A stretch of 64,000 bases of DNA, taken from the sequence record PQ227241.1. One strand, given 5' to 3'. How positions within the stretch are numbered: position 1 is the stretch's first letter; each line of letters starts with the position of its first letter. Shown one piece after another: positions 1 to 64,000 of the stretch. Under the pieces are notes generated by a model that was not told the origin of the DNA, did no database searches, and was given only the letters and a program-made list of their open reading frames with translations. Position numbers and translations under genes: made by a program.

Positions 1-84
1 TTGATTGGATGATAGATGCACTTAAAAGAAAAGAAATGTGACATAAACCCCCTCCTAAATTGGAGGGGGTTATATGCCGTTTTA

Positions 85-807
85 TTAGAAATTACCTTTC
101 TTCATTTTAGAAAGTAATTTTCTACGTTCAGCTCGGTTAATTCCTGGGATAGCTGGTAATAGCATTTTATTACTAAACTTACCTGGCTTGCGGTCATGAT
201 TTAGTAATTGATCAACTACAGCTTGGTCACTGCTTTTAACTCCATTATCCATTTCATCTAATGGGTCCATAATAGCTTTAGCAGTCAATCTTAGATGAGT
301 AACTAGTTCATCAAATGAACTATCGGTATTAATAAGTTGTTTATCAACACCTTCTTTAAGAGCTTGTTTAATAGTTACGTCTTTTACCAGGATATTATCA
401 CATTCCCAAAGAGTTGTATGATGGGTATTTAACATTAATTCAAGTGAGACATTATTGTAATCGTTGTCAGCACTTGAGTGCCAATTGAATTCATCAATAT
501 AGTCATTTAGACTCATTAACTTTGGTGGTTCGTTACTAGAGGTAATTAAACCAATTGGTTGAACATCATCTAGTGAACTTTTATCACTAGTAATTGCAGT
601 TGTTTCAGTAGTAACATCAACTTCTTTTAATTCGTTGGTATAAGTTACATATACTAATTCTTCACTACCGTCATCCAAAAGAACATAGGCTGTTGCTTTG
701 GTGGAATCATCAGGTGCTAATCCATGGATCCTAATACGATTATCATTTACTAATTTACTATAATCATTCCAGGTAATTACGCGGACTTCTTTATTCTCTT
801 TCATCAT
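85..807 (-). CDS. Hypothetical protein (about phiKZ gp52 position)
   Basis: 240-aa ORF ending just before a hairpin terminator; no recognised motif. Confidence 0.6.
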   Translation of the reverse strand: MMKENKEVRVITWNDYSKLVNDNRIRIHGLAPDDSTKATAYVLLDDGSEELVYVTYTNELKEVDVTTETTAITSDKSSLDDVQPIGLITSSNEPPKLMSLNDYIDEFNWHSSADNDYNNVSLELMLNTHHTTLWECDNILVKDVTIKQALKEGVDKQLINTDSSFDELVTHLRLTAKAIMDPLDEMDNGVKSSDQAVVDQLLNHDRKPGKFSNKMLLPAIPGINRAERRKLLSKMKKGNF

Positions 808-967
808 TAGTTACCTCTTTTAATTTGTCTTTAATATAACTTCGGATAAATGCTCGTTTTTCTTCACGAGTTAACCCATGTGGAGCGGTTGGTAATGTGA
901 TAGTACCACTGTTAATTGCCTTCTTCATCCGATCTAAGTCAAAATTAAATTCGGTATGATTTGTCAT
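791..967 (-). CDS. Small hypothetical protein
   Basis: Likely start at MTNHT (967) within the track ORF 791..1000; overlaps the next gene start. Confidence 0.5.
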   Translation of the reverse strand: MTNHTEFNFDLDRMKKAINSGTITLPTAPHGLTREEKRAFIRSYIKDKLKEVTNDERE

Positions 968-1065
968 TATATTGAACCATATTAAGTTAGTAATTGGCAA
1001 TCAGACTATATAAATCTTAATTATTTTTTAGTATATAAGCCTCCCACTAGGGGAGGCTATATTTC

Positions 1066-3261
1066 TTAATAGAAGTCAGAGATGAGTCGATCGTTATTTT
1101 TATCAATAAGGAAAATACCTAGGGACTCTAAGGTTAGATAGAATACACCCATAGTATTTCCAATGATAGTTCTAACGTCAGCAACACGCGTAATAACTTC
1201 TGGAATACGACCAGTTTCTACTACTGTACTCGGGATATGGAAATCACCAATACTGGTTTTATTTTCTTCAGTAACCCATGCTTGAATACGAGCAGCTAAT
1301 TTCTTATCTTCGATACCATCAATCCATTCTTTGATCGCAGTTTTATTATTAAGAGTAACTGAGATCTTTACATGTGAATAAGGTGGATCACCAGCGTCAC
1401 CAAATGACGGAGCAAATACAGTCTTCCACACCAATCCCTTTTTATGAGTTGAGTTATCTTCAGATTTATAAGATTCAGGTCGTTTAGTTTGACCACTTGT
1501 AAGATACTCGGCTTTACCACTTCTAACAGACTCAATAATTTCTCTTTCGATATTACCGGCTTCTTTTAGAATTGAAGCTAAGTCGATTTTCTCTTCAGCC
1601 TTTACCGTCTTAATAATATCTTCCATGAGTTTTTTAGCACGACTATTAATCTTCTTAGGTACTTTACTATCCCTTAGCCCCACGCCTTTAATCTCCATCC
1701 GAGATTCATTAAACATCACCCCTTCTTGGGCATCCTGTGATGCAAAGTAATGTTTAGAACGAGTAGTTAAGGCCAGTACTGCGAAATAAAATTCGTTCTT
1801 CATTGCAAATAGACGAAGCTTATCTTTAGATACACCCATATTAGCGGATTGAATCGCTAAGATATGCATAACTACTTCAGATACTAGAAACACTAGTGCA
1901 AATACTAGTCGTTTAGCTTCATTGCTAAAAGTTACTTTACCAAAGAATTCCTCAACCCACCATTGTAATGTAAACATAGTGGAGTCAGTATCTGAAATAA
2001 CAGCAGCTCGCCTATATACCGTTGGAAAAGCATGAATACTTGATGGTACACATTTAGTCAAGAAGAAAGCTTCAATCAATAGACGATATTCATTAAGAGT
2101 TTCAGCGATATTTCGACCAGTTGCAAAAATTTGATTCAGTGTATCTGGATCAGATTCTTTTAGTTTAGCTTTAGATCGACCTTTAACAGTATCAAAGCAA
2201 ATAAAGCTAGCCAAAAGATCCATATCACCATCATAAGTTGAATATTCTTCTTCAGTGATGATTTGTTCTTTTGTTCCAACCTGGCTTAATTTAATTAGAA
2301 AGCTCTTGATTAATTCTTTATTGTATTTATATAAGTGATATAGATCACCTACATACATAACTGCTGCTCGTTCGACTGGTGTCATCCCAGTAGCTAGTTT
2401 TAAAATCTGTGCCGTGTAATACTTATTTTGCCAATAGTGTTTAGTTGAATAAAGAACCATATCAACTACTTCTTCTGGCGTTGGGCAATGTAGATTAAAA
2501 TTAGTTACTGCTTTTTGAATTAACTCCATATCAGCTACATTAATAATATTTACTAAATTAGCTTTTGTGATTTCCGGAGTATAATAATGCCTATTACCCA
2601 TAATGAATTTTTCATTATTTGAGTTAGCATAAGAGGTACCAGTTCTACAAGTAGATGTTAAACTAGAGTGTGTGGACTTATAATAAAGAATAGTGGCAGC
2701 AGATACCGTACCTCCTGAATATGAGTTATTGTTAATTTTGAAGTTTTCTTGTTCACCTTTACGTACTTGTGCAAGTTCTGTTTTAATTTGTGAATTCTCT
2801 TTATCGCCGGCCTGTAGGAAAGCAGCTGCTTCACGTTCAGCCTGCATCTGCTCACCTTTAACACGCTTACGGTTTTTCACACCTTCAGCAATATAGATGG
2901 AGTGCGTCGACTGTCTAACAGACTCTGGTAAATATGCGGTCATTGATGGAGATAATAATAGATTCTGTTTCTTAACACGGTTAAGGAAAGCCATAAATGA
3001 AACAGTCTTTAATTCCCTATCACCAAACTTATTTTTATCTAGGATAGTTGCTACTGGGTTACGAAGTGCATATTCGCCATTTTGACGTAATTGTTCTTTA
3101 ACAAATTCTTTACATTCTTCTAAACTAATATTTAATTCATCTTTTGTCATTAATTGAAGATATTTGGCATTATCATCAAGACATGCATTAATGATATCAA
3201 TATCACGATGGTAATCATTGACATCTTTTAAAAACGGATTTGGTTGGGCAAATGCGGTCAT
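1066..3261 (-). CDS. Family B DNA polymerase, split subunit (phiKZ gp50-like)
   Basis: Motif B-like KINNNSYSG and motif C-like ISDTDS are present; no exonuclease motifs seen; matches the known split polymerase of phiKZ-like phages. Confidence 0.85.
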   Translation of the reverse strand: MTAFAQPNPFLKDVNDYHRDIDIINACLDDNAKYLQLMTKDELNISLEECKEFVKEQLRQNGEYALRNPVATILDKNKFGDRELKTVSFMAFLNRVKKQNLLLSPSMTAYLPESVRQSTHSIYIAEGVKNRKRVKGEQMQAEREAAAFLQAGDKENSQIKTELAQVRKGEQENFKINNNSYSGGTVSAATILYYKSTHSSLTSTCRTGTSYANSNNEKFIMGNRHYYTPEITKANLVNIINVADMELIQKAVTNFNLHCPTPEEVVDMVLYSTKHYWQNKYYTAQILKLATGMTPVERAAVMYVGDLYHLYKYNKELIKSFLIKLSQVGTKEQIITEEEYSTYDGDMDLLASFICFDTVKGRSKAKLKESDPDTLNQIFATGRNIAETLNEYRLLIEAFFLTKCVPSSIHAFPTVYRRAAVISDTDSTMFTLQWWVEEFFGKVTFSNEAKRLVFALVFLVSEVVMHILAIQSANMGVSKDKLRLFAMKNEFYFAVLALTTRSKHYFASQDAQEGVMFNESRMEIKGVGLRDSKVPKKINSRAKKLMEDIIKTVKAEEKIDLASILKEAGNIEREIIESVRSGKAEYLTSGQTKRPESYKSEDNSTHKKGLVWKTVFAPSFGDAGDPPYSHVKISVTLNNKTAIKEWIDGIEDKKLAARIQAWVTEENKTSIGDFHIPSTVVETGRIPEVITRVADVRTIIGNTMGVFYLTLESLGIFLIDKNNDRLISDFY

Positions 3262-3461
3262 TTCACATATCTCTCAGTATACTTATTTTTAATTATAGTG
3301 AATGATTTCTCTCTCTTTAACTAAAAAAGAAAAGGAAAGAATGGGTACCCTATACGGGCACCCTAAATTGAGAGGTAGCACATCAACTTACATTCACATT
3401 AGATGATGTAAGCAAGTAAAAATAATACAACATAAAAGGAGCCATTATGGCTCCTTTATAG

Positions 3462-3887
<426 letters not shown>

Positions 3888-3912
3888 CTAAAATAGTTGG
3901 TTACATAGGGTA

Positions 3913-4296
3913 TTACTCATCTAGTAATACAACTACACCAAACAGACCTTTTGTATCCATTGGCACTGTAATTAATACATGTCCATTTGGATATTTTTCT
4001 TTAAAGCTATTGATAAAGTCGGTACAATATTCAATAACATATCCTTTAGTAGAATAATTCTCTAACTCAATATCTTCGTCAGGATCATCAAATGAGTCAT
4101 GTCCATACATCAGCATATGGATATATATGTCATTATTAAGCGTATCCATATAACTTAACTTACGTGATTCTTCAAATAAATCAAGTGGTGTTGGACAATC
4201 TGGATATATCATTCGTTTTGTATATTCACGAAGCAAATGTTGCGAATATATTTCTGACTCTTTAGATTTAAATACGATAAATACTCGTTTTTCCAT
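3913..4296 (-). CDS. Hypothetical protein (polymerase-adjacent conserved block)
   Basis: 127-aa ORF in a co-oriented tight operon. Confidence 0.6.
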   Translation of the reverse strand: MEKRVFIVFKSKESEIYSQHLLREYTKRMIYPDCPTPLDLFEESRKLSYMDTLNNDIYIHMLMYGHDSFDDPDEDIELENYSTKGYVIEYCTDFINSFKEKYPNGHVLITVPMDTKGLFGVVVLLDE

Positions 4297-4368
4297 ATCG
4301 GTTCCTAGTAGGAAGCCTATGTGAACCGATAGGCTTTCCTATTTACGTCAATTGTTAATATGTGTCAC

Positions 4369-4905
4369 TTAATCCACATCATTGTAGCAGTCCATACCAA
4401 AGTCTTCACCTTCTAGAATATAACCTTGATTATGTTGATCAACTGCTATTGATTGGATTCTTTCTACACCATATCCATTCTGATAAAGATACGCTATTTC
4501 AGATTGTAGTTTACTAGCCAGTGTTTTACACACAGCTGCAAACCACATATTAAGAATACTCAATGCATATTTATCTTGCATAATCACAGGCGCTACTGAT
4601 GGAAAGTATTCTTGTAAATAATAGTCAACCCCTATAATTGGTTGAGTAGGCTGTTGTGCTAGAAATTCAATATATGCATTAATCGCCTGATACCATAACT
4701 GTTCTATAGATTGGTGTTCAGTATATGGGTAAGGAGTATTGTAAGACTTATTGACAACTACATCAGCCATTTTATTAACAATGGGCCAGATATCACTGAT
4801 GTTAATAACTACGAAACTCGTCATTCCTTGTTGGCCTGGAGTTATGTTATTAGCATCATTTATCCGCTGCATTTCTTGTTGTCTATAAAGAAGTGGATGC
4901 ATCAT
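4369..4905 (-). CDS. Hypothetical protein (polymerase-adjacent conserved block)
   Basis: 178-aa ORF, overlaps the upstream stop by 4 nt. Confidence 0.6.
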   Translation of the reverse strand: MMHPLLYRQQEMQRINDANNITPGQQGMTSFVVINISDIWPIVNKMADVVVNKSYNTPYPYTEHQSIEQLWYQAINAYIEFLAQQPTQPIIGVDYYLQEYFPSVAPVIMQDKYALSILNMWFAAVCKTLASKLQSEIAYLYQNGYGVERIQSIAVDQHNQGYILEGEDFGMDCYNDVD

Positions 4906-5336
4906 GTTTGAGACCTCATAACTAATTTAGTTACCATCTTATATTTATCTACTTCTATACATTTAAGACTAGTAATAAGATTACCTGCTTGAATAACTTG
5001 TTTTTGGATTATCTCTAAGAAATCAGTTCCAAATAAATCCAATACCCTTTCGATAATCTCAGCAGATCTTAAGTGCCAATTGATAGTATTAGGATTTCCC
5101 TGATGATCAAATACCATCATGCTCATCGGTCTATCTGGTTCTATATAGGTATCGCTTAAGTAATCTTCTAACCATTGCTCTAAAAAGGTAGGCCAATCTA
5201 ATCTCTGCCAGTGGTTAAAGTATTCTACATATGCTGCTAGAAGTCTATTGATACACCACAGTACAAAGTCAGTCGGTTCATCTACACCTAGCTCTTCCGT
5301 AAAAGAACGCGGTTTCAAAATTAGCAACAATTGCAT
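4902..5336 (-). CDS. Hypothetical protein
   Basis: 144-aa ORF in the operon. Confidence 0.6.
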   Translation of the reverse strand: MQLLLILKPRSFTEELGVDEPTDFVLWCINRLLAAYVEYFNHWQRLDWPTFLEQWLEDYLSDTYIEPDRPMSMMVFDHQGNPNTINWHLRSAEIIERVLDLFGTDFLEIIQKQVIQAGNLITSLKCIEVDKYKMVTKLVMRSQT

Positions 5337-5718
5337 ATTGACTCCACTCTTTACCAGTGACTATAGTTAATAGAACAACTTTGTTATCTATTACACTAAT
5401 GAACTTATAGTCTATTAAATTCTTCGGTGTTCTATGTAGTAATTGGATTCCAGTTGTATAGAACAAATTAATGAACTCATCCCAATCTGGACCATTTCCT
5501 AGTTGTATTGATATATCCACAAAAGGAATAACCGTATTATCCTGTTGTAATTTAGACATCATCTTAACAACCCATTGAGTTAATAAGACGATGACTGTAG
5601 CTTCATCTTTATTTGTTAGGTAAGTAAATTTCTTTATCAATGTGATTAATTGTGGGAATACCACTTCGATTGGCAATACATATACCAGACGTTGTACTTC
5701 CTCCGATGTACAATCCAT
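5278..5718 (-). CDS. Hypothetical protein
   Basis: Likely start at MDCTSEEV (5718) within the track ORF 5278..5793. Confidence 0.5.
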   Translation of the reverse strand: MDCTSEEVQRLVYVLPIEVVFPQLITLIKKFTYLTNKDEATVIVLLTQWVVKMMSKLQQDNTVIPFVDISIQLGNGPDWDEFINLFYTTGIQLLHRTPKNLIDYKFISVIDNKVVLLTIVTGKEWSQYAIVANFETAFFYGRARCR

Positions 5719-6061
5719 CTCGTGCTTCTGTTTCATACCACAGTTCCTTAGTATTTGTTGGAATGAGGTGCATGATCTGCTCAGCACCCTCATCGAGAAG
5801 TTCTATTAGTTTATGCATGAAATGAATGTCTTTAGCATATTCATAGAACATTTCTTCTTTAACGACCATTTGCATAAGCTTCTGTTCTGCCAATGCAACA
5901 AGCAAATGCATTGCTTCGATATAACTAATATCTAAAAAGTCCAATACAAATCTTAGATAGTTATCATCTTTAATAAGTTTACTTTTAGTCGCTCTTAGTA
6001 AAAAACGAGGTTGTGGTGTGGGTAATGGTGACGTATAGATCTTCTGGTTTCTCAGTATCAT
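5609..6061 (-). CDS. Hypothetical protein
   Basis: 150-aa ORF in the operon. Confidence 0.55.
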   Translation of the reverse strand: MILRNQKIYTSPLPTPQPRFLLRATKSKLIKDDNYLRFVLDFLDISYIEAMHLLVALAEQKLMQMVVKEEMFYEYAKDIHFMHKLIELLDEGAEQIMHLIPTNTKELWYETEARDGLYIGGSTTSGICIANRSGIPTINHIDKEIYLPNK

Positions 6062-6374
6062 AAATAACCCTATTTAACTGGATGTTACCAGCTGATGGTA
6101 GAACTACCCGGTTAGAACAATTATACAGATAAGTTGTTAAATCAATATCACAAATATCCCTATAACCCAGCATCTGATTAATTAGTTCTATGACATCATT
6201 AGATGTGCTACCCGATGCCCTCTCAGACGCTGCTGCCAATACAATTGTTAATGCATATTCTGCACCAATACTATTTTTTATAGATTTCCAAATATCAGAA
6301 TGTTGATCTTGTACAAAAGATCTTACTTCCATTCTGATACACATTGATGTGTCTTTATCATTAGATATGTTCAT
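5985..6374 (-). CDS. Hypothetical protein
   Basis: 129-aa ORF following a terminator hairpin. Confidence 0.55.
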   Translation of the reverse strand: MNISNDKDTSMCIRMEVRSFVQDQHSDIWKSIKNSIGAEYALTIVLAAASERASGSTSNDVIELINQMLGYRDICDIDLTTYLYNCSNRVVLPSAGNIQLNRVIYDTEKPEDLYVTITHTTTSFFTKSD

Positions 6375-6423
6375 TATAAAAACCTTATAATCGGTATAAA
6401 GCCCCCCATAAGGAGGGCTTTAT

Positions 6424-7497
6424 TTAGTATAGATTATTTTCTAAAATGTATCGCTCAGCTTGCGCTCGCTGATCATCAGGTAAATAATCACCACGTTGAT
6501 ATTCAAATACTAATTTCTCAATAGGATAAGTTGCATTCTTATTCTTGTATACAGAAATTACATAGCTATGATACTCTAGTTCATACTTAACGTCATGCTC
6601 AATTCTGGTTGAAAAATATGCCATGTTAATAGAACTAACTAGAGGGCTAATATATTTCTCTTCAAATAGTAATAAATTATCAAGTCCTAAACTTGCAAAG
6701 AAATCATGGTTAACCTTAGGTATTAGATAAGATACTTTAATATTACTATATTGTTTAACAATTACACCAATAAGTAATGCAGTTAACTGTTCTTGAATAT
6801 ATTCTACTGCGATGTTATATGCATGGTTAGTGGTGATGTGGTCTTTATTTAAAGTATAGCTACCACCATTAGCAAGAGATAGCTGAGTTTTACGCCTAGA
6901 TTCGTAGATACTATAACCTAGTGTTTGTAAATTAATTCTGTCAAAGCCATGGAAGAATGTACGGAGAAATTCACTAAATAAATAGTTTAATGGGTTCAGT
7001 AGGTTAAGTGATACCACTGCATGATCATCACCATTATCAATCCCATGGACACGATCATATTCCGCGATACGATAATCTTTGCCACTGATTAAAGTTATAA
7101 CTGAACCAGCTTTAACTACATCCCATTGGATCCATGTACCGCTATCGATATATTTAGCTACTTGTTTATAGATATCTAGATAGATAGTTTCTAGATAAGG
7201 TAGTTTCATTAGATTTTCTACCCAAGCAACTTTATTACTATCTACGTCAGTTACAGCACAATTAAAAATAGCTGCTGCCATCTTAAGATTGGTGTACTGG
7301 TCTTTGGCTGTTTTATATGAAACTAAACTCTCTACTATATTTTCAACCATTAGATGTAAAAACTGTTGAGCCACATCTTTACTCAATTTCACCCCAATCG
7401 CTTCATCAATTGAAGCTGAAGCTGTAAGCTGACCTAGTAAATCGTATATTGCTTTTTCTTGGTGGCGCGTATCAAGTACAATGAGCTTATTCGACAT
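6424..7497 (-). CDS. Hypothetical protein, apparent two-domain internal repeat
   Basis: 357 aa; two halves each start with a hydrophobic beta-strand and end in a beta-hairpin-like segment. Confidence 0.65.
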   Translation of the reverse strand: MSNKLIVLDTRHQEKAIYDLLGQLTASASIDEAIGVKLSKDVAQQFLHLMVENIVESLVSYKTAKDQYTNLKMAAAIFNCAVTDVDSNKVAWVENLMKLPYLETIYLDIYKQVAKYIDSGTWIQWDVVKAGSVITLISGKDYRIAEYDRVHGIDNGDDHAVVSLNLLNPLNYLFSEFLRTFFHGFDRINLQTLGYSIYESRRKTQLSLANGGSYTLNKDHITTNHAYNIAVEYIQEQLTALLIGVIVKQYSNIKVSYLIPKVNHDFFASLGLDNLLLFEEKYISPLVSSINMAYFSTRIEHDVKYELEYHSYVISVYKNKNATYPIEKLVFEYQRGDYLPDDQRAQAERYILENNLY

Positions 7498-7510
7498 TAT
7501 ATTTCTCCAA

Positions 7511-7939
7511 TTAATTTTTTGGAATAGCGATCCAAACTGTGTTCTTTAACCGATAAAATATTACAAACTTACCTGCATTTACTCTAGGTATAATTTTTAA
7601 TATATCCCAAAGATCAGATGCGGCCTCATGATTATCATGAAACCATTGGATTTCTTGAGGGGTGTTATTTATTGGATTATATCCAGTAGTATACATGAAT
7701 TCAAAAGAGTCAATAGAATATTTAAAGAAGTCATCAATTAAGCTGTCCTCTACTGATTTAAATATATGCTCTAATGTACCATAGTCATCTGGATGTATTC
7801 CAAAGCTTTGGCACCTAATTGCTAAACGAGCATTTATTAGCTCTTTTGGCGATCTTGGTACTAACTTGGCTATCACCCTCGTTACATCTATTACATACAG
7901 GTCAGCTACTTGGGGAGTAGTCACAGTACAATCTCTCAT
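7511..7939 (-). CDS. Hypothetical protein
   Basis: 142-aa ORF, first gene after an early-promoter-like motif at 7955-7962. Confidence 0.6.
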   Translation of the reverse strand: MRDCTVTTPQVADLYVIDVTRVIAKLVPRSPKELINARLAIRCQSFGIHPDDYGTLEHIFKSVEDSLIDDFFKYSIDSFEFMYTTGYNPINNTPQEIQWFHDNHEAASDLWDILKIIPRVNAGKFVIFYRLKNTVWIAIPKN

Positions 7940-8066
7940 TAAATGTTCAGGAACATGATATAGATCTAAAAATATTTTTAGTCAAATCTGTTCGTGGTAA
8001 GCCGATGTATATTATACCTTAGTTGGGTATTATCTCCATCGAAAAAACGCGTACAGCGCATTATAG

Positions 8067-8876
<810 letters not shown>

Positions 8877-8901
8877 AAAAAAATAAAAAAAAAGACATAA
8901 T

Positions 8902-8922
8902 GCCCTCCCATTGCGGGAGGGC
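8902..8922. terminator. Bidirectional intrinsic terminator
   Basis: GCCCTCCC-ATTGC-GGGAGGGC between convergent genes; exact reverse complement of 18601-18621. Confidence 0.85.
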
Positions 8923-8985
8923 TTATGCCATTAAGATAATATCTAAATAACACTATATTTAAAAACATACTGGTATAACCCATCA

Positions 8986-9213
8986 TCAATTAATACTGTT
9001 GAGAATCTTTTTGATGAGATCACCAGGTGCAATACCAATACCTGAACAATACCGTCTAAAGTTATTACACGGTTGACATGCTTTCTTTTCAACGATATTT
9101 AATTCAAAGCAAATATTGCCACGTGAATCTAGAATGGATATAAATGCTTTGTTACCTGTTACGCGATATGTCTTACCGAATACAACAGTTGTTTTATATG
9201 CAAGGCTATTCAT
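8986..9213 (-). CDS. Hypothetical protein
   Basis: Likely start at MNSLAY after AAAGGA, within the track ORF 8986..9291. Confidence 0.5.
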   Translation of the reverse strand: MNSLAYKTTVVFGKTYRVTGNKAFISILDSRGNICFELNIVEKKACQPCNNFRRYCSGIGIAPGDLIKKILNSIN

Positions 9214-9280
9214 GATTATTCCTTTAACATGGATTATTATCATGTTTGTAATATAGCCTTTAAATGTATTTAAATATTTA

Positions 9281-9568
9281 TTAAACCCCATAGCGATGAG
9301 CTATATATGTTTTTAATACCTCATATGCCTTATCAGTTGCCATGGAACTATTGACAAAATCAGAATGATCAATCTTAATAATCTTACCGAATGAATCATA
9401 ATCGATAGTTGTAACTGCTATTCGATCACTATCACGGATCAATAGTTTATTTTTATTTAAAACAAAAATATTCCATTTCTCGCCATCGGCTAAAATAACA
9501 TCCTCATCTTTAAGATTAAGACGAACAAACTGTTTTACATAAATACTTAACTGAGCAACTGTTGACAT
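9281..9568 (-). CDS. Hypothetical protein
   Basis: 95-aa ORF in the operon downstream of PhuZ. Confidence 0.55.
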   Translation of the reverse strand: MSTVAQLSIYVKQFVRLNLKDEDVILADGEKWNIFVLNKNKLLIRDSDRIAVTTIDYDSFGKIIKIDHSDFVNSSMATDKAYEVLKTYIAHRYGV

Positions 9569-9879
9569 AATGATTTCTCGATATCTGTTAATGAAATAAT
9601 CATATCTTGGACATTGATGGTAATAACATTTTTATAAGTTAAATAAGTTGGATATGAACCCATAAATGTAATAGTCCCACAGATATGATTTTTATATCTA
9701 ATATCAACACATCCGTCATATCTCCAGATAAAATCAAATGATCCTTTAGTGTGGTGTTCAAGTGAAAGAATAGAACCACTAACTAATTTAGGATATTGTT
9801 CAAATTCAGACATTACATAATCTGCCAGTTCCTTAACCTCAGGATAATCAATCAATAATAGCATATACGTAAATCTCAA
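9547..9879 (-). CDS. Hypothetical protein
   Basis: 110-aa ORF. Confidence 0.55.
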   Translation of the reverse strand: MRFTYMLLLIDYPEVKELADYVMSEFEQYPKLVSGSILSLEHHTKGSFDFIWRYDGCVDIRYKNHICGTITFMGSYPTYLTYKNVITINVQDMIISLTDIEKSLCQQLLS

Positions 9880-10349
9880 TTAGTTAATATAACACCCCAT
9901 CCAGGGTGGACTCTTTCGAAAAATGGTAATGTATTATTTCGTATACTGTCTGCATCAATATTTGGAATGTGGATGGTACAACAGTGGGGGTTACTGTCAA
10001 TCTTGAAATAGAAATTATCTTTTAAATCTTCAACCTTGGATGTTTGTAATGGATATAAAATACCATTCCCCCAAACATACCAACGTCTATACAGCTTATC
10101 GTTTAACCGCTTCTCAATAACCGAATGCGATTTGAAACGAGGAACTCGCAAACGCATCCCGTTTACTTCAGCCCATTTGTCTACCCGATCATAGCTAATA
10201 ATTCCATCCTTAACCATTACAAAGATAAATCCCTCAACTATGTTGGGGAGACGAACTACGTGTTTCAGAACCATAGTAAACGGAGATAACGTCAGATCAA
10301 GTTCAGCTGCCATTTGCTCGTCGAGCTTTTTAGCAGTGTTCTTTGCCAT
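9876..10349 (-). CDS. Hypothetical protein
   Basis: 157-aa ORF with AGGAG RBS. Confidence 0.65.
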   Translation of the reverse strand: MAKNTAKKLDEQMAAELDLTLSPFTMVLKHVVRLPNIVEGFIFVMVKDGIISYDRVDKWAEVNGMRLRVPRFKSHSVIEKRLNDKLYRRWYVWGNGILYPLQTSKVEDLKDNFYFKIDSNPHCCTIHIPNIDADSIRNNTLPFFERVHPGWGVILTN

Positions 10350-10388
10350 CGGTTATCTCCTAATATACAGATTATTAATTATCGCTAG

Positions 10389-10871
10389 TTATTTAATATC
10401 TGCAAAATTCTGATTTACTTTACCCATAAAAATACCATCGGCTCTATCGTCATAATAAAGCTTCCCTGCTTTAGCATTACATAAAACTCCATAAATGTGA
10501 CCATTGTAACCATCAAAATTAAATAAAGATGGATTATGCGGTACATGAATGAATCCCATTTTATCGCACAGAAACTTAGCTACAGCAGCCGATCGGCTAA
10601 TACCTGCCTCACAGTGTACGAATAGGTGTTGACCCTTACCAAGAGCTTCACAGAAGGAAATAATACGTTGTGCATGCCGATGATCAAATAGATCATAAGA
10701 AGAATCAACATAATCCTCAATGTCATCAACATTGATACGTAAATAATTAAGATGTTTTGCTGAATAAAGTGGGACTCTACCTTTCTCCAGTAGACAGATC
10801 ATATTTCTAGGGGAATAAAATGATTCAGCTACATGCAAAGGAATATAAGTAACTGTATTTACTGGTTTCAT
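10389..10871 (-). CDS. Cys-dependent (dual-specificity/tyrosine) phosphatase-like protein
   Basis: CX5R signature VHCEAGISRS. Confidence 0.8.
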   Translation of the reverse strand: MKPVNTVTYIPLHVAESFYSPRNMICLLEKGRVPLYSAKHLNYLRINVDDIEDYVDSSYDLFDHRHAQRIISFCEALGKGQHLFVHCEAGISRSAAVAKFLCDKMGFIHVPHNPSLFNFDGYNGHIYGVLCNAKAGKLYYDDRADGIFMGKVNQNFADIK

Positions 10872-10925
10872 ATTACACCTCGTTACAAAAAAAATAAAAG
10901 GAGCCCCGAAGGGCTCCAGTATAAG

Positions 10926-11909
10926 TTAATCGAATACAAGACCACTACTAGTTGCTTGGTCATCCACATCTAGAGTAGACTGACGCTTACGCATATTAGC
11001 TTTGGCTCGATTCATCATTTCACGACGTTCTTCTAATCGCTTACGAATATCTTCAATAGATAGGCCATTGATCACAAAATGCATTTGATCGAAATCATAT
11101 TTTTCAGGATCAGCATAACCAGTAGTACGAGTTAGAACTGTACTAATTGATACATCGCGATCAGGATCAGTGTATAGTGAAGCAATAGAAATTGGATCCA
11201 GAATAGCCTGAGCTTCTTGACGATCGAAACACACGTGTAATTGGACAGTCTGTACAGGTACATCATGGTGCTTATGGAAGTGTGCCCAGTTAGTGATATC
11301 CATTAGATCAAGACTTTGGTGTTCTTGATTAAATAGAATTACTAGTGCATTTAGTACTTCAAGAATGTTTTGGTTCACCATTGATTGCGGTATACCTTCA
11401 ACATTCTCATGATAGTTAATAATCATCGGAACTTTACTAACAGAGGAAACCCCTTCAAAAGTCTTAAGGCTACCACTGCTATTACGAAGACTAATATCAC
11501 TGTCGTAAGATCCAATGACCACACTTACAACTACTTCACCTTGTTGTTGTAGATGACTAACAAGAGAAGGACCAATGGTTGAACCAGAAGCACCACCCAT
11601 TGAGTATACCACGATGTTAGTATCCCCTGCTGGGAAATGATGGGCAATGGCAGGAATGTGTGAAGAGATTAGTTCTGCGGCTGCCTTACGATCTTTACCC
11701 ATACCGATAGCCCGTTTACGTGCGGTCTGGTCAGCTAGCTTAGTATCCGCTTCAATAATGATCGTATTATCATCAGTATTATGTTTGTGTTTATTTTGTA
11801 CACTGGTATCAATGTAGCAAACATCCTCATGATAACCATGGAATAGTTCACCAATACGGAAACCAGCACCACCACAAAAGTAAATTCGAGTTTTTACTTT
11901 AGACATCAT
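10926..11909 (-). CDS. phuZ: Phage tubulin PhuZ (phiKZ gp39)
   Basis: CGGAG N-terminal motif, tubulin signature GGASGSTIG, acidic C-terminal tail ending GLVFD; 327 aa, recognised as phiKZ PhuZ. Confidence 0.97.
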   Translation of the reverse strand: MMSKVKTRIYFCGGAGFRIGELFHGYHEDVCYIDTSVQNKHKHNTDDNTIIIEADTKLADQTARKRAIGMGKDRKAAAELISSHIPAIAHHFPAGDTNIVVYSMGGASGSTIGPSLVSHLQQQGEVVVSVVIGSYDSDISLRNSSGSLKTFEGVSSVSKVPMIINYHENVEGIPQSMVNQNILEVLNALVILFNQEHQSLDLMDITNWAHFHKHHDVPVQTVQLHVCFDRQEAQAILDPISIASLYTDPDRDVSISTVLTRTTGYADPEKYDFDQMHFVINGLSIEDIRKRLEERREMMNRAKANMRKRQSTLDVDDQATSSGLVFD

Positions 11910-11959
11910 TACACCTCATTGTGTTTAATATAAATTCATATACCAACTTGTAAATGGTA

Positions 11960-12472
11960 TTAGTGCTTAAAAGTAACGATCTCTTCATGAGTTCGTTCTT
12001 GATGAACAATTAATTCATTAACCACTTTACCAATATCTGATTTAAATTCAATTGCAAGCTTATCTCGACACATATAGGTTTGCCAAGTGCCACCGGACTT
12101 AACACAATCAATAATCATGTTTAGTACATTCTTAACTTCAATCTTACTGACTTTATAACGGTAAATACTTAGAAGTTCAGTAAGCCATTTCGTTTTTGGG
12201 ATTTTGGCATTTTTACGTTCTTTAGAAATATCAAAAGGAATTAATGCAATGATCTCACCATCTTTGTTAGTGAATTCAAATACCATACCTTTTGTGTTAG
12301 CTAAAGGACGAATGTTATAATTACCTTTAACACTGCATACTTCTTCAGATAACTTAACTAACCTATCTAGTTGAACATCAGATGCATGAATGTTATCTTC
12401 TTTAAATGCTTTCTTTAGTTCATCATGAGTTAGTGGAGTACGTACTAGAGTGTAATCTTTCTGTTCAGTCAT
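11960..12472 (-). CDS. Hypothetical protein (gp38 position)
   Basis: 170-aa ORF between Dip and PhuZ. Confidence 0.65.
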   Translation of the reverse strand: MTEQKDYTLVRTPLTHDELKKAFKEDNIHASDVQLDRLVKLSEEVCSVKGNYNIRPLANTKGMVFEFTNKDGEIIALIPFDISKERKNAKIPKTKWLTELLSIYRYKVSKIEVKNVLNMIIDCVKSGGTWQTYMCRDKLAIEFKSDIGKVVNELIVHQERTHEEIVTFKH

Positions 12473-12719
12473 TTTTCATTTTTTCCAATTTTTCTATTTT
12501 CAAATTAAACGGTATTGGCTTTTTATAGCCAATCCCTTATTACTAAAAGTAATAGATTCTCGAACTAAGGATGGGTTATACCCCTTCTCTAATAATAAGG
12601 AATATTATATGGGACCCCCCCAAAGGGTCCCCCCCACATAATATACTATTTATATAATTTTCTTTTTAGAAGAAAAGAGATAAATAAGAGAAATACAGTC
12701 TATTAAAGTAATGAATTTC

Positions 12720-13541
12720 TCAAAAATTAAATAGTACACCGCGCGTCCGTTGCGTCGGATTGGCCTGCCGGACGATGGTCCGGATGTGCGGTAATAGCGG
12801 GTTTTTCAAAAATACTTGCATCGCGGTTGAATTGAGCGGTTGATTATAACGTGTGATCTTAATAGTAAATAGAACTTCTTCAACATCTGAATGACATCCT
12901 TCGAAACTAAAATATACTTCAGTCCGATCAATAAACTGATACATTTCTACAGCTGGTTCAGCTGGATCTTTAAAGGCCAGCTTATTAGCGAAATAATCAG
13001 TATGGGCTAGAATTAATTCTTTTACATTAATTGCATTCTTCTTATCAACAAGGAATTCAAACTCTTCAAGGTTATCTGTTTTGAAAATACCTTGATAAGA
13101 TGACGACTCGATTAGTTCATCACTGATATCATCAACATGAACGCCTGGCATAAATTCAATGACTGGTAGAATAAGCTTGTTACCTCCTACGCCGTCAGCG
13201 ATATGAATTCCAATCACATTACCATCACTAATGTATTCGTCATTACCGCAAATAACGGCACCAGCCGCTAGATATAAATTATCAACATATTTCAGATTAT
13301 CGGCAATAATGCGAGATAGTACATATTCTCGCACCATGGCATCATCTGGACTTGACTGCGGTTTAAAAGTATAGTGGGTGTTATGACTACTCATGGTCGC
13401 ACATGTAACAAAAACTGAAATATCTACTGGATTAAATACCCAATGAACGGAGATATCCTCTAATTTATGTGGATGATGTAAACCATCTAGCTTAGATAGG
13501 GCTTGGAGTTGTTCTTCCCAGGTGATGTTAAATTGAGTCAT
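12720..13541 (-). CDS. dip: Degradosome-interacting protein Dip (phiKZ gp37), RNase E inhibitor
   Basis: Start at MTQFNITWEEQ (13541, GAGG RBS) gives 273 aa; sequence recognised as Dip; position two genes from PhuZ. Confidence 0.85.
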   Translation of the reverse strand: MTQFNITWEEQLQALSKLDGLHHPHKLEDISVHWVFNPVDISVFVTCATMSSHNTHYTFKPQSSPDDAMVREYVLSRIIADNLKYVDNLYLAAGAVICGNDEYISDGNVIGIHIADGVGGNKLILPVIEFMPGVHVDDISDELIESSSYQGIFKTDNLEEFEFLVDKKNAINVKELILAHTDYFANKLAFKDPAEPAVEMYQFIDRTEVYFSFEGCHSDVEEVLFTIKITRYNQPLNSTAMQVFLKNPLLPHIRTIVRQANPTQRTRGVLFNF

Positions 13542-13577
13542 TTTTTCTAACCTCTTCATTTATTAAAAATAATACAC

Positions 13578-14390
13578 TTATTTTACTTTAGCAGTTGATA
13601 CTTCACATACATTAACTAATTGTTCAAATAACGGTTCATTATCTGGATCATTAACTAATTTTGATGTATTAATAATAATACCAGAATACAGCATATCAGC
13701 TGCATCTCGATCACTTGTTTTGCTGGTTACACCTTCCCACTTCCATCCATAGTAAATTAAATCAAATGATGAACCAATGTTAAAGGTTGATTGAATAAAT
13801 TTGCATGTACCATTTTCTTTTAACCAATCAGGCCTATATGGTTCATTTTTATAAAATTCATGCATGAGTACTTTAAAATCAGTTTTAATGTTTTCATGAA
13901 TAATGCAATCAATAGAATTAAGAGCTTCATCAAGAGCTGATTTAGACTCAATAATGATTTCTGATACATTGGCAGATTTTAGTGTAATCATGCCTAGTTC
14001 ATCTGAGTGTGCTCTTCCGATTTGAAATACATTGAGCTTACCAATTGGTAAGGTGGCTTTTAATGGCAGATTAGTATAGTGAGATACATCGCTTTTATAA
14101 CTGTCTTCATATGACTCAATTAAATTAAGCCATGCTCTTTCAATACGTGTATTCTCAAAATGCTGTTCTTCTTCTAGTAGTCTAGAAATTAGATGATTAA
14201 TGTATTGAACATTATGGCCAGTACCGGTAATTGAATTATATTTCGTATTACCGGTAATTCCCCATTTATTATTTTCTTTATTTATCCAACCGTAGATTAC
14301 ACTGTTTTTAGGATATTTATTTTTAAAATTATCGTATATTTCTTTTAGATGTGGATTAGGGGTAAAACTAAAAGTAGTTGATTCAGTCAT
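13578..14390 (-). CDS. Hypothetical early protein (gp36 position)
   Basis: 270-aa ORF directly downstream of a TATATTAC early promoter motif. Confidence 0.7.
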   Translation of the reverse strand: MTESTTFSFTPNPHLKEIYDNFKNKYPKNSVIYGWINKENNKWGITGNTKYNSITGTGHNVQYINHLISRLLEEEQHFENTRIERAWLNLIESYEDSYKSDVSHYTNLPLKATLPIGKLNVFQIGRAHSDELGMITLKSANVSEIIIESKSALDEALNSIDCIIHENIKTDFKVLMHEFYKNEPYRPDWLKENGTCKFIQSTFNIGSSFDLIYYGWKWEGVTSKTSDRDAADMLYSGIIINTSKLVNDPDNEPLFEQLVNVCEVSTAKVK

Positions 14391-14430
14391 TATAGATACC
14401 TATTTGAATATTGTTTATTATTGCAAATTA

Positions 14431-14438
14431 GTAATATA
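14431..14438 (-). promoter_or_regulatory. Early (virion RNAP) promoter core TATATTAC for gp36-dip
   Basis: Matches the published phiKZ early consensus as recalled. Confidence 0.7.
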
Positions 14439-14618
14439 GATCTTAAACTTTTTTTAACTCAGCATAAAGCCTCCCCTAGGGGAGGCGATATGTTCATTTA
14501 TCTATTTCAGCGTTTGGATCATACCAAGGTAATAAACTTAGTAGTGCCGGTTGTTGTTTCTTCATATCCTCTAAGATTGTTGCTTCACTTGCACCTTCTA
14601 ACATAGTGGTGAAAGTAA

Positions 14619-15308
14619 TCATGTTCTTAGAGTTATAATCGGACGTAGACCATTACCAAAGAATTTCACTTGTTGAACCATTATTTTGAAATCAGGGTTA
14701 TCGACTACATCTGGGATATAGATACCAGGTGGCGCACTGAAATAACGTTTAATTAACTCAATAGCCCAATACGTTGGTAAATCACCAAACTGTGATTTCA
14801 CTGTAGCTAGGTTTAATTGGAATGCTTTAGGTTCTTCAGGCGGTGGTTCTACCGGATCAACTGGATCAGTGGGTTCTTCAGGGCCAGTAGGTTCAGTAGG
14901 CTCTTCAGGATCCTCTGGATCGCCTTCTGTTGGCTTTTCTTCAGATGTGCCACCATCAGGGTCACTTGAACCATCATCATCTTCAACGGGCTCCTCAGGC
15001 GTTTCTATAGGCTCCTTCGGATCTTCCTGATTCTCCGATAGATCGGGCTCTTCTGATTCCCCATCTCCATTTGCTTCAGTAGAAGACGTGTCTTCTGATT
15101 CTTCATCTGTTGTCGAGTCAGTTGTGGCTGTGTTTTCTGAATCGGCAGTGGTATTTTCATTTTCACTTGATTCAGTAGAAACAATTTCAGTAGGAGTGGT
15201 TTCAAGTTCATTGACACTATCCTCTGCATTAGTTACTTCATTAGGGATTTCACTAATTTCTGATAATGTTACCGGTGCACTTACTGCGCGAGCTTTTCGT
15301 TTAGCCAT
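14619..15308 (-). CDS. Virion protein with acidic Pro/Glu-rich low-complexity region (gp35-like, capsid vertex decoration)
   Basis: EPTEPTGPEEPTDPVDPVEPPPEEP repeats plus a small C-terminal domain; synteny. Confidence 0.6.
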   Translation of the reverse strand: MAKRKARAVSAPVTLSEISEIPNEVTNAEDSVNELETTPTEIVSTESSENENTTADSENTATTDSTTDEESEDTSSTEANGDGESEEPDLSENQEDPKEPIETPEEPVEDDDGSSDPDGGTSEEKPTEGDPEDPEEPTEPTGPEEPTDPVDPVEPPPEEPKAFQLNLATVKSQFGDLPTYWAIELIKRYFSAPPGIYIPDVVDNPDFKIMVQQVKFFGNGLRPIITLRT

Positions 15309-15317
15309 GGTTGTACC

Positions 15318-16097
<780 letters not shown>

Positions 16098-16183
16098 CTA
16101 CAATTATATTTGAGTTATTGTACTACAGATGATAAAAGAGAAAATACATCATAAGCCCTCTCCTTATGGAGAGGGCATTATAT

Positions 16184-16387
16184 TTACATAGTGTTAAAAC
16201 ACGCATTAAATTTAGATAATGAGCAGCCAGTATAAATTAATGATTGCTCTAGTTGTATGATGACATCGCCATTACTATCAAAATCAGCAGCAATAAAAGT
16301 AGATTCAGTTATCTTAAAAGTAGATGGCAGCATTTCTAAATAATTAAATATTGCTTGATTATCGATGTCATGAGGATTTAAATCCAT
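16184..16387 (-). CDS. Small hypothetical protein
   Basis: 67-aa ORF before a terminator. Confidence 0.45.
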   Translation of the reverse strand: MDLNPHDIDNQAIFNYLEMLPSTFKITESTFIAADFDSNGDVIIQLEQSLIYTGCSLSKFNACFNTM

Positions 16388-16394
16388 ATGTTAC

Positions 16395-17264
16395 CTATAC
16401 ATGGATAGTTATGGACCAAATATTAACAGGACTGCATAAGACAATTGTGATTAAATCTCTATGAGTTCTTTGATAATGATTGGAACACATAACTTTGATT
16501 AACTTTAATTTTTTAGTTTCTTTATTTTGAATTTCTTTGATAAGCGATTCAATAAGCTCATTAGTAATAAGTGAATGTCCATCAATAAATGGTTTTATAC
16601 TTACTAGCGAATCTTTGTTAAATAGAATTGCATCATCATATTCGCATGTAGCTGCGGTCTTGTATATGGATGCAACTTTATTAACTTTGTCATTAGTGAC
16701 TATAGAAAAATTAAATTCACTCTTAGTTTTACTTAACGATGTTTCAAATAATTTATATTTATCAATAATAGTTTTATTATCAATAAATGATTTCATCCCA
16801 ATATTTAAATCTATGTCCAGTGTGTAAGAATCATGTATTAAACCAATTGATAGTTGAGTCTCATTACCACTATTGTTAAACTTAATATTATTAACTGAAC
16901 ATATCTGATTATTAATAAACGATAATAATAGTTTAGAAATAGTTTTAATAACATTAACTTCATAATCATTATTAGTACAAGCAAGTGCAGTTGTCATGTA
17001 TCGACTAACTTGACTAACATCTAGTTTCTGATAGTTACTACCACTATCTACCCATGGGTCAATATTTAAAAAAATCCTTAGACTAGCTAGAATATCAGAA
17101 GATGTTTCAGAATAAATGAAAAACACATTATTATTAAGATCATCTTTTAGCCAACCACTAGTTCTAAGATTTTCTAGATCTTTTTCATTAGATACCGATT
17201 GACTTAATTGCTGAATTAAACTAGGGTTAGCTAGGTTTAATAAACTAATCATTTTATAAACCAT
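16395..17264 (-). CDS. Hypothetical protein (gp33 position)
   Basis: 289-aa AT-rich ORF. Confidence 0.65.
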   Translation of the reverse strand: MVYKMISLLNLANPSLIQQLSQSVSNEKDLENLRTSGWLKDDLNNNVFFIYSETSSDILASLRIFLNIDPWVDSGSNYQKLDVSQVSRYMTTALACTNNDYEVNVIKTISKLLLSFINNQICSVNNIKFNNSGNETQLSIGLIHDSYTLDIDLNIGMKSFIDNKTIIDKYKLFETSLSKTKSEFNFSIVTNDKVNKVASIYKTAATCEYDDAILFNKDSLVSIKPFIDGHSLITNELIESLIKEIQNKETKKLKLIKVMCSNHYQRTHRDLITIVLCSPVNIWSITIHV

Positions 17265-17318
17265 TTTATTATCCTCTAATTTATGTAATTACATGGAATA
17301 AATAACATAAGTACTTTT

Positions 17319-18593
17319 ATGACTTATGATTTGATTCTCCAGGAGGTTTTCCCAATGGCAACTATTAAAGAAGTCCTTGATAGAAATTTTAAGGATGTTC
17401 AATTTGATCGCGATTTATGTAAAAGAATTATTGACTTTACTATCAGTTTTATGAATAGGAATGCTGATCACTCTGCTTTCTTTGGTGGTGTATTACTAGG
17501 TGTACAACAAGTTAAATTCTTCGATACGGATCGTGAGATTTGGTATGATGATGTTTTACGAATTGATGAAGCGCTGTTAGTCCAAGATTTTAAGTCAGTT
17601 GAATTCATTGACCCTAACCATCGTGTAATGTCAGATGTATTCAATCATCTTCCTGCCTATATTTGTTCTAGGCTTTTAAAAACAACTAATGTTCCTTTGA
17701 ATATTAGACATGAAGCAATGGTTAGTTGTTTCATGGTGTTGCATTTTAAATATCTAACATCTTTACTTGTACCACGCTTTAAATATCCTGCACGTAAAGA
17801 AGTAGCCGAAGCTGCATTCGCCGCACTCAATTATCGATTTGACATTAAGACAATTGGGTCATGGGAGAAACTATTTAGGCAACGGGCTGAAGGTATCATT
17901 GCACCTGATTCTATTTATGCACCTTTCTTAACTGGTAAAACACAAGAACTGGATTATTGGTCTGGTCGTGTGGTATCTGATACTCAAACACGTCTACGTG
18001 AATTAATCAACAAGTACTATGATGTTTATATCAGAACACTGCAATCAGGTGGTAAATTAGTTATTTCATCGGATATGGCTGTTAATTCTGATGGTGAGCA
18101 GATTCTACGCGATAAGTCTACTGGGTATCGCTCATATCTTACTTATATCCATCAAGTTGCGCAACAAGAACAAAATTTCATTAGACCTGAGCTAGTCGGT
18201 ATTATTGAAAAGATAATGCCCACAATGCCTCCAGAAATGTTCATGGCAACGCTTAGACACCTTTCCCGTAACATCGGTCAACCTAGAGCACAAAAGCTTG
18301 AGAAACTCGTAGATGAGTGCTTATTGTATGCTTTCGATTATATGCAATCACTCCGTACAATGGTTGCTAGAAATAATGATCTACAAACATTGCTTGTAAA
18401 AATACGAGCAAAGATAATGGCATCTAAAACAGAAAATGCTCAAGTTATTTTCATGCGTGAAGAAGGTGAGAAGTTAGTTAGGGATGCGACTAATTCTAGG
18501 GTACCTGCATATATCGCAGCAACTAGGACTGGGTTGATGTTGTATTTAATTCTACGTGCTATGACTAAGAATTACTATACAAAAACAAAATAA
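17319..18593 (+). CDS. Conserved virion structural protein (gp32-like)
   Basis: 424-aa lone plus-strand gene; AGGAGG precedes MATIKEV, an alternative start at about 17355. Confidence 0.65.
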   Translation: MTYDLILQEVFPMATIKEVLDRNFKDVQFDRDLCKRIIDFTISFMNRNADHSAFFGGVLLGVQQVKFFDTDREIWYDDVLRIDEALLVQDFKSVEFIDPNHRVMSDVFNHLPAYICSRLLKTTNVPLNIRHEAMVSCFMVLHFKYLTSLLVPRFKYPARKEVAEAAFAALNYRFDIKTIGSWEKLFRQRAEGIIAPDSIYAPFLTGKTQELDYWSGRVVSDTQTRLRELINKYYDVYIRTLQSGGKLVISSDMAVNSDGEQILRDKSTGYRSYLTYIHQVAQQEQNFIRPELVGIIEKIMPTMPPEMFMATLRHLSRNIGQPRAQKLEKLVDECLLYAFDYMQSLRTMVARNNDLQTLLVKIRAKIMASKTENAQVIFMREEGEKLVRDATNSRVPAYIAATRTGLMLYLILRAMTKNYYTKTK

Positions 18594-18600
18594 ACATAAT

Positions 18601-18621
18601 GCCCTCCCGCAATGGGAGGGC
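18601..18621. terminator. Bidirectional intrinsic terminator
   Basis: GCCCTCCC-GCAAT-GGGAGGGC between convergent genes. Confidence 0.85.
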
Positions 18622-18639
18622 TTATGCTGTTAAGTAACA

Positions 18640-19002
18640 TTAGCTAGATTGATCATTACATAAATTTTTCAGAGCATCGTAAATAGCCACATAAGTAAAA
18701 ATAGTTAAACTATCTTTAATTTCCTTACGTGGGGTGCCACTGAATCCACCCCATGATACATTTGTATTACTAACACATACAGTGCTAATAGCTGGCTCAT
18801 GATAGCCACCATCTACTTTACGCTTTGCATAAACCTTAGCCGTAATTTCTCCACGTAACTTTTTGAAGAAAACTAGAGCACCCGGAACGACTATACGTTT
18901 ATTACCAATCTTCGTAATAAATTCTTTACGATTAGTAAAGTGCTCTTTTAATAAATCATTAATAATTTTAGTTAAACTATCAATTTCATTCTTCATCGAC
19001 AC
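18640..19002 (-). CDS. Hypothetical protein
   Basis: 120-aa ORF. Confidence 0.55.
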   Translation of the reverse strand: MSMKNEIDSLTKIINDLLKEHFTNRKEFITKIGNKRIVVPGALVFFKKLRGEITAKVYAKRKVDGGYHEPAISTVCVSNTNVSWGGFSGTPRKEIKDSLTIFTYVAIYDALKNLCNDQSS

Positions 19003-20189
19003 GTTGTTAGTTCCTTACAAATAAACTTGATAACGTGATCACTTACAAATTTCAATGGACCAGAACAATTAGATTTCTCAATAGCGGTTTCAGTGTATGA
19101 AATTATTTGATTTCCACTTAAGGATAATGAATCAAATAATTCATAAGAGTTATTATTTTTATTCTTAAAGGATACTGCATATTGACTATTTTCACTATTG
19201 ATGCAAAATAGGTTAATAGCTGGGATAGATACAGAGTTATCTGAAGTATGGCTATTTTCCGTAATATTCCAATTACTGTATACAGTGAAAATATTTGCAG
19301 CTAGTAAAAGGTTGGCATTAACCGTTTCTAAACTAACATACTCCACAGAAGTACCTTTATGCCAATATAGTTCAATTGGATTAACCCAAGTATACCCAAT
19401 GGTTTTATAGAAGGCATGCATTACATATTCTCGCCAACGTGTGGGTTTCTTATTATCAGTTAAAACACACGTAATATTGCCTGACGGATAAATGTGGTGG
19501 ATGCTACATGCATTAATTTCATCTCTAACATTAGTTGTTTCAGTAATATTAGAATGATCCTGTTTGAATAGCCATTTTAAATGACTATTAGTTGTGTCAT
19601 CACCTTCCCCATTTGCAATGTCATTTTCTAACCACTTTTCAAATGTAGCTTGTCTATCAGGTGTTGGCATTCCCCAATAGGTAGCTAAAATGAAACGATA
19701 ATAGTATCGAATAATATCATCATCGTTAAGAATATTTTTATCCAGTTTCCAGTGATGTTGATACTCGTATACTTCGCTTGGAATATTATTTACTTGATAC
19801 CATGTATTAATTAATACTTGAATTGTTAATTGCCGAATACTCTCACTTGTTAGAGTGTAATATTCCCTGCTATGCGGCTCTTCAATTGTCACTTCTTGAT
19901 CAGTATAACCAATGTATTTAGGTTTACCATCGATGAGTGCAAAATTAACATTCCATGATGTATCATTACTAAAAGTGATATTAATAAAACCTTGTTCAAA
20001 GCTAGGCTTCACTACGAAACTGACATCATCCTTCTGATATGTCATTTGCGTTAGAATACCAAAATTAATTTTAGATGTAAATTCTTTATCGAAGTTATGT
20101 TTATAAAGTAATCCTAGTAAACAATCAATTTTATTAATAGTGTGGTTTTCTAATAATAAATCAGTATTTGTAAGTTCATTAATTTTCAT
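18993..20189 (-). CDS. Hypothetical early protein (gp31 position)
   Basis: 398-aa ORF, GAGG RBS, TATATTAC motif at 20243-20250. Confidence 0.7.
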   Translation of the reverse strand: MKINELTNTDLLLENHTINKIDCLLGLLYKHNFDKEFTSKINFGILTQMTYQKDDVSFVVKPSFEQGFINITFSNDTSWNVNFALIDGKPKYIGYTDQEVTIEEPHSREYYTLTSESIRQLTIQVLINTWYQVNNIPSEVYEYQHHWKLDKNILNDDDIIRYYYRFILATYWGMPTPDRQATFEKWLENDIANGEGDDTTNSHLKWLFKQDHSNITETTNVRDEINACSIHHIYPSGNITCVLTDNKKPTRWREYVMHAFYKTIGYTWVNPIELYWHKGTSVEYVSLETVNANLLLAANIFTVYSNWNITENSHTSDNSVSIPAINLFCINSENSQYAVSFKNKNNNSYELFDSLSLSGNQIISYTETAIEKSNCSGPLKFVSDHVIKFICKELTTCR

Positions 20190-20242
20190 TTTAACCTCTC
20201 TAAAATTTACAATCTAGTTTTACTTATTGAATAAGCAAACAT

Positions 20243-20250
20243 GTAATATA
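20243..20250 (-). promoter_or_regulatory. Early promoter core TATATTAC
   Basis: Upstream of the gp31-position gene. Confidence 0.65.
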
Positions 20251-20290
20251 TATCTTAATTATTTTTTAGCATAGTTTTTAACAACATAAA

Positions 20291-20308
20291 GCCTCCCCGA
20301 AGGGAGGC
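20291..20308 (-). terminator. Terminator after the sheath/tube operon
   Basis: UUCG-loop hairpin followed by T-rich sequence on the minus strand. Confidence 0.8.
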
Positions 20309-20498
20309 GATATGCTTTAGCTTTTTTGGTTAGTACCGACAGTCTGCTCATTCTTTTCAGTTTGAGCATTTCGCCGAAGTTGACTAACCAGACCATTGCC
20401 AGCCGCAACTACATCGGGAGAAAAGAATGCATTGATATCAAAGTTCTGATCTTGGTTGCGAGTCTTCCCAGGTGGGACCATCGGATATACTTTTGCCA

Positions 20499-21383
<885 letters not shown>

Positions 21384-21411
21384 ACTTTTCCTCATTCTGA
21401 AAGCCACCCAC

Positions 21412-23550
<2,139 letters not shown>

Positions 23551-23627
23551 CTAACAGTCAATCATAGATATTAATCATAGTTGACCATACTAGTTATTTT
23601 TTACTATCCATTTAAGGAGTAGCGGTA

Positions 23628-28958
<5,331 letters not shown>

Positions 28959-29097
28959 ATATACTGCCCCCTAGGAATCACCTAGGGGGCTTTATAACGT
29001 CTTTTAACACATTATCCATATGAGACTATACTTTACAATTGCCGTTCAATACGGCTTTATTATGGCACATTAAAATAAGTACCTTAAAGGGCAGTGT

Positions 29098-31251
29098 ATG
29101 GACGTTATACTTTTCAATAGTGATTGGGATAAATACTACAGCGCTAGTGTTGATCTTACTACTAAAAATAAATCTTTTATAAAGTTAGCCTTGACTTATA
29201 AAAAGATGGGTATTAAAAATTACAAATTTATACTAGCTATATTGGACCAAGGTTTAATTGGGGTGGATCCATATGACCCTAATCTTAGCGAAGAAATGAA
29301 GTTCCGTATTAACATGGAATGCAAATATAATCCTTGGTATTTTTTTAGGGAAGTGGCAAGAATCCCCCCTAACTCGGGTAATAACCCAATTCCATTCCAA
29401 GCTAACCGTGGTAATATTGCTTTATTCTGGTGTTATTTCAATCACGTAGATTTTGGTTTATTACAGCCTCGTCAGACAGGTAAGTCCGTATCAACTGACG
29501 TGCTCAATACAGGCATGATGTATATCTGGGGTGAGAACACTAAGATTAACCTTATTACTAAAGATAACAAACTACGCAATGCTAACATCGAGCGTCTAAA
29601 AGTAATGCGTGATTTGTTACCAGAGTATATCCACTATACTGATCCATTAGATGCGGATAACTCCGAATTGATGACATGTATTAGATTAGGTAATAGGTAT
29701 CTAACAGCTGTTGGTCGAAATGATGTTAACGCAGCTGATAAATTAGGTCGTGGTCTTACAGTACCAAATATGCACTTTGACGAACTTGCATATATTAATT
29801 TAATTGGTGTTTCACTACCTGTTGCACTTGCGTCAGGTTCAGCAGCTCGTGATGAAGCTCGCCGTGAGAACCAGCCTTATGGTAACATCTATACAACTAC
29901 AGCTGGTAACATCACTACCCGTGATGGTGAATTTGCATATCACTTCTTAACAGGTGGCTGCCCATGGTCAGAGGAATTCTTTGATCTACCAGATCAGAAA
30001 ACTCTACATCGTGTTGTAGAAAAAGGCACTACTGGAAAGAAACCTCTAGTTTATGGTGCATTTAACCACCGTCAATTAGGACGTACCGATGAGTGGTTAT
30101 ATAACACACTTCGTGAATCAGGTTCATTCGGTGAAATTGCCGATAGGGACTTCTTCAATATTTGGACAGTTGGTGGTGAAGGTTCACCCTTATCATCAGA
30201 TGAGAAAGATAAACTTAAAAACAATATGCGTGAGCCAAGCTGGACAGAAATCACGGATGATGGTTATACACTTCGTTGGTATATACCAAAAGATGAAGTA
30301 GCCTCACGGATGATGAAGGGTAGGTTCGTTATGGGTACCGACCCATCTGAACTTCTTGGTGAAGATAATGACGCCACTGGCACAGTTGTAGTTGACGTAG
30401 AAACACATGAGGTTATGTGTGTTGGTAGATACAATGAATCATCAGTGCCATCAATGGGTAATTTCTTTGCAACAATGCTATTGAGATATCCTAATATTCT
30501 TTGGATACCAGAACGTAAATCAATAGGTATATCGTTAATTGACCATGTTATCTTGATTCTACATACTAAAGGAGTAGATCCATTCCGGCGTATCTTTAAC
30601 AGAATTGTCAATGAATCATCAGAAAGAGAAAATGATTTCAGAGACATTCAGACTCCGCTATCAGCAAGACAACCATCGTTCTATGATAGGTTTAAACGTT
30701 ATTTTGGTTATGCAACGTCAGGTACTGGTGAGTATTCTCGTGATAATCTATTTAAGGTGGCATTACCATCAGCAATGCATTATGGGGTAAGGACCATCTA
30801 TGATAAACCACTTAGCACGGAGTTATTAGCACTTACTATCCGTAATGGTAGAATTGACCATGCTAAGGGGAACCATGACGACTTAGTGGTATCATTATTA
30901 TTAGCCCACTGGTTATTAATACAAGGTAAGAATTTATCTTATTATGGTATCAATGTTCCCATCTTAGGTAAATCAAAATTACGTGATAAAGAACCAAGTC
31001 AACTTGAAAAATATCATGAAGAGAAAGAACAGCAAGGTCGCAAAGAATTTGAAGAGATAATTGAGCAGCTTCGCGGTGAAAAGAACCCGATGATTGCAGC
31101 TAAATTAGAAATGCGTTTGAAACAATTGTCTAAACGTGTTAATATTGATGATAGCAGTGGTGTAGGTATTGATGCCATGTTAAATCAAGCTCGTGCAGAG
31201 CGTACACGTAGAGTGCGTATTAACAGATATTCTAGAAATAGTTGGTATTAA
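29098..31251 (+). CDS. terL: Terminase large subunit (gp25)
   Basis: Walker A PRQTGKS, Walker B HFDE, RNase H-like nuclease GTDPS and DDLVVS. Confidence 0.95.
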   Translation: MDVILFNSDWDKYYSASVDLTTKNKSFIKLALTYKKMGIKNYKFILAILDQGLIGVDPYDPNLSEEMKFRINMECKYNPWYFFREVARIPPNSGNNPIPFQANRGNIALFWCYFNHVDFGLLQPRQTGKSVSTDVLNTGMMYIWGENTKINLITKDNKLRNANIERLKVMRDLLPEYIHYTDPLDADNSELMTCIRLGNRYLTAVGRNDVNAADKLGRGLTVPNMHFDELAYINLIGVSLPVALASGSAARDEARRENQPYGNIYTTTAGNITTRDGEFAYHFLTGGCPWSEEFFDLPDQKTLHRVVEKGTTGKKPLVYGAFNHRQLGRTDEWLYNTLRESGSFGEIADRDFFNIWTVGGEGSPLSSDEKDKLKNNMREPSWTEITDDGYTLRWYIPKDEVASRMMKGRFVMGTDPSELLGEDNDATGTVVVDVETHEVMCVGRYNESSVPSMGNFFATMLLRYPNILWIPERKSIGISLIDHVILILHTKGVDPFRRIFNRIVNESSERENDFRDIQTPLSARQPSFYDRFKRYFGYATSGTGEYSRDNLFKVALPSAMHYGVRTIYDKPLSTELLALTIRNGRIDHAKGNHDDLVVSLLLAHWLLIQGKNLSYYGINVPILGKSKLRDKEPSQLEKYHEEKEQQGRKEFEEIIEQLRGEKNPMIAAKLEMRLKQLSKRVNIDDSSGVGIDAMLNQARAERTRRVRINRYSRNSWY

Positions 31252-31273
31252 ACAAAAAAAATAATAATACGTT

Positions 31274-31296
31274 ACCCTCTTCGCAATGAAGAGGGT
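31274..31296. terminator. Bidirectional terminator after terL
   Basis: ACCCTCTTC/GAAGAGGGT stem between convergent genes. Confidence 0.8.
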
Positions 31297-31304
31297 ATTT
31301 GAAG

Positions 31305-31571
31305 TTAAGCAACTCTAGCGAACAAAAGATTACTGGAGTTAGAATTAATATGATAGTTAGACGATCCGTCAATCCATTTAGCATCGGAAAGCTTGTTTAC
31401 AAGCTGACCATTGCCAATGTAACCAAGGAACATCTTACCATCGTATACAGCAACTTTGATTTGCTCATTTCGCCCATAGACGATCGGCTTACCATTGAAT
31501 GCTGTTACCTCTAGACCAGTCAAGTACCCGTGGTGGGGATCTGGTCTGGAACTTGTTTCAAAGACTTTCAT
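31305..31571 (-). CDS. Hypothetical early protein
   Basis: Likely start at MKVFETSS after GAGGAG. Confidence 0.55.
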   Translation of the reverse strand: MKVFETSSRPDPHHGYLTGLEVTAFNGKPIVYGRNEQIKVAVYDGKMFLGYIGNGQLVNKLSDAKWIDGSSNYHINSNSSNLLFARVA

Positions 31572-31824
31572 TAGGAGTCTCCTCTGCAAGTGGGCCCATT
31601 TGGGCAAAAAGTCAAGCTTAAACTTGACGACATATAGCCCTCCTGGTTGCACAGGAGGGCTAATCTTTTCAGAACGTACGGTGTTGTTATAATACTGCTA
31701 GTGAAAATGCCCACGAGGGGTAAGTAGCTAATCCGCAGTTCTCTTGGACGACACCTGCTGACAGTGTAGTCGCGAATGCACTGTTTGGAACCCCATTGGT
31801 TTAGCGGCCAATGGGGATTTCCTT

Positions 31825-32262
31825 TTATGCCGCTTCGGACTTCTGTTTAACAGGTTTCTTGTACTTCCACTTGTACAGTTGGTGCAGGATGAAACTCGGA
31901 AGACCCAGTGCCAGTACACCAGCGACGGCTGTACCGACAATCTCTTGGAGAGTGATTGCATTGAACTCGGTGCCGAAAACAACCTGAGTAATGATAATGA
32001 TCATCAAACCGATCAGAGTGGTGATCCATAGACGTGGATGCAAGGAACGACTCAGACGAAGCCCTGGAGCAGAAACGCGTTCCATCCGAGTAGACCAGGT
32101 GTGGTTACGGTAGTACATCATGTCAGTGAAGTAATCACTGTAGATGTGCAGCAGTTCTCCACGTTGATCACCGGTACCATGAGCCAAGCCATGGTAGTAG
32201 TAAATACCACCATCTTCTTTGTGGGTGTAAAGTTCAGCGTTGTCTTTGGTATACATCGACAT
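31825..32262 (-). CDS. Hypothetical protein with two C-terminal TM helices
   Basis: Hydrophobic LWITTLIGLMIIIITQVVF and IVGTAVAGVLALGLPSFIL. Confidence 0.65.
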   Translation of the reverse strand: MSMYTKDNAELYTHKEDGGIYYYHGLAHGTGDQRGELLHIYSDYFTDMMYYRNHTWSTRMERVSAPGLRLSRSLHPRLWITTLIGLMIIIITQVVFGTEFNAITLQEIVGTAVAGVLALGLPSFILHQLYKWKYKKPVKQKSEAA

Positions 32263-32267
32263 TTTTA

Positions 32268-32534
32268 TTACTCCGGCATTCCAGTGTGCACAAGAGAATT
32301 GAAACGAACATCGAACGTATCGTACATATCCGATGTTAGTTCCTCGAAGACTGGACTATCCATGAAGGCTTCCAGTGCGCGGCGAGCTGCAAGACGCTTA
32401 TCACCTTCACCATTAGCTCCGGGATAAACCGAATTACCCTCGCCAGGCTTGGCAAAGCCGTCAAAGATATGCGACTCGCCTTCACGGTCAGTCACAGTTG
32501 CTTTAACGGAATAACCCATGTAACGGAGTCCCAT
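32268..32534 (-). CDS. Hypothetical early protein
   Basis: 88-aa ORF in a tight operon. Confidence 0.55.
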   Translation of the reverse strand: MGLRYMGYSVKATVTDREGESHIFDGFAKPGEGNSVYPGANGEGDKRLAARRALEAFMDSPVFEELTSDMYDTFDVRFNSLVHTGMPE

Positions 32535-32776
32535 TATTCATCCCATCCTTTTACTTCGTACCAGAGACAGGCACTATTGTATTCAACAATGTAACCGTCT
32601 TTACGGAGGATTTCCGCTTGACGATTATTCATCTTCCCTTCAACTGGCGTGTTCTCGTTGCTGTAATCGAAGTTTACCTCTGAATCACCAGCGAGCGCCC
32701 GTTGCTTAATTTTAGCATGGATTGATTCCATACCAGCTTCTTTATAAAGAAGTTCACGCAGCTCTTGTAATGTCAT
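32534..32776 (-). CDS. Hypothetical early protein
   Basis: 80-aa ORF, AGGAG RBS. Confidence 0.6.
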   Translation of the reverse strand: MTLQELRELLYKEAGMESIHAKIKQRALAGDSEVNFDYSNENTPVEGKMNNRQAEILRKDGYIVEYNSACLWYEVKGWDE

Positions 32777-32982
32777 GTAACTACTCCTACAATAAAGACT
32801 CGACTGATTTCATTGAGATAAGCGAGCACTAGAAGAATACCTGTCCAGATAGCGATATTCAGTGTAGTACGCTTCTCTTCCAATCCAGGATTAGTGGAAT
32901 TAACTATTCGATGACAGAAAGCACCGAATAAACCAAGACCCATCGCCACGAAGATGATGGTGAACCAACCAAGGTAGATCAT
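32773..32982 (-). CDS. Small two-TM membrane protein (paralog of 35461..35679)
   Basis: MIYLGWFTIIFV...LAYLNEISRV shared with the paralog. Confidence 0.7.
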   Translation of the reverse strand: MIYLGWFTIIFVAMGLGLFGAFCHRIVNSTNPGLEEKRTTLNIAIWTGILLVLAYLNEISRVFIVGVVT

Positions 32983-33533
32983 TGCTGTTGCACCGGGGTA
33001 AGTTGTTTGAGGGCATTGATGATACGGTGAACAGTATCACGTGCCAACTCGCGATTGTGGAAGTTATTGGAAATCTGATACTGAAGCTCTACTTCGCCCG
33101 TTTCCGAGTTCCGATCGAAATCTTTTACAGTGTAACTGCTATCCAAGATAGCTTCCACCATTTCGTCGTTAAGTTTGAACTCGGCAATCGTTGGCGAAAC
33201 TAAACGCCCCTGGAGATTTCTGATGACCTCGTTACGGAACGCGATGGCGCCTTCTGCAATCTCCAGTCGTTCTTCAACAGAGATGAACGGGTTCTTCCAG
33301 AGTTCGGTTTCCATTGTAGGGCGAACAGAAGCTTTCTCCCATGCAATGCACCAGTAGAACCAACGTTCTTGAATTTCTTCGTTGGCTTTATCGAATGCTG
33401 TTATCGCGTTTTTATTACGGTGACAATCCAGAGGATGAGTAGCCTTCGGAAGCCAGGTGTCAGTCTTCTCACAGTAAACGAAACGATCAACACCAGGGGT
33501 CACTGCTTGGAATTCCTTCAATTTTTTGTCCAT
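32979..33533 (-). CDS. Hypothetical early protein
   Basis: 184-aa ORF. Confidence 0.65.
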   Translation of the reverse strand: MDKKLKEFQAVTPGVDRFVYCEKTDTWLPKATHPLDCHRNKNAITAFDKANEEIQERWFYWCIAWEKASVRPTMETELWKNPFISVEERLEIAEGAIAFRNEVIRNLQGRLVSPTIAEFKLNDEMVEAILDSSYTVKDFDRNSETGEVELQYQISNNFHNRELARDTVHRIINALKQLTPVQQQ

Positions 33534-33540
33534 GATGACC

Positions 33541-33876
33541 TCAGATATTTACCATGTTCATAAATTCGGTGTAGTTGTAGCCGGTATTCATATCGAGGTA
33601 GTCTTGTTCGACCATGTCGTCATTCAGGTACTTGACGTAAGCCTCGGCGTGAGCAGTGGCTACCGACTTGGTGAAGAAGTAACGAGCGTGTTGACGGTTC
33701 TGTTCGAACCGACGCAGATTAGTAGTGGCCTGACCGCCGAAACCATTGACCTCCATTACCCCGTAAACAGTACGATCATCCAGAGTAGTGATCTGTGCAA
33801 TCACTACACGAGAAGCATTTTCCGAATGGTCGATGAACGTCATACTGTAAATCTCGATTTCTTTGAAGTCTTCCAT
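33541..33876 (-). CDS. Hypothetical early protein
   Basis: 111-aa ORF. Confidence 0.65.
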   Translation of the reverse strand: MEDFKEIEIYSMTFIDHSENASRVVIAQITTLDDRTVYGVMEVNGFGGQATTNLRRFEQNRQHARYFFTKSVATAHAEAYVKYLNDDMVEQDYLDMNTGYNYTEFMNMVNI

Positions 33877-34022
33877 TAGAATTTCCTGTTAAGAAATGAA
33901 TAGACAACCCCTACCCGAAGGGAGGGGCCTTATATCGTTACTTGCTGTGAAGATTTTTCTCGCGTACAGCGTCTGTTAACTGACGTGGCGGGTTGAGTTG
34001 ATCTGACAGGAGCTTCCGGAGG

Positions 34023-34280
34023 TTATCCAGACCGATTACTTTCTTCTTGGATATTGAGATTATTCTCTTTAAGTAATTTGTTGAGGTGGTATTTAACCTC
34101 CACCCATTCTAACCTACCCACGTCAATCCACTTCCGATAACCAGGAGCAGCAGGTTTGAGGACCTGGGTTTTCCAGCGCTGAAATCGGAAGTTGCCGACA
34201 CGGATATCGGTGCTCTCAACAAAGCGAGGTGGGAGTATACCGAGGTCAGTCAGTATCCCTCGTAGCTTGTCAGAGTTCAT
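34023..34280 (-). CDS. Hypothetical early protein
   Basis: 85-aa ORF. Confidence 0.55.
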   Translation of the reverse strand: MNSDKLRGILTDLGILPPRFVESTDIRVGNFRFQRWKTQVLKPAAPGYRKWIDVGRLEWVEVKYHLNKLLKENNLNIQEESNRSG

Positions 34281-34420
34281 CAGTAAGAACGCCTTGAGTT
34301 TCGAACACCGAAATGATCGATCATTCGTTGGAACAACTTGCCAAACGAGAACTTTTCATACTCGCAGTCGATATGGAGGACATCAACGGTGTCCACCGGT
34401 GGATTATAACTACTGCTCAT
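34280..34420 (-). CDS. Small hypothetical protein (46 aa)
   Basis: Likely start at MSSSYNPP, overlapping the end of the upstream gene. Confidence 0.45.
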   Translation of the reverse strand: MSSSYNPPVDTVDVLHIDCEYEKFSFGKLFQRMIDHFGVRNSRRSY

Positions 34421-34748
34421 TGGCCATCTCCTTACGTTTGTTTTTGGCCCAGTTCTTTTCATAATCGGAACGGATGAACTTAGCGCCGGCGGCATTTAGC
34501 CAGTAACGCTCCCCTTTGAAATAACGTTCTCGTTTAGCACGGGTCAAGCGAAGAGGATCGAACATATCTTGTTCCTGACACATGAATCGATTACGCAAGA
34601 AGCAGTTATCATTCAGGATTCGAACCGAGTACAGTTGACCAAGCCGGCAGTTAGCCAACTCAGCTTTCTCGGTACGTAGCCGAGTTTCGTATTTCTTTGC
34701 ATCTTCGTGATGATTGCGAGGATGTTTCTTTCCAAGTTTCCTAGACAT
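34410..34748 (-). CDS. Basic hypothetical protein
   Basis: 112-aa Lys/Arg-rich ORF. Confidence 0.6.
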   Translation of the reverse strand: MSRKLGKKHPRNHHEDAKKYETRLRTEKAELANCRLGQLYSVRILNDNCFLRNRFMCQEQDMFDPLRLTRAKRERYFKGERYWLNAAGAKFIRSDYEKNWAKNKRKEMANEQ

Positions 34749-34759
34749 TATGTTTTTTC

Positions 34760-35065
34760 CTATTCTGTTGTTTTACGAAAAATCTTATCATGGAACGTCA
34801 TTGCCAACACGACGCCTATCGAACCACCTAGACCGCTGGATATGATAGCAGGAAGACCCACTATTACAAATAGTCCAATGGTGGTCAACTCAAGGGTACT
34901 GATACCCCATGAGGTGAAGAAAGCAGCTTTTTTGTACCCATGAAAGATGTTTCTTTGTTGAAAGGTTTTTACAAAGGCATAGATGAATGATGTAGCTGTA
35001 CTTAACAGTAGTAATATCCAGATAGGTAGATCATGATTAATGTTAATCACTTCTCTTGTTCCCAC
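34760..35065 (-). CDS. Small multi-TM membrane protein
   Basis: Three hydrophobic segments around FVKTFQQRNIF. Confidence 0.6.
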   Translation of the reverse strand: MGTREVININHDLPIWILLLLSTATSFIYAFVKTFQQRNIFHGYKKAAFFTSWGISTLELTTIGLFVIVGLPAIISSGLGGSIGVVLAMTFHDKIFRKTTE

Positions 35066-35115
35066 ACGGTGGGCTCACATTTAGTATGTTGGACATTATG
35101 AATATCTTCCAGTTG

Positions 35116-35403
35116 TTAGATATTGTGTTCCTTCGTATCGATGGCCGCCAGCGCCACGATTTCGACATGATAAGGATGATCCACATTATGGCTGATACAT
35201 GCCTCGCATTTGAAGATACGCCACATTCCATACGAAGGTAGTTCACGGTTTTTCAAATAAGCATAATCGTGAGCGGCCGCAAGATATTTTTGTTGGATGG
35301 AAAACTCACAAGTAATGTAACCTTTCTCACGAATGAATTCATTGGTCATCTGATCGAAGATCTGTTTGAGTTCATCAGTAAGGGCGACTTGAGTTTCGAA
35401 CAT
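35116..35403 (-). CDS. Hypothetical early protein
   Basis: 95-aa ORF, AAGGA RBS. Confidence 0.6.
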   Translation of the reverse strand: MFETQVALTDELKQIFDQMTNEFIREKGYITCEFSIQQKYLAAAHDYAYLKNRELPSYGMWRIFKCEACISHNVDHPYHVEIVALAAIDTKEHNI

Positions 35404-35460
35404 TGAAAGTTTCCTTTTGATATATTAAATAGTTTTGATTATTTCGGAGTTATTGAATAT

Positions 35461-35679
35461 TTAGGTTACCATCTGCTCTATATAAACTCGGCTGATTTCA
35501 TTTAAGTAAGCGAGTGCCAATAGAATACCAGCCCAAATAACAATTTTTCGAGTAGTCTGTTTTTCTATTACACCTGGGTGTGATTCACGAATACTACGGT
35601 GACAAAATACATAAAACAGACACAGACTCATTGTAACAAAGATAATGGTAAACCATCCCAGATAGATCATTTTCTTCAC
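35461..35679 (-). CDS. Small two-TM membrane protein (paralog of 32773..32982)
   Basis: MIYLGWFTIIFV...LAYLNEISRV. Confidence 0.7.
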   Translation of the reverse strand: MKKMIYLGWFTIIFVTMSLCLFYVFCHRSIRESHPGVIEKQTTRKIVIWAGILLALAYLNEISRVYIEQMVT

Positions 35680-35699
35680 CTATTTTTTATAAATAGAGT

Positions 35700-36029
35700 T
35701 TATAGTTTAGTTAGGCGGATGATTTCTTCTAAAGCTGCATCAACTTGATAATACGGCCATGAATCAACACGAGGTTCGTTATCAAAGTATGTCCAAAGTT
35801 GAATACCTTGGAGTTTATTGTAGAATACATTGATTCTGATTCCTTCATGGCCAACAAGACCTTCAATGTAAGCTGCACCATGCACATACGTAACATGTAG
35901 TGCGTACTCGCTATCTTCACCAATGTATTGTATAGGTCTGGAGTAGATGAAGGAATAAGGATTAAATGGATCAGCCTGAGTGATATGTTCGAAGAATTCT
36001 TTCAAACTAGATTTTTTCATATTGGACAT
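35700..36029 (-). CDS. Hypothetical early protein
   Basis: 109-aa ORF. Confidence 0.6.
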   Translation of the reverse strand: MSNMKKSSLKEFFEHITQADPFNPYSFIYSRPIQYIGEDSEYALHVTYVHGAAYIEGLVGHEGIRINVFYNKLQGIQLWTYFDNEPRVDSWPYYQVDAALEEIIRLTKL

Positions 36030-36091
36030 TATATTTTCCTCATGATTTATTAAGTATACCTCCTAGAAGATAGACTTAATACTATTCGATG

Positions 36092-36484
36092 TTATTTTAA
36101 GACACCTGCCTTGTAACCTTTAACAACAGTTCTAGCTTCTAATGCACTGATTTCGCCAATGTGTTTACGCAGTGCTTTAATAGCGTTGATGGTAGGTTCA
36201 TTATCCGCGATATGTCGCCAGTTTCCCTTACCCTTAATGAGTTCAACATCCTGGACATATAGACCATCTTTAACTAGATCCATTGTTTCTACCAACTTTT
36301 CGACTTCTTTAGTTAGATGCGTATGAAGACTGGCGAGGGACATGTCAGTCATTTGATGCACATCATAGAGAAAATCCCTATTATCAGAAGACGATAAAAT
36401 TTCTTTGGTGAGTTTATTTACAGTGTCAATGTTTGCTGCAATTGAAACTAGCAGTGCGGCATATTTCTCTGCATTATAATTCAT
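36092..36484 (-). CDS. Protein with C-terminal ribosomal bL12(L7/L12)-CTD-like motif
   Basis: TINAIKALRKHIGEISALEARTVVKGY resembles the KIxAIKxxRxxxGxxLxEAKxxV pattern. Confidence 0.45.
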   Translation of the reverse strand: MNYNAEKYAALLVSIAANIDTVNKLTKEILSSSDNRDFLYDVHQMTDMSLASLHTHLTKEVEKLVETMDLVKDGLYVQDVELIKGKGNWRHIADNEPTINAIKALRKHIGEISALEARTVVKGYKAGVLK

Positions 36485-36512
36485 TAATACGTATTCCTAT
36501 TTAAAATTGGAT

Positions 36513-36656
36513 TTAGTGTAATGCGGTAATACTGCGAATATCTAATTCATGTAAATCATATTTCTTTAGGAACTCATTCACCGCTTGCTGAATGGTGTAC
36601 CCACTCGGAGATTCCCACTGAGTACCATTAAAAGCAATAATACGATAACCTACCAT
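36513..36656 (-). CDS. Small protein (47 aa), not in the ORF track
   Basis: Hand-translated MVGYRIIAFNGTQWESPSGYTIQQAVNEFLKKYDLHELDIRSITALH; GAGGA RBS. Confidence 0.6.
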   Translation of the reverse strand: MVGYRIIAFNGTQWESPSGYTIQQAVNEFLKKYDLHELDIRSITALH

Positions 36657-36712
36657 TTTTTATTCCTCTAATCACAAAATAAATACCCTCCCGAAGGAGG
36701 GTATTTATATCG

Positions 36713-37192
36713 TTACCAATTGATTACAGCGACAAACTCAAATACCCGACACAATTCTTTATCACGATGGGCATGATGAAAAGATTTACCTTCAATACCG
36801 CAATACGGATAAAACAATTTTCGGTGTTCCGTGTCGCCGAACCAGAAGGTGGTGTTATTGGAATCAACCACACCATGGATAGCCACATCACGAATGTACT
36901 GAAATACATGAACTGCCTTATCAGTGATCACTCGAAGTTCTACACCGTGTTCCTTCATCATAGCCAGGATGTCTTCCTTGGTGTAATCTGCTTGTTCAGC
37001 ATTGGTCATGATCTTGTGAGTCAGAGAACGCTTTTCCTTGTCACCGAAACAGATACAGACCAATTGCACCAACTGACCTTCTACCTTGAGACCACTGGTC
37101 GGTTTTAGTAGAACGAACTCATCATATTTGTAATCATTGGTGACAATCAGTGCCGACTTATTGCGAGTGACAATGCCTAGGTTATACGACAT
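36713..37192 (-). CDS. Hypothetical early protein
   Basis: 159-aa ORF, GAGGA RBS. Confidence 0.65.
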   Translation of the reverse strand: MSYNLGIVTRNKSALIVTNDYKYDEFVLLKPTSGLKVEGQLVQLVCICFGDKEKRSLTHKIMTNAEQADYTKEDILAMMKEHGVELRVITDKAVHVFQYIRDVAIHGVVDSNNTTFWFGDTEHRKLFYPYCGIEGKSFHHAHRDKELCRVFEFVAVINW

Positions 37193-37204
37193 AATTAATC
37201 TTCC

Positions 37205-38206
37205 TCATTTTAGAATATGTTGAACCTTGTGGATGTCTTCCAGGCTATGACCAAGACCAGTGGCTTTGTAAGAATGTTCCTGATCAACACGCTTGTGATA
37301 TGCAAGCAGTGCATCTACTGGATGTTCAGCGAAGAAGTATTCAGTGTTGTTGCAGTCCCAAGCGAACTCCCATTCACCATCACGAATCTCTATTTTGTTA
37401 GCACTGAGGTAAGTGATATTGATGGTATTTACAGTGGCATTACCACCAATGAGGTAGTACGATCCTTCATTGCTACGAACATCGATCCTGCCGCCATCGA
37501 TAGTATCCTGATAGTAGAAACCACGGTCGAAGAATAACTTCAGCATCGAAGTGAAGTAGCTGTTCAATACAGCTTGAGCATCTTTCTCTTCGACCACCCA
37601 TTTTCCATCAACGATGTTATTCAGGTAATTACGATCATGATTGATCCCGACATTATCCACGATGTCAGCGTAGTTCTTATGGAACTTAGCAATCTCGTAC
37701 AAACGTTCCAGAGCAGCAAAACGGAAAGGGCTGGTGGGATGCAGAGCCAGAATGATCCGACCTACGCTCCACAAACCGGTCCCGTTGACCTCGTAACTTT
37801 CTTCGAGGTAACCTTTGATACCACAGTTAACTTCAAGTTCATCTGCTGGGAAACCGGTGCGGAGCCGCCTACGGATAGCCAATAGTACCGATTCGGATTC
37901 TTCCGGATCGAACAGGTCTATGCCGAAAGTAATCCAGCTACCACGTACTTTGTGCTGGTATGCCAGGCGTACAGTATCACCGAATGGAGAAATGAACCAG
38001 CGTTCGTCTTCCGATACGACCAAATGGCAACCACATTGCCACAGGGTACTTAGAGGATCGTTAGAGGCGAGAATGCGCTTGGTGTCGTTCATATCCGACG
38101 AAGTAGCATCTGGACTGCCATGTAGGTGTGTCAGAATAAACAGAAGCGATGATTCTGTAGTTTGAGCACTCAACATTGCGCGAGTGATGGTTGCATTGAT
38201 GATCAT
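37205..38206 (-). CDS. Hypothetical early protein
   Basis: 333-aa ORF, AAGGA RBS. Confidence 0.7.
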   Translation of the reverse strand: MIINATITRAMLSAQTTESSLLFILTHLHGSPDATSSDMNDTKRILASNDPLSTLWQCGCHLVVSEDERWFISPFGDTVRLAYQHKVRGSWITFGIDLFDPEESESVLLAIRRRLRTGFPADELEVNCGIKGYLEESYEVNGTGLWSVGRIILALHPTSPFRFAALERLYEIAKFHKNYADIVDNVGINHDRNYLNNIVDGKWVVEEKDAQAVLNSYFTSMLKLFFDRGFYYQDTIDGGRIDVRSNEGSYYLIGGNATVNTINITYLSANKIEIRDGEWEFAWDCNNTEYFFAEHPVDALLAYHKRVDQEHSYKATGLGHSLEDIHKVQHILK

Positions 38207-38310
38207 GAGATATCTTCCTTTTTACAGTTTATGAATATATTGCTAAATAAAAAAATATTACGATGTAGAAAATAAAAGGGAGTCCGAAGACTCCCATTAT
38301 TGCGTGTAAT

Positions 38311-39423
38311 CTATTTGATGATAACCGCTTTAGAAAGAGTTTCCATACTTCCAATAACTAATTTGGATTTCTCTTCTTCAGGGTTCCCCATTGCTTCACG
38401 CAGGAGTTCACCAATAGTTTTGGGTTGAACATCATCACTGATTTCACGCGAGCATGCCGAGTCGTCGTACATATCAAACACATTCAGATCATCATCATCC
38501 AGGGGCGTGCTGTCATTCCATGAATAGCTTGATTCATCCGAGGTATCATCAGACTCACCATACTGTTCACTGAGGTCACGGTCCAGTTCAGCCTCATACA
38601 TCTCGCTAATTGCTTTATCGTCTTCTTCTTGCGCCTTACGACGAGAAGTCTTGTAGAACGGAAGCAGGCGTTGCAGGACTTTATGGAACTTCTTCTTGCT
38701 GATCAACCAGCTAACAGAGTAGCGAGACAGCTTTACTTCAGCTGCTTTGATAGTCGGATCGGAGTACAGCGCCATGACTAGCTTGTCCAGTTTGTGCAGA
38801 TGATCTTTAAACGAGTTTGCATAAGCAGGATGTTCCCGAAGAGTGAACATCACAAACGAACGCATGTCAGTGATATAGTACTGACTGTGATGTTTGTTGA
38901 TTTCGATGTATACCGGATCTACTGCGCGGTTATAATCGAATTCCTCTGCCCAGGTAAGGCTACGTACTTTAGTAGGACGAGGACCTTCTGCCCAACGAAC
39001 AGTCGGATGTTTCTCACGGATGTTCCAACCATGATTGCGATCATACTCGGTTGACTCTTCTTTGAACCAGGTGAAATTACCTTCACCGCGCGATACAATA
39101 CCACGGCACCAACTGACGTTGATTGCCTTGTTACGGCTTTCAGTAAGATCACAGGGCATGTCCAGAATAGCGACATAACTGTTATGACCATTGGCCACAA
39201 CGCCGAGAACAGTAGCTTCGAATGTCTCGTAGCGCTGTCCAGGATACACACGTTCATTCTCATCCAGGTAACGAAGGGAGCAGGATTCGAAGATAGCACG
39301 AGTACCGGCAGGGAAATGGGCACGACCGAAAGGTTGTTCGGCCTTTCTTTCTTTACGACGGCTGATAACCCATTCCAGTTTTTCTTTGGTCAGACGGGTT
39401 ACGGGTTCACGATACTGTTTCAT
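38311..39423 (-). CDS. Early protein, probable phiKZ014 homolog (host ribosome/5S rRNA-binding)
   Basis: 370 aa, basic N-terminal region and acidic low-complexity C-tail; identified by recalled size and synteny only. Confidence 0.5.
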   Translation of the reverse strand: MKQYREPVTRLTKEKLEWVISRRKERKAEQPFGRAHFPAGTRAIFESCSLRYLDENERVYPGQRYETFEATVLGVVANGHNSYVAILDMPCDLTESRNKAINVSWCRGIVSRGEGNFTWFKEESTEYDRNHGWNIREKHPTVRWAEGPRPTKVRSLTWAEEFDYNRAVDPVYIEINKHHSQYYITDMRSFVMFTLREHPAYANSFKDHLHKLDKLVMALYSDPTIKAAEVKLSRYSVSWLISKKKFHKVLQRLLPFYKTSRRKAQEEDDKAISEMYEAELDRDLSEQYGESDDTSDESSYSWNDSTPLDDDDLNVFDMYDDSACSREISDDVQPKTIGELLREAMGNPEEEKSKLVIGSMETLSKAVIIK

Positions 39424-39517
39424 GGTAATTTCCTTTTTACGATTGATTGGGTTGAGTACATCTCAATGCATCCTTTTCAAGACGCATTGAGATGGGGTCT
39501 CCGAAGAGACCCATCTA

Positions 39518-40120
39518 TTATTCTTGGGTCAGTTCCCCAAGACGACCTTCGGCTTTCATGCGACGGATTTCCGAGATGGATTTACCGTACATTTTGGCCA
39601 GTTCTTTCACAGTACCTTCAGGCACAGGTTTGTTCATGTCGCGGAAGTTCTGCTTAGCGATATTGTAACGCTGATGTTGAAGAGTCTTCAGTTCCGAACG
39701 TACCAGAGCGTTACCGGCACATTGGGAGATGAATGTAACCATGAAGGTCTTCAGCTTGCCACGGTAGACGTTGACCCAAGCACAGGACTCATCCACGTGG
39801 ATGTTCTTGTACTCGGAAACCTTGGCGTATTCCAGCAGGCCGACGGCATCGGGACCGTTGTCCTGATAAACCATCTTGTTGAACAGGCCCAGGGCGATAT
39901 CGGAGGAACGCTCACCTTTTATGAAGGCGATGGCGTCTTCGATGATCTTGGTTTCCAGGTCTTTGTACTTGACCGGGTCGTTCTTGATCAACAGTAGCAT
40001 GGCGTCGACCTTGACAGTCAAACCCATGTCGGCACCGCGTCGATCGATCAACTCGTTGTGCTGTTTCTGCGTGAACACGGGATCTATGTTCTTGAAAGCT
40101 TTCAGGAGACGCTGTTCCAT
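39518..40120 (-). CDS. Early protein with possible C-terminal helix-turn-helix
   Basis: TVKELAKMYGKSISEIRRMKAEG at the C-terminus. Confidence 0.55.
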   Translation of the reverse strand: MEQRLLKAFKNIDPVFTQKQHNELIDRRGADMGLTVKVDAMLLLIKNDPVKYKDLETKIIEDAIAFIKGERSSDIALGLFNKMVYQDNGPDAVGLLEYAKVSEYKNIHVDESCAWVNVYRGKLKTFMVTFISQCAGNALVRSELKTLQHQRYNIAKQNFRDMNKPVPEGTVKELAKMYGKSISEIRRMKAEGRLGELTQE

Positions 40121-40297
40121 TTACTTGTCCTCTTTGACGTTGAATGCATACATGGTACATTTCGGCTTAGCCGGGTGTTGGCACCACTCTTTAGATACCT
40201 TGCCCTCAGGTTTAGTGAGATCGTAATAGAACTCACCACCTGCGGCAGCGATACCCATCAGTACTGCAATGAATCCCATTCCGATCTTTACTTTCAT
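40121..40297 (-). CDS. Small signal/TM-anchored protein (58 aa), not in the ORF track
   Basis: Hand-translated MKVKIGMGFIAVLMGIAAAGGEFYYDLTKPEGKVSKEWCQHPAKPKCTMYAFNVKEDK; ATGA overlap upstream and TAAATG junction downstream. Confidence 0.7.
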   Translation of the reverse strand: MKVKIGMGFIAVLMGIAAAGGEFYYDLTKPEGKVSKEWCQHPAKPKCTMYAFNVKEDK

Positions 40298-40686
40298 TTG
40301 GCAATGATCCGTTGTACGAAGTGTTGAAGGTTGGCTACCAGGCGTTCGAATTCTTCTTCGGTTACCTGGTCACGATGCGATTCCAGAAGTACTTCTACTT
40401 CCGGCAGGACGTTCATGGCGATATCCAACTGGATACGGCTGATGAACTCTTCCGTTGTGATATTTCGATCACGACGAATACGACTTACCAGCTTGCGATG
40501 TTGTTCGCTGTTGCGGTAGGTGGAGATCTTATCGATAAGAATATCAGAGATACTGCTTTCGATCTGTTCGGCTACAGCCTGACCGTCTTCCTTTACGGTA
40601 GCTTTGACCGCGAGGATGGCAGCAACGGCTGTTGCGCCAACTGCCAGTGCAATAAGACCAAGTGCGTTTTCTTTGATGAAGTTCAT
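40294..40686 (-). CDS. N-terminally membrane-anchored helical protein
   Basis: ALGLIALAVGATAVAAILAV hydrophobic segment. Confidence 0.65.
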   Translation of the reverse strand: MNFIKENALGLIALAVGATAVAAILAVKATVKEDGQAVAEQIESSISDILIDKISTYRNSEQHRKLVSRIRRDRNITTEEFISRIQLDIAMNVLPEVEVLLESHRDQVTEEEFERLVANLQHFVQRIIAK

Positions 40687-40691
40687 ATTGA

Positions 40692-41033
40692 TTATCCTTT
40701 CAAAGTTGCATCATCATTGAAGATATCAGGACCCACCGAGAGACTTCCCAGAAGATCCGGAGCAATGTAAACAGAGTTGAGGGTTTCGTATACACCGGTA
40801 ACAGCATCTACGTTAACCAGGCTAGAACTGCGCATGGGTACCCATTCACCGTTACGGAAGGCTTCACCGACCAGTACACGAACATCATCTACGTCAGTGC
40901 GGTTCGGCCATAGATCCTTACCTTCTACTATTTTTACATTACGAGCATGGTAGACCAGTTTACCATTCATGCGAGCAACGATATTCGGACGGCACATGTT
41001 GTCGATTACTTTAACTGCTACGGACTTTTCCAT
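40692..41033 (-). CDS. Hypothetical early protein
   Basis: 113-aa ORF. Confidence 0.65.
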   Translation of the reverse strand: MEKSVAVKVIDNMCRPNIVARMNGKLVYHARNVKIVEGKDLWPNRTDVDDVRVLVGEAFRNGEWVPMRSSSLVNVDAVTGVYETLNSVYIAPDLLGSLSVGPDIFNDDATLKG

Positions 41034-41043
41034 TTTTATTTCT

Positions 41044-41193
41044 CTATTTAGTTACGAGCATTTCTTGACCATTGGGACCGATACGATGACCGAGGATAAC
41101 AGTTTCATTAGAAATAGTTTGCTCTTCAAACTTAGCGTTTACAAACAGTCCACCAAAAGTCAAACCAATAACCACTAGTGCGAATGCTTTCAT
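41044..41193 (-). CDS. Small signal/TM protein (49 aa), not in the ORF track
   Basis: Hand-translated MKAFALVVIGLTFGGLFVNAKFEEQTISNETVILGHRIGPNGQEMLVTK; first gene after an early promoter; AAGGGA RBS. Confidence 0.7.
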   Translation of the reverse strand: MKAFALVVIGLTFGGLFVNAKFEEQTISNETVILGHRIGPNGQEMLVTK

Positions 41194-41203
41194 TTTTAAA
41201 GTC

Positions 41204-41256
41204 CCTTTTTACATTAATTGAAGGTTAAATATCAAGTTAGTAATATACTGTTTAAA
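41204..41256 (-). repeat. 53-bp exact repeat of promoter plus 5' UTR plus RBS (copy at 43055-43107)
   Basis: Direct base-by-base comparison. Confidence 0.9.
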
Positions 41257-41268
41257 TATGTTTGAATA
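41240..41268 (-). promoter_or_regulatory. Early promoter TATTCAAACATATTTAAACAGTATATTAC
   Basis: Extended motif repeated, exactly or nearly, at about 41590, 43091, 43595 and 58233. Confidence 0.85.
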
Positions 41269-41283
41269 AGGGAGTAGTAGTTA

Positions 41284-41544
41284 TTACATATCGTGCAGGT
41301 AGGTCTCATCAATGATGGCACGGGCTAGCTCAATGAGACTATCTTCATCAACAACAATGTTACCATCTTTCCAGGTAGCGCTATGGGATAACCAGTTACG
41401 GTAATCCTTACCTCGTACAGGATTGATGCATACCTGACGAGTAGCTGCATCACGGTCACCACGGAAACCCATGATAGCACGTGCACGACGGATTGCTTCT
41501 TTCTCCAAGTCTTCGTCAGATTTAAAAGTCAGGAAAGTTGTCAT
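41284..41544 (-). CDS. Hypothetical early protein
   Basis: 86 aa, own early promoter at about 41590. Confidence 0.65.
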   Translation of the reverse strand: MTTFLTFKSDEDLEKEAIRRARAIMGFRGDRDAATRQVCINPVRGKDYRNWLSHSATWKDGNIVVDEDSLIELARAIIDETYLHDM

Positions 41545-41589
41545 AGTTTGATTCCTTTTTACTGATTTAATAGGTTTAATTACACTGTT

Positions 41590-41618
41590 GTGATATACTG
41601 GTTAAAATGGTTTGAATG
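41590..41618 (-). promoter_or_regulatory. Early promoter (TATATCAC variant)
   Basis: Same extended motif. Confidence 0.75.
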
Positions 41619-41625
41619 TATTATT

Positions 41626-41958
41626 TCATTTCCACAGACGACAATAGTCATCTACATGTCGAGTGATTTCTGCAACAGCCCTGAGTCGCCGCCGGCCAGT
41701 TAATTTAGAGCAGTGTTTATTAACTAATGTATCAACAGTTTTACGTAACCTAACACAGCGTTCTTCATTAGGTATATCTTGTTCGATAAACAGGCTAGTT
41801 AATTTATGGATTTCCATATGGATTTTCTTACATACATCGTTAGCCGATTTTTCTTCATTTAATTTGTTGTATGATTCGACTAACTTAACAATAGTTGTAG
41901 CAACAGTAGTTGCGGCAACAAAAATTTGAATACCATTGATAAAATTTTTATTAAACAT
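41626..41958 (-). CDS. Hypothetical protein with hydrophobic N-terminus
   Basis: 110 aa, GGAG RBS. Confidence 0.6.
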   Translation of the reverse strand: MFNKNFINGIQIFVAATTVATTIVKLVESYNKLNEEKSANDVCKKIHMEIHKLTSLFIEQDIPNEERCVRLRKTVDTLVNKHCSKLTGRRRLRAVAEITRHVDDYCRLWK

Positions 41959-42059
41959 TTTTAAACTCCAACTAATGTATTAAAAAAATATGTCTATATT
42001 GAAAATAAAGCCCTCCCCGAAGGGAGGGTGTATGTCGCCAATAAGTGTTACTAATTTAT

Positions 42060-42272
42060 TTAGTTAGTTTGACCATACGTTCTTTCAAAGTTGTTTACAT
42101 CATAACCTGAGTGGTGTGTTGCAGAACCACCTGAAGTAGTATCTATAATCTTAACTACCACTTCATCATTTTCAATGTAAACCGACAGTTTATCTCGCAT
42201 AAAATCCACGTGGTCATTTCGAGAACGTAGATATTTCATTACAGCTTCGCCACTGATTTTACTGTTAGCCAT
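42060..42272 (-). CDS. Hypothetical early protein
   Basis: 70 aa, GAGG RBS. Confidence 0.6.
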   Translation of the reverse strand: MANSKISGEAVMKYLRSRNDHVDFMRDKLSVYIENDEVVVKIIDTTSGGSATHHSGYDVNNFERTYGQTN

Positions 42273-42274
42273 TA

Positions 42275-42511
42275 TTATTTCCTCGATTGATTCCAGTTAA
42301 AATTATCTTTTGCATTTTTAGTGAAGAACCCGTTACCCCAACCAAATGAGTATCTAAAGTCCTTGATTACACCAACATCCGAATCGATAACCTTATATTC
42401 AATGACTTTATCACTATTCTCCAGAATGACTAAGATCGCGATAAGATCTTTAGGATCACCTACAGTCAATTCATGTCTTTCAGACTCGTCTCTGTGGATA
42501 ACGATGTACAT
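42275..42511 (-). CDS. Hypothetical early protein
   Basis: 78 aa, GAGGA RBS. Confidence 0.6.
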   Translation of the reverse strand: MYIVIHRDESERHELTVGDPKDLIAILVILENSDKVIEYKVIDSDVGVIKDFRYSFGWGNGFFTKNAKDNFNWNQSRK

Positions 42512-42528
42512 GGTACTTTATCCTCTAA

Positions 42529-43044
42529 TTATACCCATTTAGTTACTGGGAGTTCGAAGGTTTCACACAAGTCGAGTACTTTACGATGTTCCAAGTTATT
42601 TTCTGGATAGAAGGTAATGGGTGTAGTCGGACTACCCCAATTAACACGACATCCAGTTTCTTTATGGATTTCGCCAAGTACAGTATATGCACCTGCCCCA
42701 TCTGCATAACCCATTTGATTAGGGTTAACGCAGATTTGAGTAAAACGCTCCGTCAATACTCGATTAATAGTGATGGTCAAGAGACGAACGAACTCACGAG
42801 TCTTCTCGATGTCGTCTACCCAGAATTCCAGAAGGATCCATTTCCCATGAGGGTTATCATGCCCACCTTGGAAGAATACACAGAAACCTTCTTTTGCCTT
42901 ATAAAACTCGTGATTGGTAATGTTACATTCAACCATTTGTTTCACTGCATGCCATACACGCTCGGTGACATAATCACCATAAAGTTCGATGCAGTGACCA
43001 CGGCCAGGGAATTGTTCTTTTTTAGAAAATTTAATTTCGAACAT
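42529..43044 (-). CDS. Hypothetical early protein
   Basis: 171 aa, directly after an early promoter. Confidence 0.7.
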   Translation of the reverse strand: MFEIKFSKKEQFPGRGHCIELYGDYVTERVWHAVKQMVECNITNHEFYKAKEGFCVFFQGGHDNPHGKWILLEFWVDDIEKTREFVRLLTITINRVLTERFTQICVNPNQMGYADGAGAYTVLGEIHKETGCRVNWGSPTTPITFYPENNLEHRKVLDLCETFELPVTKWV

Positions 43045-43090
43045 GGTATAGATTCCTTTTTACATTAATTGAAGGTTAAATATCAAGTTA

Positions 43091-43118
43091 GTAATATACT
43101 GTTTAAAATGGTTTGAAT
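43091..43118 (-). promoter_or_regulatory. Early promoter
   Basis: Same extended motif. Confidence 0.8.
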
Positions 43119-43138
43119 GTATTATCGGTAGGGGAGGG

Positions 43139-43552
43139 TTACCCTTTTAACTTTTTAATACTGTTGGATAAGTACATGACACTACGGAAAATTTTGAATC
43201 TTGAAAAGTATTCACGTACTTCTTCTTTAGTCAATACAAGTCTTCCATCTTTATTTACATTATCACCAAAGACAATTTCCTGAGTATTCTTCCATAAAGA
43301 TCTATAAAGATAACAGCCATGTGGTGCATCACACCAATCATAGATCTTAAGTTCAAATTCAACTTTGTCGACAATATCGTCATCAAATAAAATAGTATTT
43401 CCTTTACTATTTAACTCCATTAACTCATTTGCACAATTTATTGCAAACTCAACCGCTGCCCAGGTTCTACCACCACTGAACATATCTTTACTTAATTTAC
43501 TTAGATCGATTGCATTATAAGTTGTTTTCTTAGAGTTTTTCATGGACTGCAC
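43139..43552 (-). CDS. Hypothetical early protein
   Basis: 137 aa, directly after an early promoter. Confidence 0.65.
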   Translation of the reverse strand: MQSMKNSKKTTYNAIDLSKLSKDMFSGGRTWAAVEFAINCANELMELNSKGNTILFDDDIVDKVEFELKIYDWCDAPHGCYLYRSLWKNTQEIVFGDNVNKDGRLVLTKEEVREYFSRFKIFRSVMYLSNSIKKLKG

Positions 43553-43594
43553 TCCTCAATAATAAATAGAATAATCTATATTTAATTCACCTTT

Positions 43595-43623
43595 GTAATA
43601 TACTGTTTAAATATGTTTGAATA
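43595..43623 (-). promoter_or_regulatory. Early promoter
   Basis: Same extended motif. Confidence 0.8.
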
Positions 43624-43659
43624 CATGACATAAAGCCTTCCCCTGGGGGAAGGCTATTA

Positions 43660-44181
43660 TTATGTTTTAATCCAATGGGTATATGTACATAGGTCAGTTT
43701 CTTTAATAATGGTTGATTTCCATTTATCCCATTTAATGATTTCTTTAGGGAAATAAACACAACTACTATTATCTATTTCCATCTTGACAGTAGTAATGTA
43801 CATTTCGTCTAAAATATCCTTTTCAATGACTTCTTTATAAAGTTGAGAACCGCCAATGATCCATACATCCTTTCCAGTTTCTTTATTGAAATGAGTGGCA
43901 TAAACAATAGCTGCACTTAGATTAGGGAGTACACCTAATTTATTATCATAGGCTACTGGATAATTACCGTTACGATATAAACTTGATGATACAACAATGT
44001 TATTACGATTAGGTAACGGTTTACTACCTAAGGATAAGAAAGTATTTTTACCCATGATAACACAGCAACCAGTTGTCATTTCTTTAAAGAAAGCTAAATC
44101 CTCAGGTATATGCCAAGGTAATAGATTATTATATCCAATGACACCATTTAGGTCATGGGCAACGATTAATTTAATAGCCAT
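43660..44181 (-). CDS. folA: Dihydrofolate reductase
   Basis: LIVAHDLNGVIG, LPWHIPEDLAFFK, VIMGKNTF, PLPNRNNIVVS, IIGGSQLY motifs. Confidence 0.97.
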   Translation of the reverse strand: MAIKLIVAHDLNGVIGYNNLLPWHIPEDLAFFKEMTTGCCVIMGKNTFLSLGSKPLPNRNNIVVSSSLYRNGNYPVAYDNKLGVLPNLSAAIVYATHFNKETGKDVWIIGGSQLYKEVIEKDILDEMYITTVKMEIDNSSCVYFPKEIIKWDKWKSTIIKETDLCTYTHWIKT

Positions 44182-44687
44182 TAATTTTCCTTAGGCCAGA
44201 ATTTACAAGATACTTCATTATCTTTAAATTCAATAGCCCAACTACAGCAAGTGAAATTAGTTTTAAACTTAAATGTAGACGCTAATAGGTAATTAATTTG
44301 AGCCATTTGTAATAGCGTTAATTCACCATATACTTTCTCATCAATCAATACACCAGGTCTTTTATGTTTAATAACTAATTCATTCAACTTAATATCTTGT
44401 TCAATATAGAGGTATTCCACTTCGCCTTTTTCTAGTATAGGCATGTCCCAAAGAATCAGACTAATCTGTTGTGTGAATTCCTCAATACTAGTTGTAATAT
44501 CTAGTCCTTCATAACCTATCAATAGATTTATAAGTACTTGTAGACTAATCAGATTAACAGGTAAGTCTTTTAAATCGTCTTCTTTAATAGTTGTTCTAAA
44601 ATAAACAGTGCCATCTAAGTTTTTAACTAATAATCTATTTAATAGATGATTGACTTCTGATTTAATCTGATAATCCAGTTTGATCAT
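44181..44687 (-). CDS. Hypothetical protein (gp3 position)
   Basis: 168 aa, co-transcribed with DHFR. Confidence 0.6.
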   Translation of the reverse strand: MIKLDYQIKSEVNHLLNRLLVKNLDGTVYFRTTIKEDDLKDLPVNLISLQVLINLLIGYEGLDITTSIEEFTQQISLILWDMPILEKGEVEYLYIEQDIKLNELVIKHKRPGVLIDEKVYGELTLLQMAQINYLLASTFKFKTNFTCCSWAIEFKDNEVSCKFWPKEN

Positions 44688-45246
44688 TAGCTAACTCCTT
44701 GAGTCTAGTCATGCCATTACTAACTTCAATAATGTAACTAAAGTCAAAACTATATTTCATCATTTTGAATTCTTCTTTAAAGTTAGCGATATTTCCAGAC
44801 AGAGCAATTTGTTCAAATCGACTAAAATCAGTAATAGTTTCATCGAACATTAGTTCTCTTGCGGTAATATCTGGATCATAGTTAGGATGATCAACTACAG
44901 TACCTTCGTGGTTTAAAGTACCTTGAAAATTCAAAGTCTTTTTAACATGGTCTACAGTTATTTTCCAACTAGTTGCAATATACCGAGCTTTAACTAAATT
45001 AGGAGCATACCTGTAAATACACCATTGTAATGGAGTGCCAACAGTTTGCGTATCATGCGTGGCTTTTATAACTTTAATAAAATTCTCAAGTTGATCAAAT
45101 GTAACATTCCTAGTTACACCATCATTAGTGGTTATATTAAGAGATGGTCGAAGACCAGTACCAAGATCATTGGTGATGATTATATCCTCAACTAAAGCTT
45201 CATATAACTTTAGTCCTTCTTTTCTGGATCCAACATCATTACCCAT
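44662..45246 (-). CDS. Probable ChmB (gp2), phage-nucleus shell-associated protein
   Basis: 194 aa at the gp2 position, two genes before DHFR (gp4); assignment by recalled synteny and size, not by motif. Confidence 0.5.
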   Translation of the reverse strand: MGNDVGSRKEGLKLYEALVEDIIITNDLGTGLRPSLNITTNDGVTRNVTFDQLENFIKVIKATHDTQTVGTPLQWCIYRYAPNLVKARYIATSWKITVDHVKKTLNFQGTLNHEGTVVDHPNYDPDITARELMFDETITDFSRFEQIALSGNIANFKEEFKMMKYSFDFSYIIEVSNGMTRLKELANDQTGLSD

Positions 45247-45599
45247 TGTTTAGCTTCCTCTTTTGTTACCAGTTGATAAAGTTTATTAAATTCACGTTGA
45301 CGCATTAATTTGTAATCTAATATACGCCCATTATTTTTACGAATTAAAATAATAAAATCACCCGGACAGACAATTTTATCTTTATCTGAACCCACACGTA
45401 AAATACCATGACTAGATTCAGTTAGATTACATAATGGACAAATCGTATTACTAAGAGTAGACTCTTTAGTAGGTATGACATAACCAACAATAGCACCTTG
45501 ATTGATATTGTTGATAACGCCATCACCAGGTATATCACCGTTCTTTTTCCATTCGATTGCTTCAATTGGATCGGTGTATCTCGGTAGATAAAAAGACAT
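45210..45599 (-). CDS. Conserved phage protein with putative metal-binding CxxC/H motif (gp1 position)
   Basis: IEAIEWKKNGD...CPLC...SHG...VCPGDFII pattern of a widespread phage family. Confidence 0.55.
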   Translation of the reverse strand: MSFYLPRYTDPIEAIEWKKNGDIPGDGVINNINQGAIVGYVIPTKESTLSNTICPLCNLTESSHGILRVGSDKDKIVCPGDFIILIRKNNGRILDYKLMRQREFNKLYQLVTKEEAKQWVMMLDPEKKD

Positions 45600-45943
45600 T
45601 CTTAATTAACTCCGATAAATAATAGTAGTATAGTAAAAAGCACTTAGGTATATTTCTATTTTAAGCTATATTGCGGATAAAATAAAACCTAAGGGTACAT
45701 AGCGGGTTATTGTTTAAAGCTCTTAAATAGCGTGGTAGAACGATATTGGACTATATGGCTGTAACCCTTAAGACACTAAGGCTACAAGGATTTTTAAGAT
45801 AAAGATATCCAATGTACCATAGTATGCTTTTACAATAGATCAACTAAATTCATTTAAAATGGGTCGTAAAAATACTAAGTTGATCTAAAGATATGTTGAA
45901 TACTTTTTCACATGAACTTACGACTCACAATTGGAAATTAACA

Positions 45944-48232
45944 ATGTTAAAAACTATCATTAAACTAGACGGTACTGAAGAAGCATACTCACCTGCTAAG
46001 ATCAATGGTTGGGGTGAATGGGCAGCCCAACATCTTGGTGATAAGGTAGATTGGAGCAGTGTTGTAATGGATGCTGTTCAAGCTCTTGGTGATAAAACTT
46101 CATCACAAGAACTACAATTACAACTTATTGAAGAATGTCTAAATCGCAAGACCTGGTCATATTACCTGATGGCTGGTAGACTATATGCGATTTATCTTCG
46201 TAAGAAGTTCTATGGTCTAAATGGCATCCCAACTGTTAAAGCGCTTCAAACCAGGATGCGTAAAGATGGTATCATTGTTAAATTAGATTATAGTAGTAAA
46301 GAATACGCTCAGATTGAAAAGATCATTGATCACGATCTTGACCTACTTTGTCCGCATTTTTCACTTCATCACATTCGTGGAAAGTATGCTCTACGTAATC
46401 GTAAAACTGGTCAAGAATATGAAACTGCACAATTTGTGTACATGCGTATGGCAATGGCATTAGCTGAGAAAGAACCAGTTGAAACCCGCATGACTCATGT
46501 TGAGAATTTCTATAAACTATTATCTAATAAGATTCTTAGCGCTCCAACACCTAATTATGTTAACCTAGGTACTAAGCTTCGTGGTTTTGCATCATGTTGC
46601 CTATTTGCTTCTGGTGATAATGGTGTATCACTGGCAATGGGCGATTATATTGCTAACATCATGACCCAATCATCAGCAGGCATTGGTGTTAACTTAATGA
46701 CTAGGTCAATTGGTGATCCTATCCGTAATGGCCTAATCATTCACCAAGGTAAGAAACCATACATCGATGTAATGGGTAAAGCAGTAAGGGCTAACCTACA
46801 AAATGGTCGAGGTGGTGCTGTTACGTGTTACTACAGTGCTTTCGATCCTGAAGCAGATATGATTACTCAGCTACGTAATCCACGTTCTACTGAGGATAGG
46901 AAGAACCGTGATCTTCACTATGCATTCCTAAGTAATAAGTTCTTTGCTAAGAAAGCGGCTCAGAAAGATGGCATGATCTTTGTATTCAATCCATTTACTG
47001 CTCCAGATCTACATGATGCTTTCTATAGTGGTGATATTGATAAGTTTATTAAGCTTTATGAAAAATATGAAGCGGATCCTAAATTTGAGAAAACTTATGT
47101 AAATGCTCGGGATCTTCTCAAATCAATGCTAGTTGAAGCATATGAGACTGGAACCATCTATTCAGCTCAAATTGATGAACTCAATCATCATACACCATTT
47201 AAAGAACCTATTTACAGTTCTAACCTATGCCTTGAAATCGCAGAACCCACTAAGCCTTACTATCGAATGGAAGATCTTTATTCTAGTGAGGATCACGGGC
47301 GCGGTGAGATTGCTACTTGTTCACTGGCTGCTATTGCAGTGGATAACGTTCCTGATAAGCAAACTTATGAAATGGCGGCTTACTACGCACTTAAGATGAT
47401 TGACTATTGTATCCTTAATGCAGAGTATGCTTTCCCACACCTTGCACTAACCGCTAAGAATCGAATGAGTGCTGGTGTTGGTATCATGGGTCTAGCCACA
47501 CATATGGCACGTGCTGGCCTTAAATATAGCAGCGATGCTGGTAAAGCTGAAATCCACTTCATTGCTGAACGGCATATGTACTTCCTTATCAAGGCGTCAC
47601 TTAAGATTTCTAAAGAACGCGGGAATGCGCCTTGGATTCATAAGACTAAATGGCCAGAGGGATGGACTCCACGTAAGACTTATAATAAGTCAGTGGATAC
47701 TATCATTGAAGGTGGCTTTGAAGAACTTTATCCATGGGATGAGCTAGAGAAAGAAATTAAGGAGAATGGTGGTATTGCACACTCCGTACTAGCTGCATAC
47801 ATGCCTGGTGAAGCATCATCTAAGGCACTAGGGTCAACTAATGGTCCATACCCGGTACGTCGCCTAATTCTTAATAAGACTGATAATGGTGCACGTGTGC
47901 TATGGGCTGCTCCATATGGAGATGATGACTCCTATGTGTATGAATCAGCTTATGATATCCCCACTAAAGATCTTATTGATTGCTATGCCATTATTCAAAA
48001 GTGGACTGATCAAACAATCAGTGCGGACCTCTACCGACGCATTGTAGGTTCTGAAAAGATCTCTTCTAATGAAATGCTAGGTAATCACTTCTACATGGTG
48101 AAACGTGGAATGAAAACCCGGTATTATGTAAATCTAGAAACAGCAGCAGGACTTGATATTAAATCACTTGAACGTGCTGTTGAGGTAACTAATACTGAAG
48201 TTGGGTGTGCAGGCGGTTCGTGCACTCTTTAA
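45944..48232 (+). CDS. nrdA: Class Ia ribonucleotide reductase alpha subunit
   Basis: ATP-cone-like N-terminus (IIKLDG), SNLCLEI catalytic loop, TRYY, C-terminal CAGGSC; start moved to MLKTIIK. Confidence 0.97.
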   Translation: MLKTIIKLDGTEEAYSPAKINGWGEWAAQHLGDKVDWSSVVMDAVQALGDKTSSQELQLQLIEECLNRKTWSYYLMAGRLYAIYLRKKFYGLNGIPTVKALQTRMRKDGIIVKLDYSSKEYAQIEKIIDHDLDLLCPHFSLHHIRGKYALRNRKTGQEYETAQFVYMRMAMALAEKEPVETRMTHVENFYKLLSNKILSAPTPNYVNLGTKLRGFASCCLFASGDNGVSLAMGDYIANIMTQSSAGIGVNLMTRSIGDPIRNGLIIHQGKKPYIDVMGKAVRANLQNGRGGAVTCYYSAFDPEADMITQLRNPRSTEDRKNRDLHYAFLSNKFFAKKAAQKDGMIFVFNPFTAPDLHDAFYSGDIDKFIKLYEKYEADPKFEKTYVNARDLLKSMLVEAYETGTIYSAQIDELNHHTPFKEPIYSSNLCLEIAEPTKPYYRMEDLYSSEDHGRGEIATCSLAAIAVDNVPDKQTYEMAAYYALKMIDYCILNAEYAFPHLALTAKNRMSAGVGIMGLATHMARAGLKYSSDAGKAEIHFIAERHMYFLIKASLKISKERGNAPWIHKTKWPEGWTPRKTYNKSVDTIIEGGFEELYPWDELEKEIKENGGIAHSVLAAYMPGEASSKALGSTNGPYPVRRLILNKTDNGARVLWAAPYGDDDSYVYESAYDIPTKDLIDCYAIIQKWTDQTISADLYRRIVGSEKISSNEMLGNHFYMVKRGMKTRYYVNLETAAGLDIKSLERAVEVTNTEVGCAGGSCTL

Positions 48233-48238
48233 GTGTAT

Positions 48239-48264
48239 ACACCCTCCCTTAATTGGGAGGGTGT
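48239..48264 (+). terminator. Terminator after nrdA
   Basis: 10-bp stem; its 22-bp core is identical to 49915-49936. Confidence 0.75.
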
Positions 48265-48332
48265 TATTCCCAATTTATACTAACCTCTATTATTTATTGT
48301 AAGAAATATTTTTAAATTGTAAAGGAACTGAT

Positions 48333-49496
48333 ATGTCTACTAAATCTCAACTACCAAAGAAAATCTTCAATGTTGCTAAGAGTGATTATCATCTACCGGA
48401 AATTATTCTTGGAGATGATCCAGGTCTACTAGATTCAATCCACACTCATTATCCTAAAATGTGGGAGCTATATAAGCGTCTAAAGATGCTTGATTGGGAT
48501 GAGCTAGAATTTGACTTTTCCACTTGTCTAGTAGAATTTGAAACGTGTGATAAATCAACTTATGACATGATGATTAAGACACTGGCCTGGCAATGGGAAG
48601 CTGACTCTGTAGCCAGTCGTTCCATTGTTAATATTCTATCACCTGTCATGACAGATTCACGAGTATGGGCGGGATATGTACGTATTAATGATAATGAAGA
48701 CGTACATGCTTTAACTTATTCTGAAATTGTACGTAATAGCTTTAAAGATCCTAAAGTTATTCTAGACGAAATTCTTAGGGTAGAAGAAGCACAAGAACGA
48801 ATGGTTGCAGTAGCCCGCACTATGGGTGAAGCACATGACGCAGTTCATGCGTATGCTCTTAATCAGGTACCCAATGATCAAGAACTTTACAATAAAGTAT
48901 TCATGTTCTTCATCGCTCTATATTTCCTAGAACGTATCCAGTTCATGGCATCCTTTGCAGTAACCTTTGCTATTGGTCGTACTGGTGCATTCCAGCAAAT
49001 TGCAGCCGCTGTTAAGAAAATTGCCCAAGACGAATTCGAAATCCATGCACAATATGGACAAGAAGTTATTCGTGCACTACTGGCAACTGAACGCGGTAAA
49101 CTCGCTTACAGTCAATGTAAAGATAAAATCATTGAACTACTATGGGAAATTGTAAAGACTGAAGTTACCTGGGTTAATTATCTATTCTCTGAAGGTCGTG
49201 AACTAACTGGTGTTAATGCGACTAAACTTATTAACTGGGTACTTTTCAATGCTAATGCCGCAGCAACATTCCTAAGTATTGAAAATGATGTTGTAGAACA
49301 GTATCAAGTGGAGTTTAAAGAATCAGCTGGATTTGATTTTGTTTGGCCAGAGAAGAACCCACTTCTTTATATGGAAGACTACCTAGATATTTCATCAACC
49401 CAAGCATCTCCTCAGGAAGAAGAGAAGCCTGATTACATGGTCAACGTTGTAAATGATGTTGGTGAAGAAGAAGAATTTGAGGTTGACTTCTTATGA
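48333..49496 (+). CDS. nrdB: Ribonucleotide reductase beta subunit
   Basis: WEAD, EDVHALTY, LERIQFMASF ferritin-like di-iron motifs; follows nrdA. Confidence 0.95.
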   Translation: MSTKSQLPKKIFNVAKSDYHLPEIILGDDPGLLDSIHTHYPKMWELYKRLKMLDWDELEFDFSTCLVEFETCDKSTYDMMIKTLAWQWEADSVASRSIVNILSPVMTDSRVWAGYVRINDNEDVHALTYSEIVRNSFKDPKVILDEILRVEEAQERMVAVARTMGEAHDAVHAYALNQVPNDQELYNKVFMFFIALYFLERIQFMASFAVTFAIGRTGAFQQIAAAVKKIAQDEFEIHAQYGQEVIRALLATERGKLAYSQCKDKIIELLWEIVKTEVTWVNYLFSEGRELTGVNATKLINWVLFNANAAATFLSIENDVVEQYQVEFKESAGFDFVWPEKNPLLYMEDYLDISSTQASPQEEEKPDYMVNVVNDVGEEEEFEVDFL

Positions 49497-49906
49497 TTAA
49501 GATTATCGCATTCGTAGTTTTAATGTGGTCCACTGTCCTATTTGCAGCAACTGAAGTAAAATCAACTACAGATGGTATTATTGCACATTCAGAATGTCAG
49601 CTAGTTGCTAAAGATAGTAGTGTTGTCGGCACTACTGTTGGAGGTGCGGTTGGAGCCACCGCAGGCGCTGTGTTAGGTCGAGCAATCTTTGGTAAATCTG
49701 GAGGTTGGGTAGGTGGTTTAATCGGTGGTGCCGCAGGCGGCGCAGTCGGTAATAATGTTAGTGCTACTGAAACATTTCAATGTAAACTGATTGTTAATAC
49801 AGATGGCAAGCAGTACATGGTTCAAACAGTTACCAATGAAAAACCAAAGGTTGGTGATAAAGTCACTGTTGTTGAAATGAATGATGGTACACGAGATATA
49901 ATGTAG
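49493..49906 (+). CDS. Secreted glycine-zipper protein (SlyB/YcfJ-like)
   Basis: Signal peptide, GGAVGATAGAVLG...GGLIGGAAGGAVG zipper, C-terminal VGDKVTVV. Confidence 0.7.
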   Translation: MIKIIAFVVLMWSTVLFAATEVKSTTDGIIAHSECQLVAKDSSVVGTTVGGAVGATAGAVLGRAIFGKSGGWVGGLIGGAAGGAVGNNVSATETFQCKLIVNTDGKQYMVQTVTNEKPKVGDKVTVVEMNDGTRDIM

Positions 49907-49991
49907 ACATAATGACCCTCCCTTAATTGGGAGGGTTTATGCTAACAATTCTATAGCACTCTTATTAACAGTCATCAACGAGAGAGTAGAC

Positions 49992-51875
49992 ATGAATAAA
50001 ATGCTAAACTTCCTAAACCGTACGCTATATAGCGGTACTGAAAAAGTATCTTCAAAAGCTACACCAAGTCTAGAACACTTTAAAACAAATGTTGAACAAG
50101 TAGATAAAAAGATTCTACAACCCTTTAGTACTAAATTTAAAACCATTCTAAAAGAATGTTACAGTAATGAAGAGTGGGTTGAAGAACAATCATTTATTGA
50201 AGAACCTATTGATCTTGGTTCAGCTGCACGCGGTCTTACCGAGCGCGGTATTATGCGTGGTGATTGGGGACGCTTAGCGCATTCCACTATTAAAGAAGCA
50301 GAAGGTATGATGCGTACTTATAGTGGTCGTCTAAATGAAGATATGGAGGCATCTGAAATTAATGAAGTAATTCAAGATATGCCTTATAACTTCACAGCTG
50401 GCTCAGCTAATACTAGCCGTTTAGAAGAAGATGATTCTATTTTTGTTGAAGCAGATACAACTGTAGTTGAACCTCTGTCTAAGCAGACTCTGCCAAAAGT
50501 AGCAGAACTTACTAACCAACTAGTAGAAGTTTATAACCGAATCACTGAAGAATTTACAGAAACTGGTATTGCTAAAGTTGAACAAGTTGAACAGCCAGCA
50601 GTTCTTGTAGCACTTGGTGAGATCATTAGTAGTTTTAATAAACTAATTGATGCTTCATGTGGTGCTCTACCAGTGGAAGAAACTGTTATTGTAGAGGAGG
50701 ATCCGTTACCTGCCATTGTTACTGGTCCAACTACTGAACCCATTGATGGTGAAATTCCACCTGTTGATGCTATTAATAATTCTGCGGCATTAGAAGAGTT
50801 TATTGAAGAAGTACTAAGTACTAATCCAGAATTCATTAAATACCAAAGTATGAATGATAGTAATATTGATTCATATCTAACTGGAGATGACTGGATTATA
50901 CTAAAATTTAAAGATGGTTCTTATTATTTATACAATGCCCAGAGTGCTGGTGAAACAAATATAGAAATCATGAAAGATATGGCCGAAACTGGTAGTGGTC
51001 TTAATGGTTTTATAAATCGAGTTATTCGTGGCGGGTATGTAGAGAAGTCCATCATTAATACTCCCGGTTTTATACAAGTCTCAAATGAAGGTCTTATCGA
51101 CACCATTAAGAGTATCTTCGACTCTGGCCCTGAGATCAATCTTGATAAAAAGAAGAAAGCTATTGCTACACTGAAAAGTACCTATGGTGATGCCAAATGG
51201 GTGGCAGAAGCAAAGCTTAAAACCGGCGAAGTAAAAGTATCGAGTTACGAGACGTTCGCGTCTAATGATCCTAAGACCGCAAAAGCCAATATCACTAATG
51301 CTGTAGCTAAAGCTGATCGTCACAACCAGAAAGTTCTGGATGAGAACAGTAAGATACTAGCCCCCGTGGTTAATCTGTTCAAAGGGAATGATTGGCAAGA
51401 CCCTAAGAAAGTCGCTACTCTTCTGGCTGAATGGAAACCCAATGTAAAGACAAACTTCCAAGAACCCAAATGGCCAGATAATGCTGGTGCTAAGATTAAG
51501 TTGCTTGATGCTACCGGTATTGTGGAAGCAGCTAACGTTATCATTGACGTTCTGTCTAACAACACTAAGACTATTGCGGACACTTGGGTAGCCCAGTATC
51601 CTGACCTATCTGTCAATGGGGATATCTACAAACATAAGCTATCCACTATTAAATATAAAGATGCTCTTGAGGATGTATATCTGCTGGCTAAAAGGGCCGA
51701 TAATGCCATTCTTAACATTCATGCATCGTACGACGACGCTAAGGTTGAATCTACATATCGAGTATTTGCTATCGACATGTTGAAACTAATGCAAGCATCT
51801 GTCAGTAGCTTCCCAAGTGGTTCAACCGTAGAGAACACCAATGAACGCAATACGGTCATTGGTATTGAAGAATAA
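49992..51875 (+). CDS. Head structural protein (gp303-like), modular
   Basis: 627 aa; Glu-rich region with multiple S/A/G-x-E motifs typical of phiKZ head-protease substrates, e.g. VSNE-GLIDTIK. Confidence 0.65.
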   Translation: MNKMLNFLNRTLYSGTEKVSSKATPSLEHFKTNVEQVDKKILQPFSTKFKTILKECYSNEEWVEEQSFIEEPIDLGSAARGLTERGIMRGDWGRLAHSTIKEAEGMMRTYSGRLNEDMEASEINEVIQDMPYNFTAGSANTSRLEEDDSIFVEADTTVVEPLSKQTLPKVAELTNQLVEVYNRITEEFTETGIAKVEQVEQPAVLVALGEIISSFNKLIDASCGALPVEETVIVEEDPLPAIVTGPTTEPIDGEIPPVDAINNSAALEEFIEEVLSTNPEFIKYQSMNDSNIDSYLTGDDWIILKFKDGSYYLYNAQSAGETNIEIMKDMAETGSGLNGFINRVIRGGYVEKSIINTPGFIQVSNEGLIDTIKSIFDSGPEINLDKKKKAIATLKSTYGDAKWVAEAKLKTGEVKVSSYETFASNDPKTAKANITNAVAKADRHNQKVLDENSKILAPVVNLFKGNDWQDPKKVATLLAEWKPNVKTNFQEPKWPDNAGAKIKLLDATGIVEAANVIIDVLSNNTKTIADTWVAQYPDLSVNGDIYKHKLSTIKYKDALEDVYLLAKRADNAILNIHASYDDAKVESTYRVFAIDMLKLMQASVSSFPSGSTVENTNERNTVIGIEE

Positions 51876-51897
51876 CTTACTGAGTATGTAATGATAT

Positions 51898-52040
51898 GTA
51901 GAAATGATCCCTCCCCCTCGTTTCTACATTAGTCATAATAAATCGGAGCCAGTCCCCCTTCCAACTGGCTCCCAGAGAGTAAAACTCTTTGCTGGGCATT
52001 AATGACGATATATCGCCTCCCTTCGGGGAGGCTTTATATT
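51898..52040 (+). ncRNA. Candidate small RNA with two C-rich loops
   Basis: Promoter motif upstream, three hairpins, UUCG terminator, no meaningful ORF. Confidence 0.6.
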
Positions 52041-52095
52041 TTGTTTTTACGTGAGTATGTTAAAATATGTACAAATAACATAGAGTAATTATAAA

Positions 52096-52548
52096 ATGAT
52101 TAAGAATGAACTTTTACCAGGGTTAATCTATGCCCAAAAAGAATTTGATAAAATTGCAGCTAATGTAAAAGACTATGATAAATATAAAAGACGTGAAGCT
52201 GGTAGGGCAAGCGCCGTTTTAAGAAGTCTAGTGAATAATATTGTAAATCAAAATAAACCATCTTCACTTGAACATGAAGGTAAAGTTAGTACTACTAATA
52301 CTAATGAATATTTAGAAGAAGTTAATAATTACTTCTTTAACATTAATAATATTAAATTAATTTCTCCTAAACTCATAAAAGAGAAATTAACAATTGATCT
52401 AATGAATATTTATGTTAAATGGAATATGATTGGAGTGGCTGGCCGAAATGATGTGCCAATTATTGAGCACAGAATTAATGATTGGTGCGAAGTGACCGAT
52501 GTCTACATTAATGGTAATAAGATAACTTCTTTACAATGGCCACGTTGA
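52096..52548 (+). CDS. Hypothetical protein
   Basis: 150-aa ORF. Confidence 0.65.
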   Translation: MIKNELLPGLIYAQKEFDKIAANVKDYDKYKRREAGRASAVLRSLVNNIVNQNKPSSLEHEGKVSTTNTNEYLEEVNNYFFNINNIKLISPKLIKEKLTIDLMNIYVKWNMIGVAGRNDVPIIEHRINDWCEVTDVYINGNKITSLQWPR

Positions 52549-52564
52549 ATTTAAAATAAGTTGT

Positions 52565-52592
52565 AATAAAATACCTAGTATTACATGTTATG
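52565..52592 (+). promoter_or_regulatory. Non-virion-RNAP-type promoter AATAAAATAC-N14-TATG for tRNA-Leu/Pro
   Basis: Identical spacing at 51871, 53887, 55271, 56112, 58285, 58700, about 59155, and at 61949 on the minus strand. Confidence 0.75.
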
Positions 52593-52606
52593 TATTGAAG
52601 CACAAT

Positions 52607-52691
52607 GCCCGAATGGTGAAATTGGTAAACACAGAAGACTTAAAATCTTCCGGCTACGGTCTTGTCGGTTCGAATCCGACTTCGGGCACCA
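52607..52691 (+). tRNA. tRNA-Leu(TAA)
   Basis: Cloverleaf GCCCGAA/TTCGGGC, anticodon loop CTTAAAA, long variable arm, encoded CCA. Confidence 0.97.
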
Positions 52692-52700
52692 ATTTAAATA

Positions 52701-52776
52701 CGGAGTGTAGCGCAGTTGGTAGCGCACCTGCTTTGGGAGCAGGATGTCGGGAGTTCGAGTCTCCCCACTCCGACCA
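52701..52776 (+). tRNA. tRNA-Pro(TGG)
   Basis: CGGAGTG/CACTCCG, loop TTTGGGA, CCA. Confidence 0.97.
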
Positions 52777-52797
52777 TTTTAATAATAGGTAAATAGG

Positions 52798-53091
52798 ATG
52801 GATAATAAATGGATATCATGGGAACATCAAATTATAGGAACAGCTCTTTACGCTATTCTTAGTGACCCTGAATTAACTAATATTCAATTAGCTCAAGGCT
52901 TACACTATCTAACAGAAGCAAAGTCTTCTGTATTACATGTTTGTAATAACCATATTACATTCACTGTAACCTATCCACATGGCACATTTAGAACCAATGT
53001 AATTAGAGAGTGCCCTGCTAGTGATACAAATACATTCAAATGGTCAGGTGTATTAGTCCGTCAAAAAGATGGAACATTCTTACCAGAATAA
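52798..53091 (+). CDS. Hypothetical protein
   Basis: 97-aa ORF between tRNAs. Confidence 0.6.
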   Translation: MDNKWISWEHQIIGTALYAILSDPELTNIQLAQGLHYLTEAKSSVLHVCNNHITFTVTYPHGTFRTNVIRECPASDTNTFKWSGVLVRQKDGTFLPE

Positions 53092-53098
53092 ATAAAAA

Positions 53099-53175
53099 GG
53101 GCCTATAGCTCAGTTGGTTAGAGCAGGCGACTCATAATCGCTTGGTCGCAGGTTCAAGTCCTGCTGGGCCCACCA
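53099..53175 (+). tRNA. tRNA-Ile2(CAT), lysidine type (often mis-called Met)
   Basis: Anticodon arm GGCGA-CTCATAA-TCGCT and body closely resemble enterobacterial ileX. Confidence 0.85.
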
Positions 53176-53227
53176 TATACTAGCCTCCCACTTGGGGGAG
53201 GTTTTATACTGTCTCATTGAGGAAAAC

Positions 53228-53449
53228 ATGAATACAGTAATAATGTTGGTATTATCTATCAAAGTTGGATTATTTGGTTTCACTTCGACTAATGAGAGTA
53301 AGATCCTATTTGAAAATAGGGGACAATGTATTTCTCACCTGGATATGCTGGAGCATAAATACAAGTCTCTTGAAACTATTCGAAATGAGAATACTCTGAA
53401 GATAGCCGACAGAGATAACCATTCGATTTATATTTTTAAATGTCCCTAG
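53228..53449 (+). CDS. Small protein with hydrophobic N-terminus
   Basis: Start MNTVIMLVLSIKVGLFGF after GAGGA. Confidence 0.6.
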   Translation: MNTVIMLVLSIKVGLFGFTSTNESKILFENRGQCISHLDMLEHKYKSLETIRNENTLKIADRDNHSIYIFKCP

Positions 53450-53536
53450 GAAAAATATATTGAAACAACCATTAATCCGATTCTTAGGGGTGGTGCTAAA
53501 TACCATTGAATTTTATTTCAAGCATACGGAGTAAAT

Positions 53537-53884
53537 ATGAATAATTTAACTGAATCTCAGTATAGTGTATATTCCACATTTTGTAGTCCAAAATTAATGT
53601 GCATGTCTCTTACAGATGCGTTTATTGAAATTCATAAACAACATCCAGAAGTAAAGCAATGTATTAAGAAAAAGATCAGTGATAGCGAAACTCAGTTCAT
53701 CTTTATTTTTAAAGATGGGACTGATAATCTGATTATCAGTCGTAAAACTGAACCGTGCCCTGAACTGGATATTCCCGTAGGGGTTAGGGTCAAGCTGTCT
53801 AGTGAGGAACTTAAGAACATCCTTGCTGAACATGGTAGCCCTAAAGATGACAATTATTTTAAGCACTGGACTGACCGACCATAA
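53537..53884 (+). CDS. Hypothetical protein
   Basis: 115 aa, GGAG RBS. Confidence 0.6.
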   Translation: MNNLTESQYSVYSTFCSPKLMCMSLTDAFIEIHKQHPEVKQCIKKKISDSETQFIFIFKDGTDNLIISRKTEPCPELDIPVGVRVKLSSEELKNILAEHGSPKDDNYFKHWTDRP

Positions 53885-53937
53885 TAAAAATATTACTGAT
53901 TGTATAATACTATGTAAGAAGTCATGTCCATACGTTC

Positions 53938-54014
53938 GCGCTCATAGTTCAGTTGGTTAGAATACCCGCCTGTCACGCGGGTGGTTAGGGGTTCGAGTCC
54001 CCTTGGGCGCGCCA
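53938..54014 (+). tRNA. tRNA-Asp(GTC)
   Basis: GCGCTCA/TGGGCGC, loop CTGTCAC, G73, CCA. Confidence 0.97.
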
Positions 54015-54020
54015 TTTAAT

Positions 54021-54053
54021 TCCGTGATAGCTCAGTCGGTAGAGCAAGTGACT
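54021..54053 (+). pseudogene. 5' half of tRNA-Asn (exact duplicate of 56205-56237)
   Basis: 33 identical nt ending just before the anticodon. Confidence 0.9.
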
Positions 54054-54066
54054 TTTACGATTTCAT

Positions 54067-54153
54067 TGGTAAGTACCCGAGTGGTAGCAGGGAGCGGACT
54101 GTTAATCCGTTGGCGAAAGCCCACCGTAGGTTCGAATCCTACCTTACCAGCCA
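54067..54153 (+). tRNA. Atypical tRNA-Asn(GTT) with long variable arm (Tyr-like body)
   Basis: TGGTAAG/CTTACCA, D-stem CCC/GGG, loop CTGTTAA, 15-nt variable region with GGC-GAAA-GCC, G73, CCA. Confidence 0.9.
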
Positions 54154-54237
54154 AATTCTAAAGAGTAGCTTCGGCTACTCTTTTATGTTGCCATGGGTTA
54201 TCTTATGAATTAAAATGATTTACTTGAGAGCACACTC

Positions 54238-55245
54238 ATGTTTGAATTACTATTATCGCCAGATATAGGCGAAGAGTTACCCTTGGTTGGATTTAATGAA
54301 ATTATTAAATTAGGTGATCTACCTGTGGCACTAGCTGGTACTATGTCATATGTGGATGGAAATACACTATATGTTGGATCTGGACATCATACTGAAGGAC
54401 AAACAGCCGCAACTGTATTCAGACGTTTTACCATATCACCATTCGCAGATGCAGGTGCAACATCTTCTGGAACATTCCTACCAGGTGTATCCTTAGGATT
54501 TGGAACATTACATAAGAATAACTTTATTGTTTATGGCGGTATTACTGGATGGAACGCGGCGGGTAATGGTGGTACGGGGACATCTAACTTTATACAACAT
54601 TTTGATATAAGTACAGGTAGCAGGGTTGAACGATATAGTGGGCCTGTACCATTTTGGGGTACAGCATCCGCATCAGATGGTAATGATCTTATTTTGTGTG
54701 TAAACCCAGTTGGGGTAAATACAATGCGGTTAAAACCATCGGGTAAGACATGGCTTAGTGGACAAGATTATTCAGGTGGTGCTCGTTCAGGTCAACAGTT
54801 ATTCTTCTATAATGGTTACTTTTATCATTTTGGCGGCTGGGATAATACAAAGAACATACCTAATCTTGAAGTTTATCGATATAATGCAACTACCTTAGTA
54901 TGGGAGCAAACACCTTGGATGATTATACCTGCTGATAAAGGAACAATCTGGCAAGGTAACGGTTATGTAGATGGAGAATATTTTAATTATATTAATGCAG
55001 TTGATGTCAATGGCGTAACTAAAATGTTTGCACAACGTTTTAACATTAGGCGTCGTAAATGGGCTGAACCATTAGAACTTGGCATAGGGTTCCTTAATAT
55101 ATCGTCAATAGCTAAAGGTCCGGATAATAGCATGATCATTGTAGGTGGATCTAAAATGCCAGTTGGTGGTGGAGCATACATGTTGAAAAGCCAATTGTTA
55201 TCAGGTATCTATCAGGTAAAACTAGCACCATTAATCATTGATTAA
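54238..55245 (+). CDS. Kelch-like six-bladed beta-propeller protein
   Basis: Repeated units such as LYVGSG, IVYGG, YHFGGW, IIVGG at roughly 50-aa spacing. Confidence 0.75.
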   Translation: MFELLLSPDIGEELPLVGFNEIIKLGDLPVALAGTMSYVDGNTLYVGSGHHTEGQTAATVFRRFTISPFADAGATSSGTFLPGVSLGFGTLHKNNFIVYGGITGWNAAGNGGTGTSNFIQHFDISTGSRVERYSGPVPFWGTASASDGNDLILCVNPVGVNTMRLKPSGKTWLSGQDYSGGARSGQQLFFYNGYFYHFGGWDNTKNIPNLEVYRYNATTLVWEQTPWMIIPADKGTIWQGNGYVDGEYFNYINAVDVNGVTKMFAQRFNIRRRKWAEPLELGIGFLNISSIAKGPDNSMIIVGGSKMPVGGGAYMLKSQLLSGIYQVKLAPLIID

Positions 55246-55530
55246 AATAATAATATTTATAACTATTTAGATAATTATACTGGCACGATGATATTATGTA
55301 AGAGTACTATACTAAAGTATTCTTAAATCTATCCACTAAACACACTCGGTGGTAGAACTTATTATAGAGTGTGTCTAAATGCCAGGGGTTTGCCACCCCT
55401 GGCTATATTCATTGTTACTATTATAAATTCATTTATAGATGAGAAAAGGTTTTATCACCTTTTCAAAATCGGCATTTGATTCTAGTTAAAAAAACTGAAT
55501 CTATGCTACATTGTAATAAAGGAGTCTATT

Positions 55531-56043
55531 ATGACTAACTCTAATCCGTTTGTAAGAACTATTGTAAAGTACCAAGATATCCTAGATGCTTTAATTCAAA
55601 AAACGAATGAGAACTGGGTTAATTATCGATCTAATTCTATTGGCCATATTGTTATTCGTGAATACAGGACTGTTGGATTATTTGTAGGTCGGCAATGTGG
55701 TAGTACAACTGCATTGATTGAGTTTGCTAATCGTCATCCTGGCGAATGTCTAGCTGTATTTGTAGAAGATAAAATTAAACAGGCTGTACTGGCTAAGTTC
55801 CAGAATGCTAAAGATAATATTGTTTCTTGTTTAATTACACACCAACTCCGTAAATATATTCATCAACCTGAAGAATCATCTATTCAAAAAGATATTAAAG
55901 AAGAATTAATATCGTCTGTAAAATATATTCTTGTTGACAATGCCTCATTTAATCTGAACCTACGCGGTATCACTGATAAAGAATTTAACCAGTGGGTTGC
56001 AGATACTTTTGGTACAGAGGTAATGGTGGTTCGTTTTAGTTAG
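55531..56043 (+). CDS. P-loop NTPase-like protein with degenerate Walker A
   Basis: VGRQCGSTT and YILVDNA. Confidence 0.5.
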   Translation: MTNSNPFVRTIVKYQDILDALIQKTNENWVNYRSNSIGHIVIREYRTVGLFVGRQCGSTTALIEFANRHPGECLAVFVEDKIKQAVLAKFQNAKDNIVSCLITHQLRKYIHQPEESSIQKDIKEELISSVKYILVDNASFNLNLRGITDKEFNQWVADTFGTEVMVVRFS

Positions 56044-56204
56044 AATTAGTAACTTTGATAGTTTCTAATAAGATTAACTACACGTTATTTACATAATGTC
56101 ATAACAAGAAATAAATAATACTCAGATTGTAATAATATGTAGTTATTACATATCTATATTAGGTTGTCAGTAACTCATCTCTAATATAAAATCGCCATAA
56201 TTCT

Positions 56205-56280
<76 letters not shown>

Positions 56281-56411
56281 ATTCATAGTTTTAGATTTAG
56301 TTATATTTCACCACTATGTAAACTATAAAGGCAGCTAATGCTGCCTTTATGTCGTCTTGTAAAAGTACCCAATAGTTGAATCTTATAGTTGAATACAAAT
56401 AGGGTAAAGAC

Positions 56412-56597
56412 ATGTCACTTAAAGCATTGCAAGATATAGTTAGTAGTGTTCCTACAAATGAACGAAAGGAACGATTAGTTAAAGTTCGGAAAACTATGGA
56501 AGAGCTAAATGAGTCTATTAAGAATCAGATTCGTAATAAACGACCTAGTCAAGCTCTTCTCAACAAAACGATAAACTGGGGTACTAAGTATGGCTAA
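56412..56597 (+). CDS. Small coiled-coil hypothetical protein
   Basis: 61 aa. Confidence 0.55.
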   Translation: MSLKALQDIVSSVPTNERKERLVKVRKTMEELNESIKNQIRNKRPSQALLNKTINWGTKYG

Positions 56598-56880
56598 GAC
56601 ATTAGTTCGTGCAAAGCTGATTACTGAGGCTGGTCAATGGATGTCGTCTGACTGGGAATGTGGTTTCCGTGCATGTCGATTCGTGAAACTTGGTAATGAT
56701 CATGTAAACATAAAAGACTTTGAGGCTATGATCACGGCATTCGAAGTTGGTGACATGTTAGTGATTTGGCCAAATGGGCTTAGAACTTCGTATAGTGTGG
56801 ATAATTTCAATAAGTACTTTTCCCATATCAAAGATGAATACCATGAGACTGATCTCCGTCCACTCTTTTACCCCAAGTAG
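56590..56880 (+). CDS. Hypothetical protein
   Basis: 96 aa; the C-terminal VGDMLVIW...F..YF pattern resembles the tail of 45210..45599. Confidence 0.6.
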   Translation: MAKTLVRAKLITEAGQWMSSDWECGFRACRFVKLGNDHVNIKDFEAMITAFEVGDMLVIWPNGLRTSYSVDNFNKYFSHIKDEYHETDLRPLFYPK

Positions 56881-57351
56881 TTGAGCTTATGATAACTATA
56901 TTCGTGTATAAATACATTACATTCGTTATACCCTTTAATTGATTGAAATCAAGCTACATAAAAGTGATTGAATGGTCCATGTAGGTGATAATTTTAATAA
57001 AGGTAAAGGATTTATCAGAGAATATCTCAGTGCATTTAGGTATTTTATCACTCGCCTATCTAAATCACATAAAGCCCTTTACCGAGGAATGTGAGAATGT
57101 TGGTTGCGATTGATAATACTGGGACAGAATATGATGTCGACCCAACTGATGAAGTAGACGTAATGTTTGTATTTAGACCCACACTAAAATAACTTTATAT
57201 GACTTAATACCCCTCTATATAGAGTGGTCTATTTATAAGTAAAATTATACATAGAGTTAATATTATTTGTAGATTAGTTCTACACATAACTCAACTTGAA
57301 ACCGGGTGTTAATAAAATTTAACACTACGGAAAACATAAAGGTGTATAAAA

Positions 57352-57981
57352 ATGGCTTTTCATTTTACTGAAGTAGATTTAAATGATTTTATCAATGAAT
57401 CAGGTAAAGACTTAAAAATAAATGTTGGTAAACAAACACTAGCAGTTTATGATATCGATAGGCTAAATATTGTTAATTCAACTATTAATAAACTAGTTTA
57501 TAATGAACCTATAAGTGAAGAACACATAGATGCATCACTTACAGATAATTCATTAAAAGAGCTTAATGATTATTTACTAAATGTTGGTGTTACTGAAAGC
57601 GCTAAAATGATGATTGATGCTGTGTTAGAATTAAGCGATTATCATAAAAGTGATGAATACTTTAACCCAATGATGTATAAATTAAAAAGTATGCACACTA
57701 AAAATACAGATGGTGTTTATTTGATATTTTTACCAACGCCTACTATCGATGATCAAATTAACACCATGCAAGGGTATATTATCAATAAATCCGGTAATCT
57801 CATTAGGACTACTGTACAGTCATGGCGATTTGAGAAAATTGAATTCAAAGACTTAGCCAAACATGATAGACGTTGGTTATTTATTGAATATTACATTAAT
57901 GTTAAACAAACGAAAAATAATATAATCAAAGAGCAACAAGATGAATTAACTAAATTTATTTATTATAGTACTCTAAGTTAA
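57352..57981 (+). CDS. Hypothetical protein
   Basis: 209 aa, AAGGTG RBS. Confidence 0.7.
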   Translation: MAFHFTEVDLNDFINESGKDLKINVGKQTLAVYDIDRLNIVNSTINKLVYNEPISEEHIDASLTDNSLKELNDYLLNVGVTESAKMMIDAVLELSDYHKSDEYFNPMMYKLKSMHTKNTDGVYLIFLPTPTIDDQINTMQGYIINKSGNLIRTTVQSWRFEKIEFKDLAKHDRRWLFIEYYINVKQTKNNIIKEQQDELTKFIYYSTLS

Positions 57982-58038
57982 AACAAATAAAAAAATAAAT
58001 ATAAGAGCTAGCCCCTAATGGGCTAGCTTTATGTTATC

Positions 58039-58176
58039 TTACTCTGCTACATCTTTTACATCAGGTTTATTATTCCAACGTACTGCTCTCGCAATACCAT
58101 ACGTAAGAATAAGAGCACCTACGGTGCCAATAGTGGTGCTAATAATAATGCCAAGAGTTTTTGGATCAATATTCAT
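58039..58176 (-). CDS. Single-TM micro-protein (45 aa), not in the ORF track
   Basis: Hand-translated MNIDPKTLGIIISTTIGTVGALILTYGIARAVRWNNKPDVKDVAE; AGGA RBS, early promoter at about 58233-58260, terminator at about 58006-58028. Confidence 0.75.
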   Translation of the reverse strand: MNIDPKTLGIIISTTIGTVGALILTYGIARAVRWNNKPDVKDVAE

Positions 58177-58232
58177 ATTTAGTATCCTATTTACAATTAA
58201 TAGAAAATATTACTTTTAGTAATATCAAGTTA

Positions 58233-58261
58233 ATGATATACTGTTTAAATATGTTTGAATA
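58233..58261 (-). promoter_or_regulatory. Early promoter (TATATCAT variant) driving the 45-aa TM gene
   Basis: Same extended motif. Confidence 0.75.
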
Positions 58262-58323
58262 TAACTTTATTTATTATAATAAATAAAATAATACTTTCAT
58301 ATACACTATATGTAGAAGATTCC

Positions 58324-58400
58324 GCCGCTATAGCTCAGCTAGGTAGAGCAACGCACTTGTAATGCGTAGGTCCTCCGTTCGATTCGGAGTGGCGGCACCA
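58324..58400 (+). tRNA. tRNA-Thr(TGT)
   Basis: GCCGCTA/TGGCGGC, loop CTTGTAA, CCA. Confidence 0.97.
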
Positions 58401-58529
58401 AATTTACTGAGGTTTAAACTATTCTTAAATATATTAGTTAGGATGGGATTGAACGCGAAAGACTCAGTAAATCATATTGCCCCTCCATATGGAGGGGCTT
58501 ATGTTTGTCATTAATCAGGAAAATATAAA

Positions 58530-58706
58530 ATGAGTCATCTATTATTTATCATCCAAGAATACATTACTAATAAATTTGAGGTAACACGAATTGATATGAA
58601 GCCAGGTAATAGAATGTTACGTGTATGTTTATACGGTCAACATGAGGGAAAAGGTTTCGTCCGTATAGATTTATGGTCAGTTGGTTATCGCATTACAAAG
58701 AAATAA
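58530..58706 (+). CDS. Small protein (58 aa), not in the ORF track
   Basis: Hand-translated MSHLLFIIQEYITNKFEVTRIDMKPGNRMLRVCLYGQHEGKGFVRIDLWSVGYRITKK; AGGA RBS. Confidence 0.6.
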   Translation: MSHLLFIIQEYITNKFEVTRIDMKPGNRMLRVCLYGQHEGKGFVRIDLWSVGYRITKK

Positions 58707-58748
58707 TACTCCAGATTATTTAATATGTATTAATCAAAGGAGTTTATA

Positions 58749-59159
58749 ATGAGTAATGAAACTAACTATCTAGGTTATGAATGGAAAACAGATATAACTA
58801 CTTCAAATCTTAATAGAGTGGTTGATTTATATACACTTGAATTAACATGGTTAAAAGAAGATTTTAATGATACTCTTTTTATAAAGTCTTATAAAGTGCT
58901 AGAGGGTCTATTAGAGGAACCGTCTAGGGCAATCCATGATGATACAGTAACCGTTCAAGATCAATTAGATGAATTAAATACTGTTTTTAAATTAGTATTT
59001 GGAAAAGATAATGACGTAGAGTTATCAATTAATAATGATTCAATTATTGTGATCGGTGCTACAGATGCAACTAAAGAAAAATTAGAAGCAGAGGTGCGTG
59101 AGTTTGCATATAGAAAATCATTAATTGATGAACGTTATCCAGACATTGTAACGGATTAA
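58749..59159 (+). CDS. Hypothetical protein
   Basis: 136 aa, AAGGAG RBS, own promoter motif. Confidence 0.7.
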   Translation: MSNETNYLGYEWKTDITTSNLNRVVDLYTLELTWLKEDFNDTLFIKSYKVLEGLLEEPSRAIHDDTVTVQDQLDELNTVFKLVFGKDNDVELSINNDSIIVIGATDATKEKLEAEVREFAYRKSLIDERYPDIVTD

Positions 59160-59239
59160 AATACTTACAGCTATCTAGTATGTAACTAGGCGGATTGCCA
59201 TTTGTAAATTATCTATTTAATCAAACTGAGGAAATACTA

Positions 59240-59629
59240 ATGAAACAATTCTTTCAACTACTTCTAAGCCTACTTTTCAAACTACCGGTTCTATCATATT
59301 TTGCTGAGAAGAAACGACTAGAGAAAGAGAAAAAGGAAGAAGAAAAGCGTCAGCAAGAACAACGTCAAAAAGAACTACTTGACGAACAGCGTCGCGAACA
59401 AGAAGATCATTATCGAAAGACGGCTTACGATCGCCTAGCAAAACTTATTCATACTCGGTGGTATGATGAGTTTAATGCATATGAAAAGAAACTAGTTGAT
59501 CTTGCCGTGTCTACTGGTAAAGCAGTTAGTGTTAAGTATGGTAAAGTTACTAAGATGCAACACCCTCATCAATTTAAACTACTTAATGATTGGCTGGATG
59601 ATATTCCAGTAGAAGATTTTTCTAAGTGA
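59240..59629 (+). CDS. Protein with hydrophobic N-terminus and charged coiled coil
   Basis: Start at MKQFF after GAGG. Confidence 0.65.
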   Translation: MKQFFQLLLSLLFKLPVLSYFAEKKRLEKEKKEEEKRQQEQRQKELLDEQRREQEDHYRKTAYDRLAKLIHTRWYDEFNAYEKKLVDLAVSTGKAVSVKYGKVTKMQHPHQFKLLNDWLDDIPVEDFSK

Positions 59630-59655
59630 GTTTAAATAAAAAAATAAAGACATAT

Positions 59656-59677
59656 CCCCTCTCCATACGGAGAGGGG
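59656..59677. terminator. Bidirectional terminator
   Basis: CCCCTCTCC/GGAGAGGGG stem between convergent genes. Confidence 0.8.
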
Positions 59678-59689
59678 TTTATGCCGTAA

Positions 59690-60370
59690 TTATACACTTA
59701 CTTTGATAAGATTTTTAATATCAGTAAAATGGGTATATGTTGCCTTTTTATCTTTGTGAACCAGTAAGCAACAGGTGCCTTCATTTACTGTATTGGTTTG
59801 TTTTAATGGGATATTTAAAGCATATTCAAACAGATCATCCATCCAGTTAAATACCATGAACTTACTGATAAGGACATGATCGAAATCAATTAATCCAATA
59901 AACGAATCGATCTCAAATTGATAATACTCTACAACCATTTTAGACCATTCTTTGTTTATTGCCTCAATGACATTAGGATTATTTATTTTATTAAATAACT
60001 CAGTGCGTTCCTTAGTAGGTAAACTGAGGTAATAATTAATATTACTCCTAACGATATCTGGATTAGTGATATCAATTTTTTCTGGTAAGTTATATTTACT
60101 ATCTACATAATTCTTAGTTTCTGGCGTCATTCTCCAGCAACCATAATCAGCAGTAGTACTTGATAGATCTACTCTAGCCTCTACTACTTTAGAAAATACA
60201 TTTACATATAAATTAACAGATTCACATATATCAGGTCTGATTGAATTAAAGTTTAAACTTTTAATAAGACCCCTAACTGGTCGAGTACCAATTAGACAAT
60301 GCAATTCAAGCTTAACATTTTCCTCTTTAGCCATCTTAAATATATCAGCAAAACTGAGCTTTTCTGCCAT
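59690..60370 (-). CDS. Hypothetical protein
   Basis: 226 aa. Confidence 0.65.
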   Translation of the reverse strand: MAEKLSFADIFKMAKEENVKLELHCLIGTRPVRGLIKSLNFNSIRPDICESVNLYVNVFSKVVEARVDLSSTTADYGCWRMTPETKNYVDSKYNLPEKIDITNPDIVRSNINYYLSLPTKERTELFNKINNPNVIEAINKEWSKMVVEYYQFEIDSFIGLIDFDHVLISKFMVFNWMDDLFEYALNIPLKQTNTVNEGTCCLLVHKDKKATYTHFTDIKNLIKVSV

Positions 60371-60538
60371 TTAGAATATACCTTTTATTAATTGGACAAA
60401 TAGATTAGATACACATAGCAATAGAATAAACCATAAACCTAGTCTTTGTAATTTATCTATACGCTTAGCTTTTTGTTTCCTCTCTAATCTAACTAATAAT
60501 GTATTTTTAATATCATTCATTAAATTATCTCAGATTTT

Positions 60539-61069
60539 TTAGACGGTGTATAAACCCTCAGTATTACATGTTGTTATGATATTGTAAAGACGATGCCAAT
60601 AGCGATCATACGTATTTTTACGTTTGTAGCTATTGGTGCGGATAATTAGATTGGCGACCCAGTGATTTTTATCAATGGTCTCATGTAGATGCCCGAAATA
60701 AACCCCCAGTTCAATTTCGAATGGGATCTTACACTCACGCCCCTTACACATTGCTTCACGCAATAAACGCATTACAGAATTCTCTGCATTGGTATCTTGA
60801 AATAAAATACTAATGTATCCAGGGCTACCACCAGTTTCTTCATCAACATGACCTGAACAGCAATAAATAGTTGCAATATTGGTGAATTGGTTAAACCATT
60901 TAATCAATGGTCTACATGCTTCATCAATAAGATCTTCATATTCAGGTTTATACATTACTTTAACAGTATCATCTGCCCGTTGTTTCACGTGATGAAAATA
61001 TTGTTCCCAATTTACATTAGTGTAATATAGCATATCCATATTAGAATCACTCATACAAATCAACCCCAT
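60539..61069 (-). CDS. Protein with TYW3-like N-terminal motif
   Basis: IDEACRPLIKWFN...ATIYCCSGH. Confidence 0.5.
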   Translation of the reverse strand: MGLICMSDSNMDMLYYTNVNWEQYFHHVKQRADDTVKVMYKPEYEDLIDEACRPLIKWFNQFTNIATIYCCSGHVDEETGGSPGYISILFQDTNAENSVMRLLREAMCKGRECKIPFEIELGVYFGHLHETIDKNHWVANLIIRTNSYKRKNTYDRYWHRLYNIITTCNTEGLYTV

Positions 61070-61791
61070 ATGTTATTGGCATATTCGCGGTCATTGAAAA
61101 TGCAGGTAAGATCCATCCGCTTTTGAATACGCGCCAGAATCCATTTTAGTTGTTTAGTTGATAGTTCCTGATTTTGCTTGTACTCACCTGTAGCATGGAT
61201 GTAATAATCAAATTTACGACTTACAGTAGTAGTATGTGCACATGCAATAGCAAATGCTTCAAGTGCAGTTAGTTTGGTTGATCCATTATCATTACAATTA
61301 GGGATAAACTCAAGTACACTATTAACTGCATCTACACCACTACCTAAATGAGCCCAATCTTTCTTGGTGATCTCGATACTCATATCTTTAAGAATAACTG
61401 TATATATGTCACCATTCTCCATAGTGAACATCATAGAAGTATTACCATTAAACAACCTGCGTTCTATGACTGGCATGATATTTACTTCAACTTTAAACCA
61501 ATCAGCTAAATCAACACCTGCGGTAAGGGCATTCAATAGATCATAAACATTATCTATAGTTCCAGCAAAAGCCATAGTTTTAACACGTTTGCCTTGCCAA
61601 GTAACAGTCGGATGAAAAATTATCTTGTGGCAATCATTGTAATATACATCTACACCTTCAGCTTTAGCAGTTAGATCAATATAACCGTTATCTAATACTG
61701 GAAGTCGCCCAATGCTATCAGTTGCATTATTCCGCTCAATTAATAGGCAGTCTGCAATCATGACTTTACCATCATTTACGATATATGTCAT
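61060..61791 (-). CDS. Ntn-hydrolase (HslV/proteasome beta-like) putative protease
   Basis: AAGGAG RBS sets the start at Met-Thr; TYIVNDGKVMIAD, AFAG, LGSG, ALEAFAIA pattern. Confidence 0.65.
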   Translation of the reverse strand: MTYIVNDGKVMIADCLLIERNNATDSIGRLPVLDNGYIDLTAKAEGVDVYYNDCHKIIFHPTVTWQGKRVKTMAFAGTIDNVYDLLNALTAGVDLADWFKVEVNIMPVIERRLFNGNTSMMFTMENGDIYTVILKDMSIEITKKDWAHLGSGVDAVNSVLEFIPNCNDNGSTKLTALEAFAIACAHTTTVSRKFDYYIHATGEYKQNQELSTKQLKWILARIQKRMDLTCIFNDREYANNIWG

Positions 61792-61827
61792 TTTCACTCC
61801 TTATAATAAAATAAATAGGCTTAAGCG

Positions 61828-61949
61828 AAATAAAGCCCTCCCCGAAGGGAGGGCATTATCAATAGGTGGGATCTCGGCGGCACCTTCATTTGCGGACGGG
61901 AACGCTGAAGGGAGATAGTCCGGGAGATCCCGATTTGGATATTCTTTAC
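61828..61949 (-). ncRNA. Candidate small structured RNA
   Basis: Promoter motif, GC-rich multi-stem core, terminator. Confidence 0.55.
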
Positions 61950-61957
61950 ATATGGTA

Positions 61958-62338
61958 TTACTGCAAGTATTTGTTCCCCGCAGTATAATCACCATTGATC
62001 CAATTTTTGATTACAACACTGATCCCTTCATTTTCTTTAACGGTAACCCCCAACTCAAGATCGATTGATTGATAAGCTACAGCAGCCAGTGTTAACCGAA
62101 GATAAACGGATCCATCTTTTTCGATATCGTAGGATACTACGAACCCGTCTTGTAGATTTTGTAGCTGGAATGTATTAGCATGTTGTGGGTGGAGACGATC
62201 CATATTGTACTCGACGACATCTAGTAGATATTGCCGAGCATCAGCAGCATTATCAAATCCGAGATCGCACAGACCGATCGGATAGCGAGCTTGCGTGCAT
62301 GTAACTTTCATAGATACTACACGATGTTGTTTGCACAT
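61958..62338 (-). CDS. Hypothetical protein
   Basis: 126 aa, GAGGA RBS. Confidence 0.65.
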   Translation of the reverse strand: MCKQHRVVSMKVTCTQARYPIGLCDLGFDNAADARQYLLDVVEYNMDRLHPQHANTFQLQNLQDGFVVSYDIEKDGSVYLRLTLAAVAYQSIDLELGVTVKENEGISVVIKNWINGDYTAGNKYLQ

Positions 62339-62479
62339 TATATTTTCCTCTTAGATGTCAAAAACCCTCCCCGATCAGGGGAGGGTATCTCATTGGTACT
62401 TCTTCAGCAAAACTGAAACTAAGATAAAAGAGCAATCGTAAAGGAACTACATAGAATAGTGTATTTCTTTTACTATTTT

Positions 62480-62893
62480 TTACACAACCTCTTTAGATGG
62501 GGGTTCTTTATGAATCCAGTCTAAAGTTGTTGGTAAACTATTATCTGATCTGAAGGTACACACCGTCCGGAACCGAGAGTGATCAACTACAGATAATTGC
62601 CCGTTAATCGCAGCCTCATATTGCCTACACAACTTCACACACCTTTTCTCTAGATCAGTTGGTTCGTAACCTTCTTCTCTTGGTTCAGTGTATGGTCCAT
62701 CCCAAAAGAATATTAATCTAAGATCAATCCCAGATTTATACTCCGCTTGGTATGAATATTGATGAACATCAAAATCATCTAATTCTTCAACTAGATGTGA
62801 TGTTATTGTTCTAGGATGTTCATGAGTTAATTCACTGTATATATGTTTATTTCTAGGGTTTTGTAAATCAACTACGATAAGTTGACTAGTCAT
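62480..62893 (-). CDS. Hypothetical protein
   Basis: Likely start at MTSQL, immediately after the upstream stop. Confidence 0.6.
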   Translation of the reverse strand: MTSQLIVVDLQNPRNKHIYSELTHEHPRTITSHLVEELDDFDVHQYSYQAEYKSGIDLRLIFFWDGPYTEPREEGYEPTDLEKRCVKLCRQYEAAINGQLSVVDHSRFRTVCTFRSDNSLPTTLDWIHKEPPSKEVV

Positions 62894-62894
62894 T

Positions 62895-63548
62895 TTAACT
62901 TTTATCCAGATGTCTATTACGAGTGCGTTCCACTGCTGTAGGTTCGACAGTGGCTCGCGGTAGATAAGTAATCTCCGGGAAAGTCTTATTAAGAGCATCT
63001 TCAATTAGCTCTTTAGCAATCTCTGCATCGATGTAATGGTTTAGAATAATACCACGATGATACAGGAAGAAGCTGTATTCATCATAACCATGGCGAAGAC
63101 TTACTTTACCACGATACCCACCATAGGTTAGAGTATCTTCGTTAATTTCATTCCGATAAATATCAAGTTGGATATTATTTTGAAGATGCATTTGAATGAA
63201 GTCATTACTATCACCGCCGAATAGGGTTGGTCGTTTCCGACCGGTAACAACATCTTGGATGGAATCCATTAGTCGGTTAATGTCTGTTTCTAATCGTTGG
63301 ATATCACATTGAGAATTCATTGCTTCATGAAAACGAGTTACAACTGCATTGAATTCTTCTTCAGTCCAACCATTGGTACGTTTTTCATAATCAACAATGA
63401 TAATACCGAACCAGGCATAACCGTTAGAATGTTTTACTTTAACACATAGATGAGGTACATTATCAGCACCTGACTGATGGTTAACAGTGTAATTATTATT
63501 ACGGCTGATTACTAGTTTGATAAAAGGTAGACTAATGATTGACGCCAT
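62895..63548 (-). CDS. Hypothetical protein
   Basis: 217 aa, AAGGA RBS. Confidence 0.7.
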   Translation of the reverse strand: MASIISLPFIKLVISRNNNYTVNHQSGADNVPHLCVKVKHSNGYAWFGIIIVDYEKRTNGWTEEEFNAVVTRFHEAMNSQCDIQRLETDINRLMDSIQDVVTGRKRPTLFGGDSNDFIQMHLQNNIQLDIYRNEINEDTLTYGGYRGKVSLRHGYDEYSFFLYHRGIILNHYIDAEIAKELIEDALNKTFPEITYLPRATVEPTAVERTRNRHLDKS

Positions 63549-63640
63549 GGAAATATTCCTTTTGTATTCTTTAAATTAAAGTAGGAGTTATTTTTTGAGT
63601 TTCAACTCAATACATCAATAACTCCAGTATGTTTTCAAAA

Positions 63641-63994
63641 TTAAATACATGTATTTACAGTTACATTGTAACCAGTTAGTTTTGCCAGCAATACGAATGA
63701 GCGAACCTGTTCGATTTTTTCAGAAACAATGAAAATATGTGTAATACGATCCTCATCAACATACTGATATCGAAATGAAGTATAGCTAAATGACACATCC
63801 GTATCGTTTAAATAAGTGATATTAAAATCATCTACTTCCCTATCAAGCTTACTAAGCTCTGTAAGTAATACTTGATAGGGCGTAATGGTGATACGGTGGT
63901 TTTCACAACGTTGAATAAGCTGATGTAGTTTAGAAGGCAGTTTATCAACTACCTTTTTATAACTATCATCACATTCTAGAAAGTTATGCGCCAA
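63641..63994 (-). CDS. Hypothetical protein (may extend to the window edge)
   Basis: 117 aa. Confidence 0.6.
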   Translation of the reverse strand: MAHNFLECDDSYKKVVDKLPSKLHQLIQRCENHRITITPYQVLLTELSKLDREVDDFNITYLNDTDVSFSYTSFRYQYVDEDRITHIFIVSEKIEQVRSFVLLAKLTGYNVTVNTCI

Positions 63995-64000
63995 ACCATT

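Follow-up and report, generated by a model that had tools for sequence, protein, structure and literature searches.

Does a short intergenic region of a Phikzvirus encode a small RNA that acts in its own right, and what could such an RNA do? The question is raised by one locus in a stretch of 64,000 nucleotides from sequence record PQ227241.1 (the window), whose source is a Phikzvirus. An earlier sequence-only reading had proposed a riboregulator of roughly 140 nt at this locus, with two C-rich loops that could silence host or early phage mRNAs by occluding their Shine-Dalgarno (SD) sequences. Regulatory RNAs have hardly been explored in jumbo phages, and none of the candidate ncRNAs of phiKZ has been assigned a function in the literature found. 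The analysis described here identifies the locus as an autonomous small-RNA gene of the nucleus-forming jumbo phages of Pseudomonas aeruginosa, orthologous to TU237/T131 of phiKZ. That it is a genuine gene under selection is very likely; what its loops do can be said only with much more reserve.

The small RNA and its phiKZ orthologue

Direct reading of the window bears out the architecture that had been proposed (Table 1). Both hairpins with C-rich loops and the UUCG terminator lie at the positions first given for them, as does the start at G51898 deduced from TTAC-N14-TATG, and the third hairpin is present as well. To this structure RNAfold adds helix P2, which places HP2 and HP3 in a three-way junction. 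The minimum free energy of the fold is -56.2 kcal/mol, compared with -31.7 +/- 3.5 kcal/mol in shuffled sequences (z = -6.97; 0 of 200 shuffles as stable), and the covariance model scores the RNA of the window at 134 bits. Neither loop 1 nor loop 2 contains a G, and the unpaired probability of both is ~1.0, in the window as in all lineages. G-free, C-rich 10-mers occur ~10 times per strand across the 64 kb; at this locus two of them lie 46 nt apart, each exactly filling an apical loop. The rarity of such an arrangement by chance is in itself modest evidence; the conservation of the RNA between genera carries more weight.

Table 1. Position and basis of the features at the small-RNA locus and in its immediate surroundings (window numbering).
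Feature	Position	Strand	Basis or remark
PHIKZ303-like virion/head structural protein gene, upstream	49992..51875	+	ORF list and phiKZ locus comparison
Phage-type promoter, AATAACTTAC + 14-nt spacer + TATG, +1 = G51898	51871..51898	+	direct reading of sequence
Promoter upstream element AATAACTTAC	51871-51880	+	direct reading of sequence
TATG box	51895-51898	+	direct reading of sequence; +1 at G51898
Predicted small RNA, ~141 nt	51898..52038	+	3' end within U-tract approximate (+/- 3 nt)
Hairpin 1 (HP1), 10 bp with one U.G wobble	51898-51907/51918-51927	+	sequence reading, RNAfold
Loop 1, UCCCUCCCCC, in HP1	51908-51917	+	sequence reading
Three-way junction	51932..52006	+	closed by 5-bp helix P2, 51932-51936 with 52002-52006 (RNAfold)
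Hairpin 2 (HP2), perfect 9-bp stem	51945-51953/51964-51972	+	sequence reading, RNAfold
Loop 2, CCCCCUUCCA, in HP2	51954-51963	+	sequence reading
Hairpin 3 (HP3), 8 bp, loop AAA	51973-51980/51984-51991	+	fold, covariation analysis
Intrinsic terminator GCCUCCC-UUCG-GGGAGGC with U-rich tail	52015..52042	+	hairpin 52015-52032; = phiKZ terminator T131
Second, near-duplicate promoter TTAC-N15-TATG, before PHIKZ302 homologue	52047..52069	+	direct reading
PHIKZ302 homologue, downstream gene	52096-52548	+	phiKZ locus comparison
32-aa ORF	51904-52002	+	ORF list
40-aa ORF, antisense	51877-51999	-	ORF list

Judged by its motifs, with TATG at +1 and TTAC upstream, the promoter at 51898 is of the middle/late, phage-polymerase type. 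In phiKZ, the late promoters of the non-virion RNA polymerase (nvRNAP) have the consensus TATG, its G being +1, and middle promoters are marked by AAanTTACc near -24 (PMC4666361; PMC8244752). The upstream element is overlapped by the stop codon of the PHIKZ303-like gene. Phage tRNAs rely on nvRNAP, and the promoter had been said to share its spacing with those of the tRNA genes. This is true of the spacer, since N14 is common (the tRNA-Leu and tRNA-Thr promoters in the window read ATAC-N14-TATG), but among the tRNA genes only tRNA-Asp has the exact TTAC-N14-TATG. This exact motif is not significantly enriched in the 64-kb window (8 matches versus 4.1 expected); it is retained at the homologous RNA in Pawinskivirus and PhiPA3.

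Positions 51876-52095, the intergenic region between the PHIKZ303 and PHIKZ302 homologues and on their strand, correspond to phiKZ 273952-274164 (-), within which the RNA occupies 274009-274149 (-). The phiKZ orthologue is identical at 139 of 143 nt, with 4 differences, and both copies score 133-134 bits with the covariance model; loop 1 of phiKZ reads CCUUCC in place of CCUCC. In phiKZ this locus yields an abundant primary transcript of 141 nt (TU237, terminator T131), which was detected by ONT-cappable-seq, confirmed by Northern blot and ends upstream of PHIKZ302 (Putzeys et al. 2024, microLife 5:uqae002, Fig. 6B; PMC10914365). The same study also describes a full-length read-through transcript, and calls the class '5'UTR-derived, controlled by conditional termination' (PMC10914365). 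Locus, terminator and +1 TATG are the same, and the length predicted here, 141 nt, is also the one measured, the equation of the two RNAs resting on the published text description, locus and length. On the other hand, TU237 was reported as a 5'UTR-derived candidate and from one phage, and the window belongs to another Phikzvirus, in which the upstream half of the promoter is unlike that of phiKZ. Because the +1 context and the terminator are identical to those of phiKZ, a discrete transcript of ~141 nt is to be expected in the phage of the window as well, and the orthologue bears out the proposal of a separate non-coding transcript, about 140 nt long and bounded by these ends. The RNA itself has thus already been published in phiKZ and is not a new transcript; the cross-genus conservation, covariation and loop analysis are new, being absent from Putzeys et al. 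2024.

Conservation across three genera

Besides Phikzvirus, homologues were found in Pawinskivirus and in PhiPA3 (Miltoncavirus); covariance-model scores across the three range from 58 to 134 bits, with E values from 4e-12 to 1.7e-30. The RNA lies directly 3' of the gp303-like gene in all three genera, and its downstream neighbour varies: the PHIKZ302 homologue in the window, tRNA-Leu directly in Pawinskivirus, and gp374/gp373 in PhiPA3. Between genera the RNA is 73-79% identical, while the neighbouring coding DNA cannot be aligned and the adjacent gp303-like protein is only ~35% identical. The distance between core and terminator is also variable, at 8 nt in Phikzvirus, ~35 nt in PhiPA3 and ~55 nt in Pawinskivirus. 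Taken with the covariation and the invariant loop 2 described below, the varying downstream genes and this variable distance are more in keeping with an autonomous RNA gene than with a PHIKZ302 leader.

Beyond these genera, the ~7.5 kb per genome searched beside the gp303 homologues of 201phi2-1, Phabio and Viktualia, phages of other Pseudomonas species, gave only terminator-like matches to the covariance model, which leaves room for a copy elsewhere in these genomes. In 201phi2-1 and Viktualia, a different short unit occupies the same position. A blastn search with the PhiPA3 copy found no further lineages and matched terminator-like sequence only. The exact loop-and-stem pattern had a copy of the PA7 genome as its sole match in IMG/VR, and a relaxed pattern gave one chance, unrelated match in metagenomes, within a high-GC coding region.

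Compensatory changes occur in 8 of the 27 stem pairs (in 5 pairs with a MAFFT-only alignment), a number that a single one of 500 shuffles attains; with no more than about four or five independent lineages, the statistics of covariation are limited, and alignment A4 is also fitted to the model. Pairing is found in 97% of alignment cells, as opposed to 40-47% in slid controls, and the G.U pairs are compatible with the + strand only. In HP1, 5 of 10 pairs have changed on both sides across genera. In HP2, pairing is complete (100%) in every sequence; two of its pairs covary and six of the nine never vary. One pair of HP3 occurs in three types (A-U, G-C and U-A). Helix P2 was judged within Pawinskivirus only, because MAFFT misaligns P2 and the 3' part between genera; there, the P2-like closing helix covaries in three variants, GACCACAG/UUGUGGUC, GAUCACAG/UUGUGAUC and GAACCGCAG/UUGCGGUUC.

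The loops behave differently from the stems. The core of loop 2, CCCUUCCA, is invariant in 10 of 10 sequences from three genera; in the same sequences, 12 of the 20 columns of the HP1 stem and 29 of the 34 columns of the spacer are variable. Within Pawinskivirus, all substitutions fall in stems, junctions or the terminator loop, and none in loops 1 and 2, HP3 or the 55-nt linker. Conservation of loop 1 is less strict, as the CCUUCC of phiKZ shows. UCCC is present in both loops of Phikzvirus, and Pawinskivirus and PhiPA3 have UCACUCCU and AACCCUUCCA instead. CUCC-type or CCUUCC cores recur in unpaired, G-free, C/U-rich segments of each of the three genera. The sequence-only reading had staked its proposal on the conservation of stems and loops in related phages; both are kept, and the stems covary. 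Invariant loops beside covarying stems, in a unit kept while the flanking genes were reshuffled, argue for selection on the RNA itself.

Alternative readings and a possible mode of action

The sequence-only reading had seen no meaningful ORF at the locus. ORFs of 32 and 40 aa do in fact exist in the window, and the GenBank record of HPP-Temi has a short hypothetical protein annotated over the 3' part of the RNA. The start codon of the 32-aa ORF is, however, not conserved, as the ATG at 51904 is ATA in phiKZ, PaZh_1, T2P and 124.01 and absent in Pawinskivirus and PhiPA3. For this reason the small-protein reading was rejected and the RNA is read as non-coding. The ATG also lies just 6 nt from the 5' end, without an SD sequence, and the substitutions compensate RNA pairing and follow no codon pattern, so that the chance of either ORF encoding a small protein seems negligible. 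More weight is due to the idea of a leader or attenuator acting in cis, in which conditional termination at 52015-52032 would set the read-through to the PHIKZ302 homologue and the tRNA genes, with the short RNA as a by-product. Both the 141-nt species and the full-length read-through have been described in phiKZ (Putzeys et al.), a tRNA-Leu gene follows on the same strand within 40 nt to ~1 kb in all three genera, and a contact between loop and terminator is conceivable, with CCUCCCC in loop 1 complementing GGGGAGG in the 3' arm of the terminator. In the other genera, however, this complementarity shrinks to 4-5 nt; no conserved alternative pairing with the 5' arm of the terminator (an anti-terminator) was seen in the three genera, and the range of core-terminator distances is unlike that of a coupled sensor and expression platform. 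Moreover, the first downstream gene is different in each genus, and downstream genes are served by TATG promoters of their own, both at 52047-52069 and before the tRNA genes; the PHIKZ302 homologue need not depend on read-through, because it has such a promoter. The leader model is thus considered unlikely.

A locus without any function of its own, comprising a promoter and a terminator that insulate neighbouring transcription units and a stable structured spacer between them, would be in keeping with the many short promoter-plus-terminator units in jumbo-phage genomes (Putzeys et al. list 17 such candidates in phiKZ alone) and with the different short unit at the same position in 201phi2-1 and Viktualia. 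An inert spacer fits poorly with loops that are invariant beside covarying stems in three genera, and with the retention of the unit amid reshuffled flanking genes; it is given only a slim chance. These loops could also be recognised by a protein. In such a protein-binding or decoy RNA, a host or phage protein would recognise loop 2 on its stem and the C/U-rich segments, for example with the RNA titrating a factor as a mimic of the pyrimidine-rich 16S 3' tail instead of pairing with mRNAs. The fixed pairs of HP2 (six of nine) and the invariant loop 2 across three genera amount to more sequence constraint than structure alone requires, and the RNA is abundant, at least in phiKZ. The 3' tail of 16S rRNA is GAUCACCUCCUUA, and the Pawinskivirus linker after P2, GAUCCCCUCCUUUCA, resembles it. 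This resemblance is short and possibly compositional, Phikzvirus lacks the tail-like linker, no candidate protein has come to light, and no similarity was seen to the protein-binding RNAs in Rfam. Protein binding is, like the leader model, an unlikely reading.

The reading preferred here is that of an autonomous small RNA whose C-rich loops act by base-pairing in trans. Transcription would start at G51898 from the middle/late phage-polymerase promoter TTAC-N14-TATG, and the strong intrinsic terminator would stop most transcripts ~141 nt on. The 5' hairpin and the three-way junction after it display two G-free, C/U-rich apical loops in single-stranded form. These loops may be the working parts, to which the CUCCUU-containing linker would add in Pawinskivirus and PhiPA3, although in PhiPA3 this linker may be paired. 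Base-pairing in trans with G-rich GGA/GGAG segments, for example in the ribosome-binding sites of certain mRNAs of host or phage, could lower the translation or stability of these targets from mid-infection on. Such a mechanism is put forward tentatively, with a substantial but less than even chance of being right. An anti-SD type of occlusion is plausible, and silencing of early phage or host mRNAs would fit the timing of a middle/late promoter; the further suggestion that the RNA is stabilised by Dip is speculation.

Duplex-energy scans of the loops, against the start regions in the window and against the whole window, returned no specific target. Loop 1 pairs with 71 putative translation-initiation regions of the window with a mean of -5.0 kcal/mol, relative to -3.9 kcal/mol for a random coding background, which is about as weak as pairing by the anti-SD of the ribosome itself (about -5 kcal/mol). 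For loop 2 and the same 71 regions the mean is -5.2 kcal/mol versus a background of -5.1 kcal/mol, i.e. there is no enrichment at the start regions of the window over random coding sequence. As these energies are near background, a generic SD occlusion of phage mRNAs would be weak. Across the whole window, the sequences most complementary to the loops are not ribosome-binding sites; they are 3' terminator arms, sequestered in hairpins. UGGAAGGG, the complement of loop 2, has no other occurrence in the window. The 14-mer of the Pawinskivirus/PhiPA3 linker, ACACAACAAGGAGA, gave only random matches in IMG/VR, and its single match in PhiPA3 is the gene itself.

A broader version of the idea is an RNA, specific to P. 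aeruginosa jumbo phages, that reprogrammes translation. Its two to four anti-SD-like CUCC(U)/CCUUCC motifs would sequester either GGA/GGAG-rich sequences (host ribosome-binding sites or regulatory RNAs rich in GGA) or a factor with affinity for the 3' tail of 16S rRNA, tilting translation towards the phage from mid-infection. This is a speculative and rather improbable proposal. One of the motifs in Pawinskivirus directly follows a helix, as does the 3' tail of 16S rRNA. Action of the loops on ribosome-binding sites, or on such a tail-binding factor, would constitute an RNA-level route to translational takeover, complementing the protein route already described for phiKZ. In any case, an abundant RNA with defined ends, kept in three P. 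aeruginosa-infecting genera, its stems covarying and one C-rich loop invariant, ranks among the more solidly based candidates for initial functional work, for which the loop sequences provide a precise, mutable handle.

Comparison with known RNAs

In an Rfam search at a permissive threshold (51000-53000, E up to 10), only tRNAs were significant and RsaE/RoxS gave no match. There is no ARAGORN or Rfam tRNA call at 51898-52040, and a tRNA or tmRNA identity was rejected. The hallmarks of a riboswitch or attenuator leader, exclusive pairings at a fixed distance and a common downstream gene, are likewise missing. The only Rfam family with even a weak match besides tRNAs is that of the alphaproteobacterial ar14/CcsR-type 'cuckoo' RNAs, which have CCUCCUCCC loops. 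The ar14 match (RF02344; 51891-51976) evidently stems from hairpins whose C-rich loops resemble an anti-SD; at 19.9 bits (E = 0.56) it is far below the gathering threshold of 58.8, and membership of this family was rejected.

The RsaE/RoxS RNAs of Firmicutes pair with ribosome-binding sites through C-rich UCCC motifs. Like these, the RNA of the window carries C-rich, G-free, unpaired motifs on hairpins, followed by an intrinsic terminator, and UCCC is present in both of its loops. There is, however, no homology in sequence or structure, host clade and polymerase are different, and UCCC is not conserved in Pawinskivirus and PhiPA3; the comparison is an analogy only. Species 1 and 2 RNAs of phage T4 are small, stable, structured non-tRNA RNAs in a tRNA gene cluster, with a function long unknown. 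They share with the present RNA the location of a structured small RNA beside phage tRNA genes; in contrast to the T4 RNAs, which are processed out of a tRNA precursor, it has its own promoter and terminator. Finally, sRNA005 of 201phi2-1, equivalent to the phiKZ sRNA upstream of gp182, is a 5'UTR-type small RNA kept across jumbo-phage genera (PMC11512511). Although this is another RNA at another locus, it provides a precedent for a small RNA shared between genera of jumbo phages.

Transcript, fold and promoter

The transcript of this small RNA has been described before, in the type phage phiKZ. Its orthologue there is one of 17 '5'UTR-derived ncRNA candidates' of unknown function, described as 'controlled by conditional termination'; abundance and length were confirmed by Northern blot, on which a read-through species is also visible (Putzeys et al. 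2024, PMC10914365). Counted from the TATG G and ending 6-7 nt beyond the terminator stem, the RNA measures 141 nt in phiKZ and in the window alike, and the two differ at 4 of 143 positions. The sequence-only reading, which had proposed a discrete RNA of about 140 nt, therefore rediscovered an experimentally established transcript, so the novelty of the feature is low. No function for it was found in later literature (a Grad-seq paper, the 201phi2-1 transcriptome, an antisense-oligomer screen and a 2025 review). What is new is its conservation in three genera, a three-way-junction fold backed by covariation, the invariance of loop 2, and the case for an autonomous RNA gene as opposed to a PHIKZ302 leader.

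Direct reading of 51400-52500 found all previously claimed elements in place. The minimum free energy of 51898-52046 (RNAfold) is -56.2 kcal/mol, compared with -31.7 +/- 3.5 in dinucleotide shuffles (z = -6.97), and none of 200 shuffles folded as stably. Loops 1 and 2 contain no G, and each has an unpaired probability of ~1.0.

Elements of the small RNA, and examples of hairpins with a common stem (window positions)
Feature	Position	Strand	Details	Basis
Promoter	51871-51880; 51895-51898	+	AATAACTTAC, 14-nt spacer, TATG	sequence reading
Hairpin 1	51898-51907 / 51918-51927		10 bp, one U.G pair; loop 1 UCCCUCCCCC	
Closing helix	51932-51936 / 52002-52006		5 bp; forms a three-way junction with hairpins 2 and 3	RNAfold
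Hairpin 2	51945-51953 / 51964-51972		perfect 9 bp; loop 2 CCCCCUUCCA	
Hairpin 3	51973-51991			sequence reading
Terminator	52015-52032		GCCUCCC-UUCG-GGGAGGC and U-rich tail	sequence reading; simple terminator scan
Common-stem hairpins, examples	14461-14490, 36681-36710, 42006-42035, 48246-48261, 49915-49936, 53184-53198, 61831-61860, 62361-62390			

Late promoters of phiKZ carry TATG, with G as +1, and middle promoters AAanTTACc near -24 (PMC4666361). For the same class, Wicke et al. give a TACT motif ~22 nt upstream with an A-rich stretch before it, which they located on the strand of the small RNA for PHIKZ301, 305 and 306 (PMC8244752). The window's AATAACTTACT...TATG matches this class; the phiKZ counterpart is AAAACTACC...TATG. 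The suggestion that the spacing is that of the tRNA promoters is broadly right, as N14 recurs at tRNA-Asp, tRNA-Leu and tRNA-Thr, but only tRNA-Asp has the exact TTAC, the other two being preceded by ATAC-N14-TATG. The window has 8 matches to the bare TTAC-N14-TATG pattern where 4.1 are expected, which is no significant enrichment. The non-virion polymerase is required for phage tRNAs; by inference, the small RNA would be a middle/late product of this enzyme.

Distribution and conservation

The small RNA is flanked by ORFs of 627 aa (49992-51875) and 150 aa (52096-52548), with a cluster of seven tRNA genes downstream. Several Phikzvirus genomes, PA02 and OMKO1 among them, match the region at 100% identity; phiKZ and PA7 do so at 94-97%. 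In phiKZ, the locus is the intergenic gap between PHIKZ303, a structural head protein, and PHIKZ302. In the Pawinskivirus-type phages PS119XW, HPP-Temi, phiHQ, PA1C and BRkr, blastn matches the small RNA at 73-75% identity and leaves the flanking coding DNA unmatched. A covariance model trained on nine variants recovered copies in PhiPA3 (Miltoncavirus; 58.4 bits, E = 4e-12) and phiLBG22. In every homologue, the RNA begins just past the stop codon of a gp303-like virion protein and TTAC-N14-TATG is retained. Between PhiPA3 and Pawinskivirus, this protein is only ~35% identical, the small RNA 78-79%.

The covariance model had no match beside the gp303 homologues of 201phi2-1, Phabio and Viktualia (syntenic 7.5 kb of each genome), whose hosts are other Pseudomonas species; blastn, IMG/VR and metagenome pattern scans yielded no additional lineage. 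All known carriers infect P. aeruginosa, a distribution that fits a host-specific role and, equally, plain phylogenetic distance. Directly after their gp303 homologues, 201phi2-1 (L017:5795-5885) and Viktualia (L016:4950-5035) share a different, conserved short unit, in which a TATG promoter-like site is followed by a terminator hairpin, AACCCACAGC...GUUGUGGGUUUUAU; with no C-rich loops and no covariance-model match, it is a positional analogue. In HPP-Temi, GenBank places a 35-aa hypothetical protein across the 3' part of the small RNA (L013:1623-1730), probably a spurious gene call.

In the stretch 51866-51884, homology to phiKZ begins only at 51884, within the promoter; upstream, the gp303 3' end and promoter half of phiKZ differ from the window's version, which is common to PA7-type phages, Pawinskivirus and PhiPA3. 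With the PHIKZ304 homologue showing 100% identity to phiKZ and only 57% to OMKO1, the region is mosaic. Further downstream, 54021-54066 resembles the first 46 nt of phiKZ-type tRNA-Asn, with the same start as the complete tRNA-Asn at 56205, and directly after it, at 54067-54153, comes an 87-nt tRNA (anticodon GTT) whose variable arm is long (ARAGORN; Rfam tRNA 55.8 bits). phiKZ has an annotated plain 78-nt tRNA-Asn at this position; the tRNA gene at 54021-54153 may have been replaced or rearranged.

Covariation, proposed as a check on the stems, bore them out. Pairing holds for 97.7% of stem cells in the MAFFT alignment, compared with 40-47% for slid partners, and 5 of 27 pairs have changes on both sides. 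The model-fitted alignment that includes PhiPA3, which is biased towards the model, gives 97.1% and 8 of 27; of 500 shuffles, one matched the eight covarying pairs and none the covariation score. Only ~4-5 of the lineages behind these figures are independent. The closing helix covaries among three Pawinskivirus variants. Variable columns make up 12 of 20 in the hairpin-1 stem and 29 of 34 in the spacer; loop 2 (CCCUUCCA) is invariant in 10/10 sequences. Within Pawinskivirus, substitutions are confined to stems, junctions and the terminator loop; no change occurs in loop 1, loop 2, hairpin 3 or a 55-nt linker. Loop 1 is worded differently in the window, phiKZ (UCCUUCCCCC), Pawinskivirus (UCACUCCU) and PhiPA3 (CCUACUCCU), and is always G-free and pyrimidine-rich. 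Covarying stems beside fixed loops would be expected where another RNA or a protein recognises the loop sequence. The small RNA is very probably real and under selection.

The segment UCUCCUUGUUGUGUUGAUG is common to Pawinskivirus and PhiPA3 and absent from Phikzvirus. Pawinskivirus also has CCCCUCCUUUCA immediately 3' of the closing helix, resembling the 3' tail of 16S rRNA, GAUCACCUCCUUA. The Pawinskivirus linker (L002:1628-1685, L003:1627-1684, L013:1629-1686), which does not differ among the three variants and is predicted to be mostly single-stranded, has two CUCCUU modules, apparently the one PhiPA3 module duplicated in tandem. The first is placed after a helix like the anti-Shine-Dalgarno (SD) tail after helix 45 of 16S rRNA.

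Possible modes of action

The best-supported proposal, though a tentative one, is that the C/U-rich loops base-pair in trans with G-rich RNA sites. A leader acting in cis is rather unlikely. In its favour, there are read-through transcripts, tRNA-Leu is found downstream in every case, and loop 1 is complementary to the terminator 3' arm, although in other genera this complementarity is down to 4-5 nt. However, the downstream gene changes, from the PHIKZ302 homologue in Phikzvirus to tRNA-Leu (~40 nt past the terminator) in Pawinskivirus and two unrelated small genes in PhiPA3. Core and terminator are 8, ~35 or ~55 nt apart across genera, unlike in a coupled expression platform, and no conserved anti-terminator pairing was seen. 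Moreover, a near-duplicate promoter, TTAC-N15-TATG (52047-52069), sharing GAGTATGT...ATATGTA with that of the small RNA, lies between terminator and PHIKZ302 homologue, and the tRNAs have TATG promoters of their own. All four points speak against a leader dedicated to PHIKZ302. A protein-binding or decoy RNA is about as improbable as a cis leader, an insulating unit without function of its own is less probable still, and an encoded small protein is extremely improbable.

Pairing in trans had been envisaged as SD occlusion. The unpaired segments, in both composition and conservation, are consistent with this idea; duplex-energy tests gave no positive evidence for it. For the 71 putative genes of the window, whose start regions have ordinary short SDs (GAGG, AGGA, GGAG), a 16S-type anti-SD averages -4.9 kcal/mol at start regions against -1.9 in random coding background (20-nt windows). 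The corresponding values in 48-nt windows are -5.0 and -3.9 for loop 1, and -5.2 and -5.1 for loop 2, which has no start-region preference in this set. Loop 1 would thus be able to contact an SD roughly as well as the ribosome does, which makes global occlusion implausible unless the small RNA is extremely abundant. The strongest loop complements within the window are GGGGAGGG arms of the phage's own terminators, locked in hairpins, and the loop 2 complement UGGAAGGG has no other occurrence there; specific targets rich in G may still lie in the host or in other parts of the phage genome. A CCCUCCC ... GGGAGGG stem, often capped by a UUCG-type loop, recurs in many hairpins of the window, several of which resemble terminators; these hairpins make up most of the C-rich and G-rich runs of this AT-rich genome and are the best loop 1 complements.

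No Rfam family matches the small RNA, the sole hint being a score of 19.9 bits for the alphaproteobacterial RNA ar14, which has C-rich loops and a gathering score of 58.8. The comparison with RsaE/RoxS is for this reason an analogy, not a family assignment.

Follow-up and report, generated by a model that had tools for sequence, protein, structure and literature searches.

The tRNA cluster of the phage DNA analysed here raises the question why a phage should carry, alongside an ordinary tRNA-Asn gene, a second gene with the same anticodon on a very different body, and what this second tRNA does. The stretch of DNA under study (64,000 nt of sequence record PQ227241.1, called the window throughout) contains an 87-nt tRNA gene that combines an asparagine anticodon with a long variable arm. 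In bacteria, a long variable arm is regarded as a hallmark of the tRNAs for Leu, Ser, and Tyr (and Sec) only. The original prediction, made from the sequence, had described the gene as a tRNA-Tyr that had been re-programmed to Asn identity, and had proposed that it might resist a host anticodon nuclease, act as a decoy, or be mischarged with Ser or Tyr and recode AAY codons.

A tRNA-Asn(gtt) was called by ARAGORN on the plus strand at exactly the positions 54067-54153, as one of seven tRNA genes in the window. Against the Rfam tRNA model RF00005 the gene scored 55.8 bits (E = 2.5e-9; the gathering score of the model is 29), and its minimum-free-energy fold is a cloverleaf with an extra GGC-GAAA-GCC hairpin. 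The acceptor stem (UGGUAAG/CUUACCA) starts with the pair U1-A72, followed by G2-C71, the discriminator base is G73, and the CCA end is encoded in the gene. The D arm has a 3-bp CCC/GGG stem and the loop GAGUGGUAGCA, which is of the Tyr type on a 3-bp stem and whose numbering relative to the class I rule (PMC2811023), by which a GatCAB substrate has no supernumerary base (U20a/b) in this loop, is ambiguous from the sequence. The anticodon arm is GCGGA-CUGUUAA-UCCGU, and the T arm is normal. The variable region of 14-15 nt forms a stem-loop of its own and exceeds the 10 nt above which a tRNA is assigned to class II. The anticodon bases G34, U35, and U36 are those of tRNA-Asn, and their invariance among the aligned family members described below was partly imposed by the search pattern. 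The structural features named in the original prediction, i.e., the GTT anticodon, the D stem, the variable hairpin, the length, U1-A72, and G73, were thus all recovered by ARAGORN, Rfam, and folding, and the canonical class I copy that it had placed alongside is present at a second locus (Table). Judged from its sequence, the gene is a tRNA, it belongs to class II, and by its anticodon, G73, and U1-A72 it is a tRNA-Asn. As to the demand for such a tRNA, Asn accounts for 6.2% of the codons in the long open reading frames of the window; 70% of these Asn codons are AAT.

Table. Features of the window around the class II tRNA-Asn gene and at the second tRNA-Asn locus.
Feature	Position	Strand	Remarks and basis
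tRNA-Asp(GUC), upstream neighbour in the tRNA cluster, defines locus A	53938..54014	+	ARAGORN, Rfam, RNA runs
Dead class I tRNA-Asn gene, 5' half (positions 1-37)	54021..54057	+	alignments
9-nt spacer CGATTTCAT, putative left cassette edge and leader of the class II tRNA	54058..54066	+	junction identical in phiKZ locus B
Class II tRNA-Asn(GUU)	54067..54153	+	87 nt; ARAGORN, Rfam, fold, family covariation
Hairpin AGAGTAGC-TTCG-GCTACTCT followed by a T run, likely terminator	54162..54186	+	sequence, phiKZ alignment, RNA depth
Intact class I tRNA-Asn(GUU), locus B	56205..56280	+	76 nt; ARAGORN, Rfam

The description of the body as Tyr-like also stands. E. coli tyrT and phage Tyr tRNAs were used as references, and both the D arm and the anticodon arm gave close alignments with E. 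coli tyrT and with the tRNA-Tyr of the Ralstonia jumbo phage FLC4-3B. Common to the class II tRNA-Asn and bacterial tRNA-Tyr are the class II shape, the 3-bp CCC/GGG D stem, a GAGYGG D loop, the short capped variable hairpin, a purine at position 26 followed by a GC-rich anticodon stem, and a CUGU..A anticodon loop. However, the anticodon is GUU instead of GUA, the discriminator is G73 instead of A73, the first pair is U1-A72 instead of G1-C72, the D loop ends with AGCA instead of AAA, and in many phages the class II tRNA-Asn co-exists with true tRNA-Tyr genes. Despite its body, the gene is thus not a tRNA-Tyr. Because the whole-length identities to phage tRNA-Tyr, tRNA-Ser, and tRNA-Leu (medians of 0.65, 0.62, and 0.60, respectively) discriminate weakly, phage Tyr tRNAs being very diverse, the label Tyr-like rests on the alignment with Tyr tRNAs of the proteobacterial type. 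The nearest relatives of the class II Asn family are class II Lys tRNAs, with an identity of 0.67 overall and 0.72 in the D arm. G73 is shared with tRNA-Ser, yet the variable stem of the class II tRNA-Asn comprises just about 3 bp. SerRS needs a long variable arm with an extended stem and does not read the anticodon, and the variable arms of Ser tRNAs exceed those of Tyr tRNAs. The class II gene and the class I copy in the window have in common the anticodon loop CUGUUAA, G73, U1-A72, and the encoded CCA; the CGGA/UCCG anticodon stem of the class II gene recurs in the class I tRNA-Asn of FLC4-3B. The class II gene differs from the class I gene of the window in the length of the variable arm (14-15 versus 5 nt), the D stem (3 versus 4 bp), and the total length (87 versus 76 nt).

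The gene is not restricted to a single phage. The window region is 100% identical in four phage records (OMKO1, Churi, fMGyn-Pae01, and HUST_1), and the 87-nt gene was found at an identity of at least 90% in 24 phage records. The phiKZ copy differs from that of the window by 1 nt and is annotated in RefSeq as PHIKZ_t02, tRNA-Asn, and the PA1C copy differs by 3 nt. Psa21, a jumbo phage of Pseudomonas syringae that belongs to another genus, contains an 88-nt version with 90% identity, and six of the nine positions that differ from the window form three compensatory pairs. GTT, U1-A72, and G73 are all present in the phiKZ, PA1C, Psa21, and OMKO1-type copies. The original prediction had allowed for a GTA anticodon together with A73 in relatives, but every relative turned out to have GTT and G73. 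The gene is absent from the phiKZ-type isolates PA7, SL2, and KTN4, and at the position of locus B KTN4 contains an unrelated region without a tRNA.

More distant members were searched with a pattern that combined a D arm of the Tyr/Ser type with the loop CTGTTAA, a long variable region, and a T loop, and that demanded neither U1-A72 nor G73. In IMG/VR it matched 22 contigs of uncultivated phages, and many of these stem from jumbo phages whose tRNA arrays are large. Representative genomes covering 185,579 species of bacteria and archaea (596 Gb) gave a single matching contig, which is a 10.8-kb piece of a metagenome-assembled genome with a phage-style array (Val, Tyr, class II Asn, Pro, Lys), and a blastn search of E. 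coli genomes with the class II tRNA yielded no match. Every pattern match was called tRNA-Asn by ARAGORN, with lengths of 85-91 nt. An RNAalifold analysis of 20 distinct members resulted in a class II cloverleaf with compensatory double changes in 17 of the 25 pairs. The covariation spans all four stems as well as the variable stem (three pairs in the latter), and the CCC/GGG D stem and much of the D loop are invariant. U1-A72 is present in 19 of these 20 aligned members. After two one-base offsets of ARAGORN had been mended, U1-A72 and G73 were found in 21 of the 22 members.

The same loci allowed a comparison with other specificities. The tRNA-Tyr(GTA) genes at these loci have G1-C72 and A73 without exception (17 of 17), the class I Asn genes at the family loci all have G73, and class II tRNA-Lys has G1-C72 with A73 or U73. 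Because U1-A72 and G73 go with the Asn anticodon in 21 of 22 cases, versus G1-C72 and A73 with the Tyr anticodon in all 17, the predicted acceptor-end identity follows the anticodon and not the scaffold. Of the 22 metagenomic stretches, 17 showed no class I tRNA-Asn, and in a 30-tRNA array (L026) the class II gene occupies the Asn slot. In the genomes of PA1C and phage 124.01 the class I gene is present as two split halves, and the class II gene is the sole tRNA-Asn. On the sequence level, class II tRNA-Asn is an old and widespread family found almost only in phages, and the pattern of conservation is that of selection preserving structure, Asn-type acceptor end, and anticodon across many phages. 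The re-programming of a tRNA-Tyr within the present phage, as originally proposed, is contradicted by the age and spread of this family.

Asparagine is not the only such case. The same scan with CTYTTAA detected class II tRNA-Lys in 31 contigs, and long variable arms were also met incidentally on tRNAs for Thr, Cys, His, Gln, Trp, Pro, and Ile. Class II tRNA-Lys(CTT) occurs in the isolates CcrColossus and Xanthomonas phage BUDD, and in BUDD a class I tRNA-Lys(CTT) is located just upstream of it.

The 31-mers of the class II tRNA-Asn are present in RNA runs from at least five studies. Four RNA runs were compared with the window positions 53930-54240. All four are phiKZ infections, marked by a C at 54085, and the evidence consists of assembled contigs, which report the presence and the ends of the phiKZ copy, not its quantity and not the copy of the window phage. 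In two runs the contigs are continuous over the 5' half, the spacer, and the class II tRNA (54020-54162 in X28 and 54028-54162 in X1). In run X32 (Nanopore cDNA) the adapter at the 5' side adjoins position 54067 and the poly(A) adjoins 54155; as positions 54154-54155 are genomic A, the 3' end of the RNA is at or just past the CCA. The tRNA-Asp behaves alike in this run, with the adapter abutting 53938 and the poly(A) abutting 54014. Over the class II tRNA, the word depth reaches about one quarter of that over tRNA-Asp, and the RNA contigs read GTT. Therefore, the class II tRNA is transcribed and end-processed to mature size, and the lack of expression or processing that the original prediction had considered as a counter-argument was not observed in the phiKZ-infection runs. 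In run X32 the RNA depth falls about 400-fold after 54160. The downstream hairpin (Table) is likely the terminator of the transcription unit of tRNA-Asp and class II tRNA-Asn, and in phiKZ the class I tRNA-Asn at locus A is followed by this same hairpin. It was left unflagged by a consensus terminator scan.

The surroundings of the gene were not part of the original prediction, which included neither the class I 5' half directly upstream nor the context of an HNH cassette. The sequence at 54021-54057 is identical to 56205-56237 of the intact class I gene over 33 nt, and the wobble base G34 is changed to T at 54054. A class I 5' half also precedes the class II gene in phiKZ and PA1C. The layout of phiKZ is swapped relative to the window, i.e., the class I gene follows tRNA-Asp at locus A, and the class II gene is at locus B, where the 5' half, the spacer, and the class II gene are flanked by PHIKZ297 on one side and by the gene of the HNH endonuclease, PHIKZ296, on the other. 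In a three-way alignment of locus B the class I tRNA-Asn is intact in PA7 and in the window, whereas in phiKZ the same gene is split after ...GACTGTTA by an insert of about 750 nt, exactly in the anticodon loop. This insert contains the spacer, the class II tRNA, the terminator hairpin, PHIKZ296, and a short tail, and it is followed by the 3' half of the class I gene (TAATCACTGG...GGAGCCA) and then by shared downstream sequence; the flanks are near-identical. PA1C has the same split layout, and because its two halves carry matching acceptor changes (TCCGCGA and TCGCGGA), they must once have formed one working gene.

PHIKZ296 matches the Pfam family HNH_3, and its close homologues are confined to phages with the class II gene (about ten phiKZ-type records with at least 95% identity, the PA1C group with 87%, and Psa21 with 63%). 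In Psa21, too, the class II tRNA is immediately followed by the HNH gene, and a hardly recognisable remnant of a class I D arm is located upstream. PA7 and SL2, in which both tRNA-Asn loci are intact, contain neither the class II tRNA nor the HNH gene. No homologue of PHIKZ296 was found in the window or anywhere in the OMKO1 genome. The left junction of the phiKZ cassette recurs in the window at the second tRNA-Asn locus, locus A. Because the junction is shared while the HNH gene is absent, the window locus seems to be an endonuclease-less remnant of the cassette, and it is this junction on which the assignment of the window copy to the cassette rests. The class II gene of the window is directly followed by the terminator of locus A, and the succession of AGCCA, an AT-rich stretch, and the hairpin on this side is similar to the sequence that follows the class I gene.

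A group I intron was also considered for the phiKZ insert and was rejected. A permissive Rfam search of the insert found the tRNA only and no ribozyme, and the insert ends with ...AACA(TA), not with the G expected at the 3' end of such an intron. HNH genes are common in phage tRNA clusters, and some of the adjacency seen elsewhere (L034) could be a coincidence.

Free-standing homing endonucleases in phage tRNA clusters are known from T4 (SegB) and from T5 (the HNH genes F-TflI, II, and IV). The phiKZ arrangement resembles these systems in that a small HNH or GIY-YIG gene resides among phage tRNA genes, in its presence/absence polymorphism between close relatives, and, putatively, in having its target in a tRNA gene region. 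Unlike in T4 and T5, the phiKZ insert splits a tRNA gene in the anticodon loop and brings a structurally different tRNA of the same specificity.

We consider it reasonably probable that the gene is a working tRNA-Asn that is carried as the replacement cargo of a homing-endonuclease cassette, and that this cassette has become endonuclease-less in the lineage of the window. The phiKZ-like cassette, consisting of spacer, class II tRNA, terminator, and, in most lineages, the HNH gene, disrupts the class I gene by its position inside the anticodon loop, and the class II tRNA would take over the transcription unit of the broken gene and supply the lost decoding capacity. The HNH enzyme presumably targets class I tRNA-Asn genes, and the class II gene may be a poor target since its sequence differs outside the anticodon loop. 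In the OMKO1-type lineage the cassette would have entered locus A, right after tRNA-Asp, and the HNH gene together with the class I 3' half was likely lost there by recombination between the repeats of AGCCA plus terminator. The 5' half, the spacer, the class II tRNA, and the locus terminator would have been left in the window. This scenario may explain the structure of the window, because a deletion between similar repeats after an insertion at locus A would give exactly that arrangement.

According to this replacement model, the class II tRNA-Asn would decode the asparagine codons AAY. In E. coli the identity of tRNA-Asn is determined by the anticodon and G73 and can be transplanted into the body of tRNA-Lys (PMC9976931), and A73 is the major determinant for bacterial TyrRS (PMC9976931). 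The charging route on which the original prediction had relied agrees with published work: in Pseudomonas aeruginosa Asn-tRNA is made by a non-discriminating AspRS plus GatCAB (PMC2330236), and bacterial GatCAB requires U1-A72 (PMC2811023; PMC9976931). Judged from these identity elements, the class II tRNA-Asn is expected to be aspartylated by the non-discriminating AspRS in P. aeruginosa and then amidated by GatCAB. What this route is known to read, i.e., the anticodon GUU, G73, and U1-A72, is kept nearly without exception in the family, and the other positions drift with compensation. Bacterial GatCAB also inspects the D loop, and the tail of GatB is near the variable loop (PMC2811023). Transamidation of the class II tRNA-Asn could be impaired, because the D loop and the variable loop, both of which are altered here, meet GatCAB. 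The HNH account explains the movement of the gene in phiKZ-like phages, not the existence of the wider class II family.

Why the scaffold is of class II is addressed by another reading, which can be combined with the replacement model and which takes up the nuclease resistance of the original prediction. The class II body might resist tRNA-cutting nucleases of the host, so that translation of AAY codons would continue after the tRNA-Asn of the host and the class I tRNA-Asn of the phage have been cleaved. We regard this as possible, but we would not expect it to be the case. The second monomer of the nuclease AriB has been modelled on U16-U17 of the D loop, the exchange U16C impairs cleavage, and versions of tRNAs encoded by T5 itself neutralise AriB (bioRxiv 10.1101/2025.02.04.636281). 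Phages carry long-arm versions of tRNA-Lys (the 31 contigs mentioned above) and of tRNA-Thr(UGU), long-arm copies are often located beside a class I copy with the same anticodon (BUDD, L021, L032), and the OMKO1 lineage retains the class II gene despite an intact class I copy and the absence of the HNH gene, all of which is in line with a counter-defence. However, the U36-A-A-U-C|C motif of the E. coli AriB site is still present in the copies of phiKZ and of the window, and long-arm versions exist also for Cys, His, Gln, Trp, and Pro, which are not known as AriB targets. The class II tRNA-Asn resembles the T5 tRNA variants that act against PARIS and retron nucleases (bioRxiv 10.1101/2025.02.04.636281; PMC11555353) in being a phage duplicate of a host isoacceptor, including tRNA-Asn(GUU) in T5, and, putatively, in sustaining translation under tRNA-targeting immunity. 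In contrast, the variants of T5 belong to class I and carry a few point changes where the nuclease cuts, and here the whole scaffold is changed.

A broader version of this idea is that phages systematically rebuild the isoacceptors that are attacked by nucleases (Lys, Asn, and Thr) on a class II Tyr-like body, which would be accepted by the anticodon-reading class IIb synthetases and GatCAB and would escape the nucleases. In phiKZ-like phages the rebuilt tRNA would in addition have been captured by an HNH homing element that disrupts the resident class I tRNA-Asn gene, making the phage dependent on the copy of the element. We put this forward only tentatively and regard it as the more doubtful of the two proposals.

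The gene might also be a functionless passenger, i.e., a neutral hitch-hiker of the HNH gene or a decaying duplicate that is transcribed merely because it is in a tRNA operon. Its absence from many phiKZ-type isolates, including PA7, SL2, and KTN4, indicates that it is dispensable in the laboratory. This reading is nevertheless very unlikely, given that the cloverleaf is perfect and has undergone compensatory changes across genera while the adjoining remnants decay, that the RNA is precisely processed to mature size in the phiKZ runs, that the class II gene was kept after the loss of the HNH gene, and that it is the sole Asn tRNA in several genomes.

Even less credible is the mischarging of the original prediction, according to which the tRNA would be charged with Tyr or Ser and insert these amino acids at AAY codons, or would remain uncharged and act as a decoy. 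The class II body, the long variable arm, and the G73 shared with tRNA-Ser are compatible with it. Nematode nev-tRNAs combine a class II body with a foreign anticodon; their acceptor identity follows the body (Ser or Leu), and they are thus recoding. Allo-tRNAs are a further precedent, as class II tRNAs with other anticodons that are charged according to their body (PMC5389517). The class II tRNA-Asn is similar to the allo-tRNAs in that a long-variable-arm body bears the anticodon of an amino acid with class I tRNAs. However, in allo-tRNAs the acceptor identity follows the body (Ser or Leu), which results in recoding (PMC5389517), and here it follows the anticodon, so that normal decoding is to be expected from the sequence of the acceptor end. 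In 21 of the 22 members A73 is replaced by G73, and the first pair is U1-A72 as in tRNA-Asn. The variable stem of about 3 bp is as in tRNA-Tyr and shorter than in Ser tRNAs. Moreover, PA1C, 124.01, and many tRNA arrays have no tRNA-Asn other than the class II gene, and a proteome-wide substitution at about 6% of the codons would be costly. Lastly, GTA and GTT differ by one base, but a sequencing error can be ruled out and a recent A36-to-T mutation in a tRNA-Tyr gene is practically inconceivable, because about 24 independent phage records and 22 metagenomic contigs agree in the anticodon, G73, and U1-A72 and the RNA contigs also have GTT.

In a literature search, which did not cover most subscription journals, neither class II tRNA-Asn or tRNA-Lys of phages nor the split gene was found described, and GenBank records and annotation pipelines label the class II gene plainly as tRNA-Asn. 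The results reveal a conserved, expressed, and almost phage-only family of class II tRNA-Asn and a parallel, larger family of class II tRNA-Lys. It seems that a very different tRNA body is tolerated by the asparagine and lysine systems, or that these systems are exploited through it. These tRNAs represent a natural test case for the share of tRNA identity that resides outside the anticodon and the acceptor end, for the handling of a long arm by GatCAB and the transamidosome, and for re-scaffolding as an answer of phages to tRNA-cutting defences. The split tRNA-Asn gene of phiKZ would be a clean example of a selfish endonuclease element that brings along a substitute for the gene disrupted by its insertion. 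The number of tRNAs usually given for phiKZ is six (PMC8244752); the RefSeq annotation and the RNA data show that there is a seventh.

Inside the window, the 5' half of a second class I tRNA-Asn, no longer functional, lies between the tRNA-Asp and the class II tRNA-Asn and is co-transcribed (Table). Words of this half are also present in the host tRNA-Lys and in other Asn copies. A decayed class I remnant was also detected upstream of the class II tRNA of phage Psa21. It starts with TGGTAAA-TAGCTCAG, and its acceptor strand, TGGTAAA, is almost identical to that of the class II tRNA (TGGTAAG), whereas the split gene of phiKZ has TCCGTGA. Phage kmuB contains a truncated tRNA-Asn, which breaks off at the junction where the phiKZ cassette (spacer, class II tRNA-Asn, terminator and HNH gene PHIKZ296) splits the class I tRNA-Asn. 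The genes that come next are unrelated and oppositely oriented, which suggests that a deletion or rearrangement started at the cassette-junction breakpoint.

The related jumbo Ralstonia phage FLC4-3B carries a tandem of tRNA-Asp, class I tRNA-Asn and class II tRNA-Tyr(GTA). Its class I tRNA-Asn and the class II tRNA-Asn of the window have a 20-nt anticodon arm, GCGGACTGTTAATCCGTTGG, in common.

A Tyr-like class II body was also found for tRNA-Lys (anticodon CTT or TTT), namely, in 31 viral contigs (L044-L074) and in two isolates, CcrColossus and the Xanthomonas phage BUDD. The discriminator of these tRNAs is A73 or U73. In BUDD, the class II gene adjoins a class I tRNA-Lys with the identical anticodon.

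Two further kinds of long tRNA-Asn(GTT) exist, one with a class-I-like D arm and a variable arm of 20 nt, the other with a Leu-like D arm. Therefore, the Asn anticodon may have been transferred to long-arm bodies more than once. Uncultivated phages also contain tRNAs with long variable arms for Thr(TGT), Cys(GCA), His(GTG), Pro(TGG), Gln(TTG) and Trp(CCA). In contig L067, long-arm tRNAs for Lys, Asn and His follow one another, and two long-arm tRNA-Pro genes are close by.

Phage contigs with a class II tRNA-Asn also encode amber suppressor tRNAs with a CTA anticodon, which ARAGORN calls tRNA-Pyl, and in one contig there is a tRNA-like gene of 98 nt with a four-base anticodon call. In unrelated uncultivated phages, the class II tRNA-Asn is adjoined by an HNH endonuclease (PF01844) or by an ORF whose C-terminal helix-turn-helix (HTH) is similar.

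An abundant non-coding RNA of about 100 nt, which is derived from the 3' UTR of PHIKZ298, has been described by Grad-seq (PMC8545117). Its intergenic space, flanked by the homologs of PHIKZ298 and PHIKZ297, is situated between the two tRNA-Asn loci of the window.

Table. Positions of tRNA genes, tRNA remnants and neighboring features.
Feature	Source	Position	Remark
Dead class I tRNA-Asn 5' half	window	54021-54057	wobble base G34 -> T, anticodon reads TTT
Decayed class I remnant	Psa21 (L075)	~40 nt upstream of class II tRNA 1363-1450 (- strand)	
Truncated tRNA-Asn after tRNA-Asp	kmuB (L077)	3117-3153	ends at position 37
tRNA tandem	FLC4-3B (L006)	110-382	
Class II tRNA-Lys	CcrColossus (L005)	300-389	
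Class II tRNA-Lys	BUDD (L007)	283-372	
Other long tRNA-Asn(GTT)	L022	4225-4313	
Other long tRNA-Asn(GTT)	L028	8188-8269	
Long-arm tRNA(s) for Thr, Cys, His, Pro, Gln or Trp	L027	788-870	
Same	L041	2829-2911	
Same	L044	3614-3695, 3787-3870	
Same	L067	5631-6463	
Same	L065	7516-7596	
Same	L072	8603-8688	
CTA-anticodon tRNA	L027	235-308	
CTA-anticodon tRNA	L041	3391-3464	
tRNA-like gene	L021	7929-8026	
HNH or similar-HTH ORF	L034	7099-7512	- strand
HNH or similar-HTH ORF	L035	upstream of 877	
HNH or similar-HTH ORF	L025	913-1089	
ncRNA intergenic space	window	~55246-55530

Follow-up and report, generated by a model that had tools for sequence, protein, structure and literature searches.

A short promoter-to-terminator RNA of phiKZ-type Pseudomonas jumbo phages as a candidate structured non-coding RNA family

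The gap between two genes of a phiKZ-type Pseudomonas jumbo phage holds a complete transcription unit of its own that runs from a promoter of the phage non-virion RNA polymerase, with its start at about position 61948, to an intrinsic terminator at about 61828, and its product is very probably a functional, non-coding and structured RNA. The window studied here is a stretch of 64,000 nucleotides from sequence record PQ227241.1; positions are those of the window unless phiKZ is named, and all of the features described lie on its minus strand. The transcript is already catalogued, since 2024, as an unvalidated candidate, and short terminated RNAs upstream of phage genes are already a known kind of object. 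As far as the literature searched shows, what is new is the conservation at family level, the fold backed by covariation and the set of invariant motifs. The comparison of sequences shows that the RNA belongs to a family that is structurally conserved across Pseudomonas jumbo phages and that goes beyond the published catalogue entry. A literature search returned no paper that names PHIKZ288, PHIKZ289 or PHIKZ290, or that gives the structure, family or function of the RNA.

Nucleus-forming jumbo phages are models of phage cell biology and candidates for therapy, and their non-coding RNAs are almost unstudied. The constraint on this RNA is stronger than that on the genes around it, and few RNAs of lytic phages have comparable comparative support. 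It offers a concrete, mutable target for work on an RNA-protein complex, on transcription control by the non-virion polymerase or on translation control, and its alignment is a ready seed for a new RNA family.

The transcription unit, its ends and its abundance

Over the 1.4 kb around the RNA locus, the window shares 100% identity with phage vB_PaeM_HUST_1 and 99.7% with phiKZ. The homologues of PHIKZ288 and PHIKZ289, both encoded on the minus strand, flank the RNA in the gap between them; the RNA differs from its phiKZ counterpart by a single base, located in the 5' leader. The promoter (61949..61976) corresponds to phiKZ P130, a 'middle' promoter, and can be read from the sequence as an upstream box, GAACAAATAC (61976-61967), a 14-nt spacer and a TATG box (61952-61949); the pattern of the non-virion RNA polymerase promoter is (A/G)(A/T)TAC, 14 nt and TAT(G/A). 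The transcript of about 120 nt (61828..61948) closes with an intrinsic terminator (61826..61854; T119 in phiKZ), which consists of a hairpin at 61854-61835 with a UUCG loop followed by UUUAUUU. A terminator scan assigns eight pairs to this hairpin, seven of which are G-C. The initial annotation, made from the letters alone, had proposed the promoter, stem, loop and terminator elements, and all of them lie on the minus strand at the coordinates it gave. The GC-rich structure that it had pointed out is also evident, with 55% GC over 61820-61939 compared with 30-40% in the flanks.

The ends of the transcript have been mapped in phiKZ by ONT-cappable-seq (Putzeys et al. 2024, Microlife 5:uqae002). 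In that study, P130 is a 'middle promoter' with its start site at 263172 (+) (Table S3), T119 is an intrinsic terminator at 263292 (+), and the transcription unit TU198 (263172-263292; Tables S5 and S7) is 120 nt long with no gene inside. Coordinate mapping places phiKZ 263172 at window position 61948 and 263292 at 61828. The published ends, a kind of evidence that the initial annotation had named as a check, fit its prediction to within one nucleotide, the predicted start of 61949 standing next to the published start at 61948. Table S7 lists 263172-263292 as a '5'UTR-derived' ncRNA candidate with PHIKZ289 as the associated gene and without a Northern blot. The TU198 candidate and the RNA described here agree in start, terminator and 120-nt length and are the same RNA; the catalogue entry comes without structure analysis, cross-genus comparison or function, and the conservation of the ncRNA candidates, as a set, was reported only within the genus (BLASTN). 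The same study describes a dominant short form plus read-through transcripts, reports that PHIKZ287-288 transcripts also end at T119, and lists 17 short promoter-to-terminator RNAs for phiKZ. Among its promoters P128-P133, none lies between T119 and PHIKZ289, and the next past P130 is P131 (264056), at the 3' end of PHIKZ289. A Grad-seq study of phiKZ reported two other RNAs and not the 263172-263292 RNA.

Four public RNA runs were compared over 61560-62159, where a RIP-seq run had no reads, and word depth was taken from the assembled contigs of one Nanopore cDNA run, which may be the Putzeys data set itself, so that its support is not fully independent. In this run, contig ends fall at 61949 and at 61826-61829; those at 61826-61829 have poly-T loose ends that represent the tailed 3' ends of a minus-strand RNA, and an Illumina contig has an adapter junction at 61829. 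By the contig depth of the Nanopore run, the RNA accumulates far above the flanking mRNAs: word depth is 300-3000 across 61820-61959, against 26 on the PHIKZ289 side and 60 on the PHIKZ288 side, that is, 10-100 times the flanks, contig depth being a semi-quantitative and poor measure of abundance. Published 5' and 3' ends, contig ends and depth all support the proposal in the initial annotation of a promoter-to-terminator ncRNA of about 120 nt with a multi-stem core. In two cDNA contigs, a poly-T junction also occurs at 61863, just past the conserved tail, and might perhaps mark a processed 3' end.

Fold, covariation and distribution of the family

The minimum-energy fold of the RNA has a free energy of -49.4 kcal/mol and a z-score of -3.1; 200 dinucleotide shuffles gave no fold as good. 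In this fold, an unpaired 5' leader of 17 nt (61932..61948), which is only moderately conserved and reads ACGAAC at that place in most relatives, precedes the 8-bp closing stem P1, in which GGGATCTC (61931-61924) pairs with GAGATCCC (61875-61868). A second short helix, P1b, continues P1, so that the 5' strands of the two occupy 61920..61931 (P1b at 61922-61920) and have their partners within 61868-61880; the 3' strands, P1b at 61880-61878 and P1 at 61875-61868, lie within 61868..61882 and are supported by both the fold and covariation. Together, P1 and P1b amount to about 12 stacked positions as judged by eye in phiKZ, RVTF4, Psa21 and D6. An asymmetric internal loop follows. Its 5' side (61912..61919) overlaps an invariant AUCUCCC (61916-61910), and its 3' side is a UG (61882-61881) inside an invariant GGUGC. 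Minimum-energy folding and covariation likewise support the P2/P2b hairpin (61883..61911), in which CCTTCA (61911-61906) pairs with TGAAGG (61888-61883) to form P2, and GCG (61905-61903) pairs with CGC (61894-61892) to form P2b. P2b closes an apical loop of 8 nt, UUCCCGUC (61902-61895), which contains an invariant CCCGUC. A conserved, single-stranded 3' tail, ACCUAUU (61861..61867), forms the spacer between the core and the terminator.

The same architecture emerges from independent folding in 11 of 12 homologues. Across the family, the leader measures 15-30 nt, P1 7-8 bp, P1b 3-5 bp and the apical loop 8 nt, and the internal loop has about 8 nt on its 5' side and UG on its 3' side. The motifs AUCUCCC, CCCGUC and GGUGC are invariant in all 13 distinct homologues. 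The tail CCACCUAUU is identical in the nine closer homologues and variable in the four distant ones. The terminator is free in sequence across homologues with its hairpin retained, and its U tail is UUUAU in most homologues and UUUAUUU in phiKZ. Two possible pseudoknots, one between the apical loop and the leader (ACG/CGU) and the other between the tail and GGUG, were compared by eye in phiKZ, PS119XW and PhiPA3, and neither is conserved there.

Covariation among the homologues, which the initial annotation had set as a refuting test for its proposal, is abundant. The RNAalifold consensus of alignment A3, with nine distinct sequences, contains 29 pairs, and 16 of them show compensatory changes. 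When the 21 core pairs are followed through nine sequences, 94.2% of cells pair and 12 of the 21 pairs change on both sides, a result that none of 500 shuffles equals; slid controls, in which partners are moved by 1-3 columns, give 36-45% pairing and one or two double-change pairs. The homologues come from one clade and some are closely kin, so cell counts of this kind exaggerate how many changes arose independently. When the set is widened to 13 distinct sequences, pairing holds in 93.9% of cells and compensatory changes are found in 25 of 31 pairs, including strand-specific G-U pairs, although this alignment was fitted to the covariance model and its pair counts therefore lean towards structure. 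P1 and P1b covary across homologues, and P2 together with P2b is paired in 100% of cells in the 13 sequences.

The conservation of the RNA can be set against that of its neighbours in phage T2P, a divergent Phikzvirus. The RNA core is 95.5-97% identical (95.5% over 61861-61948), compared with 82.7% for PHIKZ288, 78.5% for PHIKZ289 and 62.9% for the terminator, the hairpin of which is preserved in T2P through compensatory changes. PHIKZ289 has homologues, by protein search, in RVTF4 (74% identity), Psa21 (39%) and D6 (38%), and the same RNA is present upstream of the PHIKZ289 homologue in each of these three phages. Pattern scans of IMG/VR, a method that misses variants, yielded four more distinct phage contigs, of which three are genome-sized (305, 310 and 314 kb) and one has 51 kb. 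A looser viral pattern scan gave at least 74 new loci, of which only three were real among the matches listed, so that more members may exist.

The initial annotation had suggested an Infernal search, and the search found homologues across several genera. The full-length covariance model, R1, gives exactly one match above 100 bits per genome in five complete genomes, everything else being terminator-driven and at most 33 bits. Its distant members are PS119XW (53 bits), HPP-Temi (50 bits), a 307-kb contig (U307; 47 bits), Phabio (44 bits) and PhiPA3 (33 bits), and every helix and motif is retained in all five. R1 gave no match in 201phi2-1, Viktualia, EL, OBP, Goslar or SPN3US, and found no paralogue within any genome. 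A pattern scan of metagenomes returned 41 matches, all due to chance except two loci (L033 and L042) that have the same sequence as the 305-kb phage. The pattern scan of 185,579 bacterial species genomes returned 28 matches, none of which passes the covariance model, so that at this sensitivity no host copy or mimic is seen. The promoter boxes accompany the RNA with the same 14-nt spacing in 12 of the 14 homologues inspected; as for the exceptions, U310 has TAGTAG for the TAC box, and the spacing in Phabio appears longer. At least five genera of Pseudomonas chimalliviruses of about 300 kb have the unit of promoter, RNA and terminator, as a single copy in each genome.

Downstream of the terminator in the window lies the annotated PHIKZ289 homologue (61060..61791), which is reached only via terminator read-through; PHIKZ289 gives weak HslV-family and proteasome-like signals. 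PHIKZ289 is the next gene in phiKZ and in T2P, and in most relatives a gene for a membrane protein of 62-77 aa intervenes between the RNA and PHIKZ289. The 310-kb phage has the RNA and the small membrane gene with no PHIKZ289 homologue in the sequenced 2-kb downstream stretch, and a first-look search of its whole genome found none. In Phabio the neighbours differ and the downstream gene is unrelated, and in Viktualia homologues of PHIKZ289 and PHIKZ290.1 are present and the RNA is absent. Apart from those of Phabio and the 307-kb contig, every RNA-bearing locus checked also has, downstream, a gene for a small protein of the PHIKZ290.1 type, whose N-terminus is basic. The RNA is always co-oriented at the 5' end of an operon, and in relatives the next start codon follows about 15-25 nt past the terminator.

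Known RNA families do not account for this RNA. Rfam 15, with its tRNA, tmRNA, riboswitch, leader, 6S and SRP families among others, was searched with the window at gathering and permissive thresholds and gave only terminator-driven matches of at most 20 bits, the RNA was unmatched in Rfam at the nine homologous loci, and ARAGORN gave no match. Resemblances to the 3' end of 16S rRNA, to 4.5S RNA and to T-box, guanidine-III and NAD+-I motifs were rejected, as they are short and have no Rfam model support. A comparable RNA is described in PMC11512511, namely a 5'UTR-derived sRNA upstream of phiKZ gp182 (201phi2-1 sRNA005) that is conserved across jumbo-phage genera. Like the P130-T119 RNA, it is short and structured, runs from a promoter of the non-virion polymerase to an intrinsic terminator and precedes a conserved gene, but it has another locus and sequence, and R1 finds no copy of the P130-T119 RNA in 201phi2-1 or EL.

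Possible modes of action

We tentatively favor, at somewhat short of an even chance, the reading that the locus encodes a dedicated structured non-coding RNA that acts in trans and is followed by a constitutive, leaky terminator. A stand-alone trans-acting RNA is preferred because the downstream gene varies, the promoter is dedicated, accumulation is high and no cis pairing was found. The promoter for the non-virion RNA polymerase starts the RNA at about 61948 and the intrinsic terminator ends it at about 61828. The RNA folds into a long irregular hairpin consisting of P1/P1b, the internal loop, P2/P2b and the apical loop, followed by the tail and an independent terminator hairpin. In the proposed mechanism, the invariant unpaired nucleotides would be a putative surface by which a partner, protein or G-rich RNA, recognises the molecule, which would work in trans as a stable non-coding RNA. 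The terminator would be constitutive, and a leak of about 1% could keep the genes behind it, for a small membrane protein and/or the PHIKZ289-type protein, expressed at a low level. Two observations call for caution in this reading: the RNA is co-oriented at the operon 5' end, as cis-acting leaders are, and terminated leaders also accumulate.

Less probable, in our judgement, though a serious rival, is a cis-acting leader, in which the core would be a sensor or recruitment site that controls read-through of the terminator and thereby the expression of the operon behind it. It would do so either by binding a factor or the polymerase, as in lambda nut/N or HK022 put, or as a riboswitch that binds a small ligand. 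The order of promoter, conserved structured RNA, spacer, terminator and genes, with P131 as the next promoter among P128-P133, would suit such a leader, as would the read-through transcripts that occur beside the dominant short form (Putzeys et al. 2024). Aptamers and leaders that bind proteins typically show the same combination of variable helices and unchanging nucleotides at junctions and in loops. The closeness of the next start codon to the terminator in relatives (about 15-25 nt) and the presence of the PHIKZ290.1-type small protein downstream at the RNA loci other than Phabio and the 307-kb contig also agree with control in cis.

The sequence of the RNA offers no terminator/antiterminator alternative, however. 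In seven of the eight homologues with a delimited terminator, the best duplex between the core and the 5' half of the terminator is no better than that obtained with a shuffled core; the exception, U305, reaches -12.1 compared with -8.3 +/- 2.3, or about 1.6 sd. The fold of the core is unchanged when the 3' half of the terminator is blocked. With no antiterminator duplex found and the core folding as before, core and terminator are independent modules with no strand-exchange switch. Masking of the downstream ribosome-binding site by the three unpaired motifs finds no support either, their complementarity to this site not being above chance. Further points against a leader come from the gene context, as the first downstream gene varies between lineages and Viktualia keeps the homologues of PHIKZ289 and PHIKZ290.1 without the RNA, and the homologues match none of the known riboswitch or leader families.

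HK022 put and lambda nut/boxB with N are alike in being structured RNAs with conserved unpaired nucleotides that are placed between promoter and terminator with no overlap, but most transcripts terminate here, unlike in put-type antitermination, the polymerase is non-canonical, and neither sequence nor model shows a similarity. With transcriptional riboswitches and ribosomal-protein leaders the present RNA shares the 5' UTR position, variable helices with unchanging nucleotides at junctions and in loops, and a terminator right after them; it differs in having no exclusive antiterminator pairing, no Rfam match and no constant downstream gene.

We consider it unlikely that the core is a regulatory RNA directed at the phage non-canonical multisubunit RNA polymerase or at another machine of nucleus-forming phages, or that it represents a ligand class that operates without strand exchange. 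Such a regulatory RNA could serve as an antitermination signal of the put/nut kind or as a decoy resembling 6S. Should the proposal be true, a polymerase- or machine-directed or ligand-sensing RNA would be the first RNA regulator described for chimallivirus transcription.

It is quite unlikely that the RNA is a small RNA whose C-rich loops base-pair with G-rich Shine-Dalgarno regions and that it belongs to the same class as a second RNA of the window, at 51898. Small RNAs of Staphylococcus aureus with a UCCC motif, of the RsaE and RNAIII type, have in common with it C-rich unpaired loop motifs, but UCCC is not conserved here, and the host and phage lineage are unrelated. The invariant CUCCC of the internal loop and CCCG of the apical loop could pair with GGAG or GGG; yet the final two Cs of CUCCC are paired in P2, and the C-rich motifs are no more complementary to the nearest ribosome-binding site than expected by chance. 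The initial annotation had taken UCCC as a loop feature that the two RNAs share. That loop has ACCC in most homologues (seven of the nine closer ones), the base before CCCGUC is U, C or A in the four distant members PS119XW, Phabio, PhiPA3 and U307 and in HPP-Temi, and it is CCCGUC and AUCUCCC that are invariant instead. The suggested kinship between the two RNAs also fails, as R1 gives only an 11-bit terminator match at 51898-52045, the folds differ, and no motif or fold is common to both; the 51898 stretch matches a Northern-validated 141-nt RNA upstream of PHIKZ302 (Putzeys et al. 2024, Table S7). As for features of Hfq-type small RNAs, invariant unpaired motifs are present, and the downstream ribosome-binding site, the sole target compared, is at chance level. 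A long uninterrupted U tail after the terminator is absent in phiKZ (UUUAUUU) and in most homologues (UUUAU), and a tail that is short and interrupted in this way is atypical for Hfq-dependent small RNAs.

We regard as highly improbable the view that the transcript is a functionless by-product or a mere stability element, produced where one operon's promoter happens to sit ahead of the terminator of the operon before it, with the structure as an accessory of the 3' UTR or the terminator. T119 does also end the PHIKZ287-288 transcripts, and 17 like RNAs are listed for phiKZ, but the core is far better conserved than the neighbor genes, and the invariant unpaired motifs, the cross-genus compensatory changes and the promoter conserved alongside the RNA all argue for a function.

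Practically no weight can be given to the reading that the stretch encodes the 64-aa protein of the overlapping ORF (61801..61995), which is not a gene: the frame is open in phiKZ-type phages and T2P, but its ATG falls within PHIKZ288, ahead of the mapped start site and without a ribosome-binding site, stop codons break it in four lineages (RVTF4, Psa21, PS119XW and PhiPA3), its translation has no match in Pfam, and the substitutions in the helices are compensatory, not synonymous. The initial annotation had itself named translation of this ORF with no internal transcription start as the finding that would speak against its proposal, and an internal start is found downstream of the ORF's ATG. 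Some GenBank records, such as that of PhiPizzaParty, annotate the ORF as a CDS, and this 64-aa CDS, spurious in several records, calls for correction of the annotation.

The repeated terminator and the 3' end of the RNA

The terminator of the PHIKZ289 RNA, the structured non-coding RNA of about 120 nt that lies between the PHIKZ288 and PHIKZ289 homologues, is a hairpin with a UUUAU tail (window 61835-61854) that recurs at other places in the genomes of related phages. In a BLAST search with the 163-nt intergenic region as the query, this motif was found at 11-13 places per phiKZ-type genome and at 9-13 places per PhiPA3-, PS119XW- or 201phi2-1-type genome, and in Phabio at two places only. The repeat is consistent with the conserved phiKZ terminator motif that has been reported (Putzeys 2024), and it accounts for weak covariance-model and Rfam leader matches. 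Upstream of the terminator, two Nanopore cDNA contigs contain a poly-T junction at window 61863 (minus strand), directly past the conserved ACCU of the RNA tail; this junction may represent an RNA of about 86 nt from which the terminator has been removed by processing.

The RNA is followed by a second hairpin (CUCUCCG...CGGAGAG) in PS119XW, HPP-Temi, and PhiPA3, and about 250 nt of further non-coding DNA separate this hairpin from the PHIKZ289 homologue (region at L068:1620-1900, L070:1620-1875, and in L217, in the coordinates of the individual loci). The non-coding stretch behind the RNA in PS119XW gave one Rfam match, Thr_leader, which at 28.5 bits is below threshold.

The 51898 RNA

Another minus-strand small RNA of the window (51898-52040), to which the initial annotation had likened the PHIKZ289 RNA, matches in sequence the 141-nt ncRNA upstream of PHIKZ302 in Table S7 of Putzeys 2024, a transcript validated there by Northern blot. 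The window and phage PA7 each have both RNAs on the same strand, whereas the published arrangement places the 141-nt ncRNA on the opposite strand, with coordinates that are about 1 kb off a simple colinear mapping.

Protein-coding genes around the RNA

The 64-aa ORF across the RNA is listed as a hypothetical protein in several GenBank phiKZ-like records, including PhiPizzaParty (L004:566-760) and others that have two CDS beneath the match to the RNA region. On the evidence here, the 64-aa CDS is a mis-annotation.

In relatives, a gene for a two-helix membrane protein of 56-77 aa, with no PHROG match, starts 15-25 nt past the RNA terminator and overlaps the PHIKZ289 homologue through ATGA (L006:1271-1504, L007:1334-1504, and L008:1286-1504, with equivalents in L014, L015, L019, L021, and L094). 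PhiKZ and T2P have lost this gene.

The PHIKZ289 homologue itself (window 61060-61791, minus strand) looks like an Ntn-hydrolase of the HslV/proteasome-beta type. In support, it matches phrog_1040, 'peptidase HslV family' (E=1.4e-5), and it has ESM-Atlas neighbours with PF00227 Proteasome, AAT, and CBAH folds; sequence searches of Pfam and PDB gave no match. An alignment of eight sequences has the majority N-terminus MTYIV.DGK, with Met1, Asp7, and Asp14 invariant.

Further downstream, a conserved PHIKZ290.1-type protein of 43-49 aa (window 60371-60520, minus strand; L006:2400-2543, L007:2238-2378, L015 at 6850-6993 as oriented, L068:2582-2713, L070:2622-2762, and L063:1919-2059) is encoded in all RNA-bearing loci checked except Phabio and a 307-kb contig. 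In this protein a basic N-terminal stretch (RRQKA.RLD..QR) precedes a single hydrophobic helix, and the idea that it binds RNA as an arginine-rich peptide is no more than speculation; Viktualia has the protein and lacks the PHIKZ289 RNA. The 176-aa PHIKZ290 homologue (window 60539-61069, minus strand) has a sub-threshold Pfam match to TYW3 methyltransferase (E=0.002, 17.9 bits, cut-off 27), and judged by N-terminal sequence in the ORF lists of the loci, PHIKZ290-like ORFs occur only in the window and in T2P (L003:2405-2914).
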